Shown here: positions 1 to 64,000 of the stretch, piece by piece
Numbering within the stretch: position 1 is the first letter of the stretch
Layout of the letters: every line of letters begins with the position of its first letter
Origin: Escherichia coli
GTDB lineage: Bacteria > Pseudomonadota > Gammaproteobacteria > Enterobacterales > Enterobacteriaceae
Direction: 5' to 3' (one strand)
Assembly (NCBI GenBank): GCA_902500005.1
Contig: GCA_902500005.1_3678.1
Length of the DNA: 64,000 nt
Notes under the pieces: generated by a model
Told to the model about the DNA's origin: nothing
What the model saw: the letters and a program-made list of their open reading frames with translations, nothing else
Database searches by the model: none
Translations under genes and position numbers: made by a program

Positions 1-250
1 GCTGCTGGCTAGGTCTGTGCGGGTATTCAGAGACAATACCTCAAATAGACATTGTTGTAGAAGCCTGTATGAAGCTACTGCAAAAGCACCACTTCATCAA
101 TGGGGATAATGTTTTAAACGGCTGCTGGGCAGTTTCTGATCCGGTGGGCTATCACTCTGGCGAAATCCTTCGCGGTCTGGGCCTTTATGCTCAATACCGT
201 GGATTGTACCTTTAACATAGGGGGCTGTTTGCCCCCTTTCAGGAGAAAGA

Positions 251-3200
251 ATGGCTGATATTAAAGTTGTCAGAATTGAATCTCTTCCTGCCACTACCGC
301 AGTGACAGAGGATGATTACCTGGTTGTTCAACAACCAGACCTGACCCGTCGTGTAAAAATTGGCGATGTTGTCCATGTGGATGGGACTGTTTCTCATGTA
401 ATCTCCTTTAAGGAAGGTGGTAAGTTAAACGGCCCAATGGATTTTGCCTATTTCGAAGAGGAAGATCTCTACCTGCGTTGGAAAGGCGAATTTCCACACA
501 CTGTTCCTGCACTATCTTCACCGTACTCCGATGGTGGGATTACTGACGCTGCATGGATGGTATATACTGACCCGTCCCTAAGGGAGGAGCTGGAATCTAC
601 CATTGGCGCATCTATGATCATGACAGCCGAAGGGCAGTCTGTCCAGGATGTAATGGATGTTACTGTTCAGACAGCTAACGATGCTAAAGCACTTGCACAG
701 CGTGTAGATTTTGGTACGGTGCACACTGTAGGTGATGTTATTCACCTTGATAACTTTGTGGGTCCTGCAGTTATTGAAGAGGGAAGAACCACCAACTACC
801 CTTCTGTAGCAGCTGGTGAAAAATTTCTGAACGGTGTGGTATCTCGTCGTGATACTACAACTGTTGATGGTATTTTCCGTGGCGCTACATCCGGAGCCAT
901 GTATACCATCGCAGTAACCAACGGTGTAGCAACAACAAAAAGAATAGCACTTCGTGATGAATTTAAACGCCTGGAGGCAAACAACCCAACAAGAACAGTT
1001 ATCCGTGCTGGAGATGATTTAAACACGGCAGGGTACTTGCAGCTTGACGCAACAGGCCGTTGGGGCATGTGGAACCAACAAACAGCCTCGTGGCAGCCTC
1101 TTGCTATAGAGCAAGGCGGTACGGGGGCCAGAGATGCCGCAGGTGCACGCATTAACTTAGGGGCTTTCTATAAGCAACGTGCAGCTCTTGAGTCAAATTT
1201 CAATATCAATAACTTGACTGGTAATCAGGATGGTGTATACTACCAGCCGATGACTGCTTATGCAACTGAGGCAAATGGTTACCCTGCAGGTTCTGGTGCT
1301 GGTCACTTGATTGTTTGGCAGAACAATGCTAACGGCGGTACAGGTTGTCGTCAGGAATACTATCCATTCTCTAACGTGGATGTTTGGTATTTGAGAACCT
1401 ATCAGGCCAACACAAACCAGTGGACTGCATGGCAGCCAATGGTCAGACCTCGTAACGATGATACCTTTAGATCGCACATCGGTCTCGGGTCTAGAAACTC
1501 CCCTACCTTCGGGCACCTTTACCTGTCTCAAAGTTCTGCTGATGTTAAGTCAGCATCAGGTATTGTTAACGGGGACAAATACAGCGCTGACGGTGTCCTT
1601 GAGCATGGATATAGGATCTACTCTGAGGTAAGAAACGACAATAAGGCTTGGTTGACAATCCACCTGCACAAAGGTGCAAAAGGATCTGAAACCCATAGAT
1701 ATTTAGGTTTCCGCGAAGACGGCGTGTTAGACTGTCCTAAATACATGCAGGTTGGGGATCTTACTGGTCAGCTGACAAACTGGGGACTTGGAGAGTGGAT
1801 TCGTAGTTCAGGAGCAGAAAGAGGCTTCTGGGGGTCCAAGAAAGCCGCCAAGATGGTTATCTGGGATGGTGGGATGGACGAATCCGGTAACGGCACTCTG
1901 GAATGGGGTGTTTATAACAACCGGAAGGCCAAGTGGGAACCTCTACCTCAAGCCGCAGGTGGCACCGGGGCTACAACTTTAGCAGATGCTCAGAATCTGT
2001 TCAAAGTTCCTATAGCAGCAGGTGTAAAAGACTTCTTAACACTGCCAAGAACTGCAGGAATGGAAGATGGGAAATACTACCCAATCATCGTTAGAACAGA
2101 TCCGTATTACGCCCCTTCGACAGGTACAGATATTACTATAGTCACCAGGTCTTCATCTGGAAATGACCCTATGAACTGTGCCACCCTGCAGTGTCACTAT
2201 AGAACTGGCGGCTGGACGGACAGGGGAGACTCTTTCTACGGGGTAGTAAATTTCTACCAGAATGAAAAAGCACTTCTTGGGATGGTTGCTCCAACAAGGG
2301 GTAAACAAGAGTATGTTGCTTTCTATGTAGAGGCTCGTGCTTTCCCTGTCAGCATATACGCAAGTAGAAATGTTGTCGAAGTGTTTACCAGAGAGCAAGA
2401 TTATCAAGTCGGCTCTGTAACAAACAATCAGGATGGGGTTAAGTTCGTTGCACCTCTTCAATCAGCAGATTTGAATCTTGCTATTCTTGGAGATAACAAC
2501 ACCAATACCAGACCTATTGTTGACTTCAAAGGTACTTCAGGATTCTACACTGGTGGCGGCACACAGTGGCACTATATAGGTTCTGCTGAACGCTATGCTG
2601 TGATGAGCAAAATGAATATGCCAAAAGTCGAGCTATGGGCAGACGGTCTTGACTATTTGTGCTACGGCAGTCCTAGAAAGGCGTTATTCTCTAATGCAGG
2701 ATTCCAGTGTGCATCCGATGGGACAGAGGATCTGACTAACGGTACGTTTACCTCTAAATGCGGTAATGGTGCTGGTCTCAAAGGTCAGGCAGAGTTCAGA
2801 TCTACTCCGGAAGCGGGTCAAGTTATTGTTCGCGATGTTGTAGGCACAGCTCATAGATTCTACAACTTCAACAAGGATGGTACTTTCTCAGCACCAGGTG
2901 GTTTTGTATGCCACACAGGTGCAGACTGGAACAACCAGTTCGGGAATAACAACCCTTCTAAAATAATGGCAGGCAATGTCAACGGACCTGAAGGATCGAT
3001 GGTTGTTGGTGGGTTGTCTGTGGCATTTTCTGGAAACTACGCTTTCCAGATGGCAGGTCGTTTAGATCAGCTGTACACTCGTTCCATAGAGCAGGGAAAC
3101 CACAGAGCGTGGAACAAAGTTATTCAGCACCGTGGTCAAGGGTTGGGAACTAATGACCTTAACGACTACAAGGCAGATCGTGAAGGGATTTACCATCAAG

Positions 3201-4690
3201 AGGCAAATGCCAACGCCACAGCGGAAAGAAATTACCCACCAGGGCAGCAGATGGCTGGTACGCTGATCGTTCTTAGAAACTCCGCTAACGAAGGAACAGG
3301 TTGTATCCAGATATATAAAATGTATCTTGGTGGAACATGGGAAAGGTATTACAATAACCTTGGCAGCGGAATGGCTTGGAGCCCTTGGAAGAGAACAAGC
3401 TTCCCAGAAAACACCACCGCTCCAGTTATGCCTGACTTGTGGTTGCCTTTAACCTCTAACCTAAAACCTGCACTGGGTGAAGGTGAGATGGTCTTCTCCA
3501 GACCTTCTACAGCAACCTATTTCACTAAGCGTGGTGTTATGGCTGTTGCACAAGCAAACCAACCACGTTTTGAAAGAGATGGTCTGCTTATTGAAGGGCA
3601 AAGGACAAACCTAATGCTTAACAGTGAAGACCCTAGTAAATGGGGAGCCAGTCAACAGATTACTGTTGGTGGTACTGTGACAAACACCAACGGCACAAAA
3701 GGTGCAAGATTTACAGTAAACACTGCATCCGGTGTGGAAACAACAGCGTTAAACCTTGCTACAGTTCCAGCCACCAGAGGTGCCGATGTAACAGGTGCTG
3801 AGAAATTCTGTACTGGGTCTATTATTGCAAGGGGAGGTAAAGCGAACCAGAGATTACGTATAAGATTCGACATGTACGACGGATCCACCACAACATTTCA
3901 AGGTGATGCTTATGTTAACCTGTCAACACTTGAAGTTAAAACAACAGGTGTTGCAGCGGGGAGAATTAAAGTAAAAGCTGAGAGATGGCAAACAGCCGGA
4001 CCTGCTTGGATAAGGGTTGTTGCTACGTTTGAGGCAGTGTCCTCTGACAGGAATATCGGTTGCCAGTTCCAGATTGCCCCGCCGGAGAGTTCTCAACATG
4101 CCGTAGGGGATTGGGTTGACGTTGCAATACCTCAGTTTGAGTTGGGATCTTGTGAGTCCTCGTTTATCCCTACAGGGTCTTCACCTGTAACCAGGGCGGC
4201 AGATCTTTGTAAATTCCCAATGACGGATAACCTAGCGCCCAGACCATTCACTATCGCCGCTACGGTTGATGCCAACTGGAGAGGCTGGGGCAAAGCTCCT
4301 AACGCAGCCCCTAGGGTTATTGATACAGAGGGTCATCAATCCGGTGCTGCATTTATCATGGGGTTTGGCTCTGCAACAAATATTGCGGAGGACGGTTATC
4401 CATACTGTGATATTGGAGGGTCAAACAGACGTGTTTACGAGATGGCTAAAGCCCGTAAATTGAAAATTGGGTTCAGGATAAAAGATGACGGTAAAACCTG
4501 CTCTTTTGCTAACGGACTGGTGAGCACGGAAACGCAGTCTTCTTGGGAATTCCTAGCAGGAGGCGCTTTCATCCGCATTGGTGGTCAAACGGCGACAGGT
4601 GAAAGACACTTATTTGGTCATATTAAGGACATAAGAGTTTGGAACTCTGCACTGACAGACACCCAGCTTATGATGGAGAGTGTTGAATAA
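251..4690 (+). CDS. long tail fibre / receptor-binding protein (1479 aa) with internal repeats and C-terminal LamG-like domain
   Basis: ATG 7 nt after AGGAG; Gly/Thr/Asn-rich; two copies of a ~50-aa motif (…ANGGTGCRQEYY… / …ANEGTGCIQIYK…); C-terminal …HLFGHIKDIRVWNSALTDTQL resembles LamG/ConA-like jelly-roll motif. Confidence 0.65.
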   Translation: MADIKVVRIESLPATTAVTEDDYLVVQQPDLTRRVKIGDVVHVDGTVSHVISFKEGGKLNGPMDFAYFEEEDLYLRWKGEFPHTVPALSSPYSDGGITDAAWMVYTDPSLREELESTIGASMIMTAEGQSVQDVMDVTVQTANDAKALAQRVDFGTVHTVGDVIHLDNFVGPAVIEEGRTTNYPSVAAGEKFLNGVVSRRDTTTVDGIFRGATSGAMYTIAVTNGVATTKRIALRDEFKRLEANNPTRTVIRAGDDLNTAGYLQLDATGRWGMWNQQTASWQPLAIEQGGTGARDAAGARINLGAFYKQRAALESNFNINNLTGNQDGVYYQPMTAYATEANGYPAGSGAGHLIVWQNNANGGTGCRQEYYPFSNVDVWYLRTYQANTNQWTAWQPMVRPRNDDTFRSHIGLGSRNSPTFGHLYLSQSSADVKSASGIVNGDKYSADGVLEHGYRIYSEVRNDNKAWLTIHLHKGAKGSETHRYLGFREDGVLDCPKYMQVGDLTGQLTNWGLGEWIRSSGAERGFWGSKKAAKMVIWDGGMDESGNGTLEWGVYNNRKAKWEPLPQAAGGTGATTLADAQNLFKVPIAAGVKDFLTLPRTAGMEDGKYYPIIVRTDPYYAPSTGTDITIVTRSSSGNDPMNCATLQCHYRTGGWTDRGDSFYGVVNFYQNEKALLGMVAPTRGKQEYVAFYVEARAFPVSIYASRNVVEVFTREQDYQVGSVTNNQDGVKFVAPLQSADLNLAILGDNNTNTRPIVDFKGTSGFYTGGGTQWHYIGSAERYAVMSKMNMPKVELWADGLDYLCYGSPRKALFSNAGFQCASDGTEDLTNGTFTSKCGNGAGLKGQAEFRSTPEAGQVIVRDVVGTAHRFYNFNKDGTFSAPGGFVCHTGADWNNQFGNNNPSKIMAGNVNGPEGSMVVGGLSVAFSGNYAFQMAGRLDQLYTRSIEQGNHRAWNKVIQHRGQGLGTNDLNDYKADREGIYHQEANANATAERNYPPGQQMAGTLIVLRNSANEGTGCIQIYKMYLGGTWERYYNNLGSGMAWSPWKRTSFPENTTAPVMPDLWLPLTSNLKPALGEGEMVFSRPSTATYFTKRGVMAVAQANQPRFERDGLLIEGQRTNLMLNSEDPSKWGASQQITVGGTVTNTNGTKGARFTVNTASGVETTALNLATVPATRGADVTGAEKFCTGSIIARGGKANQRLRIRFDMYDGSTTTFQGDAYVNLSTLEVKTTGVAAGRIKVKAERWQTAGPAWIRVVATFEAVSSDRNIGCQFQIAPPESSQHAVGDWVDVAIPQFELGSCESSFIPTGSSPVTRAADLCKFPMTDNLAPRPFTIAATVDANWRGWGKAPNAAPRVIDTEGHQSGAAFIMGFGSATNIAEDGYPYCDIGGSNRRVYEMAKARKLKIGFRIKDDGKTCSFANGLVSTETQSSWEFLAGGAFIRIGGQTATGERHLFGHIKDIRVWNSALTDTQLMMESVE

Positions 4691-5022
4691 TGAATACTTT
4701 TACCCTTGGGTTTACTGACAGGGAGGATTTTAACGGTTTCATGGACGAAATCGGCTTTTACGAGAATGAGGTGTTGCAAAACACCCTTCTTGTAGAGGTT
4801 GTCGGGTTCATTTACACAGAGACTGGAGACACTTATGAGGCCGAAGATGAATTTGGCAACATGGTTGTCTACCCGGTTTGCGAGAAAAGTGAATTGTTTT
4901 ATGTTAACGTTCTGGCTCTGGACGAGGATGCAGAAAACATCGTCTCTAAAAGCGGAAAAGTTGTAGATCCGATAAGGTTGAACATGTTCGACCCATCAGT
5001 ATCCACCTTGGAAGCACTTTAA
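4690..5022 (+). CDS. hypothetical protein (110 aa), translationally coupled to fibre gene
   Basis: ATG overlaps upstream stop (TAATG); followed by terminator hairpin. Confidence 0.45.
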   Translation: MNTFTLGFTDREDFNGFMDEIGFYENEVLQNTLLVEVVGFIYTETGDTYEAEDEFGNMVVYPVCEKSELFYVNVLALDEDAENIVSKSGKVVDPIRLNMFDPSVSTLEAL

Positions 5023-5028
5023 AGTATT

Positions 5029-5056
5029 GCCCTCGCTTCGGCGGGGGCTTTTTGTT
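5029..5056 (+). terminator. rho-independent terminator (GCTTCGGC-loop hairpin + T-run)
   Basis: gccctcgcttcggcgggggc followed by tttttgtttg. Confidence 0.55.
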
Positions 5057-5120
5057 TGTATTGCGTATTAACTTAAAATCTGGTAAAATAACTATCATGA
5101 TTGTTTAACCTGGAGGCACA

Positions 5121-5711
5121 ATGTTTTTATGGGAAAGGCCTAGATACCTTCCGGATATTAGATTGGAGCTGCTGGCAGATATTGTTATGTTTAAAAGTCC
5201 GTTTACAGGTAAAACGCAAAAAGTAACCTATGCCACACCTAATTGGAAAGGCACTTTGACAGTTTCCAATATCAGCGAGTCACAGTTGCTGGAGCTTAAG
5301 AGCTTTGTTGATCAGGTGTATAGAGATGGAAACATCTTTCTTATTAAAACTTACGGTCACTCAGTTACAGCTAATGAGCCAATCGCCCTTGGGCCTACTG
5401 GTAACGACGATTTTTTGAAGACGGTTGGGTGGGAGCCAAACAGAGACATAGCTAGAGCTGGGGATAAAATATCTGTCAATGATGAATTGAAAGTGGTAAC
5501 AGCTCCAGTGCGTAGCGATGGTGTTGGGTCTGCTGTTATAAGCATATCTCCAAGACTTAGAAAACCTATTGCCGCAGGGGACACTATGAAGATAATAACT
5601 CAATCCCCGAAGGGTAGGTTTCATATCAGAGATATTTATAAAATTAAGCAAAAAGTCGATGCTATGCAAAAAGGTGATAATATAGTTATCAACTTCTTTG
5701 AGGATTTCTAA
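5121..5711 (+). CDS. putative tail-tip associated protein (196 aa)
   Basis: ATG with GGAGG RBS; position immediately upstream of gpK-like/gpJ-like genes. Confidence 0.45.
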   Translation: MFLWERPRYLPDIRLELLADIVMFKSPFTGKTQKVTYATPNWKGTLTVSNISESQLLELKSFVDQVYRDGNIFLIKTYGHSVTANEPIALGPTGNDDFLKTVGWEPNRDIARAGDKISVNDELKVVTAPVRSDGVGSAVISISPRLRKPIAAGDTMKIITQSPKGRFHIRDIYKIKQKVDAMQKGDNIVINFFEDF

Positions 5712-5712
5712 G

Positions 5713-6264
5713 ATGATCAGAGCGCCATTAGATAATTTATTTCTTGAAAAGCTGGAGCTTGATGGTGTTGAGATCTTAATTGCTGCAAAGCTGGAGCTAC
5801 CGACAGGAACTGTCAGGGTGTGCTCAGGCACTGGTGTTGTAGTAATTGAGGGGCAACATTTTATAGGGATAGGTGGATCAGCAACGTTAACTGCTGTGTC
5901 TGAGAAAGATGCCACCAACTTCGGATCTGTGGTAGCGACATTGAACGGGTTTGATCCTAAGTATGTGGGTGATCTGCTAAAGACTGAGTATTCTGGTTGT
6001 CGTGCCACGTTGTACATTACCGCTATGGAGAATGGTCTGCCTGTTACAACTAATGGCTTGTTTGACGGCCTTATAACAGATATGGCTATTCAGACAGGTG
6101 AGAATAGCGCTTTGTCCATATCCATCTCTTCCATCTTTAACAGTTGGTTAAGAGGTTTTCCTTATCGGTACACGGAGGAAAGCCACAGCTCAAGAAACGA
6201 TAATGACAGATTTTTTAAATATGTGGATCAGGTGGCGAGCCGCCCGATCATTTGGGAGGTTTAA
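5713..6264 (+). CDS. putative tail-tip assembly protein (184 aa)
   Basis: Track start 5698 is TTG; in-frame ATG at 5713 sits 7 nt after GAGGA and 1 nt after upstream stop. Confidence 0.45.
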   Translation: MIRAPLDNLFLEKLELDGVEILIAAKLELPTGTVRVCSGTGVVVIEGQHFIGIGGSATLTAVSEKDATNFGSVVATLNGFDPKYVGDLLKTEYSGCRATLYITAMENGLPVTTNGLFDGLITDMAIQTGENSALSISISSIFNSWLRGFPYRYTEESHSSRNDNDRFFKYVDQVASRPIIWEV

Positions 6265-6689
6265 TGAGCACACACCCTCGTTTAGTGGATTGGCAAGAAA
6301 GATTGTGGAAAGTGTTTGACGAAGAGGCCACCATACCTTTTGAATGGGGATTCCACGATTGCTGCACCTTTGCAGCTAAGTGTGTTGATGCCCAATACGG
6401 AACAGATTTTCTTTCTAACTTCGAAGGAACGTATAAAACAGAGTTGGAAAGCAAAAGATGGTGCATGCTCCGTTTCAAAACCACACACCTGCCTACTATT
6501 TTTGATCTCTTTATGACTCGACTAGATACTCCTAAACAGGTTCAGCGTGGCGATATTGTTATCTTCGAAGGTCTGAACGGGCTCACCGCTGGTGTGTTCT
6601 GGAACAACCAGATTTGGGCGAAAGGTGATAAAGGGGTCTTTATGTTCGACATGAAAGATTCTATAGTTGTTGATGTCTGGAGGTATTAA
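6264..6689 (+). CDS. NlpC/P60-like tail-tip protein (similar to C-terminal half of lambda gpK)
   Basis: FEWGFHDCCTFAAKCVDAQY…GDIVIF matches lambda gpK FEHGVTDCYTLFRDAYH…GDVLL (recalled from memory); ATG overlaps upstream stop. Confidence 0.55.
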   Translation: MSTHPRLVDWQERLWKVFDEEATIPFEWGFHDCCTFAAKCVDAQYGTDFLSNFEGTYKTELESKRWCMLRFKTTHLPTIFDLFMTRLDTPKQVQRGDIVIFEGLNGLTAGVFWNNQIWAKGDKGVFMFDMKDSIVVDVWRY

Positions 6690-9600
6690 TGCCAATTGCA
6701 ATGATTGATAACATCGTTGCTTCTGCAAGATCTTCAAGTTATGACTGGAACGCATCCAAGGCAGCTCTGGCTGACAGCCTGAACACTGTTACCACCAGAA
6801 CTCTGGATAAGATTTTTGAGGGCAACAAATCTTACAGAAGTCAGCAAGATAGACAAAAGCTTCTCAGATCTTCTGCTGCACCCTGCTCTGTAGTGTATGG
6901 GAAGACACGCACATCCGGATTGCTTGCGTTTTTGGAGCAGGATAGCGACAGAACCCTCCATTGTGCTATTGTTCTTGCCAATCACCCTCTGGAAGGTATA
7001 GAAGATATACTTATCGACGGTAATCCTATTTCCTCGTATGGAGATCTGGTATCGTGGGAGCTACATAACGACAGAAAAACATCTGACCCTTTCATGGGTA
7101 CACACTGCCCATCATGGTCACCCGACATGATAGGTAGAGGGATCAGTTGGCTACGTGCCAGCTTCAGGTTTGACCCTAACAAGTTTCCTTTTGGGTTGCC
7201 AAACGTTACACTTGTCAAGGTTGGTAAAAAATGCTATGATCCTCGTATCAGTAAAGAGGTGTATACCAATAACGCGGCCTTGGTGATCCTAGACTATTTA
7301 AGAACGTACCTTAAATGTCCTGACGAAACCATTAACTGGGAGTCCTTCAAGGAGGCTGCCAACATATGCGACGAGGCGGTAAAAAACGCTGACGGAACCA
7401 GTGAGCGACGTTACACCATTAACGGTGAGTTTGACATGGATGAGGCCCCAGCAAGCATTATGGCAGAAATGCTGAAAGCTTGTGGTGCAGATCTCAGCTA
7501 TGTAGCTGGTAAGTATGGTTTGCTGGTTGGTGCATACTATGGCCCGGCAACAATGACACTGAGTGAGGATTGTGTCTGTGGTGAGGTCAAGATCTATCCG
7601 GAAGCCTCATTTGACAAAAGATCCAACACAATAACTGGCAGATTCACCAGTCCTACCAAAGGGTATTCTGAAACAGATTTTCCATCAGTGTTTGTCCCAG
7701 AGTGGATAGAGAAGGATGGAGAAAGAAAGATAATCGATATAGACTATCGCTTTGTTACCAGTCCTTATCAAGCTCAGCGTGTTTCTGCAATCTTCCTAAG
7801 ACGTGCCAGAGCTGGCAGGATTATTGAAGTCACCTGCAATATGCGAGGTTTCAAATTTAAACCTGGTCGTTACGTTACAATGGACCTCCCAAGTATTGGT
7901 ATAGTGGGCCAAGAAATGAGGGTTCTTGAATGGGAGTTCACCAAAAAGGGCGGTGTCAAGGTAAAACTTCGTCAAGATGCTAAAGAGTGGAATGATGCCA
8001 CAGGGCAACTTCCGGATTCCGGCGATGTAGATATTCCGATATCCCCGTCCGGTGTAGCTCAGCCGCAAAACTTCAGATACTCCGTTCTCCAAGCTGGGGA
8101 AGTAACTCACGGTGTTTTGGCTTGGGACAACGTTGGAACTTACGCTCAAAATATTGTGCAGGTAAGAAAGAACGGAGAGATTGTTTGGACAGCACAGACA
8201 GTTGAGCAGTTTGTCAAAGTAGAAGGCTTGACCAAAGGGTCATACACAGCAACCGTGGTTGCAACATCTTATAAAGGTGGTGTATCTCCGGAAGCATATT
8301 GTGAGTTCAACATTCAGGCACCTGAAGCTCCTGTTTCTGTGGAGGTTAAACAGGGATACTTTGCTATTACCCTGATCCCGCACAGCAGAGACTTGGCTAG
8401 TGTAAGCACCCAGTACGACTTTTGGACATCTGGGATGACAAGATTGCCAGATACCAGTGATGCAACCGTTACTTCAAAAGCCACTCGTATGGGTGTTGGT
8501 TCAACTTGGACATCTGAAGGTCTGCAGAACGATAAGATTTATTACTGGTATATCAGGACAACAAATGCTTTTGGTTCATCTGCTTTTGTGGAGTGTGCAG
8601 CCCACTGTTACACATCCATAGAAGATCTTATGCCACAGATTGATGCTGAGTTCAAAAAGACAGAGACTTATAAAGAGCTTACCGCCAATCTTGATAATGC
8701 AGTCAAGGAAATGGATAAAAATGTTGGTGCAGTCAATGACCGTGTTACTAGCATTTTTGAAGAGCTTGGGGATACAATAGAGGGTGTTGTCAGAGAGACG
8801 ACAGAAAAATTTACAGGGGTTAATGGAGAAATTTCTGCCCTTAACAGTAAGCTGGTAGCAGCTCAGCAATCATTTGACGATAAACTTGCAGCAGAGTCTG
8901 GTAGGCTTGGGTCACTAATCGAGACAACAAATAGATCAACCGTTGATCTTGTTAATCGTAAAACTCAAGCATTGAGTGAGCAAATAACTGCAACTCAAGG
9001 TACTCTGCGGGAAGAGTTGAAGAACACTGAGAGCAAACTTAACTCCTCTATTCAAGAAACCAACAAGGCAACAACAGATCTGCTAAATAAGACAACGGAA
9101 GCTATTAAGCAGGATCTGGTGGCAGCTACAGGGAAGATCACCAAGCTGGAAGATGATGTGCAGAAAGAGGTTGCCAATCTGCAAGCATCTATTCAAGAAA
9201 CTAATAGTACAACAGTCGATCTTGTTAATAATACAGCCACAGCGATCCGTCAAGAACTTACCTCTGCAAAACAAGAAATTGTTGACGAAATGGGTAATAT
9301 TGATGAGCTCAGGGCTACAGTATCTAATACCTCTAAAGCTGTAACAACACTTGATGGTAAAATAAATGCTCAGTGGGGAGCTAAGATTCAGGTAGACTCT
9401 GCAGGGAATAAGTATGTTGCAGGTATCCAGCTGGGCATGGAGGGGTCTGGAGGACAAGTTCAATCCTACTTCATGGTTAGTGCAAACAATTTTGCGGTAT
9501 ACAACCCTGGAAATGGAACAGCAACCCTTGCTTTCGCAATCAAGAACAACCAAGCGTTCTTGAAAGACGCTTTTATAGAGAATGGCACGATCTCCTCTGC

Positions 9601-10288
9601 CAAGATCGCACAAGAAATTTCGTCAAACAACTACGATGGCAACGGGTACCATAAATACGGTTGGTACATTAACAAGAACGGGCACGCCCAATTTATGGAT
9701 GTGTGGGTGAAAGGCAACATCAACGCCAGTTCTGGTAACTTCACAGGGGCAGTTAACGCCACCAGTGGTACCTTCCGTGGTGATGTTTATGCCAATAATG
9801 GTAGCTTTAGAGGCACCATAGATGCAACCGGAGGTACCTTCCGTGGTCGTGTAGAAGCTTCTGTTATCCGTGCTAACCAGTTCGAAGGTGCGATTGTTGC
9901 ACACAGGACTTACGGAGATTGTGCTCCAGTATATAACTCCCAGCAAAGGGTTTGCCGTTGGAGGTGGAGATACGTAGATAACGTTTCAGGTCAGGGTAAG
10001 AACGTAACATTCTTCTTTAAACTGAATGGTACTCTTGCCAGCTCCCAACTGAATGCATGGATAGCTGGTCATCAGATCCTTGCTGGCAAGAAGTATTTTA
10101 ACGACAACAACGGCATGTGTGCGGTAGGGATAACAGGTCTGGGTGAACAAACTATAGACATTGTTATCGAGATTTACACACCGTGGTCAACGTCGAGCGT
10201 GACAGGTGTCACAATCTCCTGTCCCACTGTGATCGTTAGTCGTTCTAACTCAAGCTTCCAGGGACCTTGGAACGAGTCTCACGACTAA
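6689..10288 (+). CDS. central tail fibre / host-specificity protein, lambda gpJ-like (1199 aa)
   Basis: Segments …APEAPVSVEVKQGYFAITLIPH…YYWYIRTTNAFGSSAFVE… and …KYVAGIQLGMEGSGGQ…FMVSANNFAVYNP… closely resemble lambda J FN3/C-terminal regions (from memory); internal coiled-coil repeats. Confidence 0.8.
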   Translation: MPIAMIDNIVASARSSSYDWNASKAALADSLNTVTTRTLDKIFEGNKSYRSQQDRQKLLRSSAAPCSVVYGKTRTSGLLAFLEQDSDRTLHCAIVLANHPLEGIEDILIDGNPISSYGDLVSWELHNDRKTSDPFMGTHCPSWSPDMIGRGISWLRASFRFDPNKFPFGLPNVTLVKVGKKCYDPRISKEVYTNNAALVILDYLRTYLKCPDETINWESFKEAANICDEAVKNADGTSERRYTINGEFDMDEAPASIMAEMLKACGADLSYVAGKYGLLVGAYYGPATMTLSEDCVCGEVKIYPEASFDKRSNTITGRFTSPTKGYSETDFPSVFVPEWIEKDGERKIIDIDYRFVTSPYQAQRVSAIFLRRARAGRIIEVTCNMRGFKFKPGRYVTMDLPSIGIVGQEMRVLEWEFTKKGGVKVKLRQDAKEWNDATGQLPDSGDVDIPISPSGVAQPQNFRYSVLQAGEVTHGVLAWDNVGTYAQNIVQVRKNGEIVWTAQTVEQFVKVEGLTKGSYTATVVATSYKGGVSPEAYCEFNIQAPEAPVSVEVKQGYFAITLIPHSRDLASVSTQYDFWTSGMTRLPDTSDATVTSKATRMGVGSTWTSEGLQNDKIYYWYIRTTNAFGSSAFVECAAHCYTSIEDLMPQIDAEFKKTETYKELTANLDNAVKEMDKNVGAVNDRVTSIFEELGDTIEGVVRETTEKFTGVNGEISALNSKLVAAQQSFDDKLAAESGRLGSLIETTNRSTVDLVNRKTQALSEQITATQGTLREELKNTESKLNSSIQETNKATTDLLNKTTEAIKQDLVAATGKITKLEDDVQKEVANLQASIQETNSTTVDLVNNTATAIRQELTSAKQEIVDEMGNIDELRATVSNTSKAVTTLDGKINAQWGAKIQVDSAGNKYVAGIQLGMEGSGGQVQSYFMVSANNFAVYNPGNGTATLAFAIKNNQAFLKDAFIENGTISSAKIAQEISSNNYDGNGYHKYGWYINKNGHAQFMDVWVKGNINASSGNFTGAVNATSGTFRGDVYANNGSFRGTIDATGGTFRGRVEASVIRANQFEGAIVAHRTYGDCAPVYNSQQRVCRWRWRYVDNVSGQGKNVTFFFKLNGTLASSQLNAWIAGHQILAGKKYFNDNNGMCAVGITGLGEQTIDIVIEIYTPWSTSSVTGVTISCPTVIVSRSNSSFQGPWNESHD

Positions 10289-10296
10289 CCTTTAAA

Positions 10297-10324
10297 GCCC
10301 CGCTTCGGCGGGGTTTATTTTTAT
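10297..10324 (+). terminator. rho-independent terminator
   Basis: gccccgcttcggcgggg hairpin + tttattttt. Confidence 0.55.
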
Positions 10325-10393
10325 GCTCAGATTGACTATTGTTACAAAATTTGGTAAAATACCTTGTAGAGATTTTCATACCGGAGGAGTGAC

Positions 10394-11884
10394 GTGGCTA
10401 AGTATGGATTGACAGAGGCTGGTTTCGTTATACCAACCCTAAATGACCTAATCGTTGAAACTAAGCAAAGCCTGATCCGTGCTTTTGGCGAAAACTTCAA
10501 CGTACAGAGTAACTCCGTTGCAGATAAGCTGACCACTATCTTCAACGAGCGAGAGTATCAACTTATTCTTATGGCAGCATCTGTATACGCATCACAGACG
10601 CTGTATGGGGCAGAAGGTATCTACCTAGATGAGCTTCTTGGAAGACAGGGTATTTACCGAAGAGGCCGTTCTAAATCATCAGGTACCTGCCAGTTGACAA
10701 TCAACACAACTGTGCCGTACAATATGATTTATGATTCCAAAACTTATACGCTGGACAGTGGCAACTTTGTTCTTAGCAACGATGTGCAAGTAGCAGGGAA
10801 TCTTATTGCTCACAGAATAAATGCTCCAGACCTAAGGATTGGGAAATACAACTTCCAAATTACCAACCAGACAGATGGAAGTATCAAAACAAAAAGCCTG
10901 GTTTTAACAGATAAATCTCTGGACTCTTCTGATTTGCCAAGCTTTTACGGAGAGATTAAGCAATTCATTGTCGATAATACAACCCTGTTGAACGACGATT
11001 TGATTCAGATCGATATGTTGACAGGAACGTTGTGGATAGGGTACAATTCGAATCTTGATCAAGTTGGACTTAACAGTAGGGTAGATTTCAGAGTATCCCC
11101 GATTGTAGGGGAAAGAACTATCACACTGGATGTTATCGCTAACGAGGCTGGTGAGCTGTCAAGAGAAGCAGAAACCGTGACAACAATGTCACCTACTCCT
11201 AGTGGATTTATCAAGCTTACCAACCGAGAAAGATTCAATGAGGGCAGGGATGTTGAGAAAGACTCAGAGTATCGCTTAAGAGCTTCCAGCACAAAACAGT
11301 TAACATCTAAGGCTACCCGTCCTGCAATCCTTAGCGCTGTAAGCGAGGTGAAAGGTGTTGAGAAAGTGAGAGTGTTCTCCAACAACACCGATAAAACTGA
11401 TGCTAAAGGTATACCTCCTTACAAGTTCCAAGTGGTTGTGTTTGGTGGTGCAACGGAAGACATTTGCCAAGCACTTTACCAAACTATAGCCTGTACGAAC
11501 AGGACTTATGGTAATATTTTCTACGATGTCACTACATCTGACGGTCAAACTGAAAGAATTTATTACTCCAAGGCAAACACCTACCGCCTAGATGTAAGAA
11601 TTACCTACTCCGGTGCTGCGCTTTCTACAACCGAAAAAGATGCCATTATAGAGGCTCTTTTGCAGGTTGTTAACGGACTGGATGTTGCAGATACGTTGTA
11701 TAATATCCAATTGGTAGGTGCTGCATCTGCTGCTGTGTCAATAGGCAGATTTAATAGGCTGGTAATTCAAGTTAAATCCGTAGGAGCTTCTGATGAAGCT
11801 TACACTACAAACGATATTGTTGCGAACATGACCGAGGTGTTTGACCTCGACGAAAGTAATATAACTTTCCAACAAACTATTTAA
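10394..11884 (+). CDS. tail/baseplate structural protein (496 aa)
   Basis: GTG start 5 nt after GGAGG; N-terminal region resembles baseplate-J-like proteins (weak, from memory). Confidence 0.45.
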   Translation: MAKYGLTEAGFVIPTLNDLIVETKQSLIRAFGENFNVQSNSVADKLTTIFNEREYQLILMAASVYASQTLYGAEGIYLDELLGRQGIYRRGRSKSSGTCQLTINTTVPYNMIYDSKTYTLDSGNFVLSNDVQVAGNLIAHRINAPDLRIGKYNFQITNQTDGSIKTKSLVLTDKSLDSSDLPSFYGEIKQFIVDNTTLLNDDLIQIDMLTGTLWIGYNSNLDQVGLNSRVDFRVSPIVGERTITLDVIANEAGELSREAETVTTMSPTPSGFIKLTNRERFNEGRDVEKDSEYRLRASSTKQLTSKATRPAILSAVSEVKGVEKVRVFSNNTDKTDAKGIPPYKFQVVVFGGATEDICQALYQTIACTNRTYGNIFYDVTTSDGQTERIYYSKANTYRLDVRITYSGAALSTTEKDAIIEALLQVVNGLDVADTLYNIQLVGAASAAVSIGRFNRLVIQVKSVGASDEAYTTNDIVANMTEVFDLDESNITFQQTI

Positions 11885-11895
11885 GGCGGCGAGAT

Positions 11896-12582
11896 ATGGC
11901 AGAGATTAAGTCGGATGTTAACCACATCCACACTCTGCCAGATTTTGTTCAGGGAGGTCTTGACTACCTGCCTGGAGATTTTCTGGCTGAGAAGGTTAAT
12001 TTAGTCACATTCTTAACCGTATACCTTAAAAGGTTGGAGGATGTTGATAAGATGCTGGTAGGTTTGGCTGAAGGAAGATTGCTTAACAATGCCAGCGGAA
12101 GATACCTTGACGAAGTTGGTAATCAACTTGGTATTCTTAGGAATGGACTTTCAGATGCTGATTTTCGTGCCACACTAATTATTCAGCAGGCCGCAGCATC
12201 AAGGGGCGGGACTCGCGAAGATGTCATCTCCACCTTGCGACAATTGTTCGGAAGAGACAATTTCGATACGTGGAAAGGAGACAACTTCAGGTTTGACATA
12301 AATATTAGAAAAACTTGCTTTGACATATTGCAGTCTATCGATCAGATCTTAGATATGCTACCATTGCCTTGTCATTTGCGTCTTACAGAATCGCAAGGGC
12401 AAGCTTTTGGTTTTGAAGGGGACTCTACAGCTCTTGGCTTCGGATCAGTATGGGAAGAAAACCAGTTTGGAGTTGGTGGGCTGGCTACTTTGCTGTATGT
12501 TCCTGACGTAAGACCTGATTGGGACACCACAACCATTTATTGTGAAAGTATTACAGTAAACGCAACTAGACAGGAGGGTTAA
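11896..12582 (+). CDS. tail structural protein (228 aa)
   Basis: ATG start; position between structural genes. Confidence 0.45.
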   Translation: MAEIKSDVNHIHTLPDFVQGGLDYLPGDFLAEKVNLVTFLTVYLKRLEDVDKMLVGLAEGRLLNNASGRYLDEVGNQLGILRNGLSDADFRATLIIQQAAASRGGTREDVISTLRQLFGRDNFDTWKGDNFRFDINIRKTCFDILQSIDQILDMLPLPCHLRLTESQGQAFGFEGDSTALGFGSVWEENQFGVGGLATLLYVPDVRPDWDTTTIYCESITVNATRQEG

Positions 12583-14654
12583 TGGCAACAGCTGTTTTTA
12601 AACCTTACCGTGATTACTCTACAATGGCTGCACGGTTTCATTACCGAACAGTTCAGGATACTGCCGTTCCTGGTAGGGATTATGATCATGTCGAGGGCGA
12701 TGTAACTATCCCAGTTGGGGCAACCAGTATTGAGATCCCCGTGGAAATTGTTGACAAATTACCCAACAGGTTGCCAAGAAGCTTCTTTATGGAGTTTTCA
12801 TCAAAATCTCAAGGGGTGATGATTGGAACACAAAGGGCGAAATGTACAATAGTTTCAGATGAGAATCTTGACAGGATATCTTGGGATACTGTTGAGGAGA
12901 GAATGTTTCACCCAAGATATTGGGTTACAACCACTCAGCAGACTGAAAGTACCTGTATTGTTGCAGATAACAACTGTTGTATTAACCGTTTAGTGTCAAG
13001 AACATATGGAGGTATGGCTGGGTGCATTTGGGAAACAGTTGACAAGTATGACCATTTCGGTATTGGGTTTGATGATCACTATGAGATGAGAAACACCAAG
13101 CTTTGGTTCAGAATGTCAATAACCAACGCCAGCAACTTCTCCACTCCTGAAAAGATGATTATGACTGTAGACCTTGTTGATGGCACAATCATCTATGTTC
13201 CTTTAGCTCAATATGCTGTCAGCATCTCAGAGGATAAGAATGTTGCAGAAATTCATATTGATTTTGAGGACTGCGTCGGGATGGACCAGAACAACAACAT
13301 GATGGGTGTTGATCCTCGGCAGGTGAGAAGGATTTTAATACCGCTTATGCCTAAAGACTGGGTAAGTAATAGCACAGACCCGAGAACGGAAAATGTAGAG
13401 TGTGAGTTGCGCCTAGATCTGCTTCAGCCAGACACAGGCTGGAAAATGATGCAACTTAACAATATCCAGGTGAGAGAGCACGATGTTGGGATCTGCACCG
13501 CATATGACGATATGTGGAACGTGTCTCCTTTAAGGGTGTTGAACAATATCAAGCGTCTGGGCTATACCGGAACCATAAACCATTATGTTGGTATGAGTCA
13601 TTATTATGACTACACATGGTCAGGAACCCAATGGTCTATAAACAGAACAGGAGCGCTAAACGCTGCAGCTTATAAATGGCATGATGATTTTATGTACAAT
13701 GCCAAACGACATAACTTCGACGTTATGCAATCTGTAAGTTTTGAGCTTTTCAGCGATGCCTGCCCGTTGGAATGGACCCAAAGAGACTGGAACGATAACT
13801 ACGCTAAAACAGGGTATACACCTTGTAGCTACCTCCTGTCTCCAACCATTGAAGAGGGTATGAATTTCCTTACTGCAGTATTTAAGAATTTTGCATCAGC
13901 CGCTATGAGAAACAACCTGCCAGTGATTATGCAGGTTGGTGAACCGTGGTGGTGGTACAATACCGATACTCGTAGACCTTGTATTTATGATTACCCTACA
14001 AAACAGGCGTTTTATGATGAGACAGGCGAGTATGCATTAGATATTGGGACTATTGACGATCCTAAAACTGGCGGTGTTTACGATAAGTATGTAGCATTTT
14101 GTCGTGGTAAGCTTGGCGCTCGTATTGCGGCTATTTCAAAGGCAATAAAGGCACACGCTGCATCAGCTCAGATGACAGCTCTGCTGTTTTTCCCAACCAT
14201 TATGGAAACCGAGCTTACGCAAAAGCTTAACCTTGCTGACCAATATAAAAAGGAAGCAGGTGCTCTTGATTTCTTCTGCACCGAGTGCTACGATTGGGTG
14301 ATGCAGGGAGGTATTGAAAAGGCAAAAGAGTCTGTAAACATACCTATCGTTAAGTTAGGTTGGCAACCGTCTGAAATACAATACCTTGCAGGGTTCGTTC
14401 CTAGTAAAGAGCTTGCTCCGGTATATGGTTACGACCCAACCAGGAATTACCAAGAATTTTTATGGAGATGTATTTGCGGAAACATGGCAACTATAGAGTA
14501 TAGATATCCTGAGGTAAAACAGTATGTGTGGGCATACCCGCAAGTAATGTCTGACAGCATCACTGTTACCGCTAGAGATTCTACCGTGCTTCATATGGGG
14601 CAGGTTGCTCTGAAAGGGTATGTAGAAGATGTTGTCCCGCCAGACTTCTCATAA
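12582..14654 (+). CDS. putative tail spike / receptor-binding protein (690 aa), possible carbohydrate-active domain
   Basis: ATG overlapping upstream stop, AGGAGGG RBS; N-terminal Calx-beta/Ig-like motif (GDVTIPVGATSIEIPVEIVD); Trp/Tyr-rich C-terminal region. Confidence 0.45.
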   Translation: MATAVFKPYRDYSTMAARFHYRTVQDTAVPGRDYDHVEGDVTIPVGATSIEIPVEIVDKLPNRLPRSFFMEFSSKSQGVMIGTQRAKCTIVSDENLDRISWDTVEERMFHPRYWVTTTQQTESTCIVADNNCCINRLVSRTYGGMAGCIWETVDKYDHFGIGFDDHYEMRNTKLWFRMSITNASNFSTPEKMIMTVDLVDGTIIYVPLAQYAVSISEDKNVAEIHIDFEDCVGMDQNNNMMGVDPRQVRRILIPLMPKDWVSNSTDPRTENVECELRLDLLQPDTGWKMMQLNNIQVREHDVGICTAYDDMWNVSPLRVLNNIKRLGYTGTINHYVGMSHYYDYTWSGTQWSINRTGALNAAAYKWHDDFMYNAKRHNFDVMQSVSFELFSDACPLEWTQRDWNDNYAKTGYTPCSYLLSPTIEEGMNFLTAVFKNFASAAMRNNLPVIMQVGEPWWWYNTDTRRPCIYDYPTKQAFYDETGEYALDIGTIDDPKTGGVYDKYVAFCRGKLGARIAAISKAIKAHAASAQMTALLFFPTIMETELTQKLNLADQYKKEAGALDFFCTECYDWVMQGGIEKAKESVNIPIVKLGWQPSEIQYLAGFVPSKELAPVYGYDPTRNYQEFLWRCICGNMATIEYRYPEVKQYVWAYPQVMSDSITVTARDSTVLHMGQVALKGYVEDVVPPDFS

Positions 14655-14666
14655 TCAGGAGATAAA

Positions 14667-15707
14667 ATGTCAAAACCTAGTTTTCCATTAGAGATTTGGG
14701 CAGAGGAGGATCAGGTTCTGCCTAACACCCACAGACAGAACAGGCTACGCCCGATTGATGATTTGTGGAGAAAAGGTTGGGATCTTGGTCAAAAGCCCTC
14801 ATGTGAAGAACTTAACTATATTTTCAATATGCTCGGGACTTGGGCAAAATACATTGCTGACGAGCAGATCCCAGCTCAAGAAGGCCGTTATCTGGTACGT
14901 GATAATAACTTGAGCGATCTTTTGAACATTCCTGTTGCCCGTAGAAACCTTGGGATTATCACTAAGGAAGAGGCAGACGCCAGGTATGTAAAAGTTACAG
15001 GTGATACAATGACAGGCCCCTTGGGGTTGCAACGTATCAACTTTAAAGCTGCCGAGACAGATAAGGCTTGGATAGAGACAACTATTGGCCCAGATAAGAC
15101 AACCCTCGACTTTGGGTTAAGTGATAATACCGGGTCGTTTGATGATGGTGGTACATCTACAGTAGATGCGTTTCGTTGGAGATTCCAGCCAACTCAGCCG
15201 GATATTAATCCAGAGTTCACTTTGATGTACCTTAACGCGATCACGGCTAATCGTGCGCTGTTGAAAGTGGTAGGCAATGTTGAAGTTGTCGATAACATGA
15301 GGTGCAATAACCTTACTATCAGCAATACAGCAACATTCACCAACTGTAATGTGGCCAGTCAGTTGACGGCTGGGTCAGTATATGTTAATGGTGGTGCAAG
15401 TTGTGACAGTATGGTTGTAAGAAGCCAGCACTGTGTTGTCGGTAACAGAAATGTGGTGCGCTCCGTGAATGGAGTGACGGCTAACGGTAACGGTGATGTA
15501 ACGATCACTATCCCGCAGACAGGTGTGCAAGACATCAGAATCGGTGCAAGACTTGTGGACGGCGTTTCTGAATCTCCAATCCGCAACGGCTACGTTGTCA
15601 CAGGCTGGCATTTCGGTGACAAAAAAGAGATGCGTGGTTCAACCTACTGGGCAGGACCTTTACAAAAACTTGTAAATGGTCAATGGATCACTGTTAATTA
15701 TGCATAG
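14667..15707 (+). CDS. tail fibre protein, paralog A (346 aa)
   Basis: Paralogous to 16722..17765 along its length; C-terminal …QKLVNGQWITVNYA shared. Confidence 0.6.
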   Translation: MSKPSFPLEIWAEEDQVLPNTHRQNRLRPIDDLWRKGWDLGQKPSCEELNYIFNMLGTWAKYIADEQIPAQEGRYLVRDNNLSDLLNIPVARRNLGIITKEEADARYVKVTGDTMTGPLGLQRINFKAAETDKAWIETTIGPDKTTLDFGLSDNTGSFDDGGTSTVDAFRWRFQPTQPDINPEFTLMYLNAITANRALLKVVGNVEVVDNMRCNNLTISNTATFTNCNVASQLTAGSVYVNGGASCDSMVVRSQHCVVGNRNVVRSVNGVTANGNGDVTITIPQTGVQDIRIGARLVDGVSESPIRNGYVVTGWHFGDKKEMRGSTYWAGPLQKLVNGQWITVNYA

Positions 15708-15721
15708 ATCGGAGGACTAGC

Positions 15722-16306
15722 ATGAAAATACTTCAAGAGTTTAAACTTTACCAACCGGGATCTGGCGAATACCACTCCAACAAGGAAACCAAGGAGCTGA
15801 CCCCTCAAGAGGTCGAGGATTACACCGCATACACTGGGTATTTTTTACGTAATGATGATGGTGATTGGTATGTGCAGTCACGAACATTACGACAAGAAAA
15901 TCCAGGGTGTATCTTCCTACTTGTTGACGAGAAGGGAATTCTTAAGACATCTACAGAAGAACCTGATGCCTTATGGCCTGCTCCAGGTCTTCGTGTGGTT
16001 ATCGCCAAAAAAGAAGAGGTACCAGAAAACATTATGCTTCACCACGACGCTTTGCGTTTAGTTGGTGATGAATTTGTCACAGACAATGAATTCTTTGTTC
16101 AACAGGCAGAGGGTGTCATAGAGACAGAACTTGCTTGGGCTACTGCTAGAATTGGTGCCTATCAAGACATGATTGACCTTGAATATGATCTTACTGATGA
16201 CCAGAAACGTAACATCAGAGATTTGAAAATGTACAGGGTAAAACTTCTTGAAATAGATACATCTAAAGCCCCTGACATTTTCTTCCCGGAGCGACCTACC
16301 CTCTAA
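15722..16306 (+). CDS. hypothetical fibre-associated protein (194 aa)
   Basis: ATG with GGAGG RBS; between the two fibre paralogs. Confidence 0.45.
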   Translation: MKILQEFKLYQPGSGEYHSNKETKELTPQEVEDYTAYTGYFLRNDDGDWYVQSRTLRQENPGCIFLLVDEKGILKTSTEEPDALWPAPGLRVVIAKKEEVPENIMLHHDALRLVGDEFVTDNEFFVQQAEGVIETELAWATARIGAYQDMIDLEYDLTDDQKRNIRDLKMYRVKLLEIDTSKAPDIFFPERPTL

Positions 16307-16317
16307 GAGGAGGTGTT

Positions 16318-16632
16318 GTGGAGTTGGATTTGGCGGCATTGTACGGTATCTGCATGGGTACCGTTGTCCCGATCTGTGTATGGGCTTTCAACCAGTGGCA
16401 CACCAAATGGAAAGGCATTTCCAAGAGGTTGGATGAGCTGGAGAAAGACCTCATCTTAGTGAAAAACAGTATGGTTACAAAAGATAAACTTGATTCCGTT
16501 ATAGAGACCCGGTTAAGCAAGCTAGAGGCCGATATTAACGACCTTAAGCAGGATGTCAGGACAGATGTCTCCGGCATCAGAGCCGATGTACAAAAGATTT
16601 TGCACATGCTCGTAGAGCATAGTAAAAGGTAA
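16318..16632 (+). CDS. small membrane/coiled-coil protein (104 aa)
   Basis: GTG start after GAGGAGG; hydrophobic N-terminus then heptad-like region. Confidence 0.4.
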   Translation: MELDLAALYGICMGTVVPICVWAFNQWHTKWKGISKRLDELEKDLILVKNSMVTKDKLDSVIETRLSKLEADINDLKQDVRTDVSGIRADVQKILHMLVEHSKR

Positions 16633-16721
16633 ACAAAGGTCAGAACGGAAAGGACTCCGTTCTTGCATTTTGTTCCCTAAAGTGTTAAAATAGTCCTAAG
16701 GAATTTTCTCAGGAGAACGTG

Positions 16722-17765
16722 ATGACTAAACCAGTTATCCCTCTTGATATTTGGGCCAATCAGGATGTTGTGCTTGAAAATACGGGAGAGTTGAATAAGT
16801 CTCAACCAAAAAAAGAAGAGAGATTGAAAGGTTGGGATATGACACAAAGAGTGGCATGTGAAGTTGTTAACTTTGAACTTCACATGCTTTCTGCGTGGTT
16901 AAAGCATTTAACAGAAGATGTTGTCCCAGGATGGGATAATAGATTCTTAAGGGTCACTAATAATCTAGCAGACGTTCCAGACAAAGCTGCTGCACGTCAA
17001 GTTCTCAATGTATACTCGCCTGAAGAAATGGACGATCTGTATGTTGACAAGTCTGGAGACATAATGACTCAGACTCAAACTTTAGGCCTTCAAAGAATCG
17101 AGTTTGCATCTGCGTCAACAGACAATGCGGCAATATATACCACCATAACTCCAGACAAGACGACGATGGATTTCTGGATTATGGACAACATCGGTGGTGC
17201 TGACGGCACAGACCTTGATGATCCTTCTCACCAAATAGACGGGTTCCGTTGGAGATTTCAACCTTCTGGTGGGCAGCCTGTGTTTTCGGCTATGAAGCTC
17301 AATGCTATAACTGCCAACCGTGCAAGACTGGCCATCCAAGGAAATCTTGAATGCAACGATGCAAAAAGTTCCTCTGCAAATGCCAATGCGGTCACGATAC
17401 CAAGAGCCACTGTTAACGGACAACAATCCTGCGGAAGCGCTCAAATAGGTGGAAGAGTTGATTGTAACGATGAAACAGTCAGGGGTCAATATGCAACAGT
17501 TGGTGGAAGAAACGTGGTCCGCAGGGTAAATGGTAACGGCGCAGACAGTAGTGGTAACCTTACTATCCCTATGCCCAGCAGAGGGGTTGATGATGTAAGG
17601 ATAGCAAACCGTTTCAAAACCACCTACAGAGAGTCAAGAGTCTACCCTGGACATGTGATGTGCTCTGGTAACTACGCTTATAAACACCCTTATCAAGGTG
17701 ATTACTGGACAGGTGCTATCCAAAAACTTGTAAATGGTCAATGGATCACTATATCTTATGCTTAA
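16722..17765 (+). CDS. tail fibre protein, paralog B (348 aa)
   Basis: ATG 6 nt after AGGAG (track start 16719 is GTG); paralog of 14667..15707. Confidence 0.6.
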   Translation: MTKPVIPLDIWANQDVVLENTGELNKSQPKKEERLKGWDMTQRVACEVVNFELHMLSAWLKHLTEDVVPGWDNRFLRVTNNLADVPDKAAARQVLNVYSPEEMDDLYVDKSGDIMTQTQTLGLQRIEFASASTDNAAIYTTITPDKTTMDFWIMDNIGGADGTDLDDPSHQIDGFRWRFQPSGGQPVFSAMKLNAITANRARLAIQGNLECNDAKSSSANANAVTIPRATVNGQQSCGSAQIGGRVDCNDETVRGQYATVGGRNVVRRVNGNGADSSGNLTIPMPSRGVDDVRIANRFKTTYRESRVYPGHVMCSGNYAYKHPYQGDYWTGAIQKLVNGQWITISYA

Positions 17766-17776
17766 AAAGAGGGTAA

Positions 17777-18043
17777 ATGAAACTAACTCAGTTTTTATGG
17801 GGACTGGTTGCGGCATCTGATGACCCTACGAAAGTGTCCCAAACTAAGCTATGGTCGAACATAGGCATGGCGGTGATGACTGGGGTGTTTATTCATATGG
17901 GGTATAATGATACGCTTCCTGAATGGTATGCGTGGATATACGCGCCTTCAGTAGCTTGCCCCCAGCTTATTAGCAAATTCATCTCGCTCCGGTGGGGTTG
18001 CCAGCACCCTGACCACGTTAAAAACGAAGAGCAAAAAGCTTAA
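17777..18043 (+). CDS. small hydrophobic protein (88 aa)
   Basis: ATG start; three hydrophobic segments. Confidence 0.4.
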   Translation: MKLTQFLWGLVAASDDPTKVSQTKLWSNIGMAVMTGVFIHMGYNDTLPEWYAWIYAPSVACPQLISKFISLRWGCQHPDHVKNEEQKA

Positions 18044-18052
18044 GGAGAAATC

Positions 18053-19798
18053 ATGGCGCAAGACATGACAAGCTTTGAGCAGGCGGTAGATCAAGTAATT
18101 GTTGATTCTGAACGTTTGCACTTGGTTGTCAACGGTAACGCTGTGGATGAAGTTGTCGTAGAGGATGGGACCACCATCCCTACGGTACGAAAAGCCATGC
18201 TTGACAACCTTTATTTTAAAACGCCACCGATCCCTTGGGCGTATGGTGCATCCACAACAGTTTTTAACCAGCTGTACGAGTTTAAAGGGGACACAGGCCC
18301 TCAGTGGTGGTACGCTCCCGCAGCATCAAAATCTAACCCGGTTAGAATGCCAGCAGATCCTTCACAATCTCCAAACTGGAGATTATATACCGACTCTGCA
18401 GTAATGGCAAAATACTACGCAAAACTTAACAGCCCGAGGTTCGAAGGTGACCCACGAGTACCTACACCTCCAATGGACGATAAGTCAGAGTCCATAGCAA
18501 ACACAGAGTTTGTTGTTGACTATGTTGATAGCATATTTAAAGCCATGGAGGGGATGAAAGTTACTGTAGGGTCTTTGGTGGTAAAAGGTCTTACAGAACT
18601 CGCTAACACTATAGTTGGTGGCACCCTTACCTTACATGGACCTGTTAATGGGGCAGATTCTACTGCACGCTTTAGGAATCTAATCCTCACGGCAAATACT
18701 TCTACACTTACTTTTGCGTGGAGCGATCCTAAGCATGCAGACTGGAGAAGTACAGAGCTGCAACCTCATGAAGTGTCCACCCACAGGGTTATAGCTGACA
18801 CTATAACTTCTGGGAAACCAGTGGCTAATAATAACGATGTGCATTTTGATGGTCTGGGTAATAACTTTTTTGACTACGTGTACATTCGTGGTAATGCCAT
18901 GAAGGCAGCAACCGAACCGACATTGCAGGTAGATGGGACCACCAGGGTTAAGAACCTTGAGGTGACAGGTACCGTTACAGGGATAACATACTCTGTCGAT
19001 GGCACCATGATCTACCCTAGCTATATTGAAAGCACTGGTGATGCATTGATAAATGGCGATTTGGAGGTTGGCGGGTCTGTAGTTATTCGAGGTACGGCCT
19101 CTATCCAAAACATAGCTCTGAATACCTTAAGAGTCAATGAGCGTGCAACTTTTGAAGGAGAAGGGCTTACAGCCAACAAAGGTGTAATTACCGAGCTGAC
19201 AACAACCACTTTAACTGCAACAACTGCAAACTCTGAAAACTGCAACGTTACCCGCAACTTGCAGGTAAATGGAGATGTCAGTTTAAACGCAGCAGGGACT
19301 GGCACCACCTCTGTTCACAACCTTGAAATATCCGGCACGGTGACTGGGTGGTTGCCTGACTTCTCTAATGTCAACTTTGTCTGTAATGGCATTAACTCCA
19401 GTGGCAAGATAACCACCTCTCAAGAAATTGAGGCGGGTAAAACCATTACTGCCCCTACTTTCCACGCAGGAAAGGTAGATTTTGATTTAGAGGAGGTTGA
19501 CGCGTCCAGTGGGACATGGACACCTAACGGGCAGGCCAGTATGTATGTTGTTCACGCGAAAGGGGATTTTACAATAGGACAGTGGCCTGGGACATCAGCG
19601 GAAGATAAACCTTATCCATTCACTGCGGTTATCTATGTAATTCAGGATGCTGTAGGTCACAACGTGACTTTGCACGATAAGTATGCTATCCTGTCGGCAA
19701 CACCTGTTATTAACAACAAGGCTAACAGTGTTACCTTGCTGCAATTAACGTATTGTGGTGTTGGTGATATCGTAGACGTAGTAATTGCACAACGTTAA
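18053..19798 (+). CDS. tail fibre/spike protein (581 aa)
   Basis: ATG after AAGGAG; repetitive T/G/N-rich beta-rich composition typical of fibre proteins. Confidence 0.5.
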   Translation: MAQDMTSFEQAVDQVIVDSERLHLVVNGNAVDEVVVEDGTTIPTVRKAMLDNLYFKTPPIPWAYGASTTVFNQLYEFKGDTGPQWWYAPAASKSNPVRMPADPSQSPNWRLYTDSAVMAKYYAKLNSPRFEGDPRVPTPPMDDKSESIANTEFVVDYVDSIFKAMEGMKVTVGSLVVKGLTELANTIVGGTLTLHGPVNGADSTARFRNLILTANTSTLTFAWSDPKHADWRSTELQPHEVSTHRVIADTITSGKPVANNNDVHFDGLGNNFFDYVYIRGNAMKAATEPTLQVDGTTRVKNLEVTGTVTGITYSVDGTMIYPSYIESTGDALINGDLEVGGSVVIRGTASIQNIALNTLRVNERATFEGEGLTANKGVITELTTTTLTATTANSENCNVTRNLQVNGDVSLNAAGTGTTSVHNLEISGTVTGWLPDFSNVNFVCNGINSSGKITTSQEIEAGKTITAPTFHAGKVDFDLEEVDASSGTWTPNGQASMYVVHAKGDFTIGQWPGTSAEDKPYPFTAVIYVIQDAVGHNVTLHDKYAILSATPVINNKANSVTLLQLTYCGVGDIVDVVIAQR

Positions 19799-19806
19799 TA
19801 TATCTA

Positions 19807-19832
19807 ACCGCTCCTGACGGGGCGGTTTTCTT
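19807..19832 (+). terminator. putative terminator/attenuator hairpin
   Basis: ccgctcctgacggggcgg hairpin + ttttctt. Confidence 0.35.
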
Positions 19833-19846
19833 ATCTGGAGAACACA

Positions 19847-22800
19847 ATGCTTCCAATCCCTTTGCTAAAACTTGGTCGTCATTTCCTCGATAAGAGGGGT
19901 GGAATTAAGGAACTTGCTGTTCTGTCATACCCAATAGACAACAGTGATGGTACAAGCAACACAGTATCCTATGTAAATAGCTTAGCTATACTTTTTGATG
20001 ATGGTCAGCTTAATATTACTGGCTATAACAAGTTCGGAGAGTGCCGCACTGGGGATCGTAGCCCTATAAACTATCCGAGCGAAACAGCCTGGAATGTTGA
20101 TCATGTGTGGAGAGCAGACCGCGCGTTTGTGATCCGGACTTTTGATAACCAGTTTTTCTACATCGGCTGCACTGCAGGTCTTATCGGATCCACTGCGGCA
20201 GGCGGTAATGATGTTTGCGTAAACGAGTGGACACCACTCCCAGAGCAGATTGTTAAAGGATTGCACCTTGACACCCACCCAGAACGCCTTATTGAGGTGA
20301 TGGGCGGTATTAACAACACTGTCTGGGTTATTGCAGAGGCAGAAGGTACTGGCATACTTAACCTGTATGGATCTGGTAACAACACCTACGGATCTTTGCA
20401 TGTAGATAAAAATCAGCATGCAACCCCTGTAAAGATTGGTGAGACATCGGAAAATCCTGAAACAGGCCCTTGGAAAAACCCAAGCATCAACTGTGAGGTG
20501 CATGACAACTCTGTTATTTTCGGTGGTCCTAGGGGTTTCTGGATTGCTGGATACGACTTTCTGAGAAATAACAGTAGAAACGACCTTGTTTGGCCTCCTG
20601 TGCAGATTACTCGTAACGATTTGAGGGGCATTCCTGCAGATGAGGAGTGGAAAGGGTTTATGTGTGGTCCTAACGGGGCAGTAATTGCTACACAGAGGAT
20701 GCATAGACCCGATGACCAGCAGCTTGTTAACGTATTTTATGGTCAAAACATTTGGGGAGATGATACATGGCGGGAACTGAATATCACCTACACCCATGAG
20801 GTAATGATGGCTCGTGGGTACGGCACAAGTGGCATTTTCTTCAATAATGGCACTAAGCAGTATCGTGGGTTCTCTCGCAACTTATGTAATGATATTGGTG
20901 CACAATCTGCAAACAATAGTCCTAGGGCCGATTTTATCCACTATCAAGCTCTTGCTACAGCTAAATATGTTGAGCAACGCCTGCCAGTCAGCTGGACAGA
21001 GAGTGTTTATTTCCAAGGCATCCACAGAGAAGGTTTCTTAGGGACCTTTACTGTTGTTAATGGTAAACTTTGGTGGTCAGGTATCCCAAGGGGAAGTTTT
21101 ACAGGCTCTAATAACCTGTTTGGCGGCAGACTTAATAGTCAGGGGTTCACAGAGGTTCCTGAGAATTGGTATAAAAATGTCCCAGTAGACAGTTGGGGCG
21201 TTGATGATATTTTCGACGTTAATGGTGTTAGCAGTGTTAGCAATATCTACATTGGTGACACGGTCAAGATGAAATTGAAGCCTCAGCCAGAGGGAGCTAC
21301 GTTCATCATTGACAAGATTGAACTGGTGAATGCTGCAGGTACGGTTGTTACAGATGCAAATTACCAATTCTCCACCAACTGGAACCACGGCGGGGCCAAC
21401 GAAGTTGTTGTTACCCAGTATAACAGAAATGTTAACAGACGTGGCCTGTACTCTGTAAAAATAACCTATCATGACAAGCATGGCACAGGCAGAACTCACA
21501 CGACAAGGACTTTGAACTGGAACACCATAGTTCCTGCGTATCCGTCCAACGGCAAGTGGCATACCGTTGGTAGAAACAAGCAGTTCCATGTTAACGATAC
21601 TGTATACTTTGGGCTGAATGGGACCCAGCCTGCAGTAGAAGGGGATACATCGTATATGGTCAGACTCCACAGAATGGATGCTGGATCAGTCACTTATGAT
21701 GTGACCCAAGAGATCTACGATCAAAGACGCGCCACGTATGACAATATTGTGAAAACACAAGCCTTGTGGGAGTTCAATCCTAATGGCAAGGGTGGTAAAA
21801 TGTTGCAGGTTAATGAGCAGAACGGAACGTCGTTGACTGTTCACGAACACCCAGACCCTTGGCCTGATCCTGGAAAACCTCACCCGGGAGCTCGTACACT
21901 GAAAATTGTCAGCCATGATGCAGGATATTTCGGAATACGCTGGGAAGCTACAGTAAGATATGTCGACGGGACAACAAACAACATAGGGATTACACTTGGC
22001 GGCACTAGTGAAGATAGCTCGCTGAAAATTGCCTACACGCCCAGAGGTATCTCTATTGATAATATGGATGTTGTTCGCAATGGTTACGGCGATGTGAATG
22101 TCAAAGTTACTCTTGGCGAACATCTTGGTGGGGAAAGGATCATCATGTATGCCTTTGATCATGATCCACGCACCAATGGAACTTATGCAAATCAGGCATG
22201 GAGTTACCTGATAAATGCACCTGAGCCGAATACTAAAGAGTTCTACTATGGTATGAAGCGAGATGTGTGCAAGAAAACAGGAACACATGACTGGATTGCT
22301 ATCTGCGTTAAAGATGAGCGCACAGCTTGGGATGAGCCTGTTAACAGATGGTTCATAGGTATTCCTACCAGAAGTGATAAGTATGTCGCAGAATATATTG
22401 TATGCATGGGCGGTACCAACCTAAACATGTGTTGGAACGAAGATGTAAACAAATACTCTGATTATGACTATATGAGGGATTACTCTTGTAATTTGTGGTT
22501 TAACCAAACTACAGGTTACCCTCCAAGACAGGCGAGAGTAAACCCTGCAATCTTCACAGACACGCAGGTTTTCTTGACAAAACAGGCCAACGAGGTTCAG
22601 ACCTTCAAGAATAAATACGATCCTAACAAGTGGTTCTACAACTGTTACGGCGCATTTTTCTGGGGACCTGGTGAGTTACCTGGTGGGGGATCTTGCTTGA
22701 ATGAGGCAACTTACGCAAGTGACTACATCATGGGGCAGGTCAAGAAGTATAAGATAATCCCCGGTCCTGAGACTTTGGGCAATGCCGTTGACCCTTATAT

Positions 22801-25483
22801 CATCATGACTGCACTGAGATCAAACATGGATGGGACATCCATGTCCATGCAAATTCCGGTAACAAACGGATACAAACGTGTTGTGATGATCATTAAGTGC
22901 GACCTGATAGGTAAACAAGTTCTTGCAGAAAACGGGACATCCACACATCCTTTTGAGATCGCTCTGCACTATCAGTTTGCTGACTCACCTTTTGCAGGGG
23001 ATAAGAGAATATCTGATACAGACGCACAGCGTTGTAAGAAAGTATTGTTGGGTGCAGGTTGGTGGTGGTATGAGTTTGATTTAACAGACAAATTCACCGA
23101 CACGTCTAAAGTTGTAACAGGACTTCGTCTAGACCTTGGCGAGAACATGCACAAAGCTGTTTGTGATGGCACCTATGGTGACCCTACAATATACCTAAAA
23201 TATGTTTCTTTTGAGCATCCGGAAGATGTTGTCTACGGTCCAAAACTGAGATTGTTTGGCAGCTGGATTGCAAAAGATAGGGTAGGCATGGGTAAGAAGG
23301 TAAGAGGGTTCTTGGTTGATGCAGGAACAGAAGACATGCTGGTTAATGCAGTATGGCCTGAATTACCTGGGACTCAGTGGGACAACTCAGCCAAATCTAT
23401 AAACTGGTTTAACATTCATAGGGCCATGTGGACCACTAACTGCTACTTGTGGAGAGAGCTTAACGATCAGGCCTTTGGATTCAGCGATGGTAGAAGGATG
23501 GCGATCATTTGCTGGACAACACTGCAAAGATGTTATGACCATGACTATGAGATTGGGGGCAGGGCATGGAAAAATATCAGGGATAGAATCATAACCAATT
23601 TTGCAGACGACAACGGTGGTGGAGCACATAACTTTGGCACAAGCCGACTCATCCATTTGAACGGATCCTCAGCCTACAAGAAAGAAGGTTACTCTGGGTC
23701 TATGATCGAGTGGGGTCTGGTGAAAGATGCTCGCGTATTGATGGGCCAGCAACTTGCTGCCGCAATAGGTCCCAGCGCAGTGCAGTCGGTTAAACCAGCG
23801 TGGTTCGATATTCCATTGTGGTCACCCGGAACACCGGGAACTGCTGCAATCAACCCTACCACTGGGGATCTAGAAATCTCCTGGGAGGACTTGAAGCAGG
23901 TCGGTGGTTGGGACAAAACAGGGTACCAGGTTCAGTGGTGGAGAGCTGATGGATCTTTAGCTGCTGATGAGTTTGTTAAGGACAATTTCTACACTATGTC
24001 CTCTGCAAAAGCACAGCAATTATTTGGTCAGGCAACTCCGTCAACGATCACCATGTCTATGTGCTGTAAAGACAACAGGACTGGAGCTTTGGGGCCAAGG
24101 GTTGCTAAAGTTTTCTCAGGTATTAAATGGAATCTACCTGTCCAAAGTATTTCATGGAAGCAAATAGGTGATAACAAGCTGCTGGTTACCCCTGCCTGTC
24201 AGTTCAACGCAACTCTTAACGTTGATCCTGCTGTTGCGGCAAACTCAGCTAAAGCTTCTGACTTCTCTGTGTCTAACACTGCTATGGCAGATGTGAGGAA
24301 GATTGACACGCTGAACGCCAGAATTACCTGTAAAAACACTTATGGCACATTCCAAATCATCAACAACTTCACAGATGCTGATTCTAAGGTAGTGAGGACA
24401 GCAAGCCAGACTCTGAGTTTAGGAACTCTGGCCTATGCGGCCCTGATCACCGAACAGTCGGCAACACTCCAAGGAGGTGGTGTAGGCAAGTCCATTACAA
24501 CACCTGTGTGGAAGCCAAATGAGTGGGTTGTGTTTGATTTGACTGTGGACTTCTCCAGCGATAATAACTGGACATGGGTAAGGAATTGCTTGTCACAACT
24601 GATGGGTGGTCCAAGCTCCGTTAGTGATAGCTACGACTCCACTGACCCGAGTGTGTTTCAGGTGGGTAAAACTCACCCGGAGACTGGAGCAACGTTGCCT
24701 GACAGGAAGTATGCTTTGGTTTGCATCTCTTACGGGAAGGCAGATGTCACCTTCTCAGGGACACACACTTATAACGGAACCTACAACTTCTCAAGGAAGT
24801 ATAGTCTCAAAGCAGGGAACATTATAGACGAGGTTGGTGTGCTGTATAATCCGGGCAACGGCATAGGGATTGTGGGTGGTAAACTGCAGATGCAGGAACC
24901 TTCTATTACCCCTTCCAACGTATCCGGGATTAGAAAGACTTGGGAAAGTAGTAATACCAACATTGCAACAGTGGATGCCACCACAGGACTGGTAACATTT
25001 AAAGCTACTGGGAATGTCACCATAAAGTTTGTAGTTACAGATGATGCAGGGCGCAAAACGTCTTCAACATCTTTTACTGTCAAACAGATGGCACCACAGT
25101 GGAGAATGTGGATAGGTACAGCAACAAACGGGGCATACCCTAATCCGGCAGGTACTTCTGGTATGAAGACTTTCTCTACAAGCAAACCGATGGAGTACGG
25201 CAGCGGTCCTAAGGTAGGGCAGATGGTGTACTTTGGTGCGTATATTCCTGAAATTATAGGGCTTCCGAGAAGTCAGCTTCAGTTGCTGTTTGGGGCTGGT
25301 GTTGACGATCTTGCCACTTTCGGGTATAGCGACAACATCGAGGCTGCAAGGAGTTCAGGATGGGTAGGGTTCAGAATGGAGTCTGGAAAGGAAGGCAGGA
25401 TTCTAGGGACAGCCTCTATAGGTGTTATGTTCCCTGGTGACCAGCAGTATCGTCTAGAAGCCTACGCAACCTTTTCTCGTTAA
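19847..25483 (+). CDS. giant tail fibre/adhesin-like protein (1878 aa) with Big_2 Ig-like domain
   Basis: ATG start; Big_2-like segment …SSNTNIATVDATTGLVTFKATGNVTIKFVVTDDAGRKTS… near C-terminus. Confidence 0.6.
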   Translation: MLPIPLLKLGRHFLDKRGGIKELAVLSYPIDNSDGTSNTVSYVNSLAILFDDGQLNITGYNKFGECRTGDRSPINYPSETAWNVDHVWRADRAFVIRTFDNQFFYIGCTAGLIGSTAAGGNDVCVNEWTPLPEQIVKGLHLDTHPERLIEVMGGINNTVWVIAEAEGTGILNLYGSGNNTYGSLHVDKNQHATPVKIGETSENPETGPWKNPSINCEVHDNSVIFGGPRGFWIAGYDFLRNNSRNDLVWPPVQITRNDLRGIPADEEWKGFMCGPNGAVIATQRMHRPDDQQLVNVFYGQNIWGDDTWRELNITYTHEVMMARGYGTSGIFFNNGTKQYRGFSRNLCNDIGAQSANNSPRADFIHYQALATAKYVEQRLPVSWTESVYFQGIHREGFLGTFTVVNGKLWWSGIPRGSFTGSNNLFGGRLNSQGFTEVPENWYKNVPVDSWGVDDIFDVNGVSSVSNIYIGDTVKMKLKPQPEGATFIIDKIELVNAAGTVVTDANYQFSTNWNHGGANEVVVTQYNRNVNRRGLYSVKITYHDKHGTGRTHTTRTLNWNTIVPAYPSNGKWHTVGRNKQFHVNDTVYFGLNGTQPAVEGDTSYMVRLHRMDAGSVTYDVTQEIYDQRRATYDNIVKTQALWEFNPNGKGGKMLQVNEQNGTSLTVHEHPDPWPDPGKPHPGARTLKIVSHDAGYFGIRWEATVRYVDGTTNNIGITLGGTSEDSSLKIAYTPRGISIDNMDVVRNGYGDVNVKVTLGEHLGGERIIMYAFDHDPRTNGTYANQAWSYLINAPEPNTKEFYYGMKRDVCKKTGTHDWIAICVKDERTAWDEPVNRWFIGIPTRSDKYVAEYIVCMGGTNLNMCWNEDVNKYSDYDYMRDYSCNLWFNQTTGYPPRQARVNPAIFTDTQVFLTKQANEVQTFKNKYDPNKWFYNCYGAFFWGPGELPGGGSCLNEATYASDYIMGQVKKYKIIPGPETLGNAVDPYIIMTALRSNMDGTSMSMQIPVTNGYKRVVMIIKCDLIGKQVLAENGTSTHPFEIALHYQFADSPFAGDKRISDTDAQRCKKVLLGAGWWWYEFDLTDKFTDTSKVVTGLRLDLGENMHKAVCDGTYGDPTIYLKYVSFEHPEDVVYGPKLRLFGSWIAKDRVGMGKKVRGFLVDAGTEDMLVNAVWPELPGTQWDNSAKSINWFNIHRAMWTTNCYLWRELNDQAFGFSDGRRMAIICWTTLQRCYDHDYEIGGRAWKNIRDRIITNFADDNGGGAHNFGTSRLIHLNGSSAYKKEGYSGSMIEWGLVKDARVLMGQQLAAAIGPSAVQSVKPAWFDIPLWSPGTPGTAAINPTTGDLEISWEDLKQVGGWDKTGYQVQWWRADGSLAADEFVKDNFYTMSSAKAQQLFGQATPSTITMSMCCKDNRTGALGPRVAKVFSGIKWNLPVQSISWKQIGDNKLLVTPACQFNATLNVDPAVAANSAKASDFSVSNTAMADVRKIDTLNARITCKNTYGTFQIINNFTDADSKVVRTASQTLSLGTLAYAALITEQSATLQGGGVGKSITTPVWKPNEWVVFDLTVDFSSDNNWTWVRNCLSQLMGGPSSVSDSYDSTDPSVFQVGKTHPETGATLPDRKYALVCISYGKADVTFSGTHTYNGTYNFSRKYSLKAGNIIDEVGVLYNPGNGIGIVGGKLQMQEPSITPSNVSGIRKTWESSNTNIATVDATTGLVTFKATGNVTIKFVVTDDAGRKTSSTSFTVKQMAPQWRMWIGTATNGAYPNPAGTSGMKTFSTSKPMEYGSGPKVGQMVYFGAYIPEIIGLPRSQLQLLFGAGVDDLATFGYSDNIEAARSSGWVGFRMESGKEGRILGTASIGVMFPGDQQYRLEAYATFSR

Positions 25484-25495
25484 CAAAGGGGTAAA

Positions 25496-25527
25496 TAAAA
25501 AGGGGCCAAACGGCCCCTTTCTTTTTA
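25496..25527. terminator. bidirectional rho-independent terminator between convergent blocks
   Basis: aaaaa-aggggccaaacggcccct-ttcttttt: hairpin flanked by A-run and T-run. Confidence 0.65.
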
Positions 25528-25530
25528 TAG

Positions 25531-25731
25531 TTAGTAATACTCCCAACATGCCCCATCTTCAGACGGCTTGACGCGCTTACCTTTATGGTCAACATAGGTA
25601 TAGCCACAACCTTCACAAATAACAGGTGCTGCATAGCCTTCCTTCCACTGATCCTCAGTGATCAGACCTTCCAAATCTTTGCAGTCAAAGCCAAACAACT
25701 CTTCAGAGCAATCTTTACAAAAATCAGCCAT
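25531..25731 (-). CDS. small zinc-ribbon protein (66 aa)
   Basis: ATG with GAGGA RBS; CKDC…CEGC cysteine pairs. Confidence 0.4.
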   Translation of the reverse strand: MADFCKDCSEELFGFDCKDLEGLITEDQWKEGYAAPVICEGCGYTYVDHKGKRVKPSEDGACWEYY

Positions 25732-25734
25732 TTC

Positions 25735-26142
25735 TCAGTCCTCGCATTTAACAAATTTTTCTATAGATCCACCAAGCACAGCTTGTTGTTTGATGGCACT
25801 TTCTTCATCATAGTGGATAGACTTATGTTCCGTACCTCCAAACTTACCTGTGTGGAAGGTGTGCACCCAAATCTCTTTAGGAAGGGATTTATTCTCTTCC
25901 TCCACCAACTCCCACATACCCCACAAGTGATCTGTGATATCTCTGATGAAATATCCCTCGCCGAGGTTTGTATTCACACTGTAAGCTGATTCGTGATCTC
26001 CGCAAATATAACGGAAGGCAGTGTACTCTTTACCTGGTGTGAAGTGAGTATCCATTAGTATGGCTGTTAAAGAATAAGGGTCTCGAAAGCCCAAGAACTT
26101 TAGTTTAACAATTTCGACATTTACATCTGCAAGATTATCCAT
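25735..26142 (-). CDS. hypothetical protein (135 aa)
   Basis: Track start 26199 is TTG; in-frame ATG at 26142 preceded by GAGGAG. Confidence 0.4.
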   Translation of the reverse strand: MDNLADVNVEIVKLKFLGFRDPYSLTAILMDTHFTPGKEYTAFRYICGDHESAYSVNTNLGEGYFIRDITDHLWGMWELVEEENKSLPKEIWVHTFHTGKFGGTEHKSIHYDEESAIKQQAVLGGSIEKFVKCED

Positions 26143-26303
26143 GACGATCTCCTCTGTTTGGTTGGTGAGAATTATATATAGATCTGGTGGTGGTGTCAAG
26201 CTTAATTTTAAGAGATCTGAGAGGGTATTTTATTCAGGAAGGCAATCGCACAGGGTGGAGAAATTTATGAAGGCACAGGCCTCGTTTGAGGCCTTAAATT
26301 CTA

Positions 26304-26684
26304 TTATGACACTTTGACATAGCGCTCTGACAAAGCTGGGAAGCCAAAAGTAGTGCCTATACTACCATAGGCTATCCACCATTGGAGTTCATCGTGACAC
26401 CATTTTCCGATCAGGAAGGTGCTGGGATAGCGGGTCAGTATTTTGGCATAAGCTTTAGGATCTGCATCTTCTGGGATAATGATGCTTGGAATATCTTTGT
26501 TATGACCACAGCAGCAGTTTAGCGTTTTCAAACCTGCTGCCCACAAACTCATGATAGGCTTAGCCATACACTTATCAAGGCACACACGTTTTTTGCCGTC
26601 ACGAAGATTTTTAGGCACATCAACGATAACATTTGGATGCTTGGCACCTTTCACTTTCCAATTATAGGATTTACACTTGCACAT
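26304..26684 (-). CDS. Cys-rich hypothetical protein (126 aa)
   Basis: ATG with GGAG RBS; CKCK…CLDKC…CCCGH cysteine clusters. Confidence 0.4.
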   Translation of the reverse strand: MCKCKSYNWKVKGAKHPNVIVDVPKNLRDGKKRVCLDKCMAKPIMSLWAAGLKTLNCCCGHNKDIPSIIIPEDADPKAYAKILTRYPSTFLIGKWCHDELQWWIAYGSIGTTFGFPALSERYVKVS

Positions 26685-26910
26685 TTAATCAGTCTCCGTC
26701 TAGAAAGCCGCACTATACGTTTTTGAGGTATACTTTACTTAAAGTCTTTATCACCTGCCACGATTGCATGAATCCACTCATTGTGATGCTCAATAGCGGT
26801 GAGATGTAACATGATGTAGTGATCGTCATTGCCAAACATGATATGATAGGCTTTGGCAGCATTTTGATATAACTTCCACATCAGGTAATGATATCTTCGC
26901 CTCATGGCTC

Positions 26911-27381
26911 TTACTCCGGTTCAGGATCTGGGTAATCTTCAATAATAAAGGGCCATCCGTTCCGCTTAGCCTCAGACTTATACTCAATCTCCTTCATTGC
27001 AAACTCTAACTGATTCTTAGCCGGAATACATGCCGGAGAATCATCAATCCAGATATCTGGGTAGATATCAAACTGCGCCAGGTAGGCTGCCTTCTGAACA
27101 CCACCTGTGTAGAACACACCAACATCGAGCTCCTTGCGCCAATACTCAATGTCTACATTGTCTTGAGTAATGAATCGGAAAGTCACAAGGTAGACTGTCC
27201 ACCCCTCCTTCTTCAGATCCCTGATCAGGCTGGAGAAGATGAAAGGGCTCGCATTAAACGTTCCATCAAAGTCGATGGCAATGATGTGCGTGCCGTGGCG
27301 AGTCTCATATGGATTGCTCGTGGTAAGATTGCTGTAATTAAAAGGGACTTCTTCCCCGCAGTAGCTGTAGTCCATATTCAC
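26911..27381 (-). CDS. HAD-superfamily phosphatase (possible nucleotidase / 3'-phosphatase)
   Basis: HAD motif I HIIAIDFDGTF near N-terminus; GTG start overlapping upstream stop (alternative ATG at 27375). Confidence 0.55.
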   Translation of the reverse strand: MNMDYSYCGEEVPFNYSNLTTSNPYETRHGTHIIAIDFDGTFNASPFIFSSLIRDLKKEGWTVYLVTFRFITQDNVDIEYWRKELDVGVFYTGGVQKAAYLAQFDIYPDIWIDDSPACIPAKNQLEFAMKEIEYKSEAKRNGWPFIIEDYPDPEPE

Positions 27382-27653
27382 ACCTTCTCGTTGATAAATT
27401 TACGGGCGGTTTGGTGAGTTGTTTCTGCTGTCTTCAGAATGATATTAATTTTATCGTCAAGATCATTCATCTCGGCAGTTAATTCAGGAATCTCTCCGGC
27501 ATGCATGGTGAAATCATACATAGACATGCCCAAGATCTCATTGATGCGGCGGTTGCATTCTGCAGCACGCTGGTTCATTTTCCAAGCTAACACCAAAGCC
27601 TCCTGCGTAGCCTCTAGTGCAAAATCTAATACGTCGGCCTCTTCTTTCGTCAT
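27378..27653 (-). CDS. hypothetical protein (91 aa)
   Basis: ATG with AGGAGAG RBS. Confidence 0.4.
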   Translation of the reverse strand: MTKEEADVLDFALEATQEALVLAWKMNQRAAECNRRINEILGMSMYDFTMHAGEIPELTAEMNDLDDKINIILKTAETTHQTARKFINEKV

Positions 27654-27710
27654 CTTAGTCTCTCCTGTTGTATTGTTGGTAGGTGTATGAATACCTTATA
27701 ACTCACCTTT

Positions 27711-28277
27711 TTATTCAAACTGCAATAGTAAGTCCACCACCGCGCTAGGTCTGTCAACAAATTCCCCAGGTCCACATGCCCACAGAGGGTATCCGTCTAC
27801 ATACCGCCAAATCCAACCTGCAGTGTGGAGTTCGAGCAGGGCAGTACCGTCCTTACTGTCAACCACTCTTTCCCACAGTGTCGGGCAGCGAAGCTTGAGG
27901 ATCGGATCCCCTCCCTTATACCCATCCATGTAGATACCCATTGCAAAGTTCAGCATCATCTTTTTGTGCACTGATCTTTTACTGAGGGTACTCATCACTT
28001 CCTCTTTGTGAATGTTTGTAAGCTTCTCCTTGGCTACCCGCAGATCGTTGCAACCATTGTTCAGCAGATCTTCCAGACACTTGATCCGAAGGTCGTGAAT
28101 GTCTTTGTCGTGTACCGTTGGCACAGGGTCGTAGCGGTATAGCACTGTTGATACAAGGTTGCTCGGGTGTGGGTCTGACAGCAACCCATAACCCCAATAC
28201 TCTTCTGTATCTGAAAGGACAAGACACCCAATGTCTCTGTCAAGCTTTCCTGTGTTGTAAGCCACATTGACCGCCAT
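27711..28277 (-). CDS. hypothetical protein (188 aa)
   Basis: ATG with GGAG RBS. Confidence 0.4.
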   Translation of the reverse strand: MAVNVAYNTGKLDRDIGCLVLSDTEEYWGYGLLSDPHPSNLVSTVLYRYDPVPTVHDKDIHDLRIKCLEDLLNNGCNDLRVAKEKLTNIHKEEVMSTLSKRSVHKKMMLNFAMGIYMDGYKGGDPILKLRCPTLWERVVDSKDGTALLELHTAGWIWRYVDGYPLWACGPGEFVDRPSAVVDLLLQFE

Positions 28278-28279
28278 GA

Positions 28280-28525
28280 CTATAGCTCCACTAGCAAAGT
28301 GCTTTCAAAGTGCCGTTCATGCAAACCGTTGTAAGGGACCACTTCTACAACGCCATCACGGACATATGGGGCCATCATGGTGGTATAATCTCCAAACGGG
28401 TTGGTATTGTCACTAACCACAACCACCTTCTGCCCTTCCTTGGCAGAGTGCCAAATAGATCTGCACTTCATCAGGTGTTCGAGAGCTCCAGGTAAAATTT
28501 TGTTACGTTCTTTACGGGTCTTCAT
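28280..28525 (-). CDS. hypothetical protein (81 aa)
   Basis: ATG overlapping upstream stop (ATGA). Confidence 0.35.
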   Translation of the reverse strand: MKTRKERNKILPGALEHLMKCRSIWHSAKEGQKVVVVSDNTNPFGDYTTMMAPYVRDGVVEVVPYNGLHERHFESTLLVEL

Positions 28526-28971
28526 AACAGATATAGCTCCTTATGAAAGTGGTCTTTTAATTTCTCACTGAGAAACTTCTTGATACCTTCCTCTAAAGTG
28601 TTTTCGATGTAGTCCAGCTTAACTGCTTCGATGGACATATCATAGATTGCCAGCTCTAAGCTGTCAAGTCCCATCATAGCATGAACCATAAGATTTTCAT
28701 CTTCAGATACATTCAGGGGACTTCCTATAACATCTGGAGGCAGAATAGTTTCCCAATTATTCTGGGTGGTAGTTCTCCCGCCATCTACTTTACGGCGCAG
28801 TTCGAATGTGTTCTTAGTGTAGAACACTTCATAAGAAACGATACGACTGTCACTCTCATAATAAACGAAGTTCAGGTAGGAGCCTAGCCGCAGTCGGCAA
28901 ACTTCCACCCCAAACCATTGTTTCTTATAAGAATTCAGGCTAATGCTGTCGCATTCACGTTTGCTCAACAC
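28522..28971 (-). CDS. hypothetical protein (149 aa)
   Basis: GTG start 6 nt after AAGGAG. Confidence 0.4.
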   Translation of the reverse strand: MLSKRECDSISLNSYKKQWFGVEVCRLRLGSYLNFVYYESDSRIVSYEVFYTKNTFELRRKVDGGRTTTQNNWETILPPDVIGSPLNVSEDENLMVHAMMGLDSLELAIYDMSIEAVKLDYIENTLEEGIKKFLSEKLKDHFHKELYLL

Positions 28972-28987
28972 GGCTATCTCCTTTTTG

Positions 28988-29221
28988 TTAATCTTCGTAA
29001 ATCAGGATTTCTGCTTTAGGTTTTCGTGCTTTCAGGTCCAGCTCTATCCAGTGCACCATAGCTGTTTCAAGAAAAACAGCTTGGATGCATCCGTCCTCAG
29101 CGTGCCCCACCAACATAACGAGATCTTCACCTTCGTCATCTGCATCACGAACATAAAGAATCTCTCCAGATTCGAAGTCTTTCACAACCTGATTGCTAGA
29201 TAATTTTCTAATTTTTGCCAT
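28988..29221 (-). CDS. small paralog family member 4 (77 aa)
   Basis: Fourth gene of tandem, translationally coupled array; shares G(E/T)(I/V)… and acidic patches with the other three. Confidence 0.45.
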   Translation of the reverse strand: MAKIRKLSSNQVVKDFESGEILYVRDADDEGEDLVMLVGHAEDGCIQAVFLETAMVHWIELDLKARKPKAEILIYED

Positions 29222-29222
29222 A

Positions 29223-29486
29223 TCAGAAACCCTCTAAAAAGCTCTTGTAGAAAACAATCTCAGTATCCACACCAGTCACAATCTTGTCGTTCCTGATTTC
29301 ATCGGTAAGATAGGTGTCAAAACGCAGAACCTGTGTGGTGTTGTCACACATCCACTCAGCTGTGACCATTGCGAAAATCTTAGCATCTTCATTATCTGGT
29401 GTGAATGTTACCACCTCACCGCACTTAAACTTTTCGATAGGCTGAGTGTTAGCTTTCGGTTCTGCGATAGTGATTTTTGTGGTCAT
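29223..29486 (-). CDS. small paralog family member 3 (87 aa)
   Basis: …KCGEVVTF… / …VTGVDTEIVF… align with members 1 and 2. Confidence 0.5.
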   Translation of the reverse strand: MTTKITIAEPKANTQPIEKFKCGEVVTFTPDNEDAKIFAMVTAEWMCDNTTQVLRFDTYLTDEIRNDKIVTGVDTEIVFYKSFLEGF

Positions 29487-29749
29487 TATTCTCCTCCTTC
29501 TTTTGAATAGCTTGTCTCTCCAAGGATGGTAATTTTGGTGTCAAGCTCTGTAACTTTCATGTTTGGCGGCAGATCGTACAACTCATTATTTTCTAAATCG
29601 AACCCCCACACACAATGTTCTCCTGTTTTGACAATCATAACTATGTTTTGAATGCCGTCTCCGTCGCAACTTACCACGGTCCCACACGGAAAACTGTCTG
29701 CACGCTTTTTGTTCTTCACCTTAGAATTGAATACAATGCTGGTAGCCAT
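29486..29749 (-). CDS. small paralog family member 2 (87 aa)
   Basis: MAT…K.KK…GTVV…IVK…FDL…LP…VTELD..ITILGE shared with member 1. Confidence 0.5.
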   Translation of the reverse strand: MATSIVFNSKVKNKKRADSFPCGTVVSCDGDGIQNIVMIVKTGEHCVWGFDLENNELYDLPPNMKVTELDTKITILGETSYSKEGGE

Positions 29750-30012
29750 TATTGTTCCTCCACCATAACTTCGCCAAGAATTTCTATGCAGGCATCCATT
29801 TCTGTAACAACCAAACTGTGAGGTAGTTCTACAAACACCTTTCTGAACAGATCAAATACCCCAACATATATGTTTGCAGGATGTGATTTTACAACAAGTG
29901 CTGTATTCACATCCCCAAGTTCATCAACAAACATCACCACAGTGCCTGGAGCTACTGAGGACAGATACTTCTTAGTTTTACGGTTTGATGCAAATTTTAA
30001 CTCTGTTGCCAT
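29749..30012 (-). CDS. small paralog family member 1 (87 aa)
   Basis: ATG after GAGGAGG; same length and motifs as member 2. Confidence 0.5.
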   Translation of the reverse strand: MATELKFASNRKTKKYLSSVAPGTVVMFVDELGDVNTALVVKSHPANIYVGVFDLFRKVFVELPHSLVVTEMDACIEILGEVMVEEQ

Positions 30013-30027
30013 AAATAACCTCCTCTC

Positions 30028-31488
30028 TTACTTAGCGTACTCGATTAATTCCACAGTTTTCCCAAAGCTCGGGATATAATTTTTATTATACCCCTCAGTG
30101 AGGACCCATAGAGTATCGTACTTTTTCCACTTGTTGTCAACAACCTTTTGTTCAAAGTTATGCTCAAAGTATAGGTCGGTCAGGACGATGACATCTTTTG
30201 CATTAGGTATGTTGGCATCCAGATACTCGAACACGCAAGCAGCTGTTGTGCCCCATGTTGAGTGGACCTCATAGTTGATCATCTCATCTATGTTACCGCG
30301 AGTGTATACTTTAACCTCTCCAACCTCAGTTGACCAACAGAACATTGTAACCTTAAACTCTTTATACAGATTGCACAATCCGGTGATTTCATTGAACATT
30401 TTCTTTAAAGTTCTTTGAGAGATCGAGCCAGAAACGTCTAAAGCTACAACAATATCTATGGTGTTTTCCGGATTACGACCAGGAACAATAACGTGCTGGT
30501 TCTTGTTTATAGCCCCAACTTTTCGCATTGTGCTGGTCAAAGACCCAGATCGGCGACCAGGTTTTCTGTAGGTCAGTTCAGCCTTTCGTTTAGACAACAT
30601 GCGTTGCTTAATGATGTCTATATAGTTGATTACAGGCTTACCCCTGTTCTTGACAAACTCACGCACCGCCTCAGGGCAACGACCTCCGGAAGCTTGCATT
30701 GCTGCCTCCAGCATATCACCAGAGTCCTGCATGGCCTGATCTTTATCAGATTGACTGATTACAGGTTGTGGCTGATCATACCCCATAGCCTTTCCAAGAT
30801 TATCACTGGTGCCACCGTTCCCACTCATGTGATCATCGGTTTGTCGCTTATCACTTTGAGAGTTCTCACCTTTACCGTTCTTACTTTTACCGTTATTCTG
30901 ATCTCTTTGCTTATCAAGAACTGCATAAACGTTCTCAGCAATCCATCCATGAAACTTCATGTCGCAGTAGCAGCTGGCTAAGAAGCCAAAAGGCTTACCT
31001 TTCATGAACGTAGTGCTTTTCCCCTTCGGGAAGAAAACACAAGGAGGTTTGCTAAAGTCAACCACAAGGCCTGTGTTGATAACGTGATCACAAGCAATAT
31101 TGAACAGTTCCGGCTCAAAGCTTTTACCACGGACTAGGTGATCACAGATAATATGCCCCACCTCATGTGACAGAAGGAAGGCCACCTCTTTCACAGATTT
31201 TGGGGAATAGAAAACTTCAGCCATCTCAAACTGCTCGTCAGTTAGAGAAGCCTTAAGAATAGCCTTGCGCTCATCAGCCAATCCCATAATGAACTCAGGA
31301 CTGTAATAGATGCGTTTATGGTCGGTTGCCATGGTGGAGCACCATGTGTGGTTTTCTACGAACTGCAACCCTGACAGTAGTGTGCCATAAAACGGCAGCT
31401 TTTCAAGGAGATACATACGTGCAGCCTGCAACATTCTCAGGGCATCATCTTTTTGTGAGGCAATGATTTCTGAACTTCTGCTATCCAT
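30028..31488 (-). CDS. metallopeptidase-domain + von Willebrand A domain protein (DUF2201-like)
   Basis: HExxH motif (SHEVGHIICDH) in N-terminal half; vWA MIDAS motif (VVALDVSGS) in C-terminal half; ATG at 31488 after GGAG (track start is TTG). Confidence 0.65.
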   Translation of the reverse strand: MDSRSSEIIASQKDDALRMLQAARMYLLEKLPFYGTLLSGLQFVENHTWCSTMATDHKRIYYSPEFIMGLADERKAILKASLTDEQFEMAEVFYSPKSVKEVAFLLSHEVGHIICDHLVRGKSFEPELFNIACDHVINTGLVVDFSKPPCVFFPKGKSTTFMKGKPFGFLASCYCDMKFHGWIAENVYAVLDKQRDQNNGKSKNGKGENSQSDKRQTDDHMSGNGGTSDNLGKAMGYDQPQPVISQSDKDQAMQDSGDMLEAAMQASGGRCPEAVREFVKNRGKPVINYIDIIKQRMLSKRKAELTYRKPGRRSGSLTSTMRKVGAINKNQHVIVPGRNPENTIDIVVALDVSGSISQRTLKKMFNEITGLCNLYKEFKVTMFCWSTEVGEVKVYTRGNIDEMINYEVHSTWGTTAACVFEYLDANIPNAKDVIVLTDLYFEHNFEQKVVDNKWKKYDTLWVLTEGYNKNYIPSFGKTVELIEYAK

Positions 31489-31521
31489 TAAAACTCCAGA
31501 AGGGGCCAATGGCCCCTGTCA

Positions 31522-32562
31522 TTATTTAACGTGTTTGAAAATACCTGCCAACTCGGTCATTGTCATGCGGGTGGTCTTCATAAGATCTGTCATAGCTTTC
31601 TCCATAATTGGAGATACTACCATAAAGTTTCCTTTAGTGAAACCTTTATTCCAGTCGGTCACCAACAGGGGTTTAAGTCCAGCTCCAAGACGTTCACCAG
31701 TTAAAGCACAGCATTTGCGAATATACGAACTCTTAAATTGGCTGAACGACAGATCAACTTTCATACCTACATCGTAGAACGTTTGGCAATAGAAAGTGTA
31801 AGCTTTGGCAATCTCAACATCATCAGGTAGTGCAGGAACCTCTTCTGTAAGCTCCTCTTCGACCCCTTGAGTCTCTTTTTCCTCTTCATGCACCTGTTGC
31901 GTCATTTCTTCAATCTCTTCTGTGATAGGCTCGTTTACAATGTCGGAAATGTGCTTCTTGGGTGCACGATAAGTAACTTTAGACATCGGTAGCATATCTT
32001 CCTCCTCTTCTTCGTCAAAGAGTGCTAGTTTATCCTCTTCCGTTCCATATTGCAAGATGAAATCTTCAAAAGTATAATCACCTTTCAATTTCTCCATACG
32101 CTCTTCGCTCAGGTGGAGCATCATCTGCTGGACAATTTTTCGATCAGTTTCGTCTTTAATCAAGACTGCAGTCTTTTTATCTACCAGACAGTCCTTTAGA
32201 GAGTTGCATCTCAATCCCACCACACAACAGTTATCAACCGCATAAGGACCTTCATCATCTATCCGCTCCAGAGATGGGTAGAAAGGATTCCCCAGCCCGT
32301 TTTCATCTGTGTGCATGTCAAAAGGTATAAGGGTATAGTCGCATACTCCATCTCCTAAAAGTTTTTTACCAAATAGGAGGTATTCTTCCCATGACAGGTC
32401 GAACTCTATATCTCGTTTCCGTGCGTTATTCTGTTTGCGTCTATATTTTTTGAGCAAGCGCTCTAACTCTTCTGGTGTATAATATTTTTCAAGATTCATG
32501 AGTCGTCTCTCGTGCTCTGTAAGTGAAGAAATCGTATCAATTGTCTCAACAGATGTCAACAT
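31522..32562 (-). CDS. HNH-like (His-Me finger) domain protein with acidic linker (347 aa)
   Basis: …PSLERIDDEGPYAVDNCCVVGLRCNSLK resembles HNH endonuclease signature (from memory); poly-Glu linker; internal Met preceded by GAGGAGG. Confidence 0.45.
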   Translation of the reverse strand: MLTSVETIDTISSLTEHERRLMNLEKYYTPEELERLLKKYRRKQNNARKRDIEFDLSWEEYLLFGKKLLGDGVCDYTLIPFDMHTDENGLGNPFYPSLERIDDEGPYAVDNCCVVGLRCNSLKDCLVDKKTAVLIKDETDRKIVQQMMLHLSEERMEKLKGDYTFEDFILQYGTEEDKLALFDEEEEEDMLPMSKVTYRAPKKHISDIVNEPITEEIEEMTQQVHEEEKETQGVEEELTEEVPALPDDVEIAKAYTFYCQTFYDVGMKVDLSFSQFKSSYIRKCCALTGERLGAGLKPLLVTDWNKGFTKGNFMVVSPIMEKAMTDLMKTTRMTMTELAGIFKHVK

Positions 32563-32572
32563 CAAAAACGTG

Positions 32573-32601
32573 TTGACTTTACTCTAACTCCACAATATAG
32601 T
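32573..32601 (+). promoter_or_regulatory. sigma70-like promoter in divergent intergenic region
   Basis: TTGACT-17 nt-TATAGT, about 40 nt upstream of 32642 gene. Confidence 0.45.
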
Positions 32602-32641
32602 GCACCCATTCGAAAGAAAACTAACATAGGAGCACTTACTT

Positions 32642-33541
32642 ATGGCAAATCTTAACAGTTTTAGTACGCGGTGGAAACAGGACATAACAACCAATCTTTC
32701 AGCTGGGGACATCCTTTCTGCAATTTACGAGGCTTTAGATGATAAAGCTACTTCAAAAGCGGTTTGTACCAACCCATTAATTCCTATAGTGATGAAGGTT
32801 ATTGAGCGTAGATTGGTATCTGGGTCTGATAAGTGGACATATTTAGATAATGAAGGACACACCTATTCCAATGGGTATGTCGATATAAAAGTAGAATACG
32901 CGGTATCATACCGCCGGAGCGGTTCTGTAACTTTCAACTTCTCTGGAGGTTTTCGATCTCTGGCTACCTCACCTTTTGTTTCCTCAGAGGAGAAGTATGA
33001 GCTGCCATTTCTTTGGATGATGGCTAACGCGACAGGAAAAACCCCCGTTAGCATCCGAGTAAAATACAACTACAACGGATCTAGTAAGATCTATGCCGAA
33101 AGTGTCTCAGCAAGTTTTTATTTTGTGATGGGGGATGGAATCCTTAAACATATAAAGATGTGCGATATGCATGATGTTATAAATGAAGTGACTGATAAGA
33201 ATGTTCTAGTGAAAGACCTCAACAATTTTTATACACCCGGAGACTATTACGTCAGCCGTCCACTGTGCATCTTTAATGCCGCACACCCTCTAGGTGAGTA
33301 TTTGATCGCCAATAGCGATATTGCCAATAACCGCTTCGAGGTAGCAAGAGTTCAGAATGAGGTATTGACATCTTGCAAGAGCGGTGATAAGTTTACCGAA
33401 GAAGAGATGGGTGTTTTAGAAATGATGGGATATAAGTGTAGCCTTTGGGTAGATGAGGTGTTTAATGATTGCATCTATGGACAGGATATTTACCCATTAA
33501 AGAAGTATACTGATACAAGTTTAATTTATGCGAGGGTTTGA
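32642..33541 (+). CDS. hypothetical protein (299 aa)
   Basis: ATG with TAGGAG RBS; first gene of rightward block. Confidence 0.5.
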   Translation: MANLNSFSTRWKQDITTNLSAGDILSAIYEALDDKATSKAVCTNPLIPIVMKVIERRLVSGSDKWTYLDNEGHTYSNGYVDIKVEYAVSYRRSGSVTFNFSGGFRSLATSPFVSSEEKYELPFLWMMANATGKTPVSIRVKYNYNGSSKIYAESVSASFYFVMGDGILKHIKMCDMHDVINEVTDKNVLVKDLNNFYTPGDYYVSRPLCIFNAAHPLGEYLIANSDIANNRFEVARVQNEVLTSCKSGDKFTEEEMGVLEMMGYKCSLWVDEVFNDCIYGQDIYPLKKYTDTSLIYARV

Positions 33542-33543
33542 CT

Positions 33544-33816
33544 ATGATGAAGGCATGTGGTAATGTATATTACGTCGGTGAACATGTTCAGGCAGACAGT
33601 GTGTGGAAATCTATTAAGTCCACCACTGACGATGCCTTTCTGAGTGGACTATGTTTCCCCAATCCGGGAGACATCCTCCCTCATCCTGGAGATTTTGTTG
33701 TCAACAAGATGGACGGTTATACCGTGTGCCTGATGGTTGAAAAAATCTTTTTAGACACTAGACACAATCACCGTCTTGTGTTAAAATTTCAAGAATGTAA
33801 AATGACAATTGCCTAA
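33544..33816 (+). CDS. hypothetical protein (90 aa)
   Basis: ATG 7 nt after GAGGG (track start 33538 is TTG). Confidence 0.4.
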   Translation: MMKACGNVYYVGEHVQADSVWKSIKSTTDDAFLSGLCFPNPGDILPHPGDFVVNKMDGYTVCLMVEKIFLDTRHNHRLVLKFQECKMTIA

Positions 33817-33829
33817 GGAGACCTTACCG

Positions 33830-34186
33830 ATGTCTAAAGTTACTTATCGTGCAGCTATTTACTGCAATGAACACCCAATCAATAATGATGGTCACTGCCT
33901 TTTTAAAGAAAATCAATTGGGCTGTATTGTCCTCCCTGATGAAGGGGAAGGTTATCTTATTGCATTGACAGGGTTTGAACCTGAGGCTCTGGAAGCCAAT
34001 CTGGACTACCTGGTAGAAGAGGGTGCTGCAGACCTGGTTGCCAATGGCCTCTCCATAAGCCTTGACGAAGTAGAGCGCTTCATGGGCAATTACCGTGTAG
34101 TGCGTGAGTTTACTATCGAGGTGGAAACTCCGGAGTGGGGTAGCCATGAAACTAATGCCGAAGAAAAAGAAGAGGAGGTAGAATAA
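33830..34186 (+). CDS. acidic hypothetical protein (118 aa)
   Basis: ATG 8 nt after AAGGAG (track start 33809 is TTG); acidic C-terminus. Confidence 0.45.
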   Translation: MSKVTYRAAIYCNEHPINNDGHCLFKENQLGCIVLPDEGEGYLIALTGFEPEALEANLDYLVEEGAADLVANGLSISLDEVERFMGNYRVVREFTIEVETPEWGSHETNAEEKEEEVE

Positions 34187-34443
34187 TGAAAGTGCAGATC
34201 TTGACTAATGCCGAGAAGATGTTTATTGAAGATACACCTTTTGAAGCTGGTGAGCTACAGTTCATTTATTTTGTTGACTTAGATAAGGTGTTCCCTGCAC
34301 TGAATCTTGGTCTGGATGAAGTTCCTCATAAGGTTTTGTGCCAAGTTGTTCGTGCATTAGCGGCAGATGGGGAGTTCCACACCCTTGAAGATGTCCAGAC
34401 CTACGGGTATCTTGAACTACAACGAGAAGAAGAGGTGGACTGA
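34186..34443 (+). CDS. acidic hypothetical protein (85 aa)
   Basis: ATG overlapping upstream stop. Confidence 0.4.
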   Translation: MKVQILTNAEKMFIEDTPFEAGELQFIYFVDLDKVFPALNLGLDEVPHKVLCQVVRALAADGEFHTLEDVQTYGYLELQREEEVD

Positions 34444-34445
34444 TA

Positions 34446-34826
34446 ATGGCCCAGTGGAAGACAACAGTTGACCTTCATGATCAGTGGTTAGGACGCATCG
34501 CTGAAGACGGGAAGCTAGTGGAGTGGGACAATAAGCATGTTAGCGAGTTGGCAAGTATTGTAGCTGGCAAGTTACGCTCCAAGTTCCCTGAACAACTGGA
34601 TCCTGATAGTTCAAAGTTCGATCCTGAGTTAGAGGATGTTGTATACTACTTCGACACCGTTGATGACTACGACGCGTGGTTTGCAGCACGGGAGCTTTAC
34701 CCACAAGGCTCTGCTATGCGCCAGATGGAAGAAGATTATCCTCCGTGTGAGCAATTCAATAGTGCAATGACTTGCCTCTATGATTGGGCAGATAAGAACC
34801 TTGTCTGGATTCGGACTGCATTTTAG
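34446..34826 (+). CDS. hypothetical protein (126 aa)
   Basis: ATG start immediately after upstream stop. Confidence 0.45.
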   Translation: MAQWKTTVDLHDQWLGRIAEDGKLVEWDNKHVSELASIVAGKLRSKFPEQLDPDSSKFDPELEDVVYYFDTVDDYDAWFAARELYPQGSAMRQMEEDYPPCEQFNSAMTCLYDWADKNLVWIRTAF

Positions 34827-34870
34827 TGGGCAGGAATGGCGGCAAGGATGCTGCTTAAGGAGTAGTAGAG

Positions 34871-35140
34871 ATGTTATACCAGCAATATGAACTTCGTGCA
34901 GAAAAAGAGTTAAATTTTGACAAAGATATTCACAGATATTATTATGGGAAAGTTAGAGGGCAAGCAAGAAAGTGTACTCCAACACTCTTTTATGCCAGCA
35001 GACGACTAGCGCCAGAAGAGGCAACAGCAGAAAGGGTTGCGTACAACTGGAGAGTCACGTATGATATTGACAGATTCGATGTGATATCTGTTTTGGAAAA
35101 CTTTGAAAACACTTACACACAAGTAGAGGACTTTTACTAA
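34871..35140 (+). CDS. hypothetical protein (89 aa)
   Basis: ATG with GGAG RBS. Confidence 0.4.
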   Translation: MLYQQYELRAEKELNFDKDIHRYYYGKVRGQARKCTPTLFYASRRLAPEEATAERVAYNWRVTYDIDRFDVISVLENFENTYTQVEDFY

Positions 35141-36324
35141 TGTCAAGAAACGTATTCGAAAGTGGTCAAATCACTGTCCGTGAGTTGCCAGCTATTATTC
35201 AGTTTGCCCAACGTCATAGCCGATCTGTCCTAATTTTGGGACCAATGGGTGTGGGTAAAAGCCAGGTGATGAAGCAGATCGCTGATAATATGTTCGGTGA
35301 GCGAGATGACAACCTTGTTGACGTGCGACTGTCAGATAAAGATCCTGCCGACTTATCTGGGCTACCTATCCCTGTAGAAGCGGATGGAACTACACGTACA
35401 GTGTTTGCAATTCCAGAATTTTGGCCTGCGGATCCTGACTGGAGCGGAATTATCTTTCTGGATGAGCTCACTCATGCAGATAACTACCTGCAAAAGGTTG
35501 CAATGCAAATTATGCTTGACCACAAGTGCGGCACCTATGCATTCCCTAAGGGTTCTGTTTTTGTGGCTGCGGGTAACCGTTCTACAGATGGTGCGGTTCT
35601 TTCGGCGCTCGAAGCCCCTCTGGCTAACCGTTTTATCATTGTAGAGGTTACAAGCAATGCAGAGGTGTTTATTGAGGACTACGCATTCCTTAATGGGGTG
35701 CATTCCTCTGTAATTGGATATTTGAAAAGAGTTCCATCAGCTATTGATAATTATGAGGCTATGGCTGAGATTAATTGTCCATCTTTTGCCACACCACGAT
35801 CTTGGGTTGCTGCATCTGACATCTTGCACGATTTTGACAGCGGTATTATTTCTGACGCTATGGCCCGTGTTCTTCTGCAAGGTGCTATTGGTCACACTGC
35901 AGCGGTAGAGATCTGGACATACCACACCAAGAAACGCAATTTACCGGAAATCGGTCGGATTATGGCAGGTGGCTGCAAAGAATACGTAGGTCCTAAGCAG
36001 CCAGACATTTTGTGGATTCTTGGATCTGAAGGTTGTATCGCTATTCGTAATATGATGGAAAATGCAAGTATCTCAGACGAAGATCTTGTCAGCTGCGTGG
36101 CAAACTTCCTCGATTTCCTTTGGGAAAACTTCAAGGACGAGAACCGAGATTTTGTATTCTCAGTCTTTATGGCGATGATGAAACCTAATGCCTTAGGAAA
36201 TGCCTTGCTTATCGGTAAAGGGCGTGACAAGATTGTTGCTCAGCTGATCAAAGCATACCCAAACCTGATGAAGATTGTAAAAGAGTTTGGTGAAGAGTTT
36301 AGCGCCATTTTGGCTAAAGCTTAA
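35140..36324 (+). CDS. AAA+ ATPase, MoxR/CbbQ (AAA_5) type
   Basis: Walker A ILGPMGVGKSQ; Walker B IIFLDELTHA; sensor-1 VFVAAGNRS. Confidence 0.75.
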   Translation: MSRNVFESGQITVRELPAIIQFAQRHSRSVLILGPMGVGKSQVMKQIADNMFGERDDNLVDVRLSDKDPADLSGLPIPVEADGTTRTVFAIPEFWPADPDWSGIIFLDELTHADNYLQKVAMQIMLDHKCGTYAFPKGSVFVAAGNRSTDGAVLSALEAPLANRFIIVEVTSNAEVFIEDYAFLNGVHSSVIGYLKRVPSAIDNYEAMAEINCPSFATPRSWVAASDILHDFDSGIISDAMARVLLQGAIGHTAAVEIWTYHTKKRNLPEIGRIMAGGCKEYVGPKQPDILWILGSEGCIAIRNMMENASISDEDLVSCVANFLDFLWENFKDENRDFVFSVFMAMMKPNALGNALLIGKGRDKIVAQLIKAYPNLMKIVKEFGEEFSAILAKA

Positions 36325-36334
36325 GGGGGGTTGT

Positions 36335-36715
36335 ATGGCTAAAGTAGGTAAGCGGGGAAACTACCTGGTGGTATTGACCGAGGAGCCGGAGAAGGAGTAC
36401 GAATGCAGCTCCACTTGCGTGATCGATATCCGAGAAAAAGATGTAGATGAAATCTGGTTTAAAATATTGGACGCTTGCGATAGCAGTGATTATTTCTTCA
36501 TTTATGTCAACGATAAGGCTGGATTCTTCCATGACGACGGAGAGTTGCCGTATGAAATCTATGAACTTGTAGAGGCTTGCCATCGTGGAGATGCGGAGTT
36601 GTTTGGCCTACGGCTGAAAAGCGGTAAATTCTTCTATCAAGATGAGTGCATGAATCTTCATAACTTTGTAGAGGGAACTTGCAACGATGGAGAGATTTTG
36701 GCACACTACGATTAA
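36335..36715 (+). CDS. hypothetical protein (126 aa)
   Basis: ATG after AAGGGGGG (track start 36287 is TTG). Confidence 0.4.
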   Translation: MAKVGKRGNYLVVLTEEPEKEYECSSTCVIDIREKDVDEIWFKILDACDSSDYFFIYVNDKAGFFHDDGELPYEIYELVEACHRGDAELFGLRLKSGKFFYQDECMNLHNFVEGTCNDGEILAHYD

Positions 36716-36725
36716 TTTCTAAGAC

Positions 36726-36754
36726 CTCCCCCGCTTCGGCGGGGATTTTCTATT
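36726..36754 (+). terminator. rho-independent terminator
   Basis: cccccgcttcggcgggg hairpin + attttctattt. Confidence 0.5.
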
Positions 36755-36764
36755 TGGAGTCATT

Positions 36765-37265
36765 GTGAAAATTAAGATCTTTGCTATTATTTTGAGCGCA
36801 CTTTTATCGCTGCCTGTTGTTGCAGCACCAAAACAAAAAGTATATCATACTTGCAAGCCCTCAGATACTAAGGAAAACATTCTGGCATGCAATATCTACA
36901 GGGAGGCTAGAGGGGATGGCACGATGGGTATGCTGGCATCAGGGTTTGCCACACTAAACAGGAAATCTCACCCCAAATACCCAGACACTATAAGAAAGAT
37001 TGTCTACCAACCTAATCAGTTTTCGTGGACAAACCACGGCAAAACTTTTAAGGTGACAGAAAAAGATTCATGGGATCACGCTAAAAGTCTTGCAAAGATG
37101 CTTCTAAAGGTCTATAATAACAACCATGTTGCATACATGGCTATGGACATAACAGGTGGAGCAACACACTACCATACAACCAAAGTACGACCGAAATGGG
37201 CAAAAAAGATGCAGAGGACAGCTCAATTCGGGAGTCATATCTACTACAAGGAGCGCAATAAATGA
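36765..37265 (+). CDS. secreted SleB-like cell-wall hydrolase (166 aa)
   Basis: GTG start after GGAG; signal peptide MKIKIFAIILSALLSLPVVAAP; SleB-family motifs (IYREARGDG, ATLNRKSHP, VYQPNQFSWT). Confidence 0.55.
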   Translation: MKIKIFAIILSALLSLPVVAAPKQKVYHTCKPSDTKENILACNIYREARGDGTMGMLASGFATLNRKSHPKYPDTIRKIVYQPNQFSWTNHGKTFKVTEKDSWDHAKSLAKMLLKVYNNNHVAYMAMDITGGATHYHTTKVRPKWAKKMQRTAQFGSHIYYKERNK

Positions 37266-39244
37266 TTGTAAACAGTAATGAAACTAAAGCAGTACTAACC
37301 GGAAATATGGAGGTCACCAGGGGCTCAATTTCTCTGAACAAAGAGACTTTTGGGCTAATCATTAAAGGGATTTACGAAGATAAGGTGCTGGCAAGCTGCC
37401 GTGAACCAATCTTCAATGCTGTGGACTCTCATGTTGAGTCTGGACGGGGTGATGTACCGATCATCATTCACTCCCCTACAGACCTTGAACCATACTTCTT
37501 TGTGCAGGACGTTGGATTGGGCATGTCAGAAGAGATGGTCCGCAACACTTTCATGAACCTCGGGGAGTCAACCAAGCGCAACAGCAACGCTCTGGTAGGT
37601 AATAAAGGTGTTGGTTCAAAGGCTCCGTTCAGCATGGTGGACACTTTCGATGTTATCAGTGTGCACAATGGTGTTGAAAGCACATATCTATTGTTCTTGG
37701 ATCAGGGTATCCCAAACGTTACCAAGATCCGCGAGCGGAAGACTGAAGAGCACAACGGGGTAAAAGTTCAGTTCCATGTTAAGAAAGAGCATGTCCTGAA
37801 ATATCGCACTGCTATTGCGTCATGCCTACGCTATGCAAAGTTTCCGTTTACCGTTACCGACCCTATGACCAGTAAGATGCTGGAAGGTGACAAGGTTGAG
37901 GCGCAGTATCACTACGAGAAGGATGGTTGGAAAATGACCATCCTGAAAGGTTATACCAGCTCTGATGAGAGCCGTGTGGTGATGGGACACCAACCTTACC
38001 GCTCTAAGTTTCTGGAAACATTGACAGACTACCCTGCAATCTGTGTAGAGATCCCTATCGGGGATTGCAATATTAACCCTGGGCGCGAATGGACCATAGA
38101 GGGGCACGACGATGGTGGATTCCAAGAGCGTCTGGAGGCTTTTGTCAAAGAGGGTATCCGTCTTCGTGGGGCAGAAGTTGTTGCGGAATTGGAGACAGCA
38201 AAAACATCCTCAGAAGCACGTGAGATGATGAAGAACAGTGGAGTGTTCGGGCACATCTTCGGTAAGAATTTTATGTGGGACAGATGGGAAGAAACAGGGC
38301 TTGGCGACTTAGGCGATTGTGAAATTTTCGCTGGAGGCTTAAATAAAGGCCGCATAGGCTATGCTCGTTACGGAAAGTCGGAGTTCTTACGAGGTGTATA
38401 CCTTGTATTTAACGACGGAGATGGCAAATATAACCGAAATAAGTGTAACTATTTAAGCGAAATCACCGGACGCAACGTTTTCTATTGCCGGAACACGGAC
38501 CTAGTGAAAGAGTTTAAAGAGGCGGCACACCATCCGTTCTTTGCAGATACTGTCAAATTGTTATCAGAGCTCCCTCGCCGACCTGCGAAGAAAGGTGAAA
38601 CAAAAACTCATTACGAGCCAGGTTATTGGGTTAAAAAGCTTGAGAAGGATGGTTACTTCCGTCGTGAACGTATTACTAAGGCAGAGTTCAAGAAGATTAA
38701 GCACTGCATTCCTTATGAGGGTGATATCCAACGTGGAAGTTGTTGGCTGGGACAGCTGAGTAACATCTACCAGCAAAATTATGACCGTGTGCGTGCGGCA
38801 CTCCAGATTCCTGAAGGGGAAGACCTGTACCTGGTATCAGAATCCCGTCTGCTTTGGACTGATCCTGATTGCCAGTATGTTACAGAGAAAAATGTGGAAC
38901 ATTTGTTGAAAGAGGACGCCTGGAAATTCTTACTGACTCGCGCAGCAAATGAAACTTCATATGACAGCCTGTATAGACAATTAGGGAAAATTATCCCCAT
39001 GCAGGATTTTGGAAATTATCGGCCACATTTCCACAAGTGGGAAGGTAACACCGCGTGGAAGCACAGTGAGCTAAATCATCGTGCCAAAATCTTAATCGCC
39101 AACCGGGTTAAGTGCGGGAAGGCCTATATTGCAAGATTGGAAAAGAAATATCCACTTTTGAAGCATGTGGGCTTGAAATATTGGGACACTCCTGCTATGA
39201 TTGAATACCGTGAACTGATTGATACAAAGAATAACATCAAATAA
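37262..39244 (+). CDS. GHKL-superfamily ATPase (Hsp90/MORC-like), 660 aa
   Basis: Bergerat-fold motifs in order: N-box REPIFNAVDS, G1 VQDVGLGMS, G2 GNKGVGSKAPF; C-terminal two thirds unassigned. Confidence 0.6.
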   Translation: MIVNSNETKAVLTGNMEVTRGSISLNKETFGLIIKGIYEDKVLASCREPIFNAVDSHVESGRGDVPIIIHSPTDLEPYFFVQDVGLGMSEEMVRNTFMNLGESTKRNSNALVGNKGVGSKAPFSMVDTFDVISVHNGVESTYLLFLDQGIPNVTKIRERKTEEHNGVKVQFHVKKEHVLKYRTAIASCLRYAKFPFTVTDPMTSKMLEGDKVEAQYHYEKDGWKMTILKGYTSSDESRVVMGHQPYRSKFLETLTDYPAICVEIPIGDCNINPGREWTIEGHDDGGFQERLEAFVKEGIRLRGAEVVAELETAKTSSEAREMMKNSGVFGHIFGKNFMWDRWEETGLGDLGDCEIFAGGLNKGRIGYARYGKSEFLRGVYLVFNDGDGKYNRNKCNYLSEITGRNVFYCRNTDLVKEFKEAAHHPFFADTVKLLSELPRRPAKKGETKTHYEPGYWVKKLEKDGYFRRERITKAEFKKIKHCIPYEGDIQRGSCWLGQLSNIYQQNYDRVRAALQIPEGEDLYLVSESRLLWTDPDCQYVTEKNVEHLLKEDAWKFLLTRAANETSYDSLYRQLGKIIPMQDFGNYRPHFHKWEGNTAWKHSELNHRAKILIANRVKCGKAYIARLEKKYPLLKHVGLKYWDTPAMIEYRELIDTKNNIK

Positions 39245-39254
39245 GGAGACCAAG

Positions 39255-40460
39255 ATGATTTTCATCTACGAACATTTCAAAACCCGTAAAGAAGCACGAG
39301 ACCGCCGTGCAGAACTTGAGAAGAAGGGTTTCACATGTGCCATTGAGAAAGGCGACACAACCTGGACACTGGCAGTTGGTGCCCCAGAGTTGTTCGATCC
39401 TGACCGTGACAGCGTCTGCTACACCCGTGAGGATTTTGAAACCCGCGAAGAGGCCCGTTTATTTCGATACGGTCTGGAAGATAACGGTAAGTACGCTATG
39501 ATCTTAGATTTAGGCGAAGGTTCCGTTAAACGTTGGGGCGTGGTATACCCACTGTGTGTTGTTCACGGTGTGGGGTTCACTGGGGTAGCAATCAAGTCAG
39601 AAGAACCTTTAGTAGAAGTCAAAGATCCGGTGCTGGAGGTGGTGAGCAGTGTGTCTCAGCAACAGACTCGAAGCATCGAGCCTTTGGTAGTTATTTGTGG
39701 GGAACTCCTCCAGATCACCTGCAACGAAGGCATTTTTGAAATTCGCCGCAGCGAAAGTGAGGAAGTTTACCAGAAAGTCTTCGACCATATCTCTGTTCAG
39801 GAATATGACGAGGCAATTGGTGAAATCCTTGTCTGGTTGGAACGCAAGAATGAGTTCACCACACTTGCAGACAACCTGATCATGAAGGATGGTAAGCTCT
39901 ACTACTACGGTGTAGAGATGCGATCCACCATTGCAAAGAAAATTGAGAAAGATTATGCAGACGGAACACTGGATGACCGCTATGTGAAATTCCTAGTTCG
40001 CCTGCTACGCAATCCTTCTGCAAAATCTGTAAACATGCTCTACGATTTTATGCAGGCCAACGATATCCAGATTGCAGAAGATGGTCGAATCATTTGCTAC
40101 AAAGGGGTTCAGTTTAACGGCAGCAAGTGGGTGGATTGGCACAGTGGTAAAGTTCCACAATACCAGGGTGCTTTTGTATCCATGCCTCGTAACTTTGTAG
40201 AGGATGATCCGGAAGCTGCGTGCTCCTATGGCTTACACTGCGCCAGCAAAGAGTATGCAAAGAGCTACGGCACTGTAATGACTGTTATGGTTGATCCTGC
40301 AGATGTGGTTAGTGTGCCATACCAACACAATAGCGCTAAGTGCCGTGCATGCCGCTATGAGATTGTGGTAGCTCCGGAAGCACGCAAAGATGGAGACCCT
40401 ATTGAATATGTAGTTGATCGTGACGGTAACACTATCGACATTCTTTACGAGGAGGCGTAA
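39255..40460 (+). CDS. hypothetical protein with two N-terminal repeated small domains (401 aa)
   Basis: ATG after AAGGAGACC; residues 1-40 and ~55-95 are internal repeats (…TRKEARDRRAELEKKGFT… / …TREEARLFRYGLEDNGKY…). Confidence 0.5.
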   Translation: MIFIYEHFKTRKEARDRRAELEKKGFTCAIEKGDTTWTLAVGAPELFDPDRDSVCYTREDFETREEARLFRYGLEDNGKYAMILDLGEGSVKRWGVVYPLCVVHGVGFTGVAIKSEEPLVEVKDPVLEVVSSVSQQQTRSIEPLVVICGELLQITCNEGIFEIRRSESEEVYQKVFDHISVQEYDEAIGEILVWLERKNEFTTLADNLIMKDGKLYYYGVEMRSTIAKKIEKDYADGTLDDRYVKFLVRLLRNPSAKSVNMLYDFMQANDIQIAEDGRIICYKGVQFNGSKWVDWHSGKVPQYQGAFVSMPRNFVEDDPEAACSYGLHCASKEYAKSYGTVMTVMVDPADVVSVPYQHNSAKCRACRYEIVVAPEARKDGDPIEYVVDRDGNTIDILYEEA

Positions 40461-41830
40461 TGGAAAAAGGGCAGTATGATGTAGGCACAGATGCTGCCCT
40501 CGTTGCAATCATGAGCGGTGAGAATGTCTTCGTTTCAGGACCCGCAGGTTGTGGGAAGACGTACCTCATCAACATGATCCAGTCAATGTATGGAGACTCT
40601 TGCATAACGGTTGCCCCGACAGGGGTTGCCGCTTTAAACGTTAATGGAGCAACAGCACACCGAACCTTCGATCTTGCAGCAGGTGTGAGCATGGAGTCAG
40701 ACTGGACTGCAATAAGGGCAAAAACAGCAAAGCCTTTGAAAAGCAAGGCATTTACCATCCTAATTATCGATGAAATCTCTATGATCCGTGCTGATAAGTT
40801 TATAGAGATGGATAGGAAACTCCGCTTCCTTCGAAAAAATGACAAACCTTTCGGAGGCATACAGGTCATATTGTTTGGCGATTTTTACCAGGCACCTCCT
40901 GTTGTCTCTTCTATGGAGAAGGAAGCCTACTTCAACTTCTACCATACGGATCTGTGTTGCTATACCGAATCTTGGAAAGAGCTTGACCTCCACAACATAG
41001 CCCTAATAGATCAGTTCCGACAGGAGTCTATTCGATTTGCCACAATGCTCAACTGTGTTCGTGAAGGTCGCCGCATAAAAGAGGTTGTAGCAGAACTTAA
41101 TGCTCGCTGTTACAAAGGTGGTGTACCAACAGATGCTCTCACAATTTGCGCCACCAACAAACAAGCAGAGGAGGTGAACAGAAGGTTCTATGATGCCATC
41201 AACGCCCCAGAGAAGGTATACACTGGTGAAATGAAGGGTAAGTTTCCCTCCACCCTGCCAGTTGAGCAGGAGATGAAGTTGAAAATTGGCATGAAAGTTA
41301 TGATAACCGCCAACGATGTTGACCCGACGCACAAAGTACCTTATTATGTTAACGGAACACGTGCCACAATTGTTAAATTTAAGAACAAGGCAGTGGTGGT
41401 AGAGCTTGAAGATGGAACTCAGGTTGACATAGAGCAGAGGTTGTGGGAGAATAACGAGTATAAGCCATCTCAGAGATACAACATTGCAGAAAGGAAGATG
41501 GAGAAGTTTATAGAGAGGGTAGTGATTGGGTCATACAAGCAACTTCCTCTGAAATCTGGGTATGCCGTAACATCTCATAAAAGTCAAGGACTTACGCTAG
41601 ATTGTTACAACCTAGACCTTGGAAAGAACGGAGCTTTCTCTCCTGGGATGACGTATGTTGCTTTGAGTCGAGTTAAGACAATACAAGGAATAAACTTGTT
41701 GCGTCCACTAAGAGAAGTTGACATTATTGTTGACCCGCGAGTCGTAGAGTTTTACAATACAACATTCCCTGACTTAGACAAAATTGTCAGGAAAGATTTT
41801 GAAACCAGAGCAGAAGAGGGGGACGTATGA
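40460..41830 (+). CDS. SF1B DNA helicase, Dda/RecD/Pif1-like
   Basis: Walker A GPAGCGKTY; motif II IIDEISMI; motif V VTSHKSQGLTLD. Confidence 0.8.
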   Translation: MEKGQYDVGTDAALVAIMSGENVFVSGPAGCGKTYLINMIQSMYGDSCITVAPTGVAALNVNGATAHRTFDLAAGVSMESDWTAIRAKTAKPLKSKAFTILIIDEISMIRADKFIEMDRKLRFLRKNDKPFGGIQVILFGDFYQAPPVVSSMEKEAYFNFYHTDLCCYTESWKELDLHNIALIDQFRQESIRFATMLNCVREGRRIKEVVAELNARCYKGGVPTDALTICATNKQAEEVNRRFYDAINAPEKVYTGEMKGKFPSTLPVEQEMKLKIGMKVMITANDVDPTHKVPYYVNGTRATIVKFKNKAVVVELEDGTQVDIEQRLWENNEYKPSQRYNIAERKMEKFIERVVIGSYKQLPLKSGYAVTSHKSQGLTLDCYNLDLGKNGAFSPGMTYVALSRVKTIQGINLLRPLREVDIIVDPRVVEFYNTTFPDLDKIVRKDFETRAEEGDV

Positions 41831-42168
41831 GTTTGTGGAGAAATATAGTTAACTACGTGTGTGGCAATCCAACTCCTGAAGAGAAGGATGTTGTGATTCA
41901 CGATTTTACTAAAAGATCTCGTGAAAAAGATCTACTGCTGACAAAGGTGACTGATAAAGATCCTGCAGTAGGTGACTGGGCGGGTTTTGCATTTACATCG
42001 GACAAATACACCTTTAACAAAGGTGACTACCTTGTTGTGGATTTTAACGAAGACATCGAGGGTGCTGAACCTTACTATCAGACCCTTATTGTTGCAGGGT
42101 GTGTTGATCTCTCTGCAGGCATGCACAGTTTGATTCTTTTTGAGCTTGACTCTGAAGACCTTGAGTAG
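41827..42168 (+). CDS. hypothetical protein (113 aa)
   Basis: ATG overlapping upstream stop. Confidence 0.4.
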   Translation: MSLWRNIVNYVCGNPTPEEKDVVIHDFTKRSREKDLLLTKVTDKDPAVGDWAGFAFTSDKYTFNKGDYLVVDFNEDIEGAEPYYQTLIVAGCVDLSAGMHSLILFELDSEDLE

Positions 42169-42228
42169 TAAGATGTGAGTCTAAAGGGGAGGCACTCCTC
42201 CCCACAAAAACTAAGGAAGCACTAAACG

Positions 42229-42531
42229 ATGAAACGTTATAAACCATACACTTTTGAAATCGATTTCGAACTTGACGATATGTTTACTGTGGAAGCTCAG
42301 GCAGTTGTCCAGTTGCCAGACCCGGAGTGCCGTGATTCTGATGTTGACTATTACGGATTTAGACAAATTACCGATGTGCATGTTTACCGCAACGGTGAAG
42401 AGGTGGACTTCCACCAACTGCCAAACGATATGCGCCACTCAATTTACAAACGTGCAGCCCGTGAACTAGAGTCCTATCTGGATGCAGCGACGACAGCAGC
42501 TGCATTTGCCGAAGAAGTGGGAGGTTTCTGA
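42229..42531 (+). CDS. hypothetical protein (100 aa)
   Basis: ATG with AAGGAAG RBS. Confidence 0.4.
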   Translation: MKRYKPYTFEIDFELDDMFTVEAQAVVQLPDPECRDSDVDYYGFRQITDVHVYRNGEEVDFHQLPNDMRHSIYKRAARELESYLDAATTAAAFAEEVGGF

Positions 42532-42929
42532 TGATTACAGGTGTGAAGATTCTCCAATACCACTTAACCAAATTGGAAGATGCTGAAAAAGAGCTTGCAG
42601 AAGTTCTGAATAGTGGATATACTTTGCTATCATGCGCCTGCTCAGACACCTACGTTGTGTGGACACTTATCCGGAAGGAAGAGCCTGCAGGGATCTTGGT
42701 GCCAAACCCTAAGATTATTAGTGAGGTGGATGACTATTCCCAGGACGGCCTGCCAGAAGGCTGGGAAGTATGGGAAGGTGGTGAAAACCCTGCACCAGGT
42801 AAGTGGGTAAAATATAAACTACGTAGTGGTGCACAGTACGCTGACTACTCTGATGACCTAGACTGGAGTCATTCTTCACCAGGATCGTCTGCAAGTTCAT
42901 ATGATATCGTTGCTTTTCAGGAAGAATAA
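42531..42929 (+). CDS. hypothetical protein (132 aa)
   Basis: ATG overlapping upstream stop (TGATG). Confidence 0.4.
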   Translation: MITGVKILQYHLTKLEDAEKELAEVLNSGYTLLSCACSDTYVVWTLIRKEEPAGILVPNPKIISEVDDYSQDGLPEGWEVWEGGENPAPGKWVKYKLRSGAQYADYSDDLDWSHSSPGSSASSYDIVAFQEE

Positions 42930-42941
42930 GGAGATAGTGTT

Positions 42942-43424
42942 ATGTCAGATTTTATGTGGAAAGTAGGTTACGCAGCTCCTGAAATGTGTGAGGCTTGCTT
43001 TGTGAAAATAGGCCGCGAGGATATCGACAAAGTGATCCTTAAGTTTCGTGATGTGGCTGTGATCGGCAACCGAGTGCTTAAGCACTTAAAGAATCTGAAG
43101 CTCACCAAAAAGAAATTCTTCGGGCTTTTCGAAGAGAAAGTTGATGCTTGGACCCATTGCATTCAGGAAGCTAAATCTCACTACAGTGCTATCGTTACCC
43201 CAGAACGGGTAGCCAAGATGGAAGGACTCATCAACAGCACAGAGTTTGAGTGTCTGAAAGCTGCACTCGATAGTTATCCGAAATGCCTCAAGCACTTGGA
43301 CAAGTATGTAGAAAAGGATGGGGAAATGTATCTCACCCTGGACGCATATTATGAGATGCAAGAAATTTTAAATTTAGATTTGACATTGGTATCCACCGAG
43401 TATACAATAGGTATCCGGGTTTAA
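42942..43424 (+). CDS. hypothetical protein (160 aa)
   Basis: ATG with AAGGAG RBS. Confidence 0.45.
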   Translation: MSDFMWKVGYAAPEMCEACFVKIGREDIDKVILKFRDVAVIGNRVLKHLKNLKLTKKKFFGLFEEKVDAWTHCIQEAKSHYSAIVTPERVAKMEGLINSTEFECLKAALDSYPKCLKHLDKYVEKDGEMYLTLDAYYEMQEILNLDLTLVSTEYTIGIRV

Positions 43425-43430
43425 CACTAG

Positions 43431-43457
43431 GCCCTGCCCGAAAGGGTGGGGCTTTTT
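43431..43457 (+). terminator. rho-independent terminator (GAAA tetraloop hairpin), copy 1 of 2
   Basis: gccctgcccgaaagggtggggc + tttttg; identical hairpin at 55048. Confidence 0.55.
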
Positions 43458-43475
43458 GCATTAGGAGACAGCAAA

Positions 43476-44240
43476 TTGAAATTTATCTACAAAGAACACT
43501 ACCACAAAGGTGTTGTGTGGAGCCTATTTGACGGATCTGGTGGTGCAGTCATTGACTGGGCAAAAGCTGGGTATCTGTGCCTGTGCTTTAATGCAGAAGG
43601 TGCTGATCACGGCAGTTATGCAGAGGTGATAACCGATCATCCCAACATTCACTATGTGGATTATTGGATTGACCCATGGTTCCCTCAGGAAACTTTTTGC
43701 ATGTACCCAGCTCCAGACTTTATTCTTGCATTTCCTCCGTGCACGCATTTAGCGGTATCAGGTGCTGCACATTTTAAGAAAAAGCTGGCTAAGGACCCCA
43801 TGATCCAAATTAATGCTGTAAGGGATGCTCGGGTTGCGGAAGAGCTGGGAGAGATTTACGATTGCCCGTGGCATGTAGAGAATCCTGTAGGTGTTATGTC
43901 CACACTGTGGCGCAAACCTGATTACCGTTTTCATCCTTCTGACTATGGCGGGTATTTACCGGAAGATGATGTAAACCCATGGTTTCCTGAATTTATAGCT
44001 CCACGTGATGCCTATCCAAAAATAACTTGCGGCTGGATAGGTAATGGATTTATAATCCCGGCCACAAAACCTGTCCCGCAAATAGTTGACGTGGTTAGCG
44101 GGTATTCCATGCAACACGCCAAGCTGGGTGGAAAGAGTGCAAGAACGAAGATGATTCGAAGCCTCACACCACGTGGCTGGGCAAAAGCCGTATTCTTAGC
44201 AAACGAGCCTGTAGTAAGGAGCAGAATTAATGGGAAGTAA
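43476..44240 (+). CDS. compact DNA cytosine-C5 methyltransferase-like protein (~254 aa)
   Basis: Motif I LFDGSGGA (FxGxGG), motif IV FPPCTHLAVSGA (PC catalytic Cys), motif VI HVENPVG (ENV); only in-frame start after the terminator is TTG 43476, 8 nt after AGGAG. Confidence 0.55.
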   Translation: MKFIYKEHYHKGVVWSLFDGSGGAVIDWAKAGYLCLCFNAEGADHGSYAEVITDHPNIHYVDYWIDPWFPQETFCMYPAPDFILAFPPCTHLAVSGAAHFKKKLAKDPMIQINAVRDARVAEELGEIYDCPWHVENPVGVMSTLWRKPDYRFHPSDYGGYLPEDDVNPWFPEFIAPRDAYPKITCGWIGNGFIIPATKPVPQIVDVVSGYSMQHAKLGGKSARTKMIRSLTPRGWAKAVFLANEPVVRSRINGK

Positions 44241-46308
44241 ATTTATGGCATCTGCATACAACCGTTTCGGTGAGCCAAACCCGAAAGCAACTAAGTATAA
44301 AAGTGGGGGAAGTGTGAAACGAGACTATCGTGATGAAAAAGAAGTTGAAACTGTAGAGACTGTTTTAGAAAATACTAAAATTGTCCCTGTCCCACAACAA
44401 AATATCGGTCTGATGGCTGCACAATATTTTGGTGTGCGATCAGCATTATCCCAAGAAGATGGTGTGACAGTCACTGCAACATATTTCCCATATTACGACC
44501 GCTACGGAAATCTGTCCGGTTTCAAAAAGCGTGACTGGACGATTCCTAAAGAGCAAAGAGGCCATTTCTCCGTTGTTGGCATAGTAAAGGCTAACTCTCA
44601 GATGTTTGGTCAAAAGCTGTGTGCATCTTCCAACAACCGTAAGCAGATTAACGTTTGTGAGGGAGAAGGTGATGTTATTGCAGCATGGCAGGCTGCATAT
44701 CAGATACAAGTAAAAGGGATTCTCACCAACGCTAAAGCCCCGGCAAAGGTGAAACAGTGGGCTAAAGAGGTCCAGGACGGGATCGATGCAGTTATCAACG
44801 GTGGTGATCTGGCAGGAAAACCATGCCTGCCTTTTGTTGGAATTAACTGTGGATGTGCAAACGCAGTAGATACTTTTGCAAACAATGAGAAGTTTATCCG
44901 TAGCTATGGAACAGTTGTGCTGGCAATGGATAACGATGCAGCTAACGAGGTAGAGAAGCAAAAACACGTCATTAAAGGTGTTGAGGCCACGCACAATATC
45001 GCAGCATTTTTGATGGCTGATAACGTTTACCACGTAGAATACCCCGGTGAGGTAAACGATCCTGACGGTGTAAAAGATATCCGTGACATGCTAAAGGCTA
45101 AAAAGCTGGAAGATATTGTAAACATGTTCCGGCATCCTGTTAAGTATGTGCCTGATGCTGTGTCGGATTTAGAAGACTTCTCTATCGAATCTTTGCGGAA
45201 AAAGACTTCCAACGGGGTAGATATCAGCGCAGAGTTTCCAAAACTGCAAAAAATGCTAAAAGGCTTGCACAAAGGGACACTCGTAATGCTTACAGGGCCA
45301 TCAGGGGGCGGTAAAACAACTGTAGCTAAAAAACTGGAACATTGTATTGCAAGATACTTGATGGACCCGACATGCCCGAAGGCCGATGACTATGAAGAGG
45401 ATGATCGTCTATGCATGATCCATCTTGAGGAGGACCCAGAGGAAGCAATTAACTCCTTGTATGCAAACCAGCTAGGGTTTGATGTTAAAGAGTTTGTTGA
45501 AGATCCTAGCCAGTTTTTAACTGATCAAGAACACGCAGAGATTCACCAATCATGGGCAAAAGCTGGAAAAATCAAAGTGTTCAAACATTTCGGGTCTATT
45601 CCGGTGGACGAGTTGATTACCAAGCTTAAGCAAATGGTTTGCCTGTACCATTGCCGTTATATTGTGCTGGATCACCTGTCCATGGTAATTTCGGGGCTTA
45701 ATGTTAAGGATGAGCGAAAAGAACTGGACATGGCTATGACCCAGCTGGCTGCGTTTTGTAAGCAGTTCAATGTGTTTATCTTGGTGATCGCTCACCTCAA
45801 ACGTACAGAGATTGTGCCTCCTAAGGACAAGGATGGTAACCCGTTACCTTTCTGGTATCCTGTGCGAAAAGAGAATTTGCGAGGATCGGCTGGGCTTGAA
45901 CAGTTGAGTTGGGTAGTCATAGGTGTCGAGGCCGAAGAAATGGTGGATCGTTCTCGTGGGCGTGTCCGACTGGTAGGTCTTAAAAACCGTCCAGCAAAAA
46001 CTTTAGGTATTGCAGACACTTTGGTTATGGACCCACATACAGGTAAGTTCCATGATGCCAGTAATTGGTACTGGGACAAAGAAATGCAAATGTTTACAGA
46101 TGGAGAAGGTGGGGAGGTTGTTTGGAGACCTCAGGCTATGTTTGAGGATCAGGAGCATGCAGTTGTAGAAACACCTATGGGTAAGGTTGTGGCTGATAAG
46201 GTTGTAACACCCACTGTCAAGCCTATTGACACGCAGGAAGACCTCCAATACGATGATCCATCCTCTGATCCGGTCCCTGGTTTTGAGGATGATGAAACAC
46301 CTTTTTAA
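44230..46308 (+). CDS. DNA primase-helicase (Toprim + DnaB-like helicase, T7 gp4-like organisation)
   Basis: Toprim EGEGD and MDNDAAN motifs in N-terminal half; Walker A GPSGGGKTT and Walker B IVLDHLS in C-terminal half. Confidence 0.8.
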   Translation: MGSKFMASAYNRFGEPNPKATKYKSGGSVKRDYRDEKEVETVETVLENTKIVPVPQQNIGLMAAQYFGVRSALSQEDGVTVTATYFPYYDRYGNLSGFKKRDWTIPKEQRGHFSVVGIVKANSQMFGQKLCASSNNRKQINVCEGEGDVIAAWQAAYQIQVKGILTNAKAPAKVKQWAKEVQDGIDAVINGGDLAGKPCLPFVGINCGCANAVDTFANNEKFIRSYGTVVLAMDNDAANEVEKQKHVIKGVEATHNIAAFLMADNVYHVEYPGEVNDPDGVKDIRDMLKAKKLEDIVNMFRHPVKYVPDAVSDLEDFSIESLRKKTSNGVDISAEFPKLQKMLKGLHKGTLVMLTGPSGGGKTTVAKKLEHCIARYLMDPTCPKADDYEEDDRLCMIHLEEDPEEAINSLYANQLGFDVKEFVEDPSQFLTDQEHAEIHQSWAKAGKIKVFKHFGSIPVDELITKLKQMVCLYHCRYIVLDHLSMVISGLNVKDERKELDMAMTQLAAFCKQFNVFILVIAHLKRTEIVPPKDKDGNPLPFWYPVRKENLRGSAGLEQLSWVVIGVEAEEMVDRSRGRVRLVGLKNRPAKTLGIADTLVMDPHTGKFHDASNWYWDKEMQMFTDGEGGEVVWRPQAMFEDQEHAVVETPMGKVVADKVVTPTVKPIDTQEDLQYDDPSSDPVPGFEDDETPF

Positions 46309-46366
46309 TGTTTAACAAAGAGTGGGAGGGGTAGTACAACCGCCTCCCCTTTAAGGAGAACTGTAT

Positions 46367-48790
46367 ATGAGCATGTGGTCGTTCGATTTTGAGTCATCCG
46401 GTTTGCTGGAAGACCCAGATCTTTATTATCATTGCGGCCTGTTTAAAGAGCTGAATAAGAACCGTTTTATGCTGTTCCTTCCTCTAAATGACCGCACACA
46501 CTACTCCGAGGAGGATATAGAGAAGGCTAAGAACTTTATTCTGGCAAAGAAAACTCTTTATAAAGATTTTGAAGTTCGCATAGCAGATTTTTCGGAGTTG
46601 GAAGGTTGGCTTACAGGAAATTCCGACTGGTCACCAACAGCTTTGAACTGCCATAACTGCTACAGTTATGACTTTATGCTGATGGAGAGATTATCTGGTA
46701 TTCATTTTGATATGTTCCGTGATCCTAAATGTATGGGGACTATCAACGACCACCAGGTTAACCTGTTCGATACGTTGGCGATGAGCCGAATCTTGTGGCC
46801 TGATCGCCCTTTACCAAAAGGTTGTCCGGACTCTGTATTCAACCCGGTTACTAAGAAAATGCAGCCTGTTGGTCCTCACGGCCTTATGGCATGGGGCTAC
46901 GCTCTTGGTAACCAGAAAGTTCAAATTGATGACTGGCGCGATCTTCCGCTGTGGAAGTATGTGGATCGTGTATTCGAGGACGTTATCATCCAGGAGTTGC
47001 TCTGGAAAGAGCTGGTAGCGGAATCAAAAGGTGTATTCTACGGCAAATCTGACATGCAGAACTTTATGTACGATCCTGCCAAAGAGAAGCCAAAAGGGTT
47101 CAAGAAGATCACCTGGAAGAACGCATTACGCCGAGGCATGCTGCAGCACTTCCTGATGGAGCTGCAGGCCCGTCAGGGTGTGTATTTCGACATAGACGGG
47201 GCTATTGCTTTACGTGACCGTTGCGATGCGTGGATGAAAGAAATAGCTGATCGTGTTGAACCACAACTACCTTTAAAAGAGCTGTCAATGTCTCAGCGGC
47301 CCAAGTTCCCTGAAAAGCCGTTTAACCAAGATGGGACAATCTCCAATAATGGTTGGAAATGGTTAAAAGATAAGCTTGGCTATCCTGTAGACATGAGCGC
47401 TTTAGAGTTCAAAGCCCCACCTAAGCGAGCATTTACCTCCACAGGAGATGTCAGTAAAATGGGGATAAAATGGTGTGAAGAGATGGGCTGCAAAGACCCA
47501 GACAAGATGGCTGATTTCTTGAGAGGTTATATTAAGGGCACCTCCACACCACAACCTTTACCTAAAGAGCTGATGGATCAGGCAATAAGCGATCTGCAGC
47601 AGAAGCGAATGCCTGACTGCAAGATACCTATGAAAATCAGCAATCAGGACGATATTAAGCGATACCTGATCAGTGCTGGTTGGCTTCCGACAATGTGGAG
47701 AACTAAGGATGTAACTAAAGACAGCAAGAAGAAAGCTCTACCTGATGCAGATGTTGATGCACGAGTATATGCATATATGGACGAGCTTTTAGAGTCAGAG
47801 TATTGTGACCTGATTATCAACTTCTGGAACAAAACTGATGCTAAGTTCCAGACAACCGTGCACAAGTTCCGAAGCTTTCCTAACTCCGAAAGGATTAAAA
47901 AGGAAGTATTCGGGAAAATACGTAGAAAAGCCAGGGCACTTATTACTTCTCCGCAACTGAAAGATACGTTTGGACACCTATGTCCGAATCTTGAAAAATT
48001 GAACGGAGAGATGGCTAAAGATATCGTCTTGTGGTTATCATTGCGAAACCGCAGATCGGTCCTTGATCCAATTAAGGAGGATAAGGTTGATACTGGTCTT
48101 CTTAATCACCCACGTTTGAAGATTGACCATAAGCTTCCTGCTAAAAGCTCTGGATTAACAAACACTTCCAGACAGAAACACAGTATTTGTGCAAACATGC
48201 CTAAACCATCTCCTAAAGTGGTTATGGGTAAAGAGATGCGTAGTCTGTGGGGTGTTCCTCCAGGATACTTTGAGATCGGTATTGACGGGTCCAACTTAGA
48301 GCAGCTTATCGGGGCTTGGGGTGCCTTTGAGTTCGACAACGGCTTGTATTATGATGTTGTAAGTAACGGGGACGCACACCAAAACAATGCTGAGGCATAT
48401 ACAAAAGTAGCAGGCAGAGAGGTGTCTCGTAACGACGGTAAACCTATCACGTATGGGGTTATGTACGGGGCACAAAAAGATAAAGTTGCAGATATGCTGG
48501 ACATCTCTCCAGAGTTGGGACAAAGGGTGATCGATGCACTTTGGGATGCCAACCCTGGTCTTAAGGGGCGTAAAGAGGATCTGGAGAAATTCTGGGAAGC
48601 AACGGGTAAGAAGTTTATCTACTCTTTTGATGGTCATGCCATCTGGACCCGATCTAAACACTCTTTACTTAATGCATACCAACAGAATGGTGGTGCATCG
48701 CTGTGTGACTTAGTTGGGATACTTATGCACCACCAAATGGTGAAGCGTGGGTGGTACGATGAAGGTGTTCGTCGTATTATCTATTACCAT
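46367..48790 (+). CDS. DNA polymerase, family A, exon 1 (808 codons; 3'-5' exonuclease + polymerase motifs A and B)
   Basis: Exo I FDFESSG; motif A DGSNLEQ; motif B RNDGKPITYGVMYG; ORF stops 2 codons after …IIYYH, just before the expected motif C. Confidence 0.85.
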
Positions 48791-49633
48791 AAATAACATT
48801 GTGGCTTCATAGAGTGATCTATGTCGAATAACCTCTTTAATCGACGGGAAAGCTAAGTTGACTTTTACACCTGAGTATGGTAAAAGCTCAATATGCTAAT
48901 CCGCAGCGAAGACTAAAGGGGTGTAGTTAAAATGGCTAGAACAGCTGATTATCACGGGTATACCGTGTTTGATGATGGAACAATACCTTTATCGAAACGT
49001 GATCATACAACAATGTTTTGTTTTGATAATGGTAGAGGTTACCTTTGCGTAACCATGCTAATCGAGGGGAAGCAGTGCACAAAAGGTGTCCACCACCTGG
49101 TTGCTGAATGCTTTGTATCAAACCCAGATCCTGAAAGGCTCACATGGGTGAACCATAAGGATGGGAATAAGTACAACAATGCATACTGGAACCTGGAATG
49201 GACCACCCCTGGTGGAAATATCAAGCACGCCTATGATAATGACCTCAGAGTAAGGCCAGTTGGTGAGTATAATGCCAACGCTGTGCTGACAGAAGATGAG
49301 GTAATAGAGATTTGCGAACTGTTGCAGAGTGGTCTACGACAATGCGAGATTAGGGATCTTGGATATCCTTATGAGACCGTCAGGGCTATAAAGCAAAGAA
49401 GACAGTGGAAACATATCTCTAAAAACTACACCTGGTAGTAACGTTCAGAGACTATCGAAAGCATAGCGCCAACATAAATTGGTGCGAAGAAGCGAGTAGA
49501 GTAGGCCAGCAAGTGCGGTCGAAATGGGAGGTGCCTTGGTAACAAGGTAGTGAGATAGTCCGATCCATACAGGAAACTGTATGGCTGTGCACGTAATGGT
49601 GCGGGGTAGCTTAACGACCTACCTGAACTATTG
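48791..49633 (+). mobile_element. group I self-splicing intron interrupting the DNA polymerase gene, carrying an HNH homing endonuclease ORF
   Basis: Conserved elements P-like gacgggaaag (48842), Q aatccgcagc (48898), R gttcagagacta (49443), S agatagtcc (49553; P7 gacta/tagtc pairing); 5' exon ends in U, intron ends in G; IGS gtgg (48801) pairs with exon end ccaT; splicing joins …IIYYH to DEYQLQV… restoring motif C. Confidence 0.75.
48932..49438 (+). CDS. HNH homing endonuclease (HNH_3-type), intron-encoded
   Basis: …VHHLVAECFVSNPDPERLTWVNHKDGNKYNNAYWNLEWTT… classic HNH motif; ORF sits between intron Q and R elements. Confidence 0.8.
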   Translation: MARTADYHGYTVFDDGTIPLSKRDHTTMFCFDNGRGYLCVTMLIEGKQCTKGVHHLVAECFVSNPDPERLTWVNHKDGNKYNNAYWNLEWTTPGGNIKHAYDNDLRVRPVGEYNANAVLTEDEVIEICELLQSGLRQCEIRDLGYPYETVRAIKQRRQWKHISKNYTW

Positions 49634-49987
49634 GATGAGTACCAACTTCAAGTCCCTGACACGCCTAAGTATAAGACTGTGTACACCTTCGACACAATTG
49701 AAGAACTGGAAGCATTTAAGGCAGAGCAGGAAGCCAAACTTCATGTGTTCGACGGTCATAAGTACAAAAAGGCACGCAAGGATGAGGACGGAAACGAAGT
49801 GGTTGACAGAGACGGAAACACGGTGTACGATCCTATCCTGAACGATGACGGAAAGCTTGAACTTATCTGGAGCCCTGTGGGTGAAATGGTGGTGCATTGC
49901 TTCTGGCAAGCTTCTAAAATGATGGGAGTCCCGTTCCAGATCACAGGTGAATACTTGTGTGGTCGTAACTGGGGTGATTGTCACTAA
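49634..49987 (+). CDS. DNA polymerase, family A, exon 2 (117 codons; motif C to C-terminus)
   Basis: Begins DEYQLQV (HDE motif completed by exon-1 His); ends …GRNWGDCH, matching T7 DNAP C-terminus …GPNWAICH (from memory). Confidence 0.75.
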   Translation, partial: DEYQLQVPDTPKYKTVYTFDTIEELEAFKAEQEAKLHVFDGHKYKKARKDEDGNEVVDRDGNTVYDPILNDDGKLELIWSPVGEMVVHCFWQASKMMGVPFQITGEYLCGRNWGDCH

Positions 49988-50036
49988 TGTAAACTATCAG
50001 CACAGGGAGGTGCTGTTGAGCAAAGAGGAGACTTTT

Positions 50037-50321
50037 ATGGTAGTAGAGCCAACAAAAACATTTACATCCATGACCATTCCTGTTATTATGCAGGTGGAGT
50101 GTGTTCAGGTATCTCAAGTGTGGCCTGGCACCAAAATCCCAACAGGGCCTGATTTCTTTCAGGTTGGGAAAGTGTACAATGTCTGGAAGGCACCAGATTG
50201 TTACCCTTTCATTAAAGATGACCGTGGGATGCTGTGGTATCTTGGAAATGACTTGACACTGCACCTTGGGAATGCTATTATTGCAGTATTCAGACTTAAC
50301 AAGAAGGAGACCGATCAATGA
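50037..50321 (+). CDS. hypothetical protein (94 aa)
   Basis: ATG 6 nt after GAGGAG; track start 49947 is GTG inside polymerase exon 2. Confidence 0.35.
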   Translation: MVVEPTKTFTSMTIPVIMQVECVQVSQVWPGTKIPTGPDFFQVGKVYNVWKAPDCYPFIKDDRGMLWYLGNDLTLHLGNAIIAVFRLNKKETDQ

Positions 50322-50545
50322 CGACTTTGGTTAAAGCTACCTTTGTAGAAGAAAAGATGACAGACCTGTCATTCTTTAAAGAAGGAAAGACCTACGAGGT
50401 TTATTACGATAAAGCTCGTGCAAACAAAATGATTAAAGACGAGGAAGGGGTTGCCTGGTATATCTCTCACCTGGCAAACGGTGAGTATCATATCTACGGA
50501 ACCACTTTGCTTGCCAAGTTTGTAGTTGTTGAAGAGGACCTATGA
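50318..50545 (+). CDS. hypothetical protein (75 aa)
   Basis: ATG after AAGGAG, overlapping upstream stop. Confidence 0.4.
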   Translation: MTTLVKATFVEEKMTDLSFFKEGKTYEVYYDKARANKMIKDEEGVAWYISHLANGEYHIYGTTLLAKFVVVEEDL

Positions 50546-50736
50546 AAGTAAAGTATCTTGCTGAAGGTATGAATAGGTATTTTACCCTTGGGGAAGAATA
50601 TTGGCCCTTTACAAGCAACGGCGATGTCTACGTGAAAGATAATTTCGGCACGCCGTGGTTTCTGCACTCTAATGGGCTGGGATACTCCATTTACTGTGGT
50701 GCAGTGAACAACACAACCCTTGCAGAGTTCGTTTAG
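50542..50736 (+). CDS. hypothetical protein (64 aa)
   Basis: ATG overlapping upstream stop. Confidence 0.4.
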   Translation: MKVKYLAEGMNRYFTLGEEYWPFTSNGDVYVKDNFGTPWFLHSNGLGYSIYCGAVNNTTLAEFV

Positions 50737-50746
50737 AGGAGGTAGG

Positions 50747-51118
50747 ATGTTAGTAAAAGGTACCCACACAGTCAAACAACGTATTGAAGTTGAGATTGAT
50801 GATTGTGAGCTGAAGCATATTTTACGGTCATGCTCCAACGTTTTGCTCCTTAGTATTCTTCAGGAGCGAGCGGAGAATGAGTTCTTAAATGCATTGGCAG
50901 GCCGTCCCGGTGACTTCTGTGTGCGTAAGCGTGGTGACAACAAGTCATGGTTGTGGGAAATCGATGCCGACTGGGATTACCACAAAAATGAGGGTATAGA
51001 TGAGCCTATTCGTGAACTGACTGAAAACGAAGTTCAGATGTACGAAGATGTTTGCCAGTGGGCAAAAAGTCAACAAACCTACCTTGATCCTTGGTGGATG
51101 ATTGAAAATAGTCGTTGA
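50747..51118 (+). CDS. hypothetical protein (123 aa)
   Basis: ATG after AGAGGAGG (track start 50720 is TTG). Confidence 0.4.
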   Translation: MLVKGTHTVKQRIEVEIDDCELKHILRSCSNVLLLSILQERAENEFLNALAGRPGDFCVRKRGDNKSWLWEIDADWDYHKNEGIDEPIRELTENEVQMYEDVCQWAKSQQTYLDPWWMIENSR

Positions 51119-51143
51119 CAAGAAGTAAGGTTAGATGTAAGAT
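51115..51143 (+). promoter_or_regulatory. sigma70-like promoter
   Basis: TTGACA-17 nt-TAAGAT upstream of 51195 gene. Confidence 0.5.
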
Positions 51144-51194
51144 ACTCCTCACAAACAGAGTATTGATTGTTAAATAATTAAGGAGACCTCTAAG

Positions 51195-51449
51195 ATGAAA
51201 ATCATGTTGAAACCAGAATGCGTTGCAAACGACCGAGCTTTTAAAGATTGCACACTTGGCGCTACTTATGAAGCAGAGTTTTGTGAGAACCCTTTGGTAA
51301 AAGCCCTTTTGGAAGAAGGGGCCCCTCTATCACAAGAAGAGCTTGATGAGCTGGAAAACTCAGCACAGTGCCTTACCTTTAAAGATGATGAAGGAGACTC
51401 TGTCTGGTGCACTGTTAACGAAGTAGTTTTTGTAAAAACTGAACATTAA
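51195..51449 (+). CDS. hypothetical protein (84 aa)
   Basis: ATG after AAGGAGACC. Confidence 0.45.
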   Translation: MKIMLKPECVANDRAFKDCTLGATYEAEFCENPLVKALLEEGAPLSQEELDELENSAQCLTFKDDEGDSVWCTVNEVVFVKTEH

Positions 51450-51452
51450 TAC

Positions 51453-51481
51453 TTGACAACAGCGATAGGACCTAATACAAT
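51453..51481 (+). promoter_or_regulatory. sigma70-like promoter
   Basis: TTGACA-17 nt-TACAAT. Confidence 0.5.
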
Positions 51482-51512
51482 GGTCCTATCAAAACGAAAG
51501 GGGACCACAGCA

Positions 51513-51773
51513 ATGACCAAACAATATCAACGAATTAAAGCCAAGGTTAAGCCAGACTATCTAGAGAAGGACTCTGCTTTTCGGGACTGCACAGCCGACA
51601 AAGTTTACACAGGGGCTGTCCTGTTGAACGATAAACTTGAAGTAGATGTGCTGGGTAAAGAGGCCGTTATCGAGGATGACAACGGTGACTGTGTTTTCTG
51701 CACCACACGAGAGCTAGAAGTCTTAGAATATTTCGGTGAAATCTTCAACTCCTTAGACGACGAGGAAGCGTGA
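51513..51773 (+). CDS. hypothetical protein (86 aa)
   Basis: ATG downstream of promoter; track start 51453 is TTG inside the -35 element. Confidence 0.4.
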   Translation: MTKQYQRIKAKVKPDYLEKDSAFRDCTADKVYTGAVLLNDKLEVDVLGKEAVIEDDNGDCVFCTTRELEVLEYFGEIFNSLDDEEA

Positions 51774-52162
51774 TGAAAAATATTTGGGATATCGATATCT
51801 TTGAAGCCTCTAAGCTTGACGGTGCTGATGGAGTGATTATGGTGTCTGATGGCAAGGCAACACTAACTTCCGGAGATATCATCTATGCCTTGGACGAGCT
51901 GGCGCTTCTGAAATCTACCGGTAACACTTTGGAGGAGCGTCTTCAAGGATTCGCTTTCAAAGAAGGTACAAATACAGCCATGATGTGCACCACACGGACA
52001 GTTCAGGTTGGTAACGGTGTCTATATGATTATTGCTGTGTGTCCTAAATTCAGCAACGTCAACAAAGATGATGCTGACGCGGTCAACGATGTGGTTGTTC
52101 TCTTCGTGGGTGACGCTATGGCAGATCTGATGAATGCAGGAGAAGCAGCAAATGAAGACTGA
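51770..52162 (+). CDS. hypothetical protein (130 aa)
   Basis: ATG overlapping upstream stop (GTGATGA). Confidence 0.45.
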   Translation: MMKNIWDIDIFEASKLDGADGVIMVSDGKATLTSGDIIYALDELALLKSTGNTLEERLQGFAFKEGTNTAMMCTTRTVQVGNGVYMIIAVCPKFSNVNKDDADAVNDVVVLFVGDAMADLMNAGEAANED

Positions 52163-52454
52163 AAACATCACCCCAGCAGGGTTCTTAAAAGTATACCGTG
52201 AACTGCTATATACTACAGAGGACAGTGTTCTAGAGTATCCAGAATATCTTTTGCTGTATAAGTATCTGCAGGAGGCTGGTGAAAATCTGCCAGTTAGTGC
52301 AGAAGGTGGTCCAAACTGGATATACAGCGCATGGAGAAAGGTTGACATTCTCCCAGACCCAGGTAAAGATATGGTAGTTTGGCAGCTTATCAACAACATC
52401 GGGATTCCAATCTTTGATGAAGCTGTTAAAATCTATTTTGAACTTGACGATTAA
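52152..52454 (+). CDS. hypothetical protein (100 aa)
   Basis: ATG after AGGAG; overlaps upstream gene by 11 nt. Confidence 0.4.
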   Translation: MKTENITPAGFLKVYRELLYTTEDSVLEYPEYLLLYKYLQEAGENLPVSAEGGPNWIYSAWRKVDILPDPGKDMVVWQLINNIGIPIFDEAVKIYFELDD

Positions 52455-52471
52455 TATCAGGAGACCTTAAG

Positions 52472-52717
52472 ATGACTGAAGCAGTTGCTCGCGCAGGACA
52501 GAAAGTACGTTGTGTTGAAGTAGGTTTTGGTGGCAAAGGGTGTCAAAACTTGACTCAAGGCAAGGAATATGCTGTTATCTCTGGGGGTGGCGACGAAAGT
52601 ATTGTGTTCGAGGGCCACATCCTGGATGCTGAAAACTTTGAAATCTTTGACGACGATGGGGATCCGATCACCTGCCTGCTGGACGGGAATTGGGGAACTT
52701 TCGAAGTGATTGGCTAA
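52472..52717 (+). CDS. hypothetical protein (81 aa)
   Basis: ATG after CAGGAGACC. Confidence 0.45.
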   Translation: MTEAVARAGQKVRCVEVGFGGKGCQNLTQGKEYAVISGGGDESIVFEGHILDAENFEIFDDDGDPITCLLDGNWGTFEVIG

Positions 52718-52800
52718 CAAATACCTATTGTAATTTACAGAAGGGGATGCTAAAATAGTGTCTCCTTCTATGTTGTTCAAATAAAATCGGAGATTCCATA

Positions 52801-53166
52801 ATGGAACAAATGAACGATCAAGCGTCGGTTGCGATGAACGAGCAAGAACAACCTCAAGAATTTTTCTTAGGGTTAAGTAAAGATCAAGTGTCTCTTCTGC
52901 TAGTGCTTTCTTCTTTCATGGGAAGACTTCAGGAGCTTACACAACAGCCAGAGGCTGAACAATTATTCCAGGCTCTGCGTGAAGAAGAAAAATATCGTCG
53001 TTTGGACTATGCCTTAGGTTGGGTAGCTCAACAACGAGATATGCTGATGGCCCTCTCTGGGACCACAAGTTTTGCAATGGGCCTGTTGGCTCAAGTTCAG
53101 GACAAATTAATTCAAGCAGGGTTTGCACACACGGCAAACACTAACGAAGAACAAGGAGATAAATAA
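52801..53166 (+). CDS. hypothetical protein (121 aa)
   Basis: ATG after GGAG. Confidence 0.45.
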   Translation: MEQMNDQASVAMNEQEQPQEFFLGLSKDQVSLLLVLSSFMGRLQELTQQPEAEQLFQALREEEKYRRLDYALGWVAQQRDMLMALSGTTSFAMGLLAQVQDKLIQAGFAHTANTNEEQGDK

Positions 53167-54437
53167 TGAGCGTTATTCAACAATTCGCTAACCCGATGAA
53201 TCCGCGTGAAACTGTTTTACTAGCTCACGGCATGATTAAACGTGTCAGCATCAAGCCTATCAAAGGTGCTGATCCTACAACAGGTATTAAAACCACTGTG
53301 TGGCAAGGTAAGAAAATTGAATCCAGCCACACCATCTCTTTACTGATTTCTGAACTGGATTCCTCTGATAACCTACTTCAAGGTGGTGAAGAAGTTTGGA
53401 TCAGTATGGGCGATAAGCTGCTTAAACCGGGTCATCAAGACTCTGTCTCTGTTAAAATTGATGACAAGTGGGAAACCGTAACGCCAGGATGGATCGTAAA
53501 TATCCCTTTGAAGGCAAACGAGCATAACGGTAAGACCTACTACAAAGGCTCACTGGCTAAGATGGTTAAGCTGGGTGCAGGAGAGGCTCCAGCAGCGACT
53601 CAGCAGCAAAAACAGCAACAAGGTGCACAATCACAAGGCCAGAAGCAGAAACCTCAGCAGAATGCCAATCAGGACGTTTTACGCATCTATGGTGATGTGA
53701 CTCAGATTGTTGGCAACGTGGTTACTGTTAATGACCACAAGATTGGTGAAGGTGCTATGGTTGTAACTGATGAGCAGCTTAAAGACCTGGTGGTAGGTGG
53801 TCGTGTTGCAGCCATTGTTGACAAAGACACCGGAAACATTATCAGTGGTTTCAAAGCCTATCCTCCTAAGGCAGAGAACGGTACTCAAGGCTCCGGTGGC
53901 AAGCGTAAATCCTCTTACGACCCTATCGGTGTGGAAACGGGGCATAGCATCAATGCGTTGCAGATCATCCTGGATCGCGGGTTTAAGGTAGACGACCCAC
54001 TGGGCGTGGCTAAAACACTGCACGTAGTCACCATTGAGCTTAAGAAAGAGTATGCTCAAGCCACCAACCGAACTGAAGATGAAGTAGGTGCCAGTGTCGG
54101 TAATGCGGTGTTGAACGCTTGTCGCCGTATTGACAAGAAAACGAAAGTTGATGATTTTGCAGTGGCAATTACTGCAGAAGCAAAAGATGTCTTGACTAAT
54201 CTAGCTGAGCCGTTGTACGATTGGATCAAGAACGGTGCTGAGTCCACTGACCATCAAGAACCTCAGGCTGCCAAACAGGAAGCAGCTCCACAGCAAAACA
54301 CTGTAGACGCTCCTCCTGTAAATGATGCGGAAGATGACCCAATGGATCAGAATCCAGCACAGTATGACTTCTGTGATGACATACCTTTCGCTCCGGTGGG
54401 TTTGCAATATGGCAAAAGTAGAATCCACGCATTGTAA
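53166..54437 (+). CDS. putative single-stranded DNA-binding protein (SSB-like acidic tail)
   Basis: Gln-rich low-complexity linker; …DFCDDIPF near C-terminus resembles the bacterial SSB tail DDDIPF but is followed by 15 extra residues. Confidence 0.4.
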
Positions 54438-55032
54438 GAGGTGCATCAAGTGCGGAGAGGTGAAAAACCTCTCCGAGTTCTACAAACACCCAAAGATGTC
54501 TGACGGTCATCTTAATAAGTGCAAAGAGTGTTGTAAGAAGGCCAGCAGGGAGGCTGACCAATTTTCCCACGACTCTTCAGAAAAAGGTGTGATCCGCGTG
54601 TTGTACAAGACTCAAAAGTGCAACAGTAAGAAGAGAGGTCACCCGCCTCCGACTTACACCAAAAAGGAGTTTAAGGAGTGGCTATACCTGAACGGTTACA
54701 AAGAGTTGTATGATCAGTGGGTAGCCAGCGGATACGACAAAAGGAAAAAGCCTTCTTGTGATAGGATAGATGATTTCAAAGGGTACTCTTTTGATAATAT
54801 CCGTTTAACGACCTGGGGAGAAAATAAAGACAAGCAGACGGAGGATATTCTGTTGCATAGAAGCACCAGCGGTAGACGGTGTAAAAATGTAAGGAGGCTG
54901 GACATGAATGGTAACGTTCTTAAAGAATGGGTATCCCACAATTCTTGTAGAAGAGAAACCGGAATATGTGTTGATTACTACATTCATGAAAAAATTCCAG
55001 CTCCCGATGGATACCTCTATGAATACTTTTAG
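54409..55032 (+). CDS. zinc-ribbon nuclease-like protein (possible HNH/EndoVII-type homing endonuclease)
   Basis: CKRCIKCG…H…DGH…CKECC zinc-binding cluster; C-terminal …[14 protein letters not shown]-like tail; ATG 54409 overlaps SSB-like gene 3' end. Confidence 0.35.
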
Positions 55033-55047
55033 CACCTAACTGACATA

Positions 55048-55076
55048 GCCCTGCCCGAAAGGGTGGGGCATTTTTG
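55048..55076 (+). terminator. rho-independent terminator, copy 2 of identical hairpin
   Basis: gccctgcccgaaagggtggggc + atttttg. Confidence 0.55.
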
Positions 55077-55094
55077 TATAAGGAGATCTGAAAA

Positions 55095-55511
55095 ATGACA
55101 TTAGAAGATATCATTGTTAAACCTGAGAACTATGACCAATACAACCTGTCAACTCAATCTGTAGACCTCGGATGCGCCACAGTCAGTGCATGGCTGGTTA
55201 ACGGAAAAGAGCTTGACGAGTGCCTGGAAGCACACATGTCGGTGAATAAATTTCTTGATGAAAATACCCACTGGCTAGAGGGTGCAGGAGTATATGCTTC
55301 ATGGTTGGAGAGTATGGGATTCGACTACCAATCTGAAGAGGGGTGGTGGAGCTATCTGGCTATCTGTCCAGAAACACTACAATGCTTCATGAAATACTCT
55401 GAAGATCTTGAGTACCGGGCGGTGGTTGATAGTGCTATTGCCCGTTATAGCCGTAAACCTTTTTCCCACGACATTAAAACTGTGGAAGAGTTTGTTGAAG
55501 TTTTCTGTTGA
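55095..55511 (+). CDS. hypothetical protein (138 aa)
   Basis: ATG after AAGGAG. Confidence 0.45.
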   Translation: MTLEDIIVKPENYDQYNLSTQSVDLGCATVSAWLVNGKELDECLEAHMSVNKFLDENTHWLEGAGVYASWLESMGFDYQSEEGWWSYLAICPETLQCFMKYSEDLEYRAVVDSAIARYSRKPFSHDIKTVEEFVEVFC

Positions 55512-55537
55512 CACAGGTTGAAAGGTGTGCAATTATA
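55508..55537 (+). promoter_or_regulatory. sigma70-like promoter
   Basis: TTGACA-17/18 nt-AATTAT/ATTATA. Confidence 0.4.
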
Positions 55538-55607
55538 ACTTCATATGACTGGAGGACGTGATGAACGAAGAAAACTGGGATGTATAACTAACAGGAGGCC
55601 ACTGCCC

Positions 55608-55805
55608 ATGATTTATCGAATCCGTGTAAGAGAAGATGCACCAGGCTGTTACTTTGACTGGCGTGGGTGGTGGTTTCTCCACCCAATGGATGGACTCACA
55701 GATAGAATGCTGGATGCTGCCCTTTATACAGATACCGACATAGAGTATAATCTCTATCTGAAGGACGGTATAGATAACGGCCTGTTTGAAGCAATTCCTG
55801 TGTAA
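55608..55805 (+). CDS. hypothetical protein (65 aa)
   Basis: ATG 9 nt after AGGAGG; the track's upstream ATG lies at the predicted transcript start. Confidence 0.35.
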   Translation: MIYRIRVREDAPGCYFDWRGWWFLHPMDGLTDRMLDAALYTDTDIEYNLYLKDGIDNGLFEAIPV

Positions 55806-55873
55806 GAGACTGTGATAGCTATGTTTTATGATCTTCCTGTAGCACCACCACCTGTTGAACCCGGAGAACTAAG

Positions 55874-56299
55874 ATGATCTATGAAATGCCAAAACTGATT
55901 CGTGACGATGCCCAAAACGCTCACACCATTATTATGGGCAAACGCATGGATATTATTTGTCATAAAGATTTCTGGGAAGGAAGTTACTTCACAGAGTATT
56001 TTGGTAAACTGGACAATGGTCTGCTGATCCAGTTCTACACCGATGCGGAAAACAACATTCACTGGGAGTTCGAAACTGAAGATATCCATAAACTTTTCAC
56101 CTTCCTCGGTATTAAGGTTGAGGCCAAGTTTGAAGAAGGTGAGTGCGACGATTGTGGATTCTATGAGGTAACAGATTTCTATCTCCCGAGTGGTGAGAAC
56201 CTTTACTATGAAAGCCACTTCGGTAACTCCAATATGCCACAGTGCTGGACTGAGTTTTTTGAAATTGCGGAAGAGGAGCTGGCATACCGTGATTATTGA
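55874..56299 (+). CDS. hypothetical protein (141 aa)
   Basis: ATG after GGAG. Confidence 0.45.
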   Translation: MIYEMPKLIRDDAQNAHTIIMGKRMDIICHKDFWEGSYFTEYFGKLDNGLLIQFYTDAENNIHWEFETEDIHKLFTFLGIKVEAKFEEGECDDCGFYEVTDFYLPSGENLYYESHFGNSNMPQCWTEFFEIAEEELAYRDY

Positions 56300-56747
56300 T
56301 ACTGTAGAGGGAGATTTAATCTCCCTTTTTAAGAGCGGTGCTGGTCACCTGATCCACGGTTGTAACTGCTTTCACACAATGGGTGCAGGTATAGCGAAAG
56401 ATATTGCCCGTGAGTTCCCTCAAGCACTGGCAGCCGACAAAGAGACTGCTTATGGTAATCTAGACAAGCTGGGTATGTTTTCTTGTTGGGAGCATTTTGC
56501 CAAGAACAGGGTCGTATATGGAATCAACCTGTATACCCAGTTCTACCCAGGGCCCAATGCTGAATACTTCTCAATCATGAAAGGTTTTGAGCGAGTCAAC
56601 GAGGTATTCAAAGGTGTGTCATTGCCGTTCTACATTCCTAAAATCGGATGCGGTATTGGCGGTCTAAAGTGGGAACATGTGGAAGATGTAATTAATCTTG
56701 CAACCACAGATATTGATGTGGTTGTAGTAGAGTACAAAAAGTGTTGA
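56289..56747 (+). CDS. macro-domain protein (ADP-ribose binding/processing)
   Basis: …HLIHGCNCFHTMGAGIAKDIAREFP… and …IGCGIGGL… resemble macro-domain signature motifs; GTG start overlapping upstream stop (track ATG at 56190 lies inside upstream gene). Confidence 0.6.
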   Translation: MIIDTVEGDLISLFKSGAGHLIHGCNCFHTMGAGIAKDIAREFPQALAADKETAYGNLDKLGMFSCWEHFAKNRVVYGINLYTQFYPGPNAEYFSIMKGFERVNEVFKGVSLPFYIPKIGCGIGGLKWEHVEDVINLATTDIDVVVVEYKKC

Positions 56748-56772
56748 CGACCATCTTCTGAGGTGATATAGT
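56744..56772 (+). promoter_or_regulatory. sigma70-like promoter
   Basis: TTGACG-17 nt-TATAGT. Confidence 0.5.
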
Positions 56773-56801
56773 TTCCACAACAACTAAGAGAGGAGAGCAC
56801 T

Positions 56802-57002
56802 GTGGAGACTAAAATCTTAATTCTTGCTGTGGTAGATACAACCGAAGGAGCTATATTCGAATCTGCAGGAGGGTATTTCTACCTACCATACGGAAAAAGA
56901 ACTTCCGAGCCAAGTAAAGATTCAATCCTCAAAGTGTTCCCGTGTGCTTTCTGGCTGGAGATTCTGGTAGAAGATTGCAGAGGATTAGGGAGAAAATTAT
57001 GA
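56802..57002 (+). CDS. hypothetical protein (66 aa)
   Basis: GTG after AGAGGAGAG. Confidence 0.35.
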   Translation: METKILILAVVDTTEGAIFESAGGYFYLPYGKRTSEPSKDSILKVFPCAFWLEILVEDCRGLGRKL

Positions 57003-57193
57003 GAAACAAGAAAGAACTTTACTCCGGTGAGTGGATCAACGATCAACAGGTGGGAGAGGTAACCTGCTTCCGATGTTTTACCAGGTACAATCTTAAAACT
57101 GCACCAAAAAGTGTTCCAAAGACTGACGGTTATTACATAAAAGAACCTCATTGCCCAAAATGTAAATGCCGATTGTACTGGAGCAATCTATAA
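56999..57193 (+). CDS. zinc-ribbon protein (64 aa)
   Basis: ATG after AGGGAG; CFRC…CPKCKC cysteine pairs. Confidence 0.4.
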   Translation: MRNKKELYSGEWINDQQVGEVTCFRCFTRYNLKTAPKSVPKTDGYYIKEPHCPKCKCRLYWSNL

Positions 57194-57197
57194 GAGG

Positions 57198-57225
57198 TTG
57201 ACATCTGAAAACTGCAGTGTATAGT
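57198..57225 (+). promoter_or_regulatory. sigma70-like promoter
   Basis: TTGACA-16 nt-TATAGT. Confidence 0.5.
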
Positions 57226-57256
57226 ATACGCATAAACTAACAGAGAGCGATGTATT

Positions 57257-57448
57257 ATGGTAATTTTTAACCGGGATGGTATCATAGTTAGACAGCACCC
57301 GTTCCTTGAATACTATCAAATTGAGCAATGGTGCTACGGGGATTGCAGTCACTCCTATGGGCAAAGTTGGGGATATCGTACAGTTTTTGAATCCACAGAC
57401 CTTGACAAAGTAAAACAGAAAGTTTTAGAACTTCTTAACAACAAGTGA
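57257..57448 (+). CDS. hypothetical protein (63 aa)
   Basis: ATG start downstream of promoter. Confidence 0.4.
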   Translation: MVIFNRDGIIVRQHPFLEYYQIEQWCYGDCSHSYGQSWGYRTVFESTDLDKVKQKVLELLNNK

Positions 57449-57458
57449 GTATCGTGCC

Positions 57459-57791
57459 ATGGTAACATTGGAAAGACGTAAAGCTATTGCCGCCACACTG
57501 GCAGACATCTTTTGGGATTGTAATTTAAAATCTACCCGAAATTGTGGTGCATCTGTAGATGTATTATTCCCACGGCCTACTATTGTTGCAATGGGCAACC
57601 TGCTCGATGTGGTATATGGAGCATGGGACAAGGAAGGTGGATTCTATATCTGGCAACCTGACTACGGGACTTGGAAAGAGGTTAGTGGTTCTTCGGACTT
57701 CACTCCTGCAGTGGCTAAAATGGATGGCTGGAAAATCTATGTCGGTAACGACATGGAACTGAAAGGCGAAATTGTTTACTGGTTACCTTAA
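57459..57791 (+). CDS. hypothetical protein (110 aa)
   Basis: ATG start. Confidence 0.45.
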   Translation: MVTLERRKAIAATLADIFWDCNLKSTRNCGASVDVLFPRPTIVAMGNLLDVVYGAWDKEGGFYIWQPDYGTWKEVSGSSDFTPAVAKMDGWKIYVGNDMELKGEIVYWLP

Positions 57792-57812
57792 GAAAGTCCA
57801 GGAGATAAAGTT

Positions 57813-58058
57813 ATGAACAAAGGGTGGACATTTGTAGACGGCGTTAAAAACATGCCTCTAGGAAAGTATATTGTAGCCATGGCAGATGAGAATGGCAAGG
57901 TTGATTTCGGAGTTTGCGAGGTTGTTCTTGCAGGATCTGGTGACTATGCTCACAAAACTGGGATAATTAACGGTCATTTCTACTTTGATTACAACCCTGT
58001 TGTGGCGTATATGGCTATGCCAGAGTTCGAGCTCCCAAAGGAAGGTGCAGATGTTTAA
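57813..58058 (+). CDS. hypothetical protein (81 aa)
   Basis: ATG after AGGAG. Confidence 0.4.
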   Translation: MNKGWTFVDGVKNMPLGKYIVAMADENGKVDFGVCEVVLAGSGDYAHKTGIINGHFYFDYNPVVAYMAMPEFELPKEGADV

Positions 58059-58248
58059 GCTTAAATCTGCATGGAACATCGCTGTGGGGGACGAGATCCG
58101 TATCCCAGGTGGAAAGACCATTATGAAAATATCTCGTATCGAGTACGAAGGTGATCGTGTATTTCATATCTTTGCAGAAGATGGTCGAGAAATTTATATA
58201 CAGGCAGGCTCTCACATCTATATTCGTAAGAAAGGGGAGGACAAATGA
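58051..58248 (+). CDS. hypothetical protein (65 aa)
   Basis: ATG after AAGGAAGG; overlaps upstream stop. Confidence 0.35.
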   Translation: MFKLKSAWNIAVGDEIRIPGGKTIMKISRIEYEGDRVFHIFAEDGREIYIQAGSHIYIRKKGEDK

Positions 58249-58574
58249 CAGAGATCATCATTTCAACTGCAGGGTATGTATTCCTGACAATCATTGCGCT
58301 GGCTATTCTGGTGGCGGTGTATGGATTTGTTATCCTTCCTATTCTTGAGACATTTAGTTTGTGTCGGTGTTGGAGAAAAGCTTACGGTCCACAACCATGG
58401 AAGGACTGGCCCCACCTGGTGCGCTTAGCGTTCTCTTATGCTTACGATCACTCCAGTAGTGCATGCATAACCGGATACCACGCCCACAACTGGAGCTGGG
58501 AAGGGTTGAGGAAATGGAATGTTACAAAGACCATACCTCTGCGCATGTACAAACCTAAAAACAAAGACAACTGA
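58245..58574 (+). CDS. small membrane protein (109 aa)
   Basis: ATG after AGGGGAGG; hydrophobic segment YVFLTIIALAILVAVYGFVILPIL. Confidence 0.4.
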   Translation: MTEIIISTAGYVFLTIIALAILVAVYGFVILPILETFSLCRCWRKAYGPQPWKDWPHLVRLAFSYAYDHSSSACITGYHAHNWSWEGLRKWNVTKTIPLRMYKPKNKDN

Positions 58575-58599
58575 TACTTGAAAATTCCTGGCATATCAA

Positions 58600-59110
58600 G
58601 TATAAGGGGGATTTCTAAAATGGATTTCCTCCTTTTGATATTTCACCGGGCTGGATATTTTAAAATTCTTAGAAAATCAGAAAATGGATCGAAAACTAAA
58701 ATGGATTTTTCAGAGTAGGCGCGACAAGCTGAATAACTCATCCTATCGTTTGCACCATATTCCAGACCACCATTATAGATTTCCCACACATGCTAACCTC
58801 CCTCTACTAGAACTTCCTCCACTTACCCTTGACCTTCTATGGTAACAATCTAACCACTATCTTGAAGTTGCGGTGCAGCTTTCCAGGTACTCGATCTACT
58901 TTTCATTTCAGGGCTTGGATTTTCTGAAAATTTTTCTCGATAAATTTCTCAGTACTCGATCTGTTTTTCGTTTTCTGAATCGGATTTTCTGGAAATCGTT
59001 CCGGATCTCGACCTGAAATTTTTGGGGACGAAATCTATTTTTCGTTTTCAGAAATGGATTTTTAAAATTTCTATATGGGAATATTTTATGGGGCACTGTT
59101 TTATAGGAAA
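58600..59110. repeat. ORF-poor AT-rich region with iteron-like direct repeats
   Basis: ~22-nt unit tactcgatct(a/g)ttttc(a/g)ttt at 58888 and 58953 (related copy 59030); 15-nt unit ggattttctg(a/g)aaat at 58917 and 58982; (a)aaatggat variants at 58617, 58681, 58697, 59052. Confidence 0.55.
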
Positions 59111-59206
59111 TTGTTACGGAGGGTAATTAGCATGCTAATTAAATTTATTAAATGCGAGGGATTCTTATTTAGAATTTTGAATGATAATTATTCTCGTTTG
59201 CAGAAT

Positions 59207-59386
59207 AACGGGCAGGCCCGGTGATTGTCTCCCGGCCCCTGCTGCCCCGGCTTGTTATTATAGTATCACACAGGACAAAGAAGGCAAGGATTTTTTGCAT
59301 AAATTTTTAAATGATAATGATAACCGTTCTCATTTTATGAAGCGCCCATCCCCGGTGGTTGTCTCCCCCGTCACCGGTGCCTGCCG
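59207..59386. repeat. GC-rich repeat elements (two direct copies); inverted copy at 63888-63931
   Basis: ggcaggcccggtgattgtctccc (59207) and ccggtggttgtctcccccgtcaccggtgcctgcc (59350); reverse complement at 63890-63931. Confidence 0.5.
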
Positions 59387-59539
59387 TCCTTTCGATAGGT
59401 ATATTATGCCGCCTGGCGGGGCCGCTGTCAACACTTTTCAAAAAATTTTTCTAACCTGATGCGCTAACCGTTGCAACCTGGCGGGGCCAGCCTGGCAGGT
59501 CCGCACTATAAAGTAAACAGCTACAGAAGAGGTACAAAA

Positions 59540-59713
59540 ATGAAAGGTAATGCTACTCGCCTGGGAAATGTAGTGATTAATGATACGGAAGCTATCGCCC
59601 TGGTTGAAAAGGTTATGGCGGGAGCGTTGGAACATAAAGAAGAGTACGAAAAAATGGTGGTTAACCTGGCGGGGGCGGCAGGTGGATTCTATCATAAAAA
59701 TAATTTAAAATAG
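59540..59713 (+). CDS. hypothetical protein (57 aa)
   Basis: ATG after AGAAGAGG; track start 59471 lies in repeat region. Confidence 0.35.
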   Translation: MKGNATRLGNVVINDTEAIALVEKVMAGALEHKEEYEKMVVNLAGAAGGFYHKNNLK

Positions 59714-59716
59714 TCG

Positions 59717-59744
59717 TTGACAACAAGGTTAATCATGGTATTAT
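59717..59744 (+). promoter_or_regulatory. sigma70-like promoter
   Basis: TTGACA-16 nt-TATTAT. Confidence 0.5.
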
Positions 59745-59794
59745 TACCCTACAAGGTGAACAACACCGCACTAACCAGTAAAGAGGATAAATTT

Positions 59795-59992
59795 ATGAAC
59801 GCATACGGGATCAAAGTACGTCGCAACACTCGCCAGGTGGTCACCAATCAAGTGATTTGCCGGGTGGATGTAACCATCAACAACGGGCAAGGCCTTTATA
59901 AATTTCGTCGCGGTCATAGCTATACCCTGCAACAGCTTAATCGTTGCGCCCTGACAAAAGGTCAGATCAACCACTGGTTTAATAAAAAATAA
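59795..59992 (+). CDS. hypothetical protein (65 aa)
   Basis: ATG after AAGAGGA; track start 59717 is TTG of the -35 element. Confidence 0.4.
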   Translation: MNAYGIKVRRNTRQVVTNQVICRVDVTINNGQGLYKFRRGHSYTLQQLNRCALTKGQINHWFNKK

Positions 59993-59995
59993 GTA

Positions 59996-60024
59996 TTGAC
60001 ATACAGTCCGACACCAAATACACT
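59996..60024 (+). promoter_or_regulatory. sigma70-like promoter
   Basis: TTGACA-17 nt-TACACT. Confidence 0.5.
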
Positions 60025-60056
60025 AAAAGCACAAAAGACACTAAGAGGATAAAATC

Positions 60057-60455
60057 ATGAAAACCACTACCTTTAATTTTGATAATGCAGACTTTTCTTT
60101 TTCTGATGTCAAGAACTGCCGCCGTGATCGTGGATTTTACAAGGCTTATAATCTGGTGGGCCTGGACGATGACAATAATTTGCACGAAGTAGCTGAGATC
60201 CGGTATTATGCCGCCGCCAGCGGGAACACTCACTACTGCGTGTTTTGGATTCACGACAACAAGAACAATAAGTACGGTTATACTGGCGGCAAGGCGAGCG
60301 GTCACGGTTACGATAAAGCTAACGCAGCACTTGAGAGCGCATTAAATGCTATGGGGATCACTGCCGACGGCTGGATCTACGAAGAAGAGTTTTTGTCGGC
60401 ACTTGCTGACCACCTGGGCTATAAAAAACACATTGTAACATGCGCCCACGAATAA
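60057..60455 (+). CDS. hypothetical protein (132 aa)
   Basis: ATG after AAGAGGA. Confidence 0.45.
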   Translation: MKTTTFNFDNADFSFSDVKNCRRDRGFYKAYNLVGLDDDNNLHEVAEIRYYAAASGNTHYCVFWIHDNKNNKYGYTGGKASGHGYDKANAALESALNAMGITADGWIYEEEFLSALADHLGYKKHIVTCAHE

Positions 60456-60461
60456 AAATCA

Positions 60462-60489
60462 TTGACACGCTGCAAAATTTAAGTAAACT
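60462..60489 (+). promoter_or_regulatory. sigma70-like promoter
   Basis: TTGACA-16 nt-TAAACT; followed by leader hairpin ggcgggaatgtttcccgcc. Confidence 0.5.
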
Positions 60490-60537
60490 AGACACAAAAG
60501 GCGGGAATGTTTCCCGCCAGCACAAAGGAAAAAGATC

Positions 60538-60933
60538 ATGAATAAGAACGTACGCCGCATCATGAACGAACTGGCAAACGATGAAAAAATTATTGATATG
60601 CATTTGGTCAACATTTGCCGCCGTTGTGTAACATATAACAACCGCGCCGCAAAAGCGCGTGAGATGAACGCAAAAGGCACCTTAAAGCCCTTTCAGGTGG
60701 TTGTAAAATCTATAACTAGCGCAGCAGGCCAGGCGCAGGACCACAACAACGAGAGCGCTAATATTGATCCGTCTTACGTAATGAAACGGATCCGGACTTG
60801 CAAGAATAAAGAGCAGGTATATAACGTCATAGATTGGCTGGACTCCCTGGGCGATGTGGTTTACAATAGGTTTTCTGCAGCTATCGAGATCCAGCTTGAC
60901 AGATTGGACGGGAAAGTACTAAAAACTTATTGA
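60538..60933 (+). CDS. hypothetical protein (131 aa)
   Basis: ATG after AAGGAAAAAG. Confidence 0.45.
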   Translation: MNKNVRRIMNELANDEKIIDMHLVNICRRCVTYNNRAAKAREMNAKGTLKPFQVVVKSITSAAGQAQDHNNESANIDPSYVMKRIRTCKNKEQVYNVIDWLDSLGDVVYNRFSAAIEIQLDRLDGKVLKTY

Positions 60934-60951
60934 GTTTATTTTTAGATGGCC

Positions 60952-60981
60952 TTGACACCAGGGCCATCAATAAAGTAAACT
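60952..60981 (+). promoter_or_regulatory. sigma70-like promoter inside a palindrome (copy 1 of a 45-bp direct repeat)
   Basis: ATGGCC-TTGACACCAG-GGCCAT; -10 TAAACT; 45-bp repeat 60936-60980 = 61557-61601. Confidence 0.5.
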
Positions 60982-61013
60982 AACCACAGTTGAGCGGAAA
61001 AGGAGGCTTAAAG

Positions 61014-61133
61014 ATGAGCACTACACGCCAGCACACAAAGGTAACCATCATCGTTTGCATCATTGGGTACATCCTGGCGCAAATGTTGATGGGTAGCGCC
61101 AACGGTGTCGCAAAATTTTTCTTAAACTTTTAA
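61014..61133 (+). CDS. small hydrophobic protein (39 aa)
   Basis: ATG 7 nt after AAGGAGG; not in ORF track (below its size cutoff); predicted TM segment. Confidence 0.3.
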   Translation: MSTTRQHTKVTIIVCIIGYILAQMLMGSANGVAKFFLNF

Positions 61134-61161
61134 TTGACAAGCTAACTTAAATCGATATAAT
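61134..61161 (+). promoter_or_regulatory. sigma70-like promoter (consensus)
   Basis: TTGACA-16 nt-TATAAT. Confidence 0.55.
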
Positions 61162-61212
61162 AAGCACATAAACGGGAAAACTTCCCAGAACACACAAAAG
61201 GAGAAAAACACC

Positions 61213-61554
61213 ATGACTACTATGACCGCCTCAGAAAAAGCTATGCAGATCGCTGAACTGAAAAAACAGATCGCAGACCTTGAGAATAAGATCGATAACT
61301 TTGAAATCGACGAGGACAAGTACGACGAAAACTATGATGAATGGTTAGACGAGATCTACGGCGAAATTATGATCGGAAACATTTCTTTTCTTCCGTCGCG
61401 TATCCTCAAGGAGCTAGATCCTATCGCTTACCGCTGCGGATTTAGCGACTACATCGACAGCCTGGATATTGAGGACGATGAAGAATACCAGGAATTACAG
61501 ACAGAGTTAGAAGAAGCAAAAGAAGAGCTTGCGGAGCTGGAAGAAAACGAGTAA
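61213..61554 (+). CDS. highly acidic coiled-coil protein (113 aa)
   Basis: ATG after AAGGAG; Asp/Glu-rich (…DEDKYDENYDEWLDEIYGE…DIEDDEEYQELQTELEEAKEELAELEENE). Confidence 0.45.
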   Translation: MTTMTASEKAMQIAELKKQIADLENKIDNFEIDEDKYDENYDEWLDEIYGEIMIGNISFLPSRILKELDPIAYRCGFSDYIDSLDIEDDEEYQELQTELEEAKEELAELEENE

Positions 61555-61572
61555 GCTTATTTTTAGATGGCC

Positions 61573-61602
61573 TTGACACCAGGGCCATCAATAAAGTAAA
61601 CT
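61573..61602 (+). promoter_or_regulatory. sigma70-like promoter inside a palindrome (copy 2 of the 45-bp direct repeat)
   Basis: Identical to 60936-60980 element. Confidence 0.5.
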
Positions 61603-61643
61603 TTATACTGTTAACACTGAACTAATGCATAGGAGTTAAAACC

Positions 61644-61889
61644 ATGGCAGCACTAATCACCAAATATTATGCCCCTACCAACACCAAAAGCGCCCGTATC
61701 ATGGTAAAAGGCTTCGGACGTAAAAAGGTGTACACCTGGGATTATGCCTTAGACACGGAAGACAACTACACCAACGCAATGACCGATTTTATTAATGAAC
61801 TAAATAAGCAGATCTTGACAAGTTATAAAGTGACCGATATTGCTTATATAGGTGAAGGCGGGATCTGTTTTGTAGGCATTGTGAAATAG
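61644..61889 (+). CDS. hypothetical protein (81 aa)
   Basis: ATG after TAGGAG. Confidence 0.45.
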   Translation: MAALITKYYAPTNTKSARIMVKGFGRKKVYTWDYALDTEDNYTNAMTDFINELNKQILTSYKVTDIAYIGEGGICFVGIVK

Positions 61890-61963
61890 TTATTTTTTCG
61901 GTGGTCCTGGTTGCAGGGCCATCTATAAAGATAATTTATTAACACCATGAAAGGAGAAAGTAC

Positions 61964-62317
61964 ATGATCAGCGGGGCAAGTTTTATTATTGGCGCTATTG
62001 CTACGGCTTTAATTGTAAATAAGATCCAGGATAAAAAGGAAAGAGGAAGTACCGCCCTTGCAGAATATCCATTTTGGGCATTCAACGATAACGAAGATTA
62101 TATTATAAAGTATAAAAATAAAGAAGGTGACCAAGTAACACCGCGACCGATCCCGGCTTACAAAATGCAGGAAACACTATACCGCCTGGAGGCGGGGGGC
62201 GCAAAAATTGTAGACTTTTGGGGATACGACCACACAGATCAGGAAGTTATAAAGCGCCGTATCCGGGCTATTCAGGCCAATATTGAAGTTAGCAAGGGGG
62301 GAATATATGAAAATTAA
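61964..62317 (+). CDS. hypothetical protein with N-terminal TM segment (117 aa)
   Basis: ATG after AAAGGAGAAAG. Confidence 0.45.
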   Translation: MISGASFIIGAIATALIVNKIQDKKERGSTALAEYPFWAFNDNEDYIIKYKNKEGDQVTPRPIPAYKMQETLYRLEAGGAKIVDFWGYDHTDQEVIKRRIRAIQANIEVSKGGIYEN

Positions 62318-62504
62318 TTTCGAGAAAATTGTAAAGCGCCCTCATGATTCCGAAGAGCTGCCAGAACGCCGCCAGCGTAACAATAAACTGAATAAGCCAA
62401 AAAGGTTTGGGAAGATCTGGCGTAATCATTATGATCGTAAATTGCCCGGCCTACTTTTGGAACGTGAACGACAGGCAGAACGATACCGCCATAAAGACAA
62501 ATAA
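62307..62504 (+). CDS. basic hypothetical protein (65 aa)
   Basis: ATG after AAGGGGGG (track start 62283 is further upstream). Confidence 0.35.
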   Translation: MKINFEKIVKRPHDSEELPERRQRNNKLNKPKRFGKIWRNHYDRKLPGLLLERERQAERYRHKDK

Positions 62505-62510
62505 CAACCA

Positions 62511-62540
62511 ACGCCCCGCCATTGTGCGGGGCTTTTTATT
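62511..62540 (+). terminator. rho-independent terminator
   Basis: gccccgccattgtgcggggc + tttttatttc. Confidence 0.6.
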
Positions 62541-62661
62541 TCTATCCTACGAATAGCGCCCCTGGTTGGCCCTGTAAGCGCCAAAAAGGCCCCCACCTAT
62601 GCAATCGCCCCTTTAACCTGAAAACATCGCCCAGGGCCGTTTCATGGCGTTAAAAATATCA

Positions 62662-62689
62662 TTGACATCGTCAACAGGTTAGCTATACT
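62662..62689 (+). promoter_or_regulatory. sigma70-like promoter
   Basis: TTGACA-16 nt-TATACT. Confidence 0.5.
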
Positions 62690-62721
62690 AACCACATCAA
62701 AGAGAGAAAGGAGTAAACGCC

Positions 62722-62982
62722 ATGCGTAAATTAAAAAATTTTGATAAAGTTGATGTTATCCTGAATAATTTTTACTACTGCAACAACAAGGCTATTTGGT
62801 GGCGTGATAGTTCCACCGATAAAGTCAGGGCGCGCTTTCTTCAGGGGCACTGGCAAGGCCGCCCAGTGATTAAAATCATGGGGCAATTGGTAGCGTTTAA
62901 AAATTGCCGCCGTGTTGATGACGTTGAGGAGATTTTAAACATTTTGCGCCACAATAATTTAAAAAATAGTGTTGACAAGTAA
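62722..62982 (+). CDS. hypothetical protein (86 aa)
   Basis: ATG after AAAGGAG. Confidence 0.45.
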   Translation: MRKLKNFDKVDVILNNFYYCNNKAIWWRDSSTDKVRARFLQGHWQGRPVIKIMGQLVAFKNCRRVDDVEEILNILRHNNLKNSVDK

Positions 62983-62999
62983 GCCTCAATAAGTATACT
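62972..62999 (+). promoter_or_regulatory. sigma70-like promoter
   Basis: TTGACA-16 nt-TATACT; followed by leader hairpin ggcgggaaaacttcccgcc. Confidence 0.5.
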
Positions 63000-63056
63000 T
63001 AAACACACAGGCGGGAAAACTTCCCGCCACTAACAAAGAAAATAGGAGAAAATATC

Positions 63057-63194
63057 ATGACCACCGTTAACATTACCGCAGGTTACAATTTATCTTTCGA
63101 CGTGCTGACCGACGAACAAAAAGAAAAAGCCGTTGAAATGGTCCGCGAAAGAGAAGAACACAGCGGGGATAACTTTTTTGCAGAAAGAGGATAG
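63057..63194 (+). CDS. small acidic protein (45 aa)
   Basis: ATG after TAGGAG; not in ORF track (below its size cutoff). Confidence 0.3.
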   Translation: MTTVNITAGYNLSFDVLTDEQKEKAVEMVREREEHSGDNFFAERG

Positions 63195-63199
63195 ACACA

Positions 63200-63484
63200 A
63201 TGAAAAAGATGATCGCAGTAGTTGCCCTGGTTGTTGGACTTAATGCGCCTGTAATGGCTAAAGAGCTGGCAAAAGAGGTTGATCTAACGGATATCCATGC
63301 CGTCAATCAAATCGGGGTTACTTATCGCTTATGCCTTGCCGCTAAAACTTTTAATGACGGTACAACAGAGTACTACGGATTCGAGGGTATCCGGTGCGGT
63401 GAGCTTGCTCGCGACCTTAAGGAAGATCCAGACCTGGAGGATCTACCCATAACCGTGAACGGTAAAGCTTACGTTAACCGTTAA
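63200..63484 (+). CDS. secreted small protein with signal peptide (94 aa)
   Basis: MKKMIAVVALVVGLNAPVMA-KE: Sec-type signal with AxA-like site. Confidence 0.45.
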   Translation: MKKMIAVVALVVGLNAPVMAKELAKEVDLTDIHAVNQIGVTYRLCLAAKTFNDGTTEYYGFEGIRCGELARDLKEDPDLEDLPITVNGKAYVNR

Positions 63485-63633
63485 CCGTGAAAAAGATAAT
63501 CATTACCTTGGGGATTGTGGCGGGATCGCTGGCGCTCTTTCCCCTTATGGTTAGATATGTGCTGATCAGTATTGTCCTGGTGGTCAGTGATCTACTAGAA
63601 ACGGTTGGCACCTTGTTTTAAAGAGCGATAAAA

Positions 63634-63825
63634 ATGAATGTTGAACAAGTTAGAAAGGTATTGGCGGTACTGCGTTATCATAATCATAGAAAGGTCATAG
63701 ACGATCCTGATTATGTTGATTCAAGTCTGGAAGAGGATACACTACAAGCCATAAGTAACATGCAAGAATTGCTAAAGCGCATGACAGAGAAAAACCGACC
63801 GGACTACATAGGCGAAAAAATATAA
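63634..63825 (+). CDS. hypothetical protein (63 aa)
   Basis: ATG start. Confidence 0.4.
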   Translation: MNVEQVRKVLAVLRYHNHRKVIDDPDYVDSSLEEDTLQAISNMQELLKRMTEKNRPDYIGEKI

Positions 63826-63841
63826 TCCTTATTAACTAGAA

Positions 63842-63872
63842 AACAGGGCTTGCAATGGTCCTGTTTTTTGTT
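63842..63872 (+). terminator. rho-independent terminator
   Basis: acagggcttgcaatggtcctgt + tttttg. Confidence 0.5.
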
Positions 63873-63887
63873 ATACTTATTACACGG

Positions 63888-63931
63888 CAGGCACCTGGCG
63901 ACGGGGGGGGGGGAGACAATCACCGGGCCTG
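63888..63931. repeat. inverted copy of the 59.2-59.4 kb GC-rich element, containing a G11 homopolymer tract
   Basis: cggcaggcacctggcgacg-G11-agacaatcaccgggcctgcc is the reverse complement of the 59350/59207 elements; G-run 63903-63913. Confidence 0.5.
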
Positions 63932-63958
63932 CCTGTCATATAAGAACTATAAAAACCG

Positions 63959-63987
63959 TTGACATCTGCCAGGTGGTGGGGTAACAT
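63959..63987 (+). promoter_or_regulatory. sigma70-like promoter
   Basis: TTGACA-17 nt-TAACAT. Confidence 0.4.
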
Positions 63988-64000
63988 TTATCTTGAAGGG

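Follow-up and report, generated by a model that had tools for sequence, protein, structure and literature searches.

Promoter-proximal stem-loops in early-gene cassettes of an rV5-like Vequintavirus and other coliphages

Three hairpins in the early region of an rV5-like Vequintavirus lie in the leaders of small genes at a near-fixed distance from strong promoters. They belong to a family found in three groups of large coliphages, whose members keep their pairing while their loops and flanks vary. These properties favor a transcribed RNA stem-loop over an operator or an intrinsic terminator, because pairing is kept, loops are free, purines always predominate in the 5' arm, and a trailing U-tract is absent. 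Our leading explanation, held with somewhat better than even confidence, is that they form one module, the stem-loop, of early-gene cassettes that are used repeatedly, and that they act as RNA in cis, through stability or insulation. The cassettes are a variant of those described in T4-like phages rather than a novel type of control element.

Hairpins and cassettes in the window

The window, a stretch of 64,000 nucleotides, comes from an rV5-like Vequintavirus with 99.5% identity to phage EdH4 (aligned 3.7 kb). Its genes are called early here on the strength of promoter type and gene content, from which we infer that status. The following features, all on the + strand, make up the hairpin cassettes.

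60462–60489, +, promoter A: TTGACA (60462–60467), 16-nt spacer, TAAACT (60484–60489), AT-rich upstream
60500–60518, +, leader hairpin A: GGCGGGAAtgtTTCCCGCC, that is, GGCGGGAA-tgt-TTCCCGCC, 8 bp
60519–60933, +, leader and gene A: A/C-rich unstructured leader, Shine-Dalgarno (SD) sequence AAGGA (60528–60532), ORF 60538–60933
61134–61161, +, promoter B: TTGACA-16-TATAAT, 12/12 consensus
61174–61186, +, leader hairpin B: GGGAA-aac-TTCCC, 5 bp, within aCGGGAAaacTTCCCa (61172–61186)
61187–61554, +, leader and gene B: leader, SD AAGGAG, ORF 61213–61554
62972–62999, +, promoter C: TTGACA-16-TATACT
63010–63028, +, leader hairpin C: GGCGGGAAaacTTCCCGCC, that is, GGCGGGAA-aac-TTCCCGCC, 8 bp
63029–63194, +, leader and gene C: leader ACTAACAAAG..., SD AGGAG, ORF 63057–63194
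59717–59767, +, probable weak cassette: TTGACA-16-TATTAT (59717–59744), 10 nt, GGTG-aacaa-CACC (59755–59767), then GCACTAACC
63959–64000, +, end-cut cassette: TTGACA-17-TAACAT, ttatcttgaa, GGG..., running into the window end

The exact pattern GGCGGGAA-N3-TTCCCGCC has two copies in the window, 60500–60518 and 63010–63028, against 0.00 expected from 100 shuffles, which bears out the near-identical hairpins of a preliminary description made from the sequence. That description had put the second hairpin one base off, at 63011, and had listed a weaker one at 61172, which is indeed present but pairs only in its 5-bp core (61174–61186). The core GGGAA-N3-TTCCC has three exact occurrences in the window, and these are sites A, B, and C. 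Hairpins A and C each fold at −13.1 kcal/mol (z about −3.9), and hairpin B folds at −5.5 kcal/mol (z −1.9), which is weak taken alone. A covariance model trained on 23 hairpins gives scores of 30.9 (A), 21.4 (B), and 31.8 bits (C), and its only matches in the window are at 60497, 61168, and 63007, all on the + strand. Hairpin B is paralogous to hairpin C and has decayed, keeping the same loop but not the outer three pairs.

The hairpins start 10–12 nt after the −10 element of a near-consensus sigma-70 promoter, and the SD sequences begin about 10–26 nt past them (ORFs at 60538, 61213, and 63057), so that they lie between −10 and SD as first described. A random stranded position falls 10–12 nt past a promoter-like −10 with a chance of ~0.0012; for three sites out of three, the chance is therefore ~2 × 10^-9. 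Promoters A, B, and C score 10–12 of 12, with aaaaatca, cttttaa, and aaaaatagtg upstream, and hairpin A is predicted to begin at +4/+5. In folding calculations, the hairpin folds by itself and the SD stays unpaired; SD sequestration and a thermosensor were rejected on this ground.

The genes served by these leaders are small. ORFs 60538–60933 (131 aa, phrog_13245) and 61213–61554 (113 aa, phrog_9294) are of unknown function, and ORF 63057–63194 (45 aa), a homologue of phrog_5162/121Q ORF271, is truncated by a deletion of 4.6 kb as compared with EdH4. PHROG searches with the flanking proteins returned only unknown-function families. The stop codon of the preceding ORF (62722–62982) overlaps the −35 of promoter C.

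The cassette at 59717–59767 is probably a weak member of the family (−4.4 kcal/mol, not significant alone), and the one cut by the window end continues in EdH4 as GGGGCA-aaag-TGCCC. Several strong early promoters (59996, 62662) are without any hairpin. Nearly every early intergenic region of the window has one stem-loop, at a variable position relative to the promoter; in neighboring regions (60945–60968 and 61566–61589) it lies around the −35 and not in the leader.

The stem sequence is not diagnostic by itself, as the hairpin 19-mer occurs at 121 loci in unrelated bacterial genomes (exact GTDB scan), with a strong promoter ahead of it at none of the 121 and a T-run at 38. An exact IMG/VR scan for GCGGGAANNNTTCCCGC returned mostly unrelated terminators but exposed cassettes in 121Q and phi92-like phages.

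Distribution in other phages

A whole-genome scan of EdH4 found the motif confined to the early block, and the covariance model had no match across the 100 kb that hold its replication and structural genes. A fourth EdH4 copy likewise lies 10–12 nt after a strong −10; the four rV5-type copies have the whole stem in common, the fourth site being near-identical. In the phi92-like phage inny and the jumbo phage 121Q, the covariance model has many matches within the early regions. Of the promoter-SD-ORF units, 10 of 24 in inny and 13 of 32 in 121Q have a hairpin at least as stable as −8 kcal/mol just past the −10, as compared with 7% and 6.5%, respectively, of random 36-mers. Over EdH4, inny, and 121Q, ~40% of early promoter-plus-gene units have a hairpin at the same place, and the spacing from −10 to stem in inny and 121Q is mostly 10–14 nt. 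Cassettes of this design are common to Vequintavirinae, Stephanstirmvirinae, and 121Q-like phages. BLAST with the 91-nt site-C cassette matched Vequintavirus only, so a sequence-level link to the other families is absent. A permissive Rfam search of 59500–64000 had no match to the hairpins and just two chance-level matches at other places. A literature search found no descriptions of these hairpins and no start-site data for rV5-, phi92-, or 121Q/RaK2-like phages.

Conservation of pairing

The stems at this position are varied (GGCGGGAA/TTCCCGCC, GTGGGGAA/TTCCCCAC, GGGGAGAA/TTCTCCCC, GGGCGGCA/TGCCGCTC, and GGGGC/GCCCC). In a gapless alignment of related cassettes from the three phage families, 88% of cells pair, a set with an ascertainment bias in that its members were picked because they fold, and in which many copies are paralogues. 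Both-sided changes occur in 5 of the 9 stem pairs (26 cells); 0 of 500 shuffles matched the observed pairing, and slid controls pair in 42–62%. The core stems of the family contain six G·U and no A·C pairs. Every copy has a purine-rich 5' arm, which is G-rich in 28 of 28 unique family members, although this arm and the fixed spacing could have been inherited among paralogues rather than selected. Loops differ (tgt, aac, tac, aca, caa, tag, tgg, and cac), and an apical GAA-N3/4-TTC is common to most copies across the three families.

Orthologues were gathered singly from GenBank phage records, which limits their divergence to at least 89% identity, and a locus search with the downstream protein gave two IMG/VR loci. 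Among eight Vequintavirus genomes, 6 of 42 stem columns vary, compared with 6 of 9 in loops and 36 of 105 in flanks (stem versus loops plus flanks, 42/114; Fisher p=0.006). One orthologue with GGTGGGAA has a U·G pair, and independent G·U events number ~3–4 versus one or two A·C events in orthologues (Gotham, V18). Hairpin B has only 5 bp left yet is conserved in orthologues. These comparisons favor selection on pairing rather than on a particular sequence. Of the readings offered in the preliminary description, a conserved leader stem-loop working at the RNA level is the best supported, with stems conserved, loops and flanks varying, and pairing compensated.

A model for the hairpin in early mRNAs

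The order of elements in a cassette would be an AT-rich region, a near-consensus sigma-70 promoter, a G-rich/C-rich stem-loop, an unstructured A/C-rich leader, an SD, and a small ORF. Position, pairing, pattern of conservation, and spread among phage families are observed, whereas we infer transcription of the hairpin from the adjacent promoter, as well as any effect on stability or insulation. As it lies just past the predicted start site, host RNA polymerase would transcribe it ahead of any other structured element in each early mRNA, at about +4 to +23 by prediction. The most likely roles are end protection or insulation of early mRNAs, together with homology for cassette shuffling. A stable hairpin near the 5' end may restrict the single-stranded 5' tail required by RppH and RNase E, and it may prevent the downstream leader and ribosome-binding site (RBS) from pairing with upstream RNA. 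On read-through RNA from the preceding cassette, it might serve as a 3' barrier or weak attenuator, and the conserved cassette might supply homology for exchange between cassettes.

Protection from RNase, also raised in the preliminary description, is plausible. Secondary structure at the 5' end stabilizes E. coli mRNAs, because RppH and RNase E act on single-stranded 5' ends, which they require (PMC3997798, PMC8833179); at least 2 unpaired nt suffice and at least 3 are preferred (PMC8833179). With the usual start 7–8 nt after the −10 assumed, the predicted unpaired tail is 3–4 nt for A and C, about 6 nt for B, and 3–5 nt in inny and 121Q. Given this requirement, the hairpin would at most partly protect against decay by the 5'-end pathway.

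Comparison with known systems

The closest known system is the PeSL (promoter-early stem-loop) cassettes of the T4-like phages RB49/phi1, PST, and nt-1 (PMC2839356, PMC4122927). In both systems, an AT-rich region and a strong sigma-70-type early promoter adjoin a stable stem-loop, whose stem is a G-tract followed by a C-tract with occasional G-T pairs. At the 3' end, a small ORFan (45–131 aa here) begins with its SD and start codon, and many repeats populate a plastic early region (a dense array here) with signs of exchange between copies. Relative to the promoter, PeSL stem-loops come in five positions, one subclass lying downstream of the −10 (PMC2839356). The hosting groups differ, being Vequintavirinae, Stephanstirmvirinae, and Asteriusvirus here and T4-like phages for PeSLs. 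RB49 PeSL stems (GGGGATC...GATCCCC) lie mostly between or over the promoter hexamers (−35/−10), whereas the stem-loop here occupies the transcribed leader at a nearly constant spacing from the −10, as do almost all of those in inny and 121Q, and the hairpins here have no U-rich tail. No sequence homology was found between the hairpin cassettes and RB49 PeSLs. The cassettes are therefore an analogue and not a homologue of PeSLs, the phage being a Vequintavirus and the RB49 stems and their placement being different. The preliminary description did not include this wider context of modular PeSL-like cassettes and −35 stem-loops in neighboring intergenic regions. Taken together, the −35 stem-loops and the RB49 placement suggest that the role of the stem-loop may not depend on being in a 5' leader.

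The 5'-terminal stem-loops of the E. coli ompA and papA mRNAs and of the T7 gene 10 leader reportedly stabilize their transcripts (Emory, Bouvet & Belasco 1992; such stem-loops are cited in PMC3997798). Like those, the hairpins here are simple, stable, and predicted to be near the 5' end, with an accessible RBS following, and pairing rather than sequence counts. They differ from these stem-loops in a predicted tail of 3–5 nt, which is at or past the length at which RppH and RNase E could still be blocked, and in being a multi-copy family on mobile cassettes.

Alternative explanations

Intrinsic termination or attenuation, halting transcription from the upstream cassette, is a role that has been proposed for PeSL stem-loops; for the hairpins here it is unlikely, if slightly less so than the other alternatives. 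The G/C-rich stem of 5–9 bp and the short loop resemble a terminator and are labeled so by annotation pipelines: the EdH4 GenBank record calls the homologue of 60500–60518 a "putative transcriptional terminator, -14.00," and the Alma record places a terminator feature at site C. One PeSL stem-loop that lacks a clean U-tract cut downstream lacZ as much as rrnB T1 (PMC2839356), and the presence of one stem-loop in nearly every early intergenic region, regardless of promoter-relative position, would suit this role. However, the sense-strand tails (AGCACAAAGG, ACUAACAAAG, AGAACACACA, and ACTAACAAAG) have no U-tract, nor have those in inny and 121Q, which argues against efficient intrinsic termination. 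The hairpins follow the −10 of the next promoter rather than lying between stop codon and promoter, so that a terminator there would also abort the transcripts of that promoter itself at about +23. Canonical U-tract terminators exist separately nearby (62513–62532 and 63837–63870). A terminator scanner listed the hairpins on the minus strand only; an antisense terminator was rejected, as the minus-strand T-rich tail is present in rV5-type copies only and absent in inny and 121Q.

We regard as quite unlikely that the hairpins are RNA sites at which a trans-acting factor dedicated to them, for example an N-like antiterminator, translational repressor, protective protein, or shut-off nuclease, binds and marks early transcripts. 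The apical GAA-N3/4-TTC in most copies of three families and the whole stem common to the four rV5-type copies would fit such a factor, as would the position just after the promoter, which we take to resemble nut/put-type sites. The lambda-type nut (boxA + boxB) and HK022 put RNAs are also promoter-proximal hairpins in early transcripts, but here there is a single short hairpin with no conserved loop and no boxA, many promoters each have their own copy, and no N-like protein was identified. Loop sequences differ freely, and the stems of further cassettes in the same genomes (GGGGC/GCCCC, GGGCGGCA/TGCCGCTC) are unrelated. With no boxA-like CGCUCUUA, no Rfam match, and no candidate protein identified, the translational repressor or antiterminator target suggested in the preliminary description found no support. 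A boxA-like reading of ACUAACAA was discarded because the GCUCUU core is missing, and an RNase III site was rejected because the stems are too short. In a specific form that we consider improbable, the hairpins with a GAA-N3/4-UUC apex would be sites at which one phage or host factor marks early transcripts in three unrelated families of large virulent coliphages. If so, they would be a portable "early regulon tag" moving with gene cassettes among rV5-, phi92-, and 121Q-like phages, for shielding during phage-accelerated RNase E-dependent decay of host mRNA, for processive antitermination, or for timed shut-off.

It is equally improbable that the hairpin has no expression function of its own and is a mere recombination or gene-conversion substrate in a spreading cassette. 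Exchange is suggested by site C of V18, a chimera of site-B upstream and site-C downstream sequence, by an IMG/VR relative with the site-A loop exactly inverted (L125, TGT to ACA), and by the sharing of cassettes among Vequintavirinae, Stephanstirmvirinae, and 121Q-like phages; PeSLs recombine into mini-circles (PMC2839356). Recombination homology alone, however, requires neither the stronger constraint on stems than on flanks in orthologues nor the pairing kept by compensatory changes in old paralogues, and the junction of the 4.6-kb indel (63180–63187) is in coding/SD-like microhomology, not in a hairpin.

Least probable is that the palindrome, at +4 to +22, is a DNA operator through which a dimeric repressor would shut off a subset of early promoters. 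Its perfect 8+8 symmetry, a spacer always 3 bp long but of variable sequence, half-site centers 11 bp apart, overlap with the initially transcribed region, and a stem identical at A and C and near-identical at the fourth EdH4 site would suit one. But the compensatory changes across the family are nothing an operator needs; strand polarity (the purine-rich arm always 5', G·U but not A·C in core stems), the conservation of site B with just 5 bp, and the 121 unrelated bacterial loci without a promoter link also speak against it. The protein-binding DNA site raised in the preliminary description is disfavored for the further reason that other cassettes of the same phage lineage have different stems at the same position.

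Significance

If the hairpins are a cis-acting RNA module of early-gene cassettes, a consensus promoter followed by a 5'-proximal hairpin and an open A-rich leader would be a compact, portable expression unit. This single design would be used in several units of rV5-like phages and, in the early regions sampled from a phi92-like and a 121Q-like coliphage, in roughly 40% of promoter units. This reading would correct a systematic misannotation in GenBank records, which call these hairpins terminators, and would provide a simple test case for the effect of a hairpin with a 3–5 nt tail on RppH/RNase E decay. No new regulatory principle is involved. The design would account for the expression of newly acquired small genes immediately after infection, and mobile regulatory cassettes, an idea developed for PeSLs, would no longer be confined to T4-like phages.

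Hairpins behind the early promoters

The window belongs to an rV5-like Vequintavirus and is 99.5% identical to phage EdH4 over 59525–63187. The hairpins lie in a series of small ORFs without assigned function, each with its own promoter; the rV5 paper assigns this layout to one of four transcription units, which rely on host-type promoters (PMC3606486). At least 17 GenBank records in the MG0656xx series ('Campylobacter phage' C12, A142, etc.) are 90–99% identical to rV5-like coliphages in this region, and their Campylobacter jejuni host labels look doubtful.

Promoters and hairpins of sites A, B, and C in the window
60462–60489, + strand, promoter A, TTGACA-16-TAAACT
60500–60518, + strand, hairpin A, GGCGGGAAtgtTTCCCGCC
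61134–61161, + strand, promoter B, TTGACA-16-TATAAT
61172–61186, + strand, hairpin B (weaker), aCGGGAAaacTTCCCa
62972–62999, + strand, promoter C, TTGACA-16-TATACT
63010–63028, + strand, hairpin C, GGCGGGAAaacTTCCCGCC

The preliminary description had reported hairpins at 60500 and 63011 and a weaker one at 61172. The first two are present, the start of the second being corrected by one base to 63010; the third is also present, but its pairing is limited to GGGAA/TTCCC (61174–61186). The full hairpin pattern has two matches in the window, versus 0.00 expected from shuffles, and sites A, B, and C hold its only three copies of the GGGAA-N3-TTCCC core. Folded as RNA, hairpins A and C each reach -13.1 kcal/mol (z about -3.9), and hairpin B, weak taken alone, -5.5 kcal/mol (z -1.9). 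As had been claimed, the hairpins lie between the -10 element and the Shine-Dalgarno (SD) sequence: in each case a near-consensus sigma-70 promoter comes first, the hairpin begins 10–12 nt beyond its -10, and an A/C-rich unstructured leader, an SD, and an ORF (60538, 61213, and 63057) follow. The chance of three out of three hairpins at this distance is near 2e-9. Candidate further members are a weak 4-bp leader hairpin, GGTG-aacaa-CACC (59755–59767), 10 nt after a promoter at 59717–59744, and a cassette at 63959–64000, whose hairpin is cut by the window end and whose EdH4 counterpart is GGGGCA-aaag-TGCCC.

The whole EdH4 genome, reassembled from four loci, contains only four copies of the GGGAA-N3-5-TTCCC core, all within the early block and behind a promoter. 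The fourth copy, CGCGGGAAtacTTCCCGCC behind TTGACA-16-TAAAGT, is missing from the window because of a deletion of ~4.6 kb relative to EdH4 (locus L001, 11663–16252), the junction being an 8-nt overlap at 63180–63187. The deletion also takes out several more promoter-hairpin cassettes and cuts the gene that follows hairpin C down to 45 amino acids, its homologues having ~200 (phrog_5162 / 121Q ORF271).

Conservation of pairing

Among eight Vequintavirus genomes, 6 of 42 stem columns are variable, versus 6 of 9 in loops, 13 of 32 in the spacer between -10 and stem, and 23 of 73 in the leader (Fisher p=0.006), in keeping with the claimed conservation of the stem. The core stems contain six G.U and no A.C pairs, representing only about three independent events, and the purine-rich arm is the 5' arm in all 28 unique copies. 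Orthologue variants are mixed: a C-to-T change at site C of L125, an IMG/VR contig, yields U.G (GGTGGGAA), and phages Gotham and V18 lose strength in outer pairs.

When 23 hairpins with 3-nt loops were aligned without gaps, 88% of cells held standard pairs, and five of nine pairs had changes on both sides (26 cells). None of 500 shuffles matched this covariation, and sliding the partner by 1–3 columns lowered pairing to 42–62%; since the set was chosen for folding and contains many paralogues, it overstates the evidence. The less biased observations on orthologue variability, G.U without A.C, and the 5' purine arm point in the same direction. A covariance model derived from this alignment matched the 64-kb window at the three reported sites only. 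It had many matches in early regions and none across the 100 kb of replication and structural genes in EdH4. The coding strand always scored higher, a preference partly built in because the model was made from sense strands.

The preliminary description had left a choice between shared post-transcriptional control and a protein-binding DNA site, and the retained pairing and strand polarity favor the RNA level. Sites A and C, if the window is considered alone, are compatible with a sequence-specific DNA operator; different stems occur inside one genome, however, compensatory change keeps the pairing, and the element has strand polarity, so the hairpins are probably not operators. Intrinsic terminators, the label "putative transcriptional terminator" in the EdH4 and Alma records notwithstanding, are an unlikely reading: no copy is followed by a sense-strand U-tract, the hairpin lies 3' of the next promoter, and canonical U-tract terminators are present nearby (62513–62532 and 63837–63870). 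The suggested antiterminator target, as a nut-like site, was not borne out, with boxA absent and loops unconserved. The hairpins matched no described RNA family.

The + strand terminator at 63837–63870 bears a -35 element, TTGCAA, in its loop and is followed by TGTTATACT and, at 63884–63937 (+), by a structured transcript start with a run of 11 G and no ORF. A partial inverted copy of the 63837–63937 element lies at 59354–59431 (-), behind a promoter at 59431–59403. The element may be a small non-coding RNA or a leader.

Related cassettes in other coliphages

At least 121 unrelated bacterial loci contain the 19-mer of the window hairpin. Of these, 38 resemble terminators and none follows a strong promoter; the stem sequence by itself is not special. 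An exact stem scan of IMG/VR returned mostly unrelated terminators, along with the same stem behind promoters in 121Q (Asteriusvirus) and a phi92-like phage. Every strong promoter was scanned in about 40 kb of early regions of 121Q and the Justusliebigvirus inny. Many are followed after 10–15 nt by a hairpin and then by an ACTAAC-like leader, SD, and ATG. Among promoter-SD-ORF units, 10 of 24 in inny and 13 of 32 in 121Q have a hairpin of -8 kcal/mol or below, the frequencies in random 36-mers being 7% and 6.5%, respectively.

Stems of the wider family (5' arm/3' arm)
GGCGGGAAA/TTTCCCGCC
GGGCGGCA/TGCCGCTC
GTGGGGAA/TTCCCCAC
GGGGAGAA/TTCTCCCC
GGGGGGAA/TTCTCCCC, with one G.U pair
AGGGGAAA/TTTCCTCT

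Additional EdH4 early promoters carry GGGGC-aacaa-GCCCC, GGGCA-aaag-TGCCC, and GGGCG...CGCCC, the last in a cassette near-identical to one of inny from the hairpin into the ORF. A near-identical promoter-hairpin-leader-ORF-start cassette (GGGCGGGGCAATAAGGCAACGCCC ATTAATGAGGGTAGAATCATG...) occurs at ~3442 in EdH4 (L001) and 25894 in inny (locus L133). As the gene downstream of hairpin C is moreover a homologue of 121Q ORF271, early cassettes are common to these phage families, and from such sequence matches they appear to move between subfamilies, as between Vequintavirus and Justusliebigvirus. Repeated TTGACT-17-TATTAT elements followed by ...tagcccacagggtgc... occur without a downstream ORF in 121Q (locus L134, ~20797, 27166, 30860, 34158, and 36082); these are candidates for small RNAs or a further regulatory repeat.

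Comparison with PeSL cassettes

In the T4-like phages RB49 and phi1, promoter-early stem-loops (PeSLs) form composite cassettes, in five subclasses by stem-loop position, one of them "downstream of the -10" (PMC2839356). Their stem-loop is a proposed attenuator of upstream transcription, and their recombination leads to gene shuffling and mini-circles (PMC2839356, PMC4122927). The window cassettes share every architectural feature of PeSLs. A second PeSL-like type, a 10-bp stem-loop around the -35 of the next promoter, occurs at 60945–60968 and 61566–61589, with a variant at 61902–61921; it is part of a repeated ~45-nt element (tttttaGATGGCCTTGacacCAGGGCCATCaataaagTAAACT; -20.2 kcal/mol, z -6.2) with a further EdH4 copy at L001 ~13747. 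Nearly every early intergenic region thus has one stem-loop.

The elements described here, however, occur in Vequintavirinae, Stephanstirmvirinae, and Asteriusvirus rather than T4-like phages, and have no homology to the RB49 PeSLs, whose stems lie mainly between -35 and -10, whereas in inny and 121Q nearly all the hairpins fall within the transcribed leader, their distance being close to constant. Site C of V18 (locus L132) is a chimera, the spacer and 5' arm of site B being joined to the 3' arm of site C, suggesting gene conversion between two cassettes separated by 1.8 kb. L125 carries an exact inversion of the site-A loop (TGT to ACA). Both changes may be read as signs of exchange. The single large indel seen (junction 63180–63187) has no hairpin at its boundary.

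Possible function

We somewhat favor, as an explanation of the whole, a cis-acting RNA stem-loop cassette. The stem-loop would be transcribed at the 5' end of every early mRNA and act in cis on RNA fate, with selection on its pairing. It could leave RppH and RNase E little single-stranded 5' tail, hold the leader and ribosome-binding site open, and form a 3' barrier or weak attenuator in read-through transcripts; the whole cassette would be the unit of shuffling. E. coli mRNAs are stabilized by 5' structures through limited access of RppH and RNase E to the tail (PMC3997798).

We hold 5'-end protection specifically with less confidence. The predicted unpaired tail is 3–5 nt, assuming a start 7–8 nt after the -10. 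Classic ompA work reportedly put the tail limit at 2–4 nt. For RppH and RNase E, at least 2 unpaired nt suffice and at least 3 are preferred (PMC8833179), and this geometry is the weak point of 5'-end protection. The -35-type stem-loops cannot serve as 5' leaders, a hint that the role may be independent of the 5' end.

In the literature on rV5-, phi92-, and 121Q/RaK2-like phages, we found neither a description of leader hairpins nor start-site data. The hairpins are real and part of a broader, apparently undescribed family. In concept, they vary two known themes, PeSL cassettes and 5' stem-loops. Public records label these leader hairpins as terminators.

Follow-up and report, generated by a model that had tools for sequence, protein, structure and literature searches.

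A repeated intercistronic RNA hairpin in the early ORFan region of rV5-like phages that appears to be built like T7 RNase III signals

The 64,000-nucleotide stretch of DNA analysed here (the window) belongs to a Vequintavirus, i.e., an rV5-like E. coli myovirus. Phages of this type see wide use as candidates for biocontrol and therapy; to our knowledge, their early region is an unannotated block of ORFans without a transcript map. The segment of interest, with all its features on the + strand, opens with a promoter (TTGACA-16-TAAACT, 60462-60489) and its 5′-proximal hairpin (60500-60518; whole element 60462..60518), followed by a 131-aa ORFan (60538..60933, phrog_13245, function unassigned) and the first of three copies of a 49-nt module (copy 1, 60933..60981). 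Next comes a 621-bp cassette (60982..61602) composed of a unique segment and one module copy, in which a 39-aa ORF (61014-61133), a consensus promoter (61134-61161), a 5′ hairpin (61173-61187), and a 113-aa ORF (61213-61554) precede module copy 2 (61554..61602). An 81-aa ORFan (61644..61889), which has homologues at 30-46% identity in unrelated phage groups, separates copy 2 from the diverged copy 3 (61888..61936), beyond which lie two overlapping ORFs of 117 aa (61964-62317) and 65 aa (62307-62504), the pair spanning 61964..62504. The 65-aa product is a homologue of T7 gene 1.1 (PF08200, 44.2 bits, cutoff 21), and all genes flanking the module are ORFans of unassigned function. An intrinsic terminator detected by a terminator scan (62513..62532, seven GC pairs followed by TTTTTATTT), whose counterpart carries a terminator annotation in both EdH4 and Alma, is likely the end of the polycistronic unit holding copies 2 and 3. 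All module copies sit in units delimited by upstream consensus promoters and this terminator, and transcripts from the predicted promoter at 60462-60489 would read through copy 1.

Copies 1 and 2 each open with the final base of a stop codon (TGA of ORF 60538-60933 and TAA of ORF 61213-61554), and copy 3 starts on the AG of the TAG stop of ORF 61644-61889, so that the module occupies an intercistronic position, starting at the stop codon of the upstream gene and reaching to 27-41 nt short of the next start codon. A sequence-only reading of this DNA had described a 45-bp promoter-operator unit duplicated exactly. The duplication is confirmed, with identity over 46 nt (60936-60981 and 61557-61602), and the repeat reaches 49 nt with one mismatch (60933-60981/61554-61602); the 24-nt palindrome core occurs twice, with 0 occurrences expected from 100 shuffles. 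A motif at 61895-61915 previously listed as related proved to belong to a true third copy, 71% identical in register and matched by the family covariance model with 69.3 bits (E 2.6e-13), the scores of copies 1 and 2 being 77 bits (41.5 on the − strand) and 74.1 bits, respectively. A second such motif, at 62558-62575 (cccctggttggccctg), was not borne out as a relative, as it has only an 8-mer in common with copy 3, gave no model match at E<=10 with filters off, and showed no comparable fold.

The element was found at the same loci in 121 records, with three to four copies per 136-kb genome, and the complete relative EdH4 has four copies and no more, each on the transcribed strand and all within a 4.4-kb stretch. 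A pattern scan of IMG/VR returned 67 loci, of which two were Vequintavirus contigs and the others single chance matches, while the matches listed in a metagenome pattern scan included one relevant contig, already in the set, and otherwise chance matches. A search of 58000-64000 with Rfam covariance models gave no match on the modules at E<=1. The motif ATAAAG(T/A)(A/T)AA was also considered as a separate phage-specific, T4-late-like promoter class and rejected; in the 64 kb it occurs only at the three modules and at 59508, where the extended hairpin is absent (z +0.46).

On the + strand, the module folds into a bipartite hairpin consisting of a 10-bp AU-rich lower stem, a 2x3 internal loop, a 10-bp GC-rich upper stem, and a tetraloop. 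In copy 1, the fold places the lower stem at 60933-60942/60972-60981, the internal loop at 60943-60944 and 60969-60971, the upper stem at 60945-60954/60959-60968, and the tetraloop ACAC at 60955-60958. The upper-stem arms, GATGGCCTTG and CAGGGCCATC, pair over 10 bp with one G·T included, and the lower stem is formed by the flanking T-rich tract paired with the A-rich tract, including the "−10" hexamer. The palindrome ATGGCC-N10-GGCCAT, which the sequence-only reading had taken as the whole symmetrical element, is indeed present, but constitutes only the upper part of this larger two-stem hairpin. Fold energies were −25.8 kcal/mol (z −5.67) for copy 1, −23.2 kcal/mol (z −5.21) for copy 2, and −24.4 kcal/mol on the + strand against −10.4 on the − strand for copy 3. 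The + strand folds of the three window copies resemble one another, at −23.2 to −25.8 kcal/mol with z between −4.8 and −5.7, and the − strand folds are far weaker, a preference also observed in 21 distinct copies from 15 genomes or contigs, with a strand contrast of −19.6 to −26.2 (+) versus −8.1 to −16.3 kcal/mol (−).

Comparison of the copies points to the RNA hairpin as the selected core of the module; the hairpin is kept by compensatory changes and by wobble changes that pair on the + strand only. Of the 360 pair cells in 18 distinct copies, 98.3% are base-paired, compared with 36-56% in a slid-partner control, the shuffle control on pairing taking no account of the relatedness of the copies. 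The upper stem is 100% paired in these copies, its four variable pairs are all wobble (G·U), and since a G·U on the + strand is an A·C on the − strand, this pairing is strand-specific; the covariance model scores ~35 bits higher on + than on −. In the lower stem, four pairs have changed on both sides (G-C>A-U, U-A>C-G, U-A>A-U/G·U, and A-U>U-A). Copy 3, which differs at 14 of 49 positions and has a GUUG tetraloop, retains the hairpin with 20 of 20 pairs by means of G·U pairs and a swapped UA/AU pair. Changes within subfamilies are compensated as well, namely in rV5, ev156, phiWec189, and L088 variants, the covariation as a whole stemming from few independent substitution events (two subfamilies plus a few within-subfamily changes). 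The 3′ arm and the ATAAAG motif ("NAUAAAG") are conserved beyond pairing needs, the right arm being near-invariant across all copies, which could reflect a sequence-specific protein contact or a gene-conversion tract.

The σ70-like hexamers reported earlier in both exact copies were found as described, with TTGACA and TAAACT separated by 18 nt and 10/12 consensus matches (60952-60957 and 60976-60981 in copy 1, together 60952..60981; 61573-61578 and 61597-61602 in copy 2). Across copies 1, 2, and 4, the pattern is TTGAC(A/T)-18-TAAA(C/T)T with 9-10/12 matches and a suboptimal spacer; the pair is kept in 14/14 variants of these copies, and an AT-rich tract lies at about −44 to −53. Judged from these motifs, promoter activity of copies 1 and 2 and of the fourth copy of relatives is plausible, and with a predicted start near 60988 the copy 1 promoter would yield a transcript without the hairpin. 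In copy 3, a usable −35/−10 is absent in 7/7 variants and the window copy was not flagged by the promoter scan, so the genes that follow need read-through across the hairpin. Because copy 3 keeps the whole hairpin without these boxes, it is the hairpin, rather than a promoter-operator pair, that is shared and conserved across the family. The 33 promoters listed in the rV5 genome paper do not include the module. An apparent loss of the copy 1 promoter in L088, where two 1-nt insertions give a spacer of 20, was discarded on account of an alternative TTGATA-15-TAAAAT. A role of the module as an intrinsic terminator was likewise rejected: on both strands the hairpin has a T-rich tract 5′ and an A-rich tract 3′, no U tract follows it on either strand (3′ flank AAUAAAG), and the terminator scan, which flags 62513, does not flag the modules.

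The near-identical copies are also substrates of homologous recombination, by which they are homogenised and the genes between them deleted or inserted. The 621-bp cassette, lost or gained via recombination of copy 1 with copy 2, is missing in magaca, ime, ECP26, phiWec189, and contig L042, which carry a hybrid junction made of the copy-1 left flank and the copy-2 right flank; this cassette-less junction is found on at least three backgrounds, with loops ACAC, ACTC, and ACTT. Three loop variants segregate among genomes and evolve in concert, copies 1 and 2 carrying the same variant in 7/8 genomes. The lab-evolved phage rV5_ev146 does without copy 1, which is deleted along with the 131-aa ORFan, and has one module copy left; attribution of this loss to module recombination was rejected, as it is a microhomology deletion (CAGCACA..AAGG).

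A similar arrangement has been described as PeSL (promoter-early stem-loop) cassettes of T4-type phages, in papers that deal with T4-likes only (Arbiol et al. 2010, PMC2839356; Comeau et al. 2014, PMC4122927) and that demonstrated promoter, terminator, and mini-circle activities experimentally. One alternative is therefore that the module has the PeSL function only, i.e., that of an early σ70 promoter for the next gene with an insulating terminator or attenuator stem-loop and without RNA processing. The layout fits the published description element by element: a stop codon in AT-rich DNA, a σ70-like −35/−10, a stem-loop that contains G-T pairs and can overlap the −35 or −10, and the SD and ATG of a small ORFan, all repeated within a plastic early region. 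The module shares with PeSLs its intergenic placement, a stable stem-loop on promoter boxes, and recombination between flanking copies that removes or adds ORFans and leaves a chimeric copy, the junctions in magaca, ECP26, phiWec189, and L042 being the analogue of RB49/phi1 ORF192; the hexamers kept in copies 1, 2, and 4, the AT-rich tract upstream, and the observed cassette loss all agree with this reading. However, the module resides in Vequintavirinae rather than T4-like phages, numbers four copies per genome instead of about 50, and forms a 20-bp bipartite hairpin enclosing both hexamers in place of a short GGGG...CCCC stem. By sequence criteria it lacks a terminator signature, given the missing U tract and the silence of the terminator scan, and one of its copies is entirely without a promoter, leaving two downstream genes dependent on read-through. 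In addition, a simple attenuator needs neither the pairing of the "−10" with the upstream T tract in the lower stem nor the covariation seen there. Unlike PeSLs, the module shows covariation indicative of RNA-level selection. A PeSL role and nothing else is thus unlikely.

The T7 early signals R0.3, R0.5, R1, R1.1, and R1.3 are, like the module, a small family of sequence-related hairpins between early cistrons. Their positions, which we take to be those of Dunn & Studier 1983, agree with conserved hairpins seen in the folds, the RefSeq record being without annotation of them. The T7 sites lie in polycistronic early mRNA made by host RNA polymerase, and the module is counted alike; in both, the lower stem is AU-rich (8-10 bp), the internal loop asymmetric, the 10-bp upper stem GC-rich with wobbles, and the loop 4-5 nt long. 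Minor E. coli promoters and T7 promoters are found in the T7 record in the same intergenic gaps as the hairpins. The two differ in that sequence homology is absent, the internal loop is 2x3 in the module and about 4x5 in T7, and the T7 sites are not known as recombination cassettes. A loop or bulge at an RNase III target site limits cleavage to one strand, leaving a 3′ hairpin. According to the substrate rules of E. coli RNase III (Pertzev & Nicholson 2006, PMC1540722), the enzyme acts on a helix roughly two turns long, the cleavage site being 11 bp or more from the loop. The module provides 10 + 10 bp around its 2x3 loop, and this internal loop, at bp 11 counted down from the tetraloop, coincides with the expected position of the scissile bond, an arrangement also seen in the folded T7 hairpins. 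In the PMC1540722 register, the distal box at bp 2-3 under the loop is UA/UG in copies 1, 2, and 4 (U21-A28, U20·G29) and UA/CG in copy 3, like T7 R0.5, and the middle-box pairs are tolerated ones; the UA/UG doublet is a trait in common with the T7 signals. The proximal box, for which GC; AU/UA; AU; and AU/UA or a weak pair are preferred (PMC1540722), reads U-A, A-U, and G-C at bp 8-10 with bp 11 unpaired. Among its three paired positions pb2 is the sole fit, bp 10 being G-C instead of the preferred A-U; natural R1.1 likewise has an unpaired (weak) pb4, and natural substrates vary.

By analogy with these signals, and with moderate confidence, the module is regarded as a hairpin-forming RNA cassette that recurs between cistrons in the early ORFan region of Vequintavirus and works at the post-transcriptional level, its most likely role being that of a T7-type RNase III processing signal. 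Briefly, the hairpin would form in + strand polycistronic transcripts that read through it, and a cut in or beside the internal loop (11 bp below the tetraloop) would part the cistrons from one another, with the upper hairpin staying on the 3′ end of the upstream mRNA as a protective cap; even uncleaved, the hairpin could serve as a 3′-exonuclease barrier. The DNA of copies 1, 2, and 4 may double as a moderate σ70 promoter whose transcript begins just past the hairpin, which would make these copies composite PeSL-type promoter/stem-loop cassettes, and copy 3 a hairpin only. A literature search for Vequintavirus transcriptome, TSS map, 5′-end, cleavage, or rnc-dependence data found none. The same signs of RNA-level selection would equally suit a site for an RNA-binding protein (a translational or stability operator) or a passive 3′-exonuclease barrier in which RNase III takes no part, and the conservation of the 3′ arm and NAUAAAG past pairing needs and the imperfect proximal box lend this some weight. 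Nevertheless, we know of no candidate protein, the next ribosome-binding site lies 20-30 nt past the hairpin and is not sequestered, and the two-turn bipartite geometry, the bp-11 internal loop, and the UA/UG doublet are specifically RNase III-like, which renders such a role rather improbable.

The architecture stressed in the sequence-only reading, a GC-rich palindrome over the −35 bound by a dimeric phage or host repressor, fares worse. Its promoter half is plausible, given the σ70-like pair in all variants of copies 1, 2, and 4, and an inverted repeat across the −35 hexamer is what repressor operators of this kind display; the near-invariant right arm CAGGGCCATC is also compatible with a sequence-specific contact. 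The operator half is not supported. The imperfections of the symmetry are strand-asymmetric, all being G·U on + and A·C on −, as expected of RNA, and the symmetry continues into a second stem outside the palindrome whose compensatory changes a repressor site does not predict, while copy 3 keeps the "operator" without a promoter. Moreover, the proposal that the early genes share a regulator through this site finds no support: with three to four copies per genome and roughly ten stronger consensus promoters without the palindrome in the same region, the module is not a general early-gene control site, and no cognate regulator is known for it. The module is thus probably not a repressor-binding site, and control of its promoter by a dimeric repressor is very doubtful. 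A functionless repeat, i.e., duplication and recombination relics held alike by gene conversion with a hairpin inherited from an ancestral palindrome, would account for the concerted evolution, the inter-copy recombination, and the laboratory deletion of copy 1, but is made extremely improbable by the intact pairs of the heavily changed copy 3, the compensated within-subfamily changes, and the occupation of the same loci in 121 records.

Returning to the favoured RNase III-type reading, a more speculative extension can be put forward, which we hold only tentatively and consider rather unlikely as a whole: the 49 nt may be a dual-use, self-insulating cassette boundary, acting as a promoter in DNA form and, in RNA that comes from upstream, as an RNase III-type cut-and-cap hairpin that would end the incoming message where the new one starts, with translation-coupled processing and a portable recombination joint that carries ORFans in and out. 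A ribosome terminating at the stop codon, on which the lower stem begins, would melt that stem, and processing would then depend on translation of the upstream gene. If true, an unrelated phage lineage would have arrived anew at a PeSL-like system in which an RNA-processing module takes the place of the terminator.

Taken together, the inter-gene repeat appears to be an RNA structure under selection, built like the T7 RNase III signals, and not a repressor site. As both underlying concepts, PeSLs and T7 RNase III sites, were already known, the advance is incremental and not a surprise. It extends the PeSL idea of regulatory repeats as gene-shuffling joints beyond T4-like phages, and the module accounts for why a two-gene cassette is present in some sequenced isolates and absent from others. 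For the engineering of rV5-like phages, it marks safe insertion and deletion points, and for their biology, it offers a testable handle on the organisation of early polycistronic mRNAs.

The exact duplication claimed in the sequence-only reading holds over 46 nt (60936-60981 and 61557-61602), with a 24-nt core present twice against zero expected, and allowing one mismatch widens the repeat (family D1) to 60933-60981 and 61554-61602, referred to as copies 1 and 2 of a 49-nt intercistronic module. The related motif noticed near 61895 proved to be a true third copy (61888-61936, + strand), 71% identical in register; a covariance model made from the module family scores it at 69.3 bits (E 2.6e-13). 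The one reported at 62558-62575 is unrelated, without a match in a filter-free scan of all 64 kb with this model at E<=10, which returned the three copies and nothing else. Over 60000-63188 the sequence shares 99.9% identity with Escherichia phage EdH4 and 95-99% with many further Vequintavirus genomes; the rV5-like myoviruses of this group have genomes of ~136 kb. EdH4, a complete relative, carries exactly four copies, all inside 4.4 kb and on the transcribed strand, copy 4 lying past the end of the window. BLAST confined the element to Vequintavirus (121 records), typically at three BLAST-detectable places plus the diverged copy 3. No annotation of it was found in the inspected GenBank records, including rV5, no description in these records or the rV5 genome paper, and no family in Rfam; the rV5 authors' promoter list for this stretch comprises P195A/B, P192, and P186.

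The 5′ end of every copy coincides with the final base or final two bases of a stop codon (TGA, 60931-60933; TAA, 61552-61554; TAG, 61887-61889 for copies 1 to 3), and 27-41 nt separate its 3′ end from the following start codon, which is served by a Shine-Dalgarno sequence of its own. The + strand RNA adopts the same fold in all three window copies, with a 10-bp lower stem (AGUUUAUUUU / AAAGUAAACU) in which the "-10" pairs with an upstream T tract, an internal loop of 2 x 3 nt, a 10-bp upper stem (GAUGGCCUUG / CAGGGCCAUC), and a tetraloop. The palindrome described earlier is present, but as the top of this larger hairpin rather than its full extent. Fold energies of the + strand range from -23.2 to -25.8 kcal/mol (z -4.8 to -5.7), while the - strand folds much more poorly (copy 3: -10.4 versus -24.4 kcal/mol).

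The survey of variation took in 39 copies, 21 of them distinct, gathered from 15 genomes or contigs of Vequintavirus and representing few independent substitution events, namely two subfamilies and a handful of changes within them. Standard pairs occupy 98.3% of 360 pair cells in an alignment of 18 distinct copies, and sliding the 3′ partner by 1-3 columns lowers this share to 36-56% (the shuffle control for pairing makes no correction for relatedness). Two-sided changes were observed at four lower-stem pairs (G-C to A-U; U-A to C-G; U-A to A-U or G·U; A-U to U-A), and the upper stem is 100% paired, its four variable pairs going to wobble only. Departures from Watson-Crick pairing comprise 51 cells with G·U on the + strand, which on the - strand would be A·C, and four with the reverse, the latter confined to the last three pairs beside the stop codon. 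Across the 21 distinct copies, fold energies lie between -19.6 and -26.2 kcal/mol on the + strand and between -8.1 and -16.3 on the - strand. Most other variation sits in the tetraloop, which is ACAC, ACUC, or ACUU in copies 1, 2, and 4 and GUUG, GUAG, GCUG, or GUAA in copy 3.

The hexamers TTGAC(A/T)-18(19)-TAAA(C/T)T are kept in every variant of copies 1, 2, and 4, one divergent copy having TTGATA-15-TAAAAT, and no usable hexamer pair was found in copy-3 variants. Because pairing is kept in all copies and hexamers only in copies 1, 2, and 4, the sense-strand hairpin appears to be the family-wide constraint and the promoter an extra feature of one subfamily. For that subfamily, it is an even call whether the DNA also acts as a promoter, predicted to be moderate, with the transcript start just past the element. 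The proposal that ATGGCC-N10-GGCCAT over the -35 TTGACA is a repressor operator shared by early genes is very improbable, as the symmetry is strand-specific and RNA-like, runs on into a second, covarying stem, stays in copy 3 without a promoter, and is missing from stronger early promoters nearby. Near-consensus sigma70 promoters are crowded in the module region (23 promoter-like sites versus 11.9 expected), and nine of these sites lie on the + strand and have a perfect TTGACA.

That the module acts in some way at the RNA level is highly probable. According to the rV5 paper, the rightward small-gene block around the modules is one transcription unit of mostly unknown ORFs, and every gene neighbouring the modules is an ORFan; a literature search found no transcript data for rV5-like phages. 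Transcripts from upstream consensus promoters (60462; 61134) would run through the modules to a terminator at 62513, with the module folding within these read-through RNAs. We infer a processing and stability element, in which host RNase III would most probably cut at the internal loop and leave each upstream cistron ending in a GC-rich hairpin; the choice of this particular enzyme is tentative. Since the lower stem begins on the stop codon, it would presumably be opened for a short time by a ribosome terminating there.

When folded, the early intergenic gaps of T7 gave hairpins built like the module. In the R0.5 processing signal, for instance, the lower stem is AU-rich and 8 bp long, the internal loop is asymmetric, the upper stem is GC-rich with 10 bp that include wobble pairs, and the loop has 5 nt. 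Typical substrates of E. coli RNase III are two helical turns long, and three elements within 11 bp specify the target site, namely a distal box (UA, UG), a middle box, and a proximal box of 4 bp; internal loops limit cleavage to one strand, leaving a protective 3′ hairpin (Pertzev & Nicholson, PMC1540722). The register was checked on the T7 R1.1 signal, whose fold gives the numbering of that paper (middle box U12:G27 and C13:G26). Below the module loop, pairs 2-3 agree with the distal box in copies 1, 2, and 4 (U-A, U·G), and copy 3 has U-A/C-G at these positions, the same as R0.5. Pairs 5-6 (C-G, G-C) are tolerated in the middle box, pairs 8-10 (U-A, A-U, G-C) match one of three preferred proximal pairs, and the expected scissile bond at bp 11 falls inside the internal loop. 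The fit to the substrate rules is thus good in architecture and partial in sequence, cleavage being a prediction. The 65-aa product of 62307-62504 matches Pfam PF08200 (T7 gene 1.1 protein; 44.2 bits, cutoff 21) and is a T7 early gene homologue within the rV5-like early region. In T7, gene 1.1 lies just downstream of the R1.1 site.

Comparative data also show, at the level of genome sequence, a role of the modules in recombination. In magaca, ime, ECP26, phiWec189, and a metagenomic contig (L042), the homologue of 60538-60933 runs directly to that of 61644-61889 through a single module with the left flank of copy 1 and the right flank of copy 2; missing is the 621-bp segment with the 39-aa ORF, a consensus promoter, and the 113-aa ORF. 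Three loop variants occur at these junctions (ACAC, ACTC, ACTT), each the same as in full-length relatives, and therefore the exchange was either repeated or spread by recombination. In seven of eight genomes, copies 1 and 2 have one loop variant in common, the three variants segregating between genomes, a pattern of concerted evolution. The 81-aa ORFan between copies 2 and 3 (61644-61889) has 30-46% identical homologues in unrelated phages (Seuratvirus/Nonagvirus-type siphoviruses, Pseudomonas phages, and T7-like Klebsiella phages), which points to horizontal shuffling without the module. A microhomology deletion (CAGCACA..AAGG) in the lab-evolved rV5_ev146 (L198 2975-2990; window equivalent ~60520-61035), which arose independently of the modules, takes out the 131-aa gene, copy 1, and the first part of the 39-aa ORF, so that the phage can do without them in culture. 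The near-identity shared with EdH4 and other closest relatives ends at 63188, each of the best hits covering only 80% of the 60000-64000 query; the genes beyond this point differ, another plastic junction in the region.

In the promoter-early stem-loop (PeSL) cassettes of T4-type phages, an upstream stop codon lying in an AT-rich stretch is followed by a sigma70 early promoter and by a stem-loop that includes G-T pairs and can extend over the -35 or the -10; the Shine-Dalgarno sequence and the ATG of the ORFan come last. When flanking PeSLs recombine, ORFans are lost or gained and a chimeric PeSL is left behind (PMC2839356; PMC4122927). The module, its promoter read from sequence, fits this layout and behaviour, except that its hairpin lacks a terminator signature (no U tract on either strand), copy 3 has no promoter, and the phage is not T4-like. 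Short hairpins of the GGCGGGAAnnUUUCCCGCC type (60500-60518, 61173-61187, 63010-63028) lie 10-15 nt past the -10 of strong promoters, hence at the extreme 5′ end of transcripts, and resemble the PeSL subclass "downstream of the -10". The EdH4 and Alma records label them terminators; they have no U tract on the + strand and are more likely 5′ stabilising stem-loops.

Other elements were observed nearby. One occurs three times (63850-63940, +; 59431-59340, -; ~59300-59200, -), the two leftward copies and the rightward one together flanking a 4.6-kb block with the modules. It consists of a promoter-like site (TTGCAA-16-TATACT with TG; TTGACA-17-CATAAT) and, ~25 nt later, the conserved core GGGAGACAA(T/C)CACCGGG with a run of G in front of it (11 G at 63904-63914), and folds weakly (z -0.3 to -2.0). 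At 59506-59518, CTATAAAGTAAAC repeats the 3′ half of the module, just 3′ of a GC-rich palindrome and just 5′ of the gene that opens the rightward block (ATG 59541); this site has no extended hairpin or good -35 and could represent either a half-module relic or a signal of another kind. The ORF-poor stretch 58600-59100, with degenerate ~65 bp direct repeats (families D2, D4, D6), probably corresponds to what the rV5 map shows as a "non-coding" box and could be an origin or iteron-like region.

Conceptually, the module is a further case of two ideas already known, the PeSL-type shuffling cassette and the T7-type intercistronic processing hairpin, joined here within an unrelated lineage of phages. 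It carries little surprise, is directly testable, and is of use for annotating and engineering rV5-like phages.
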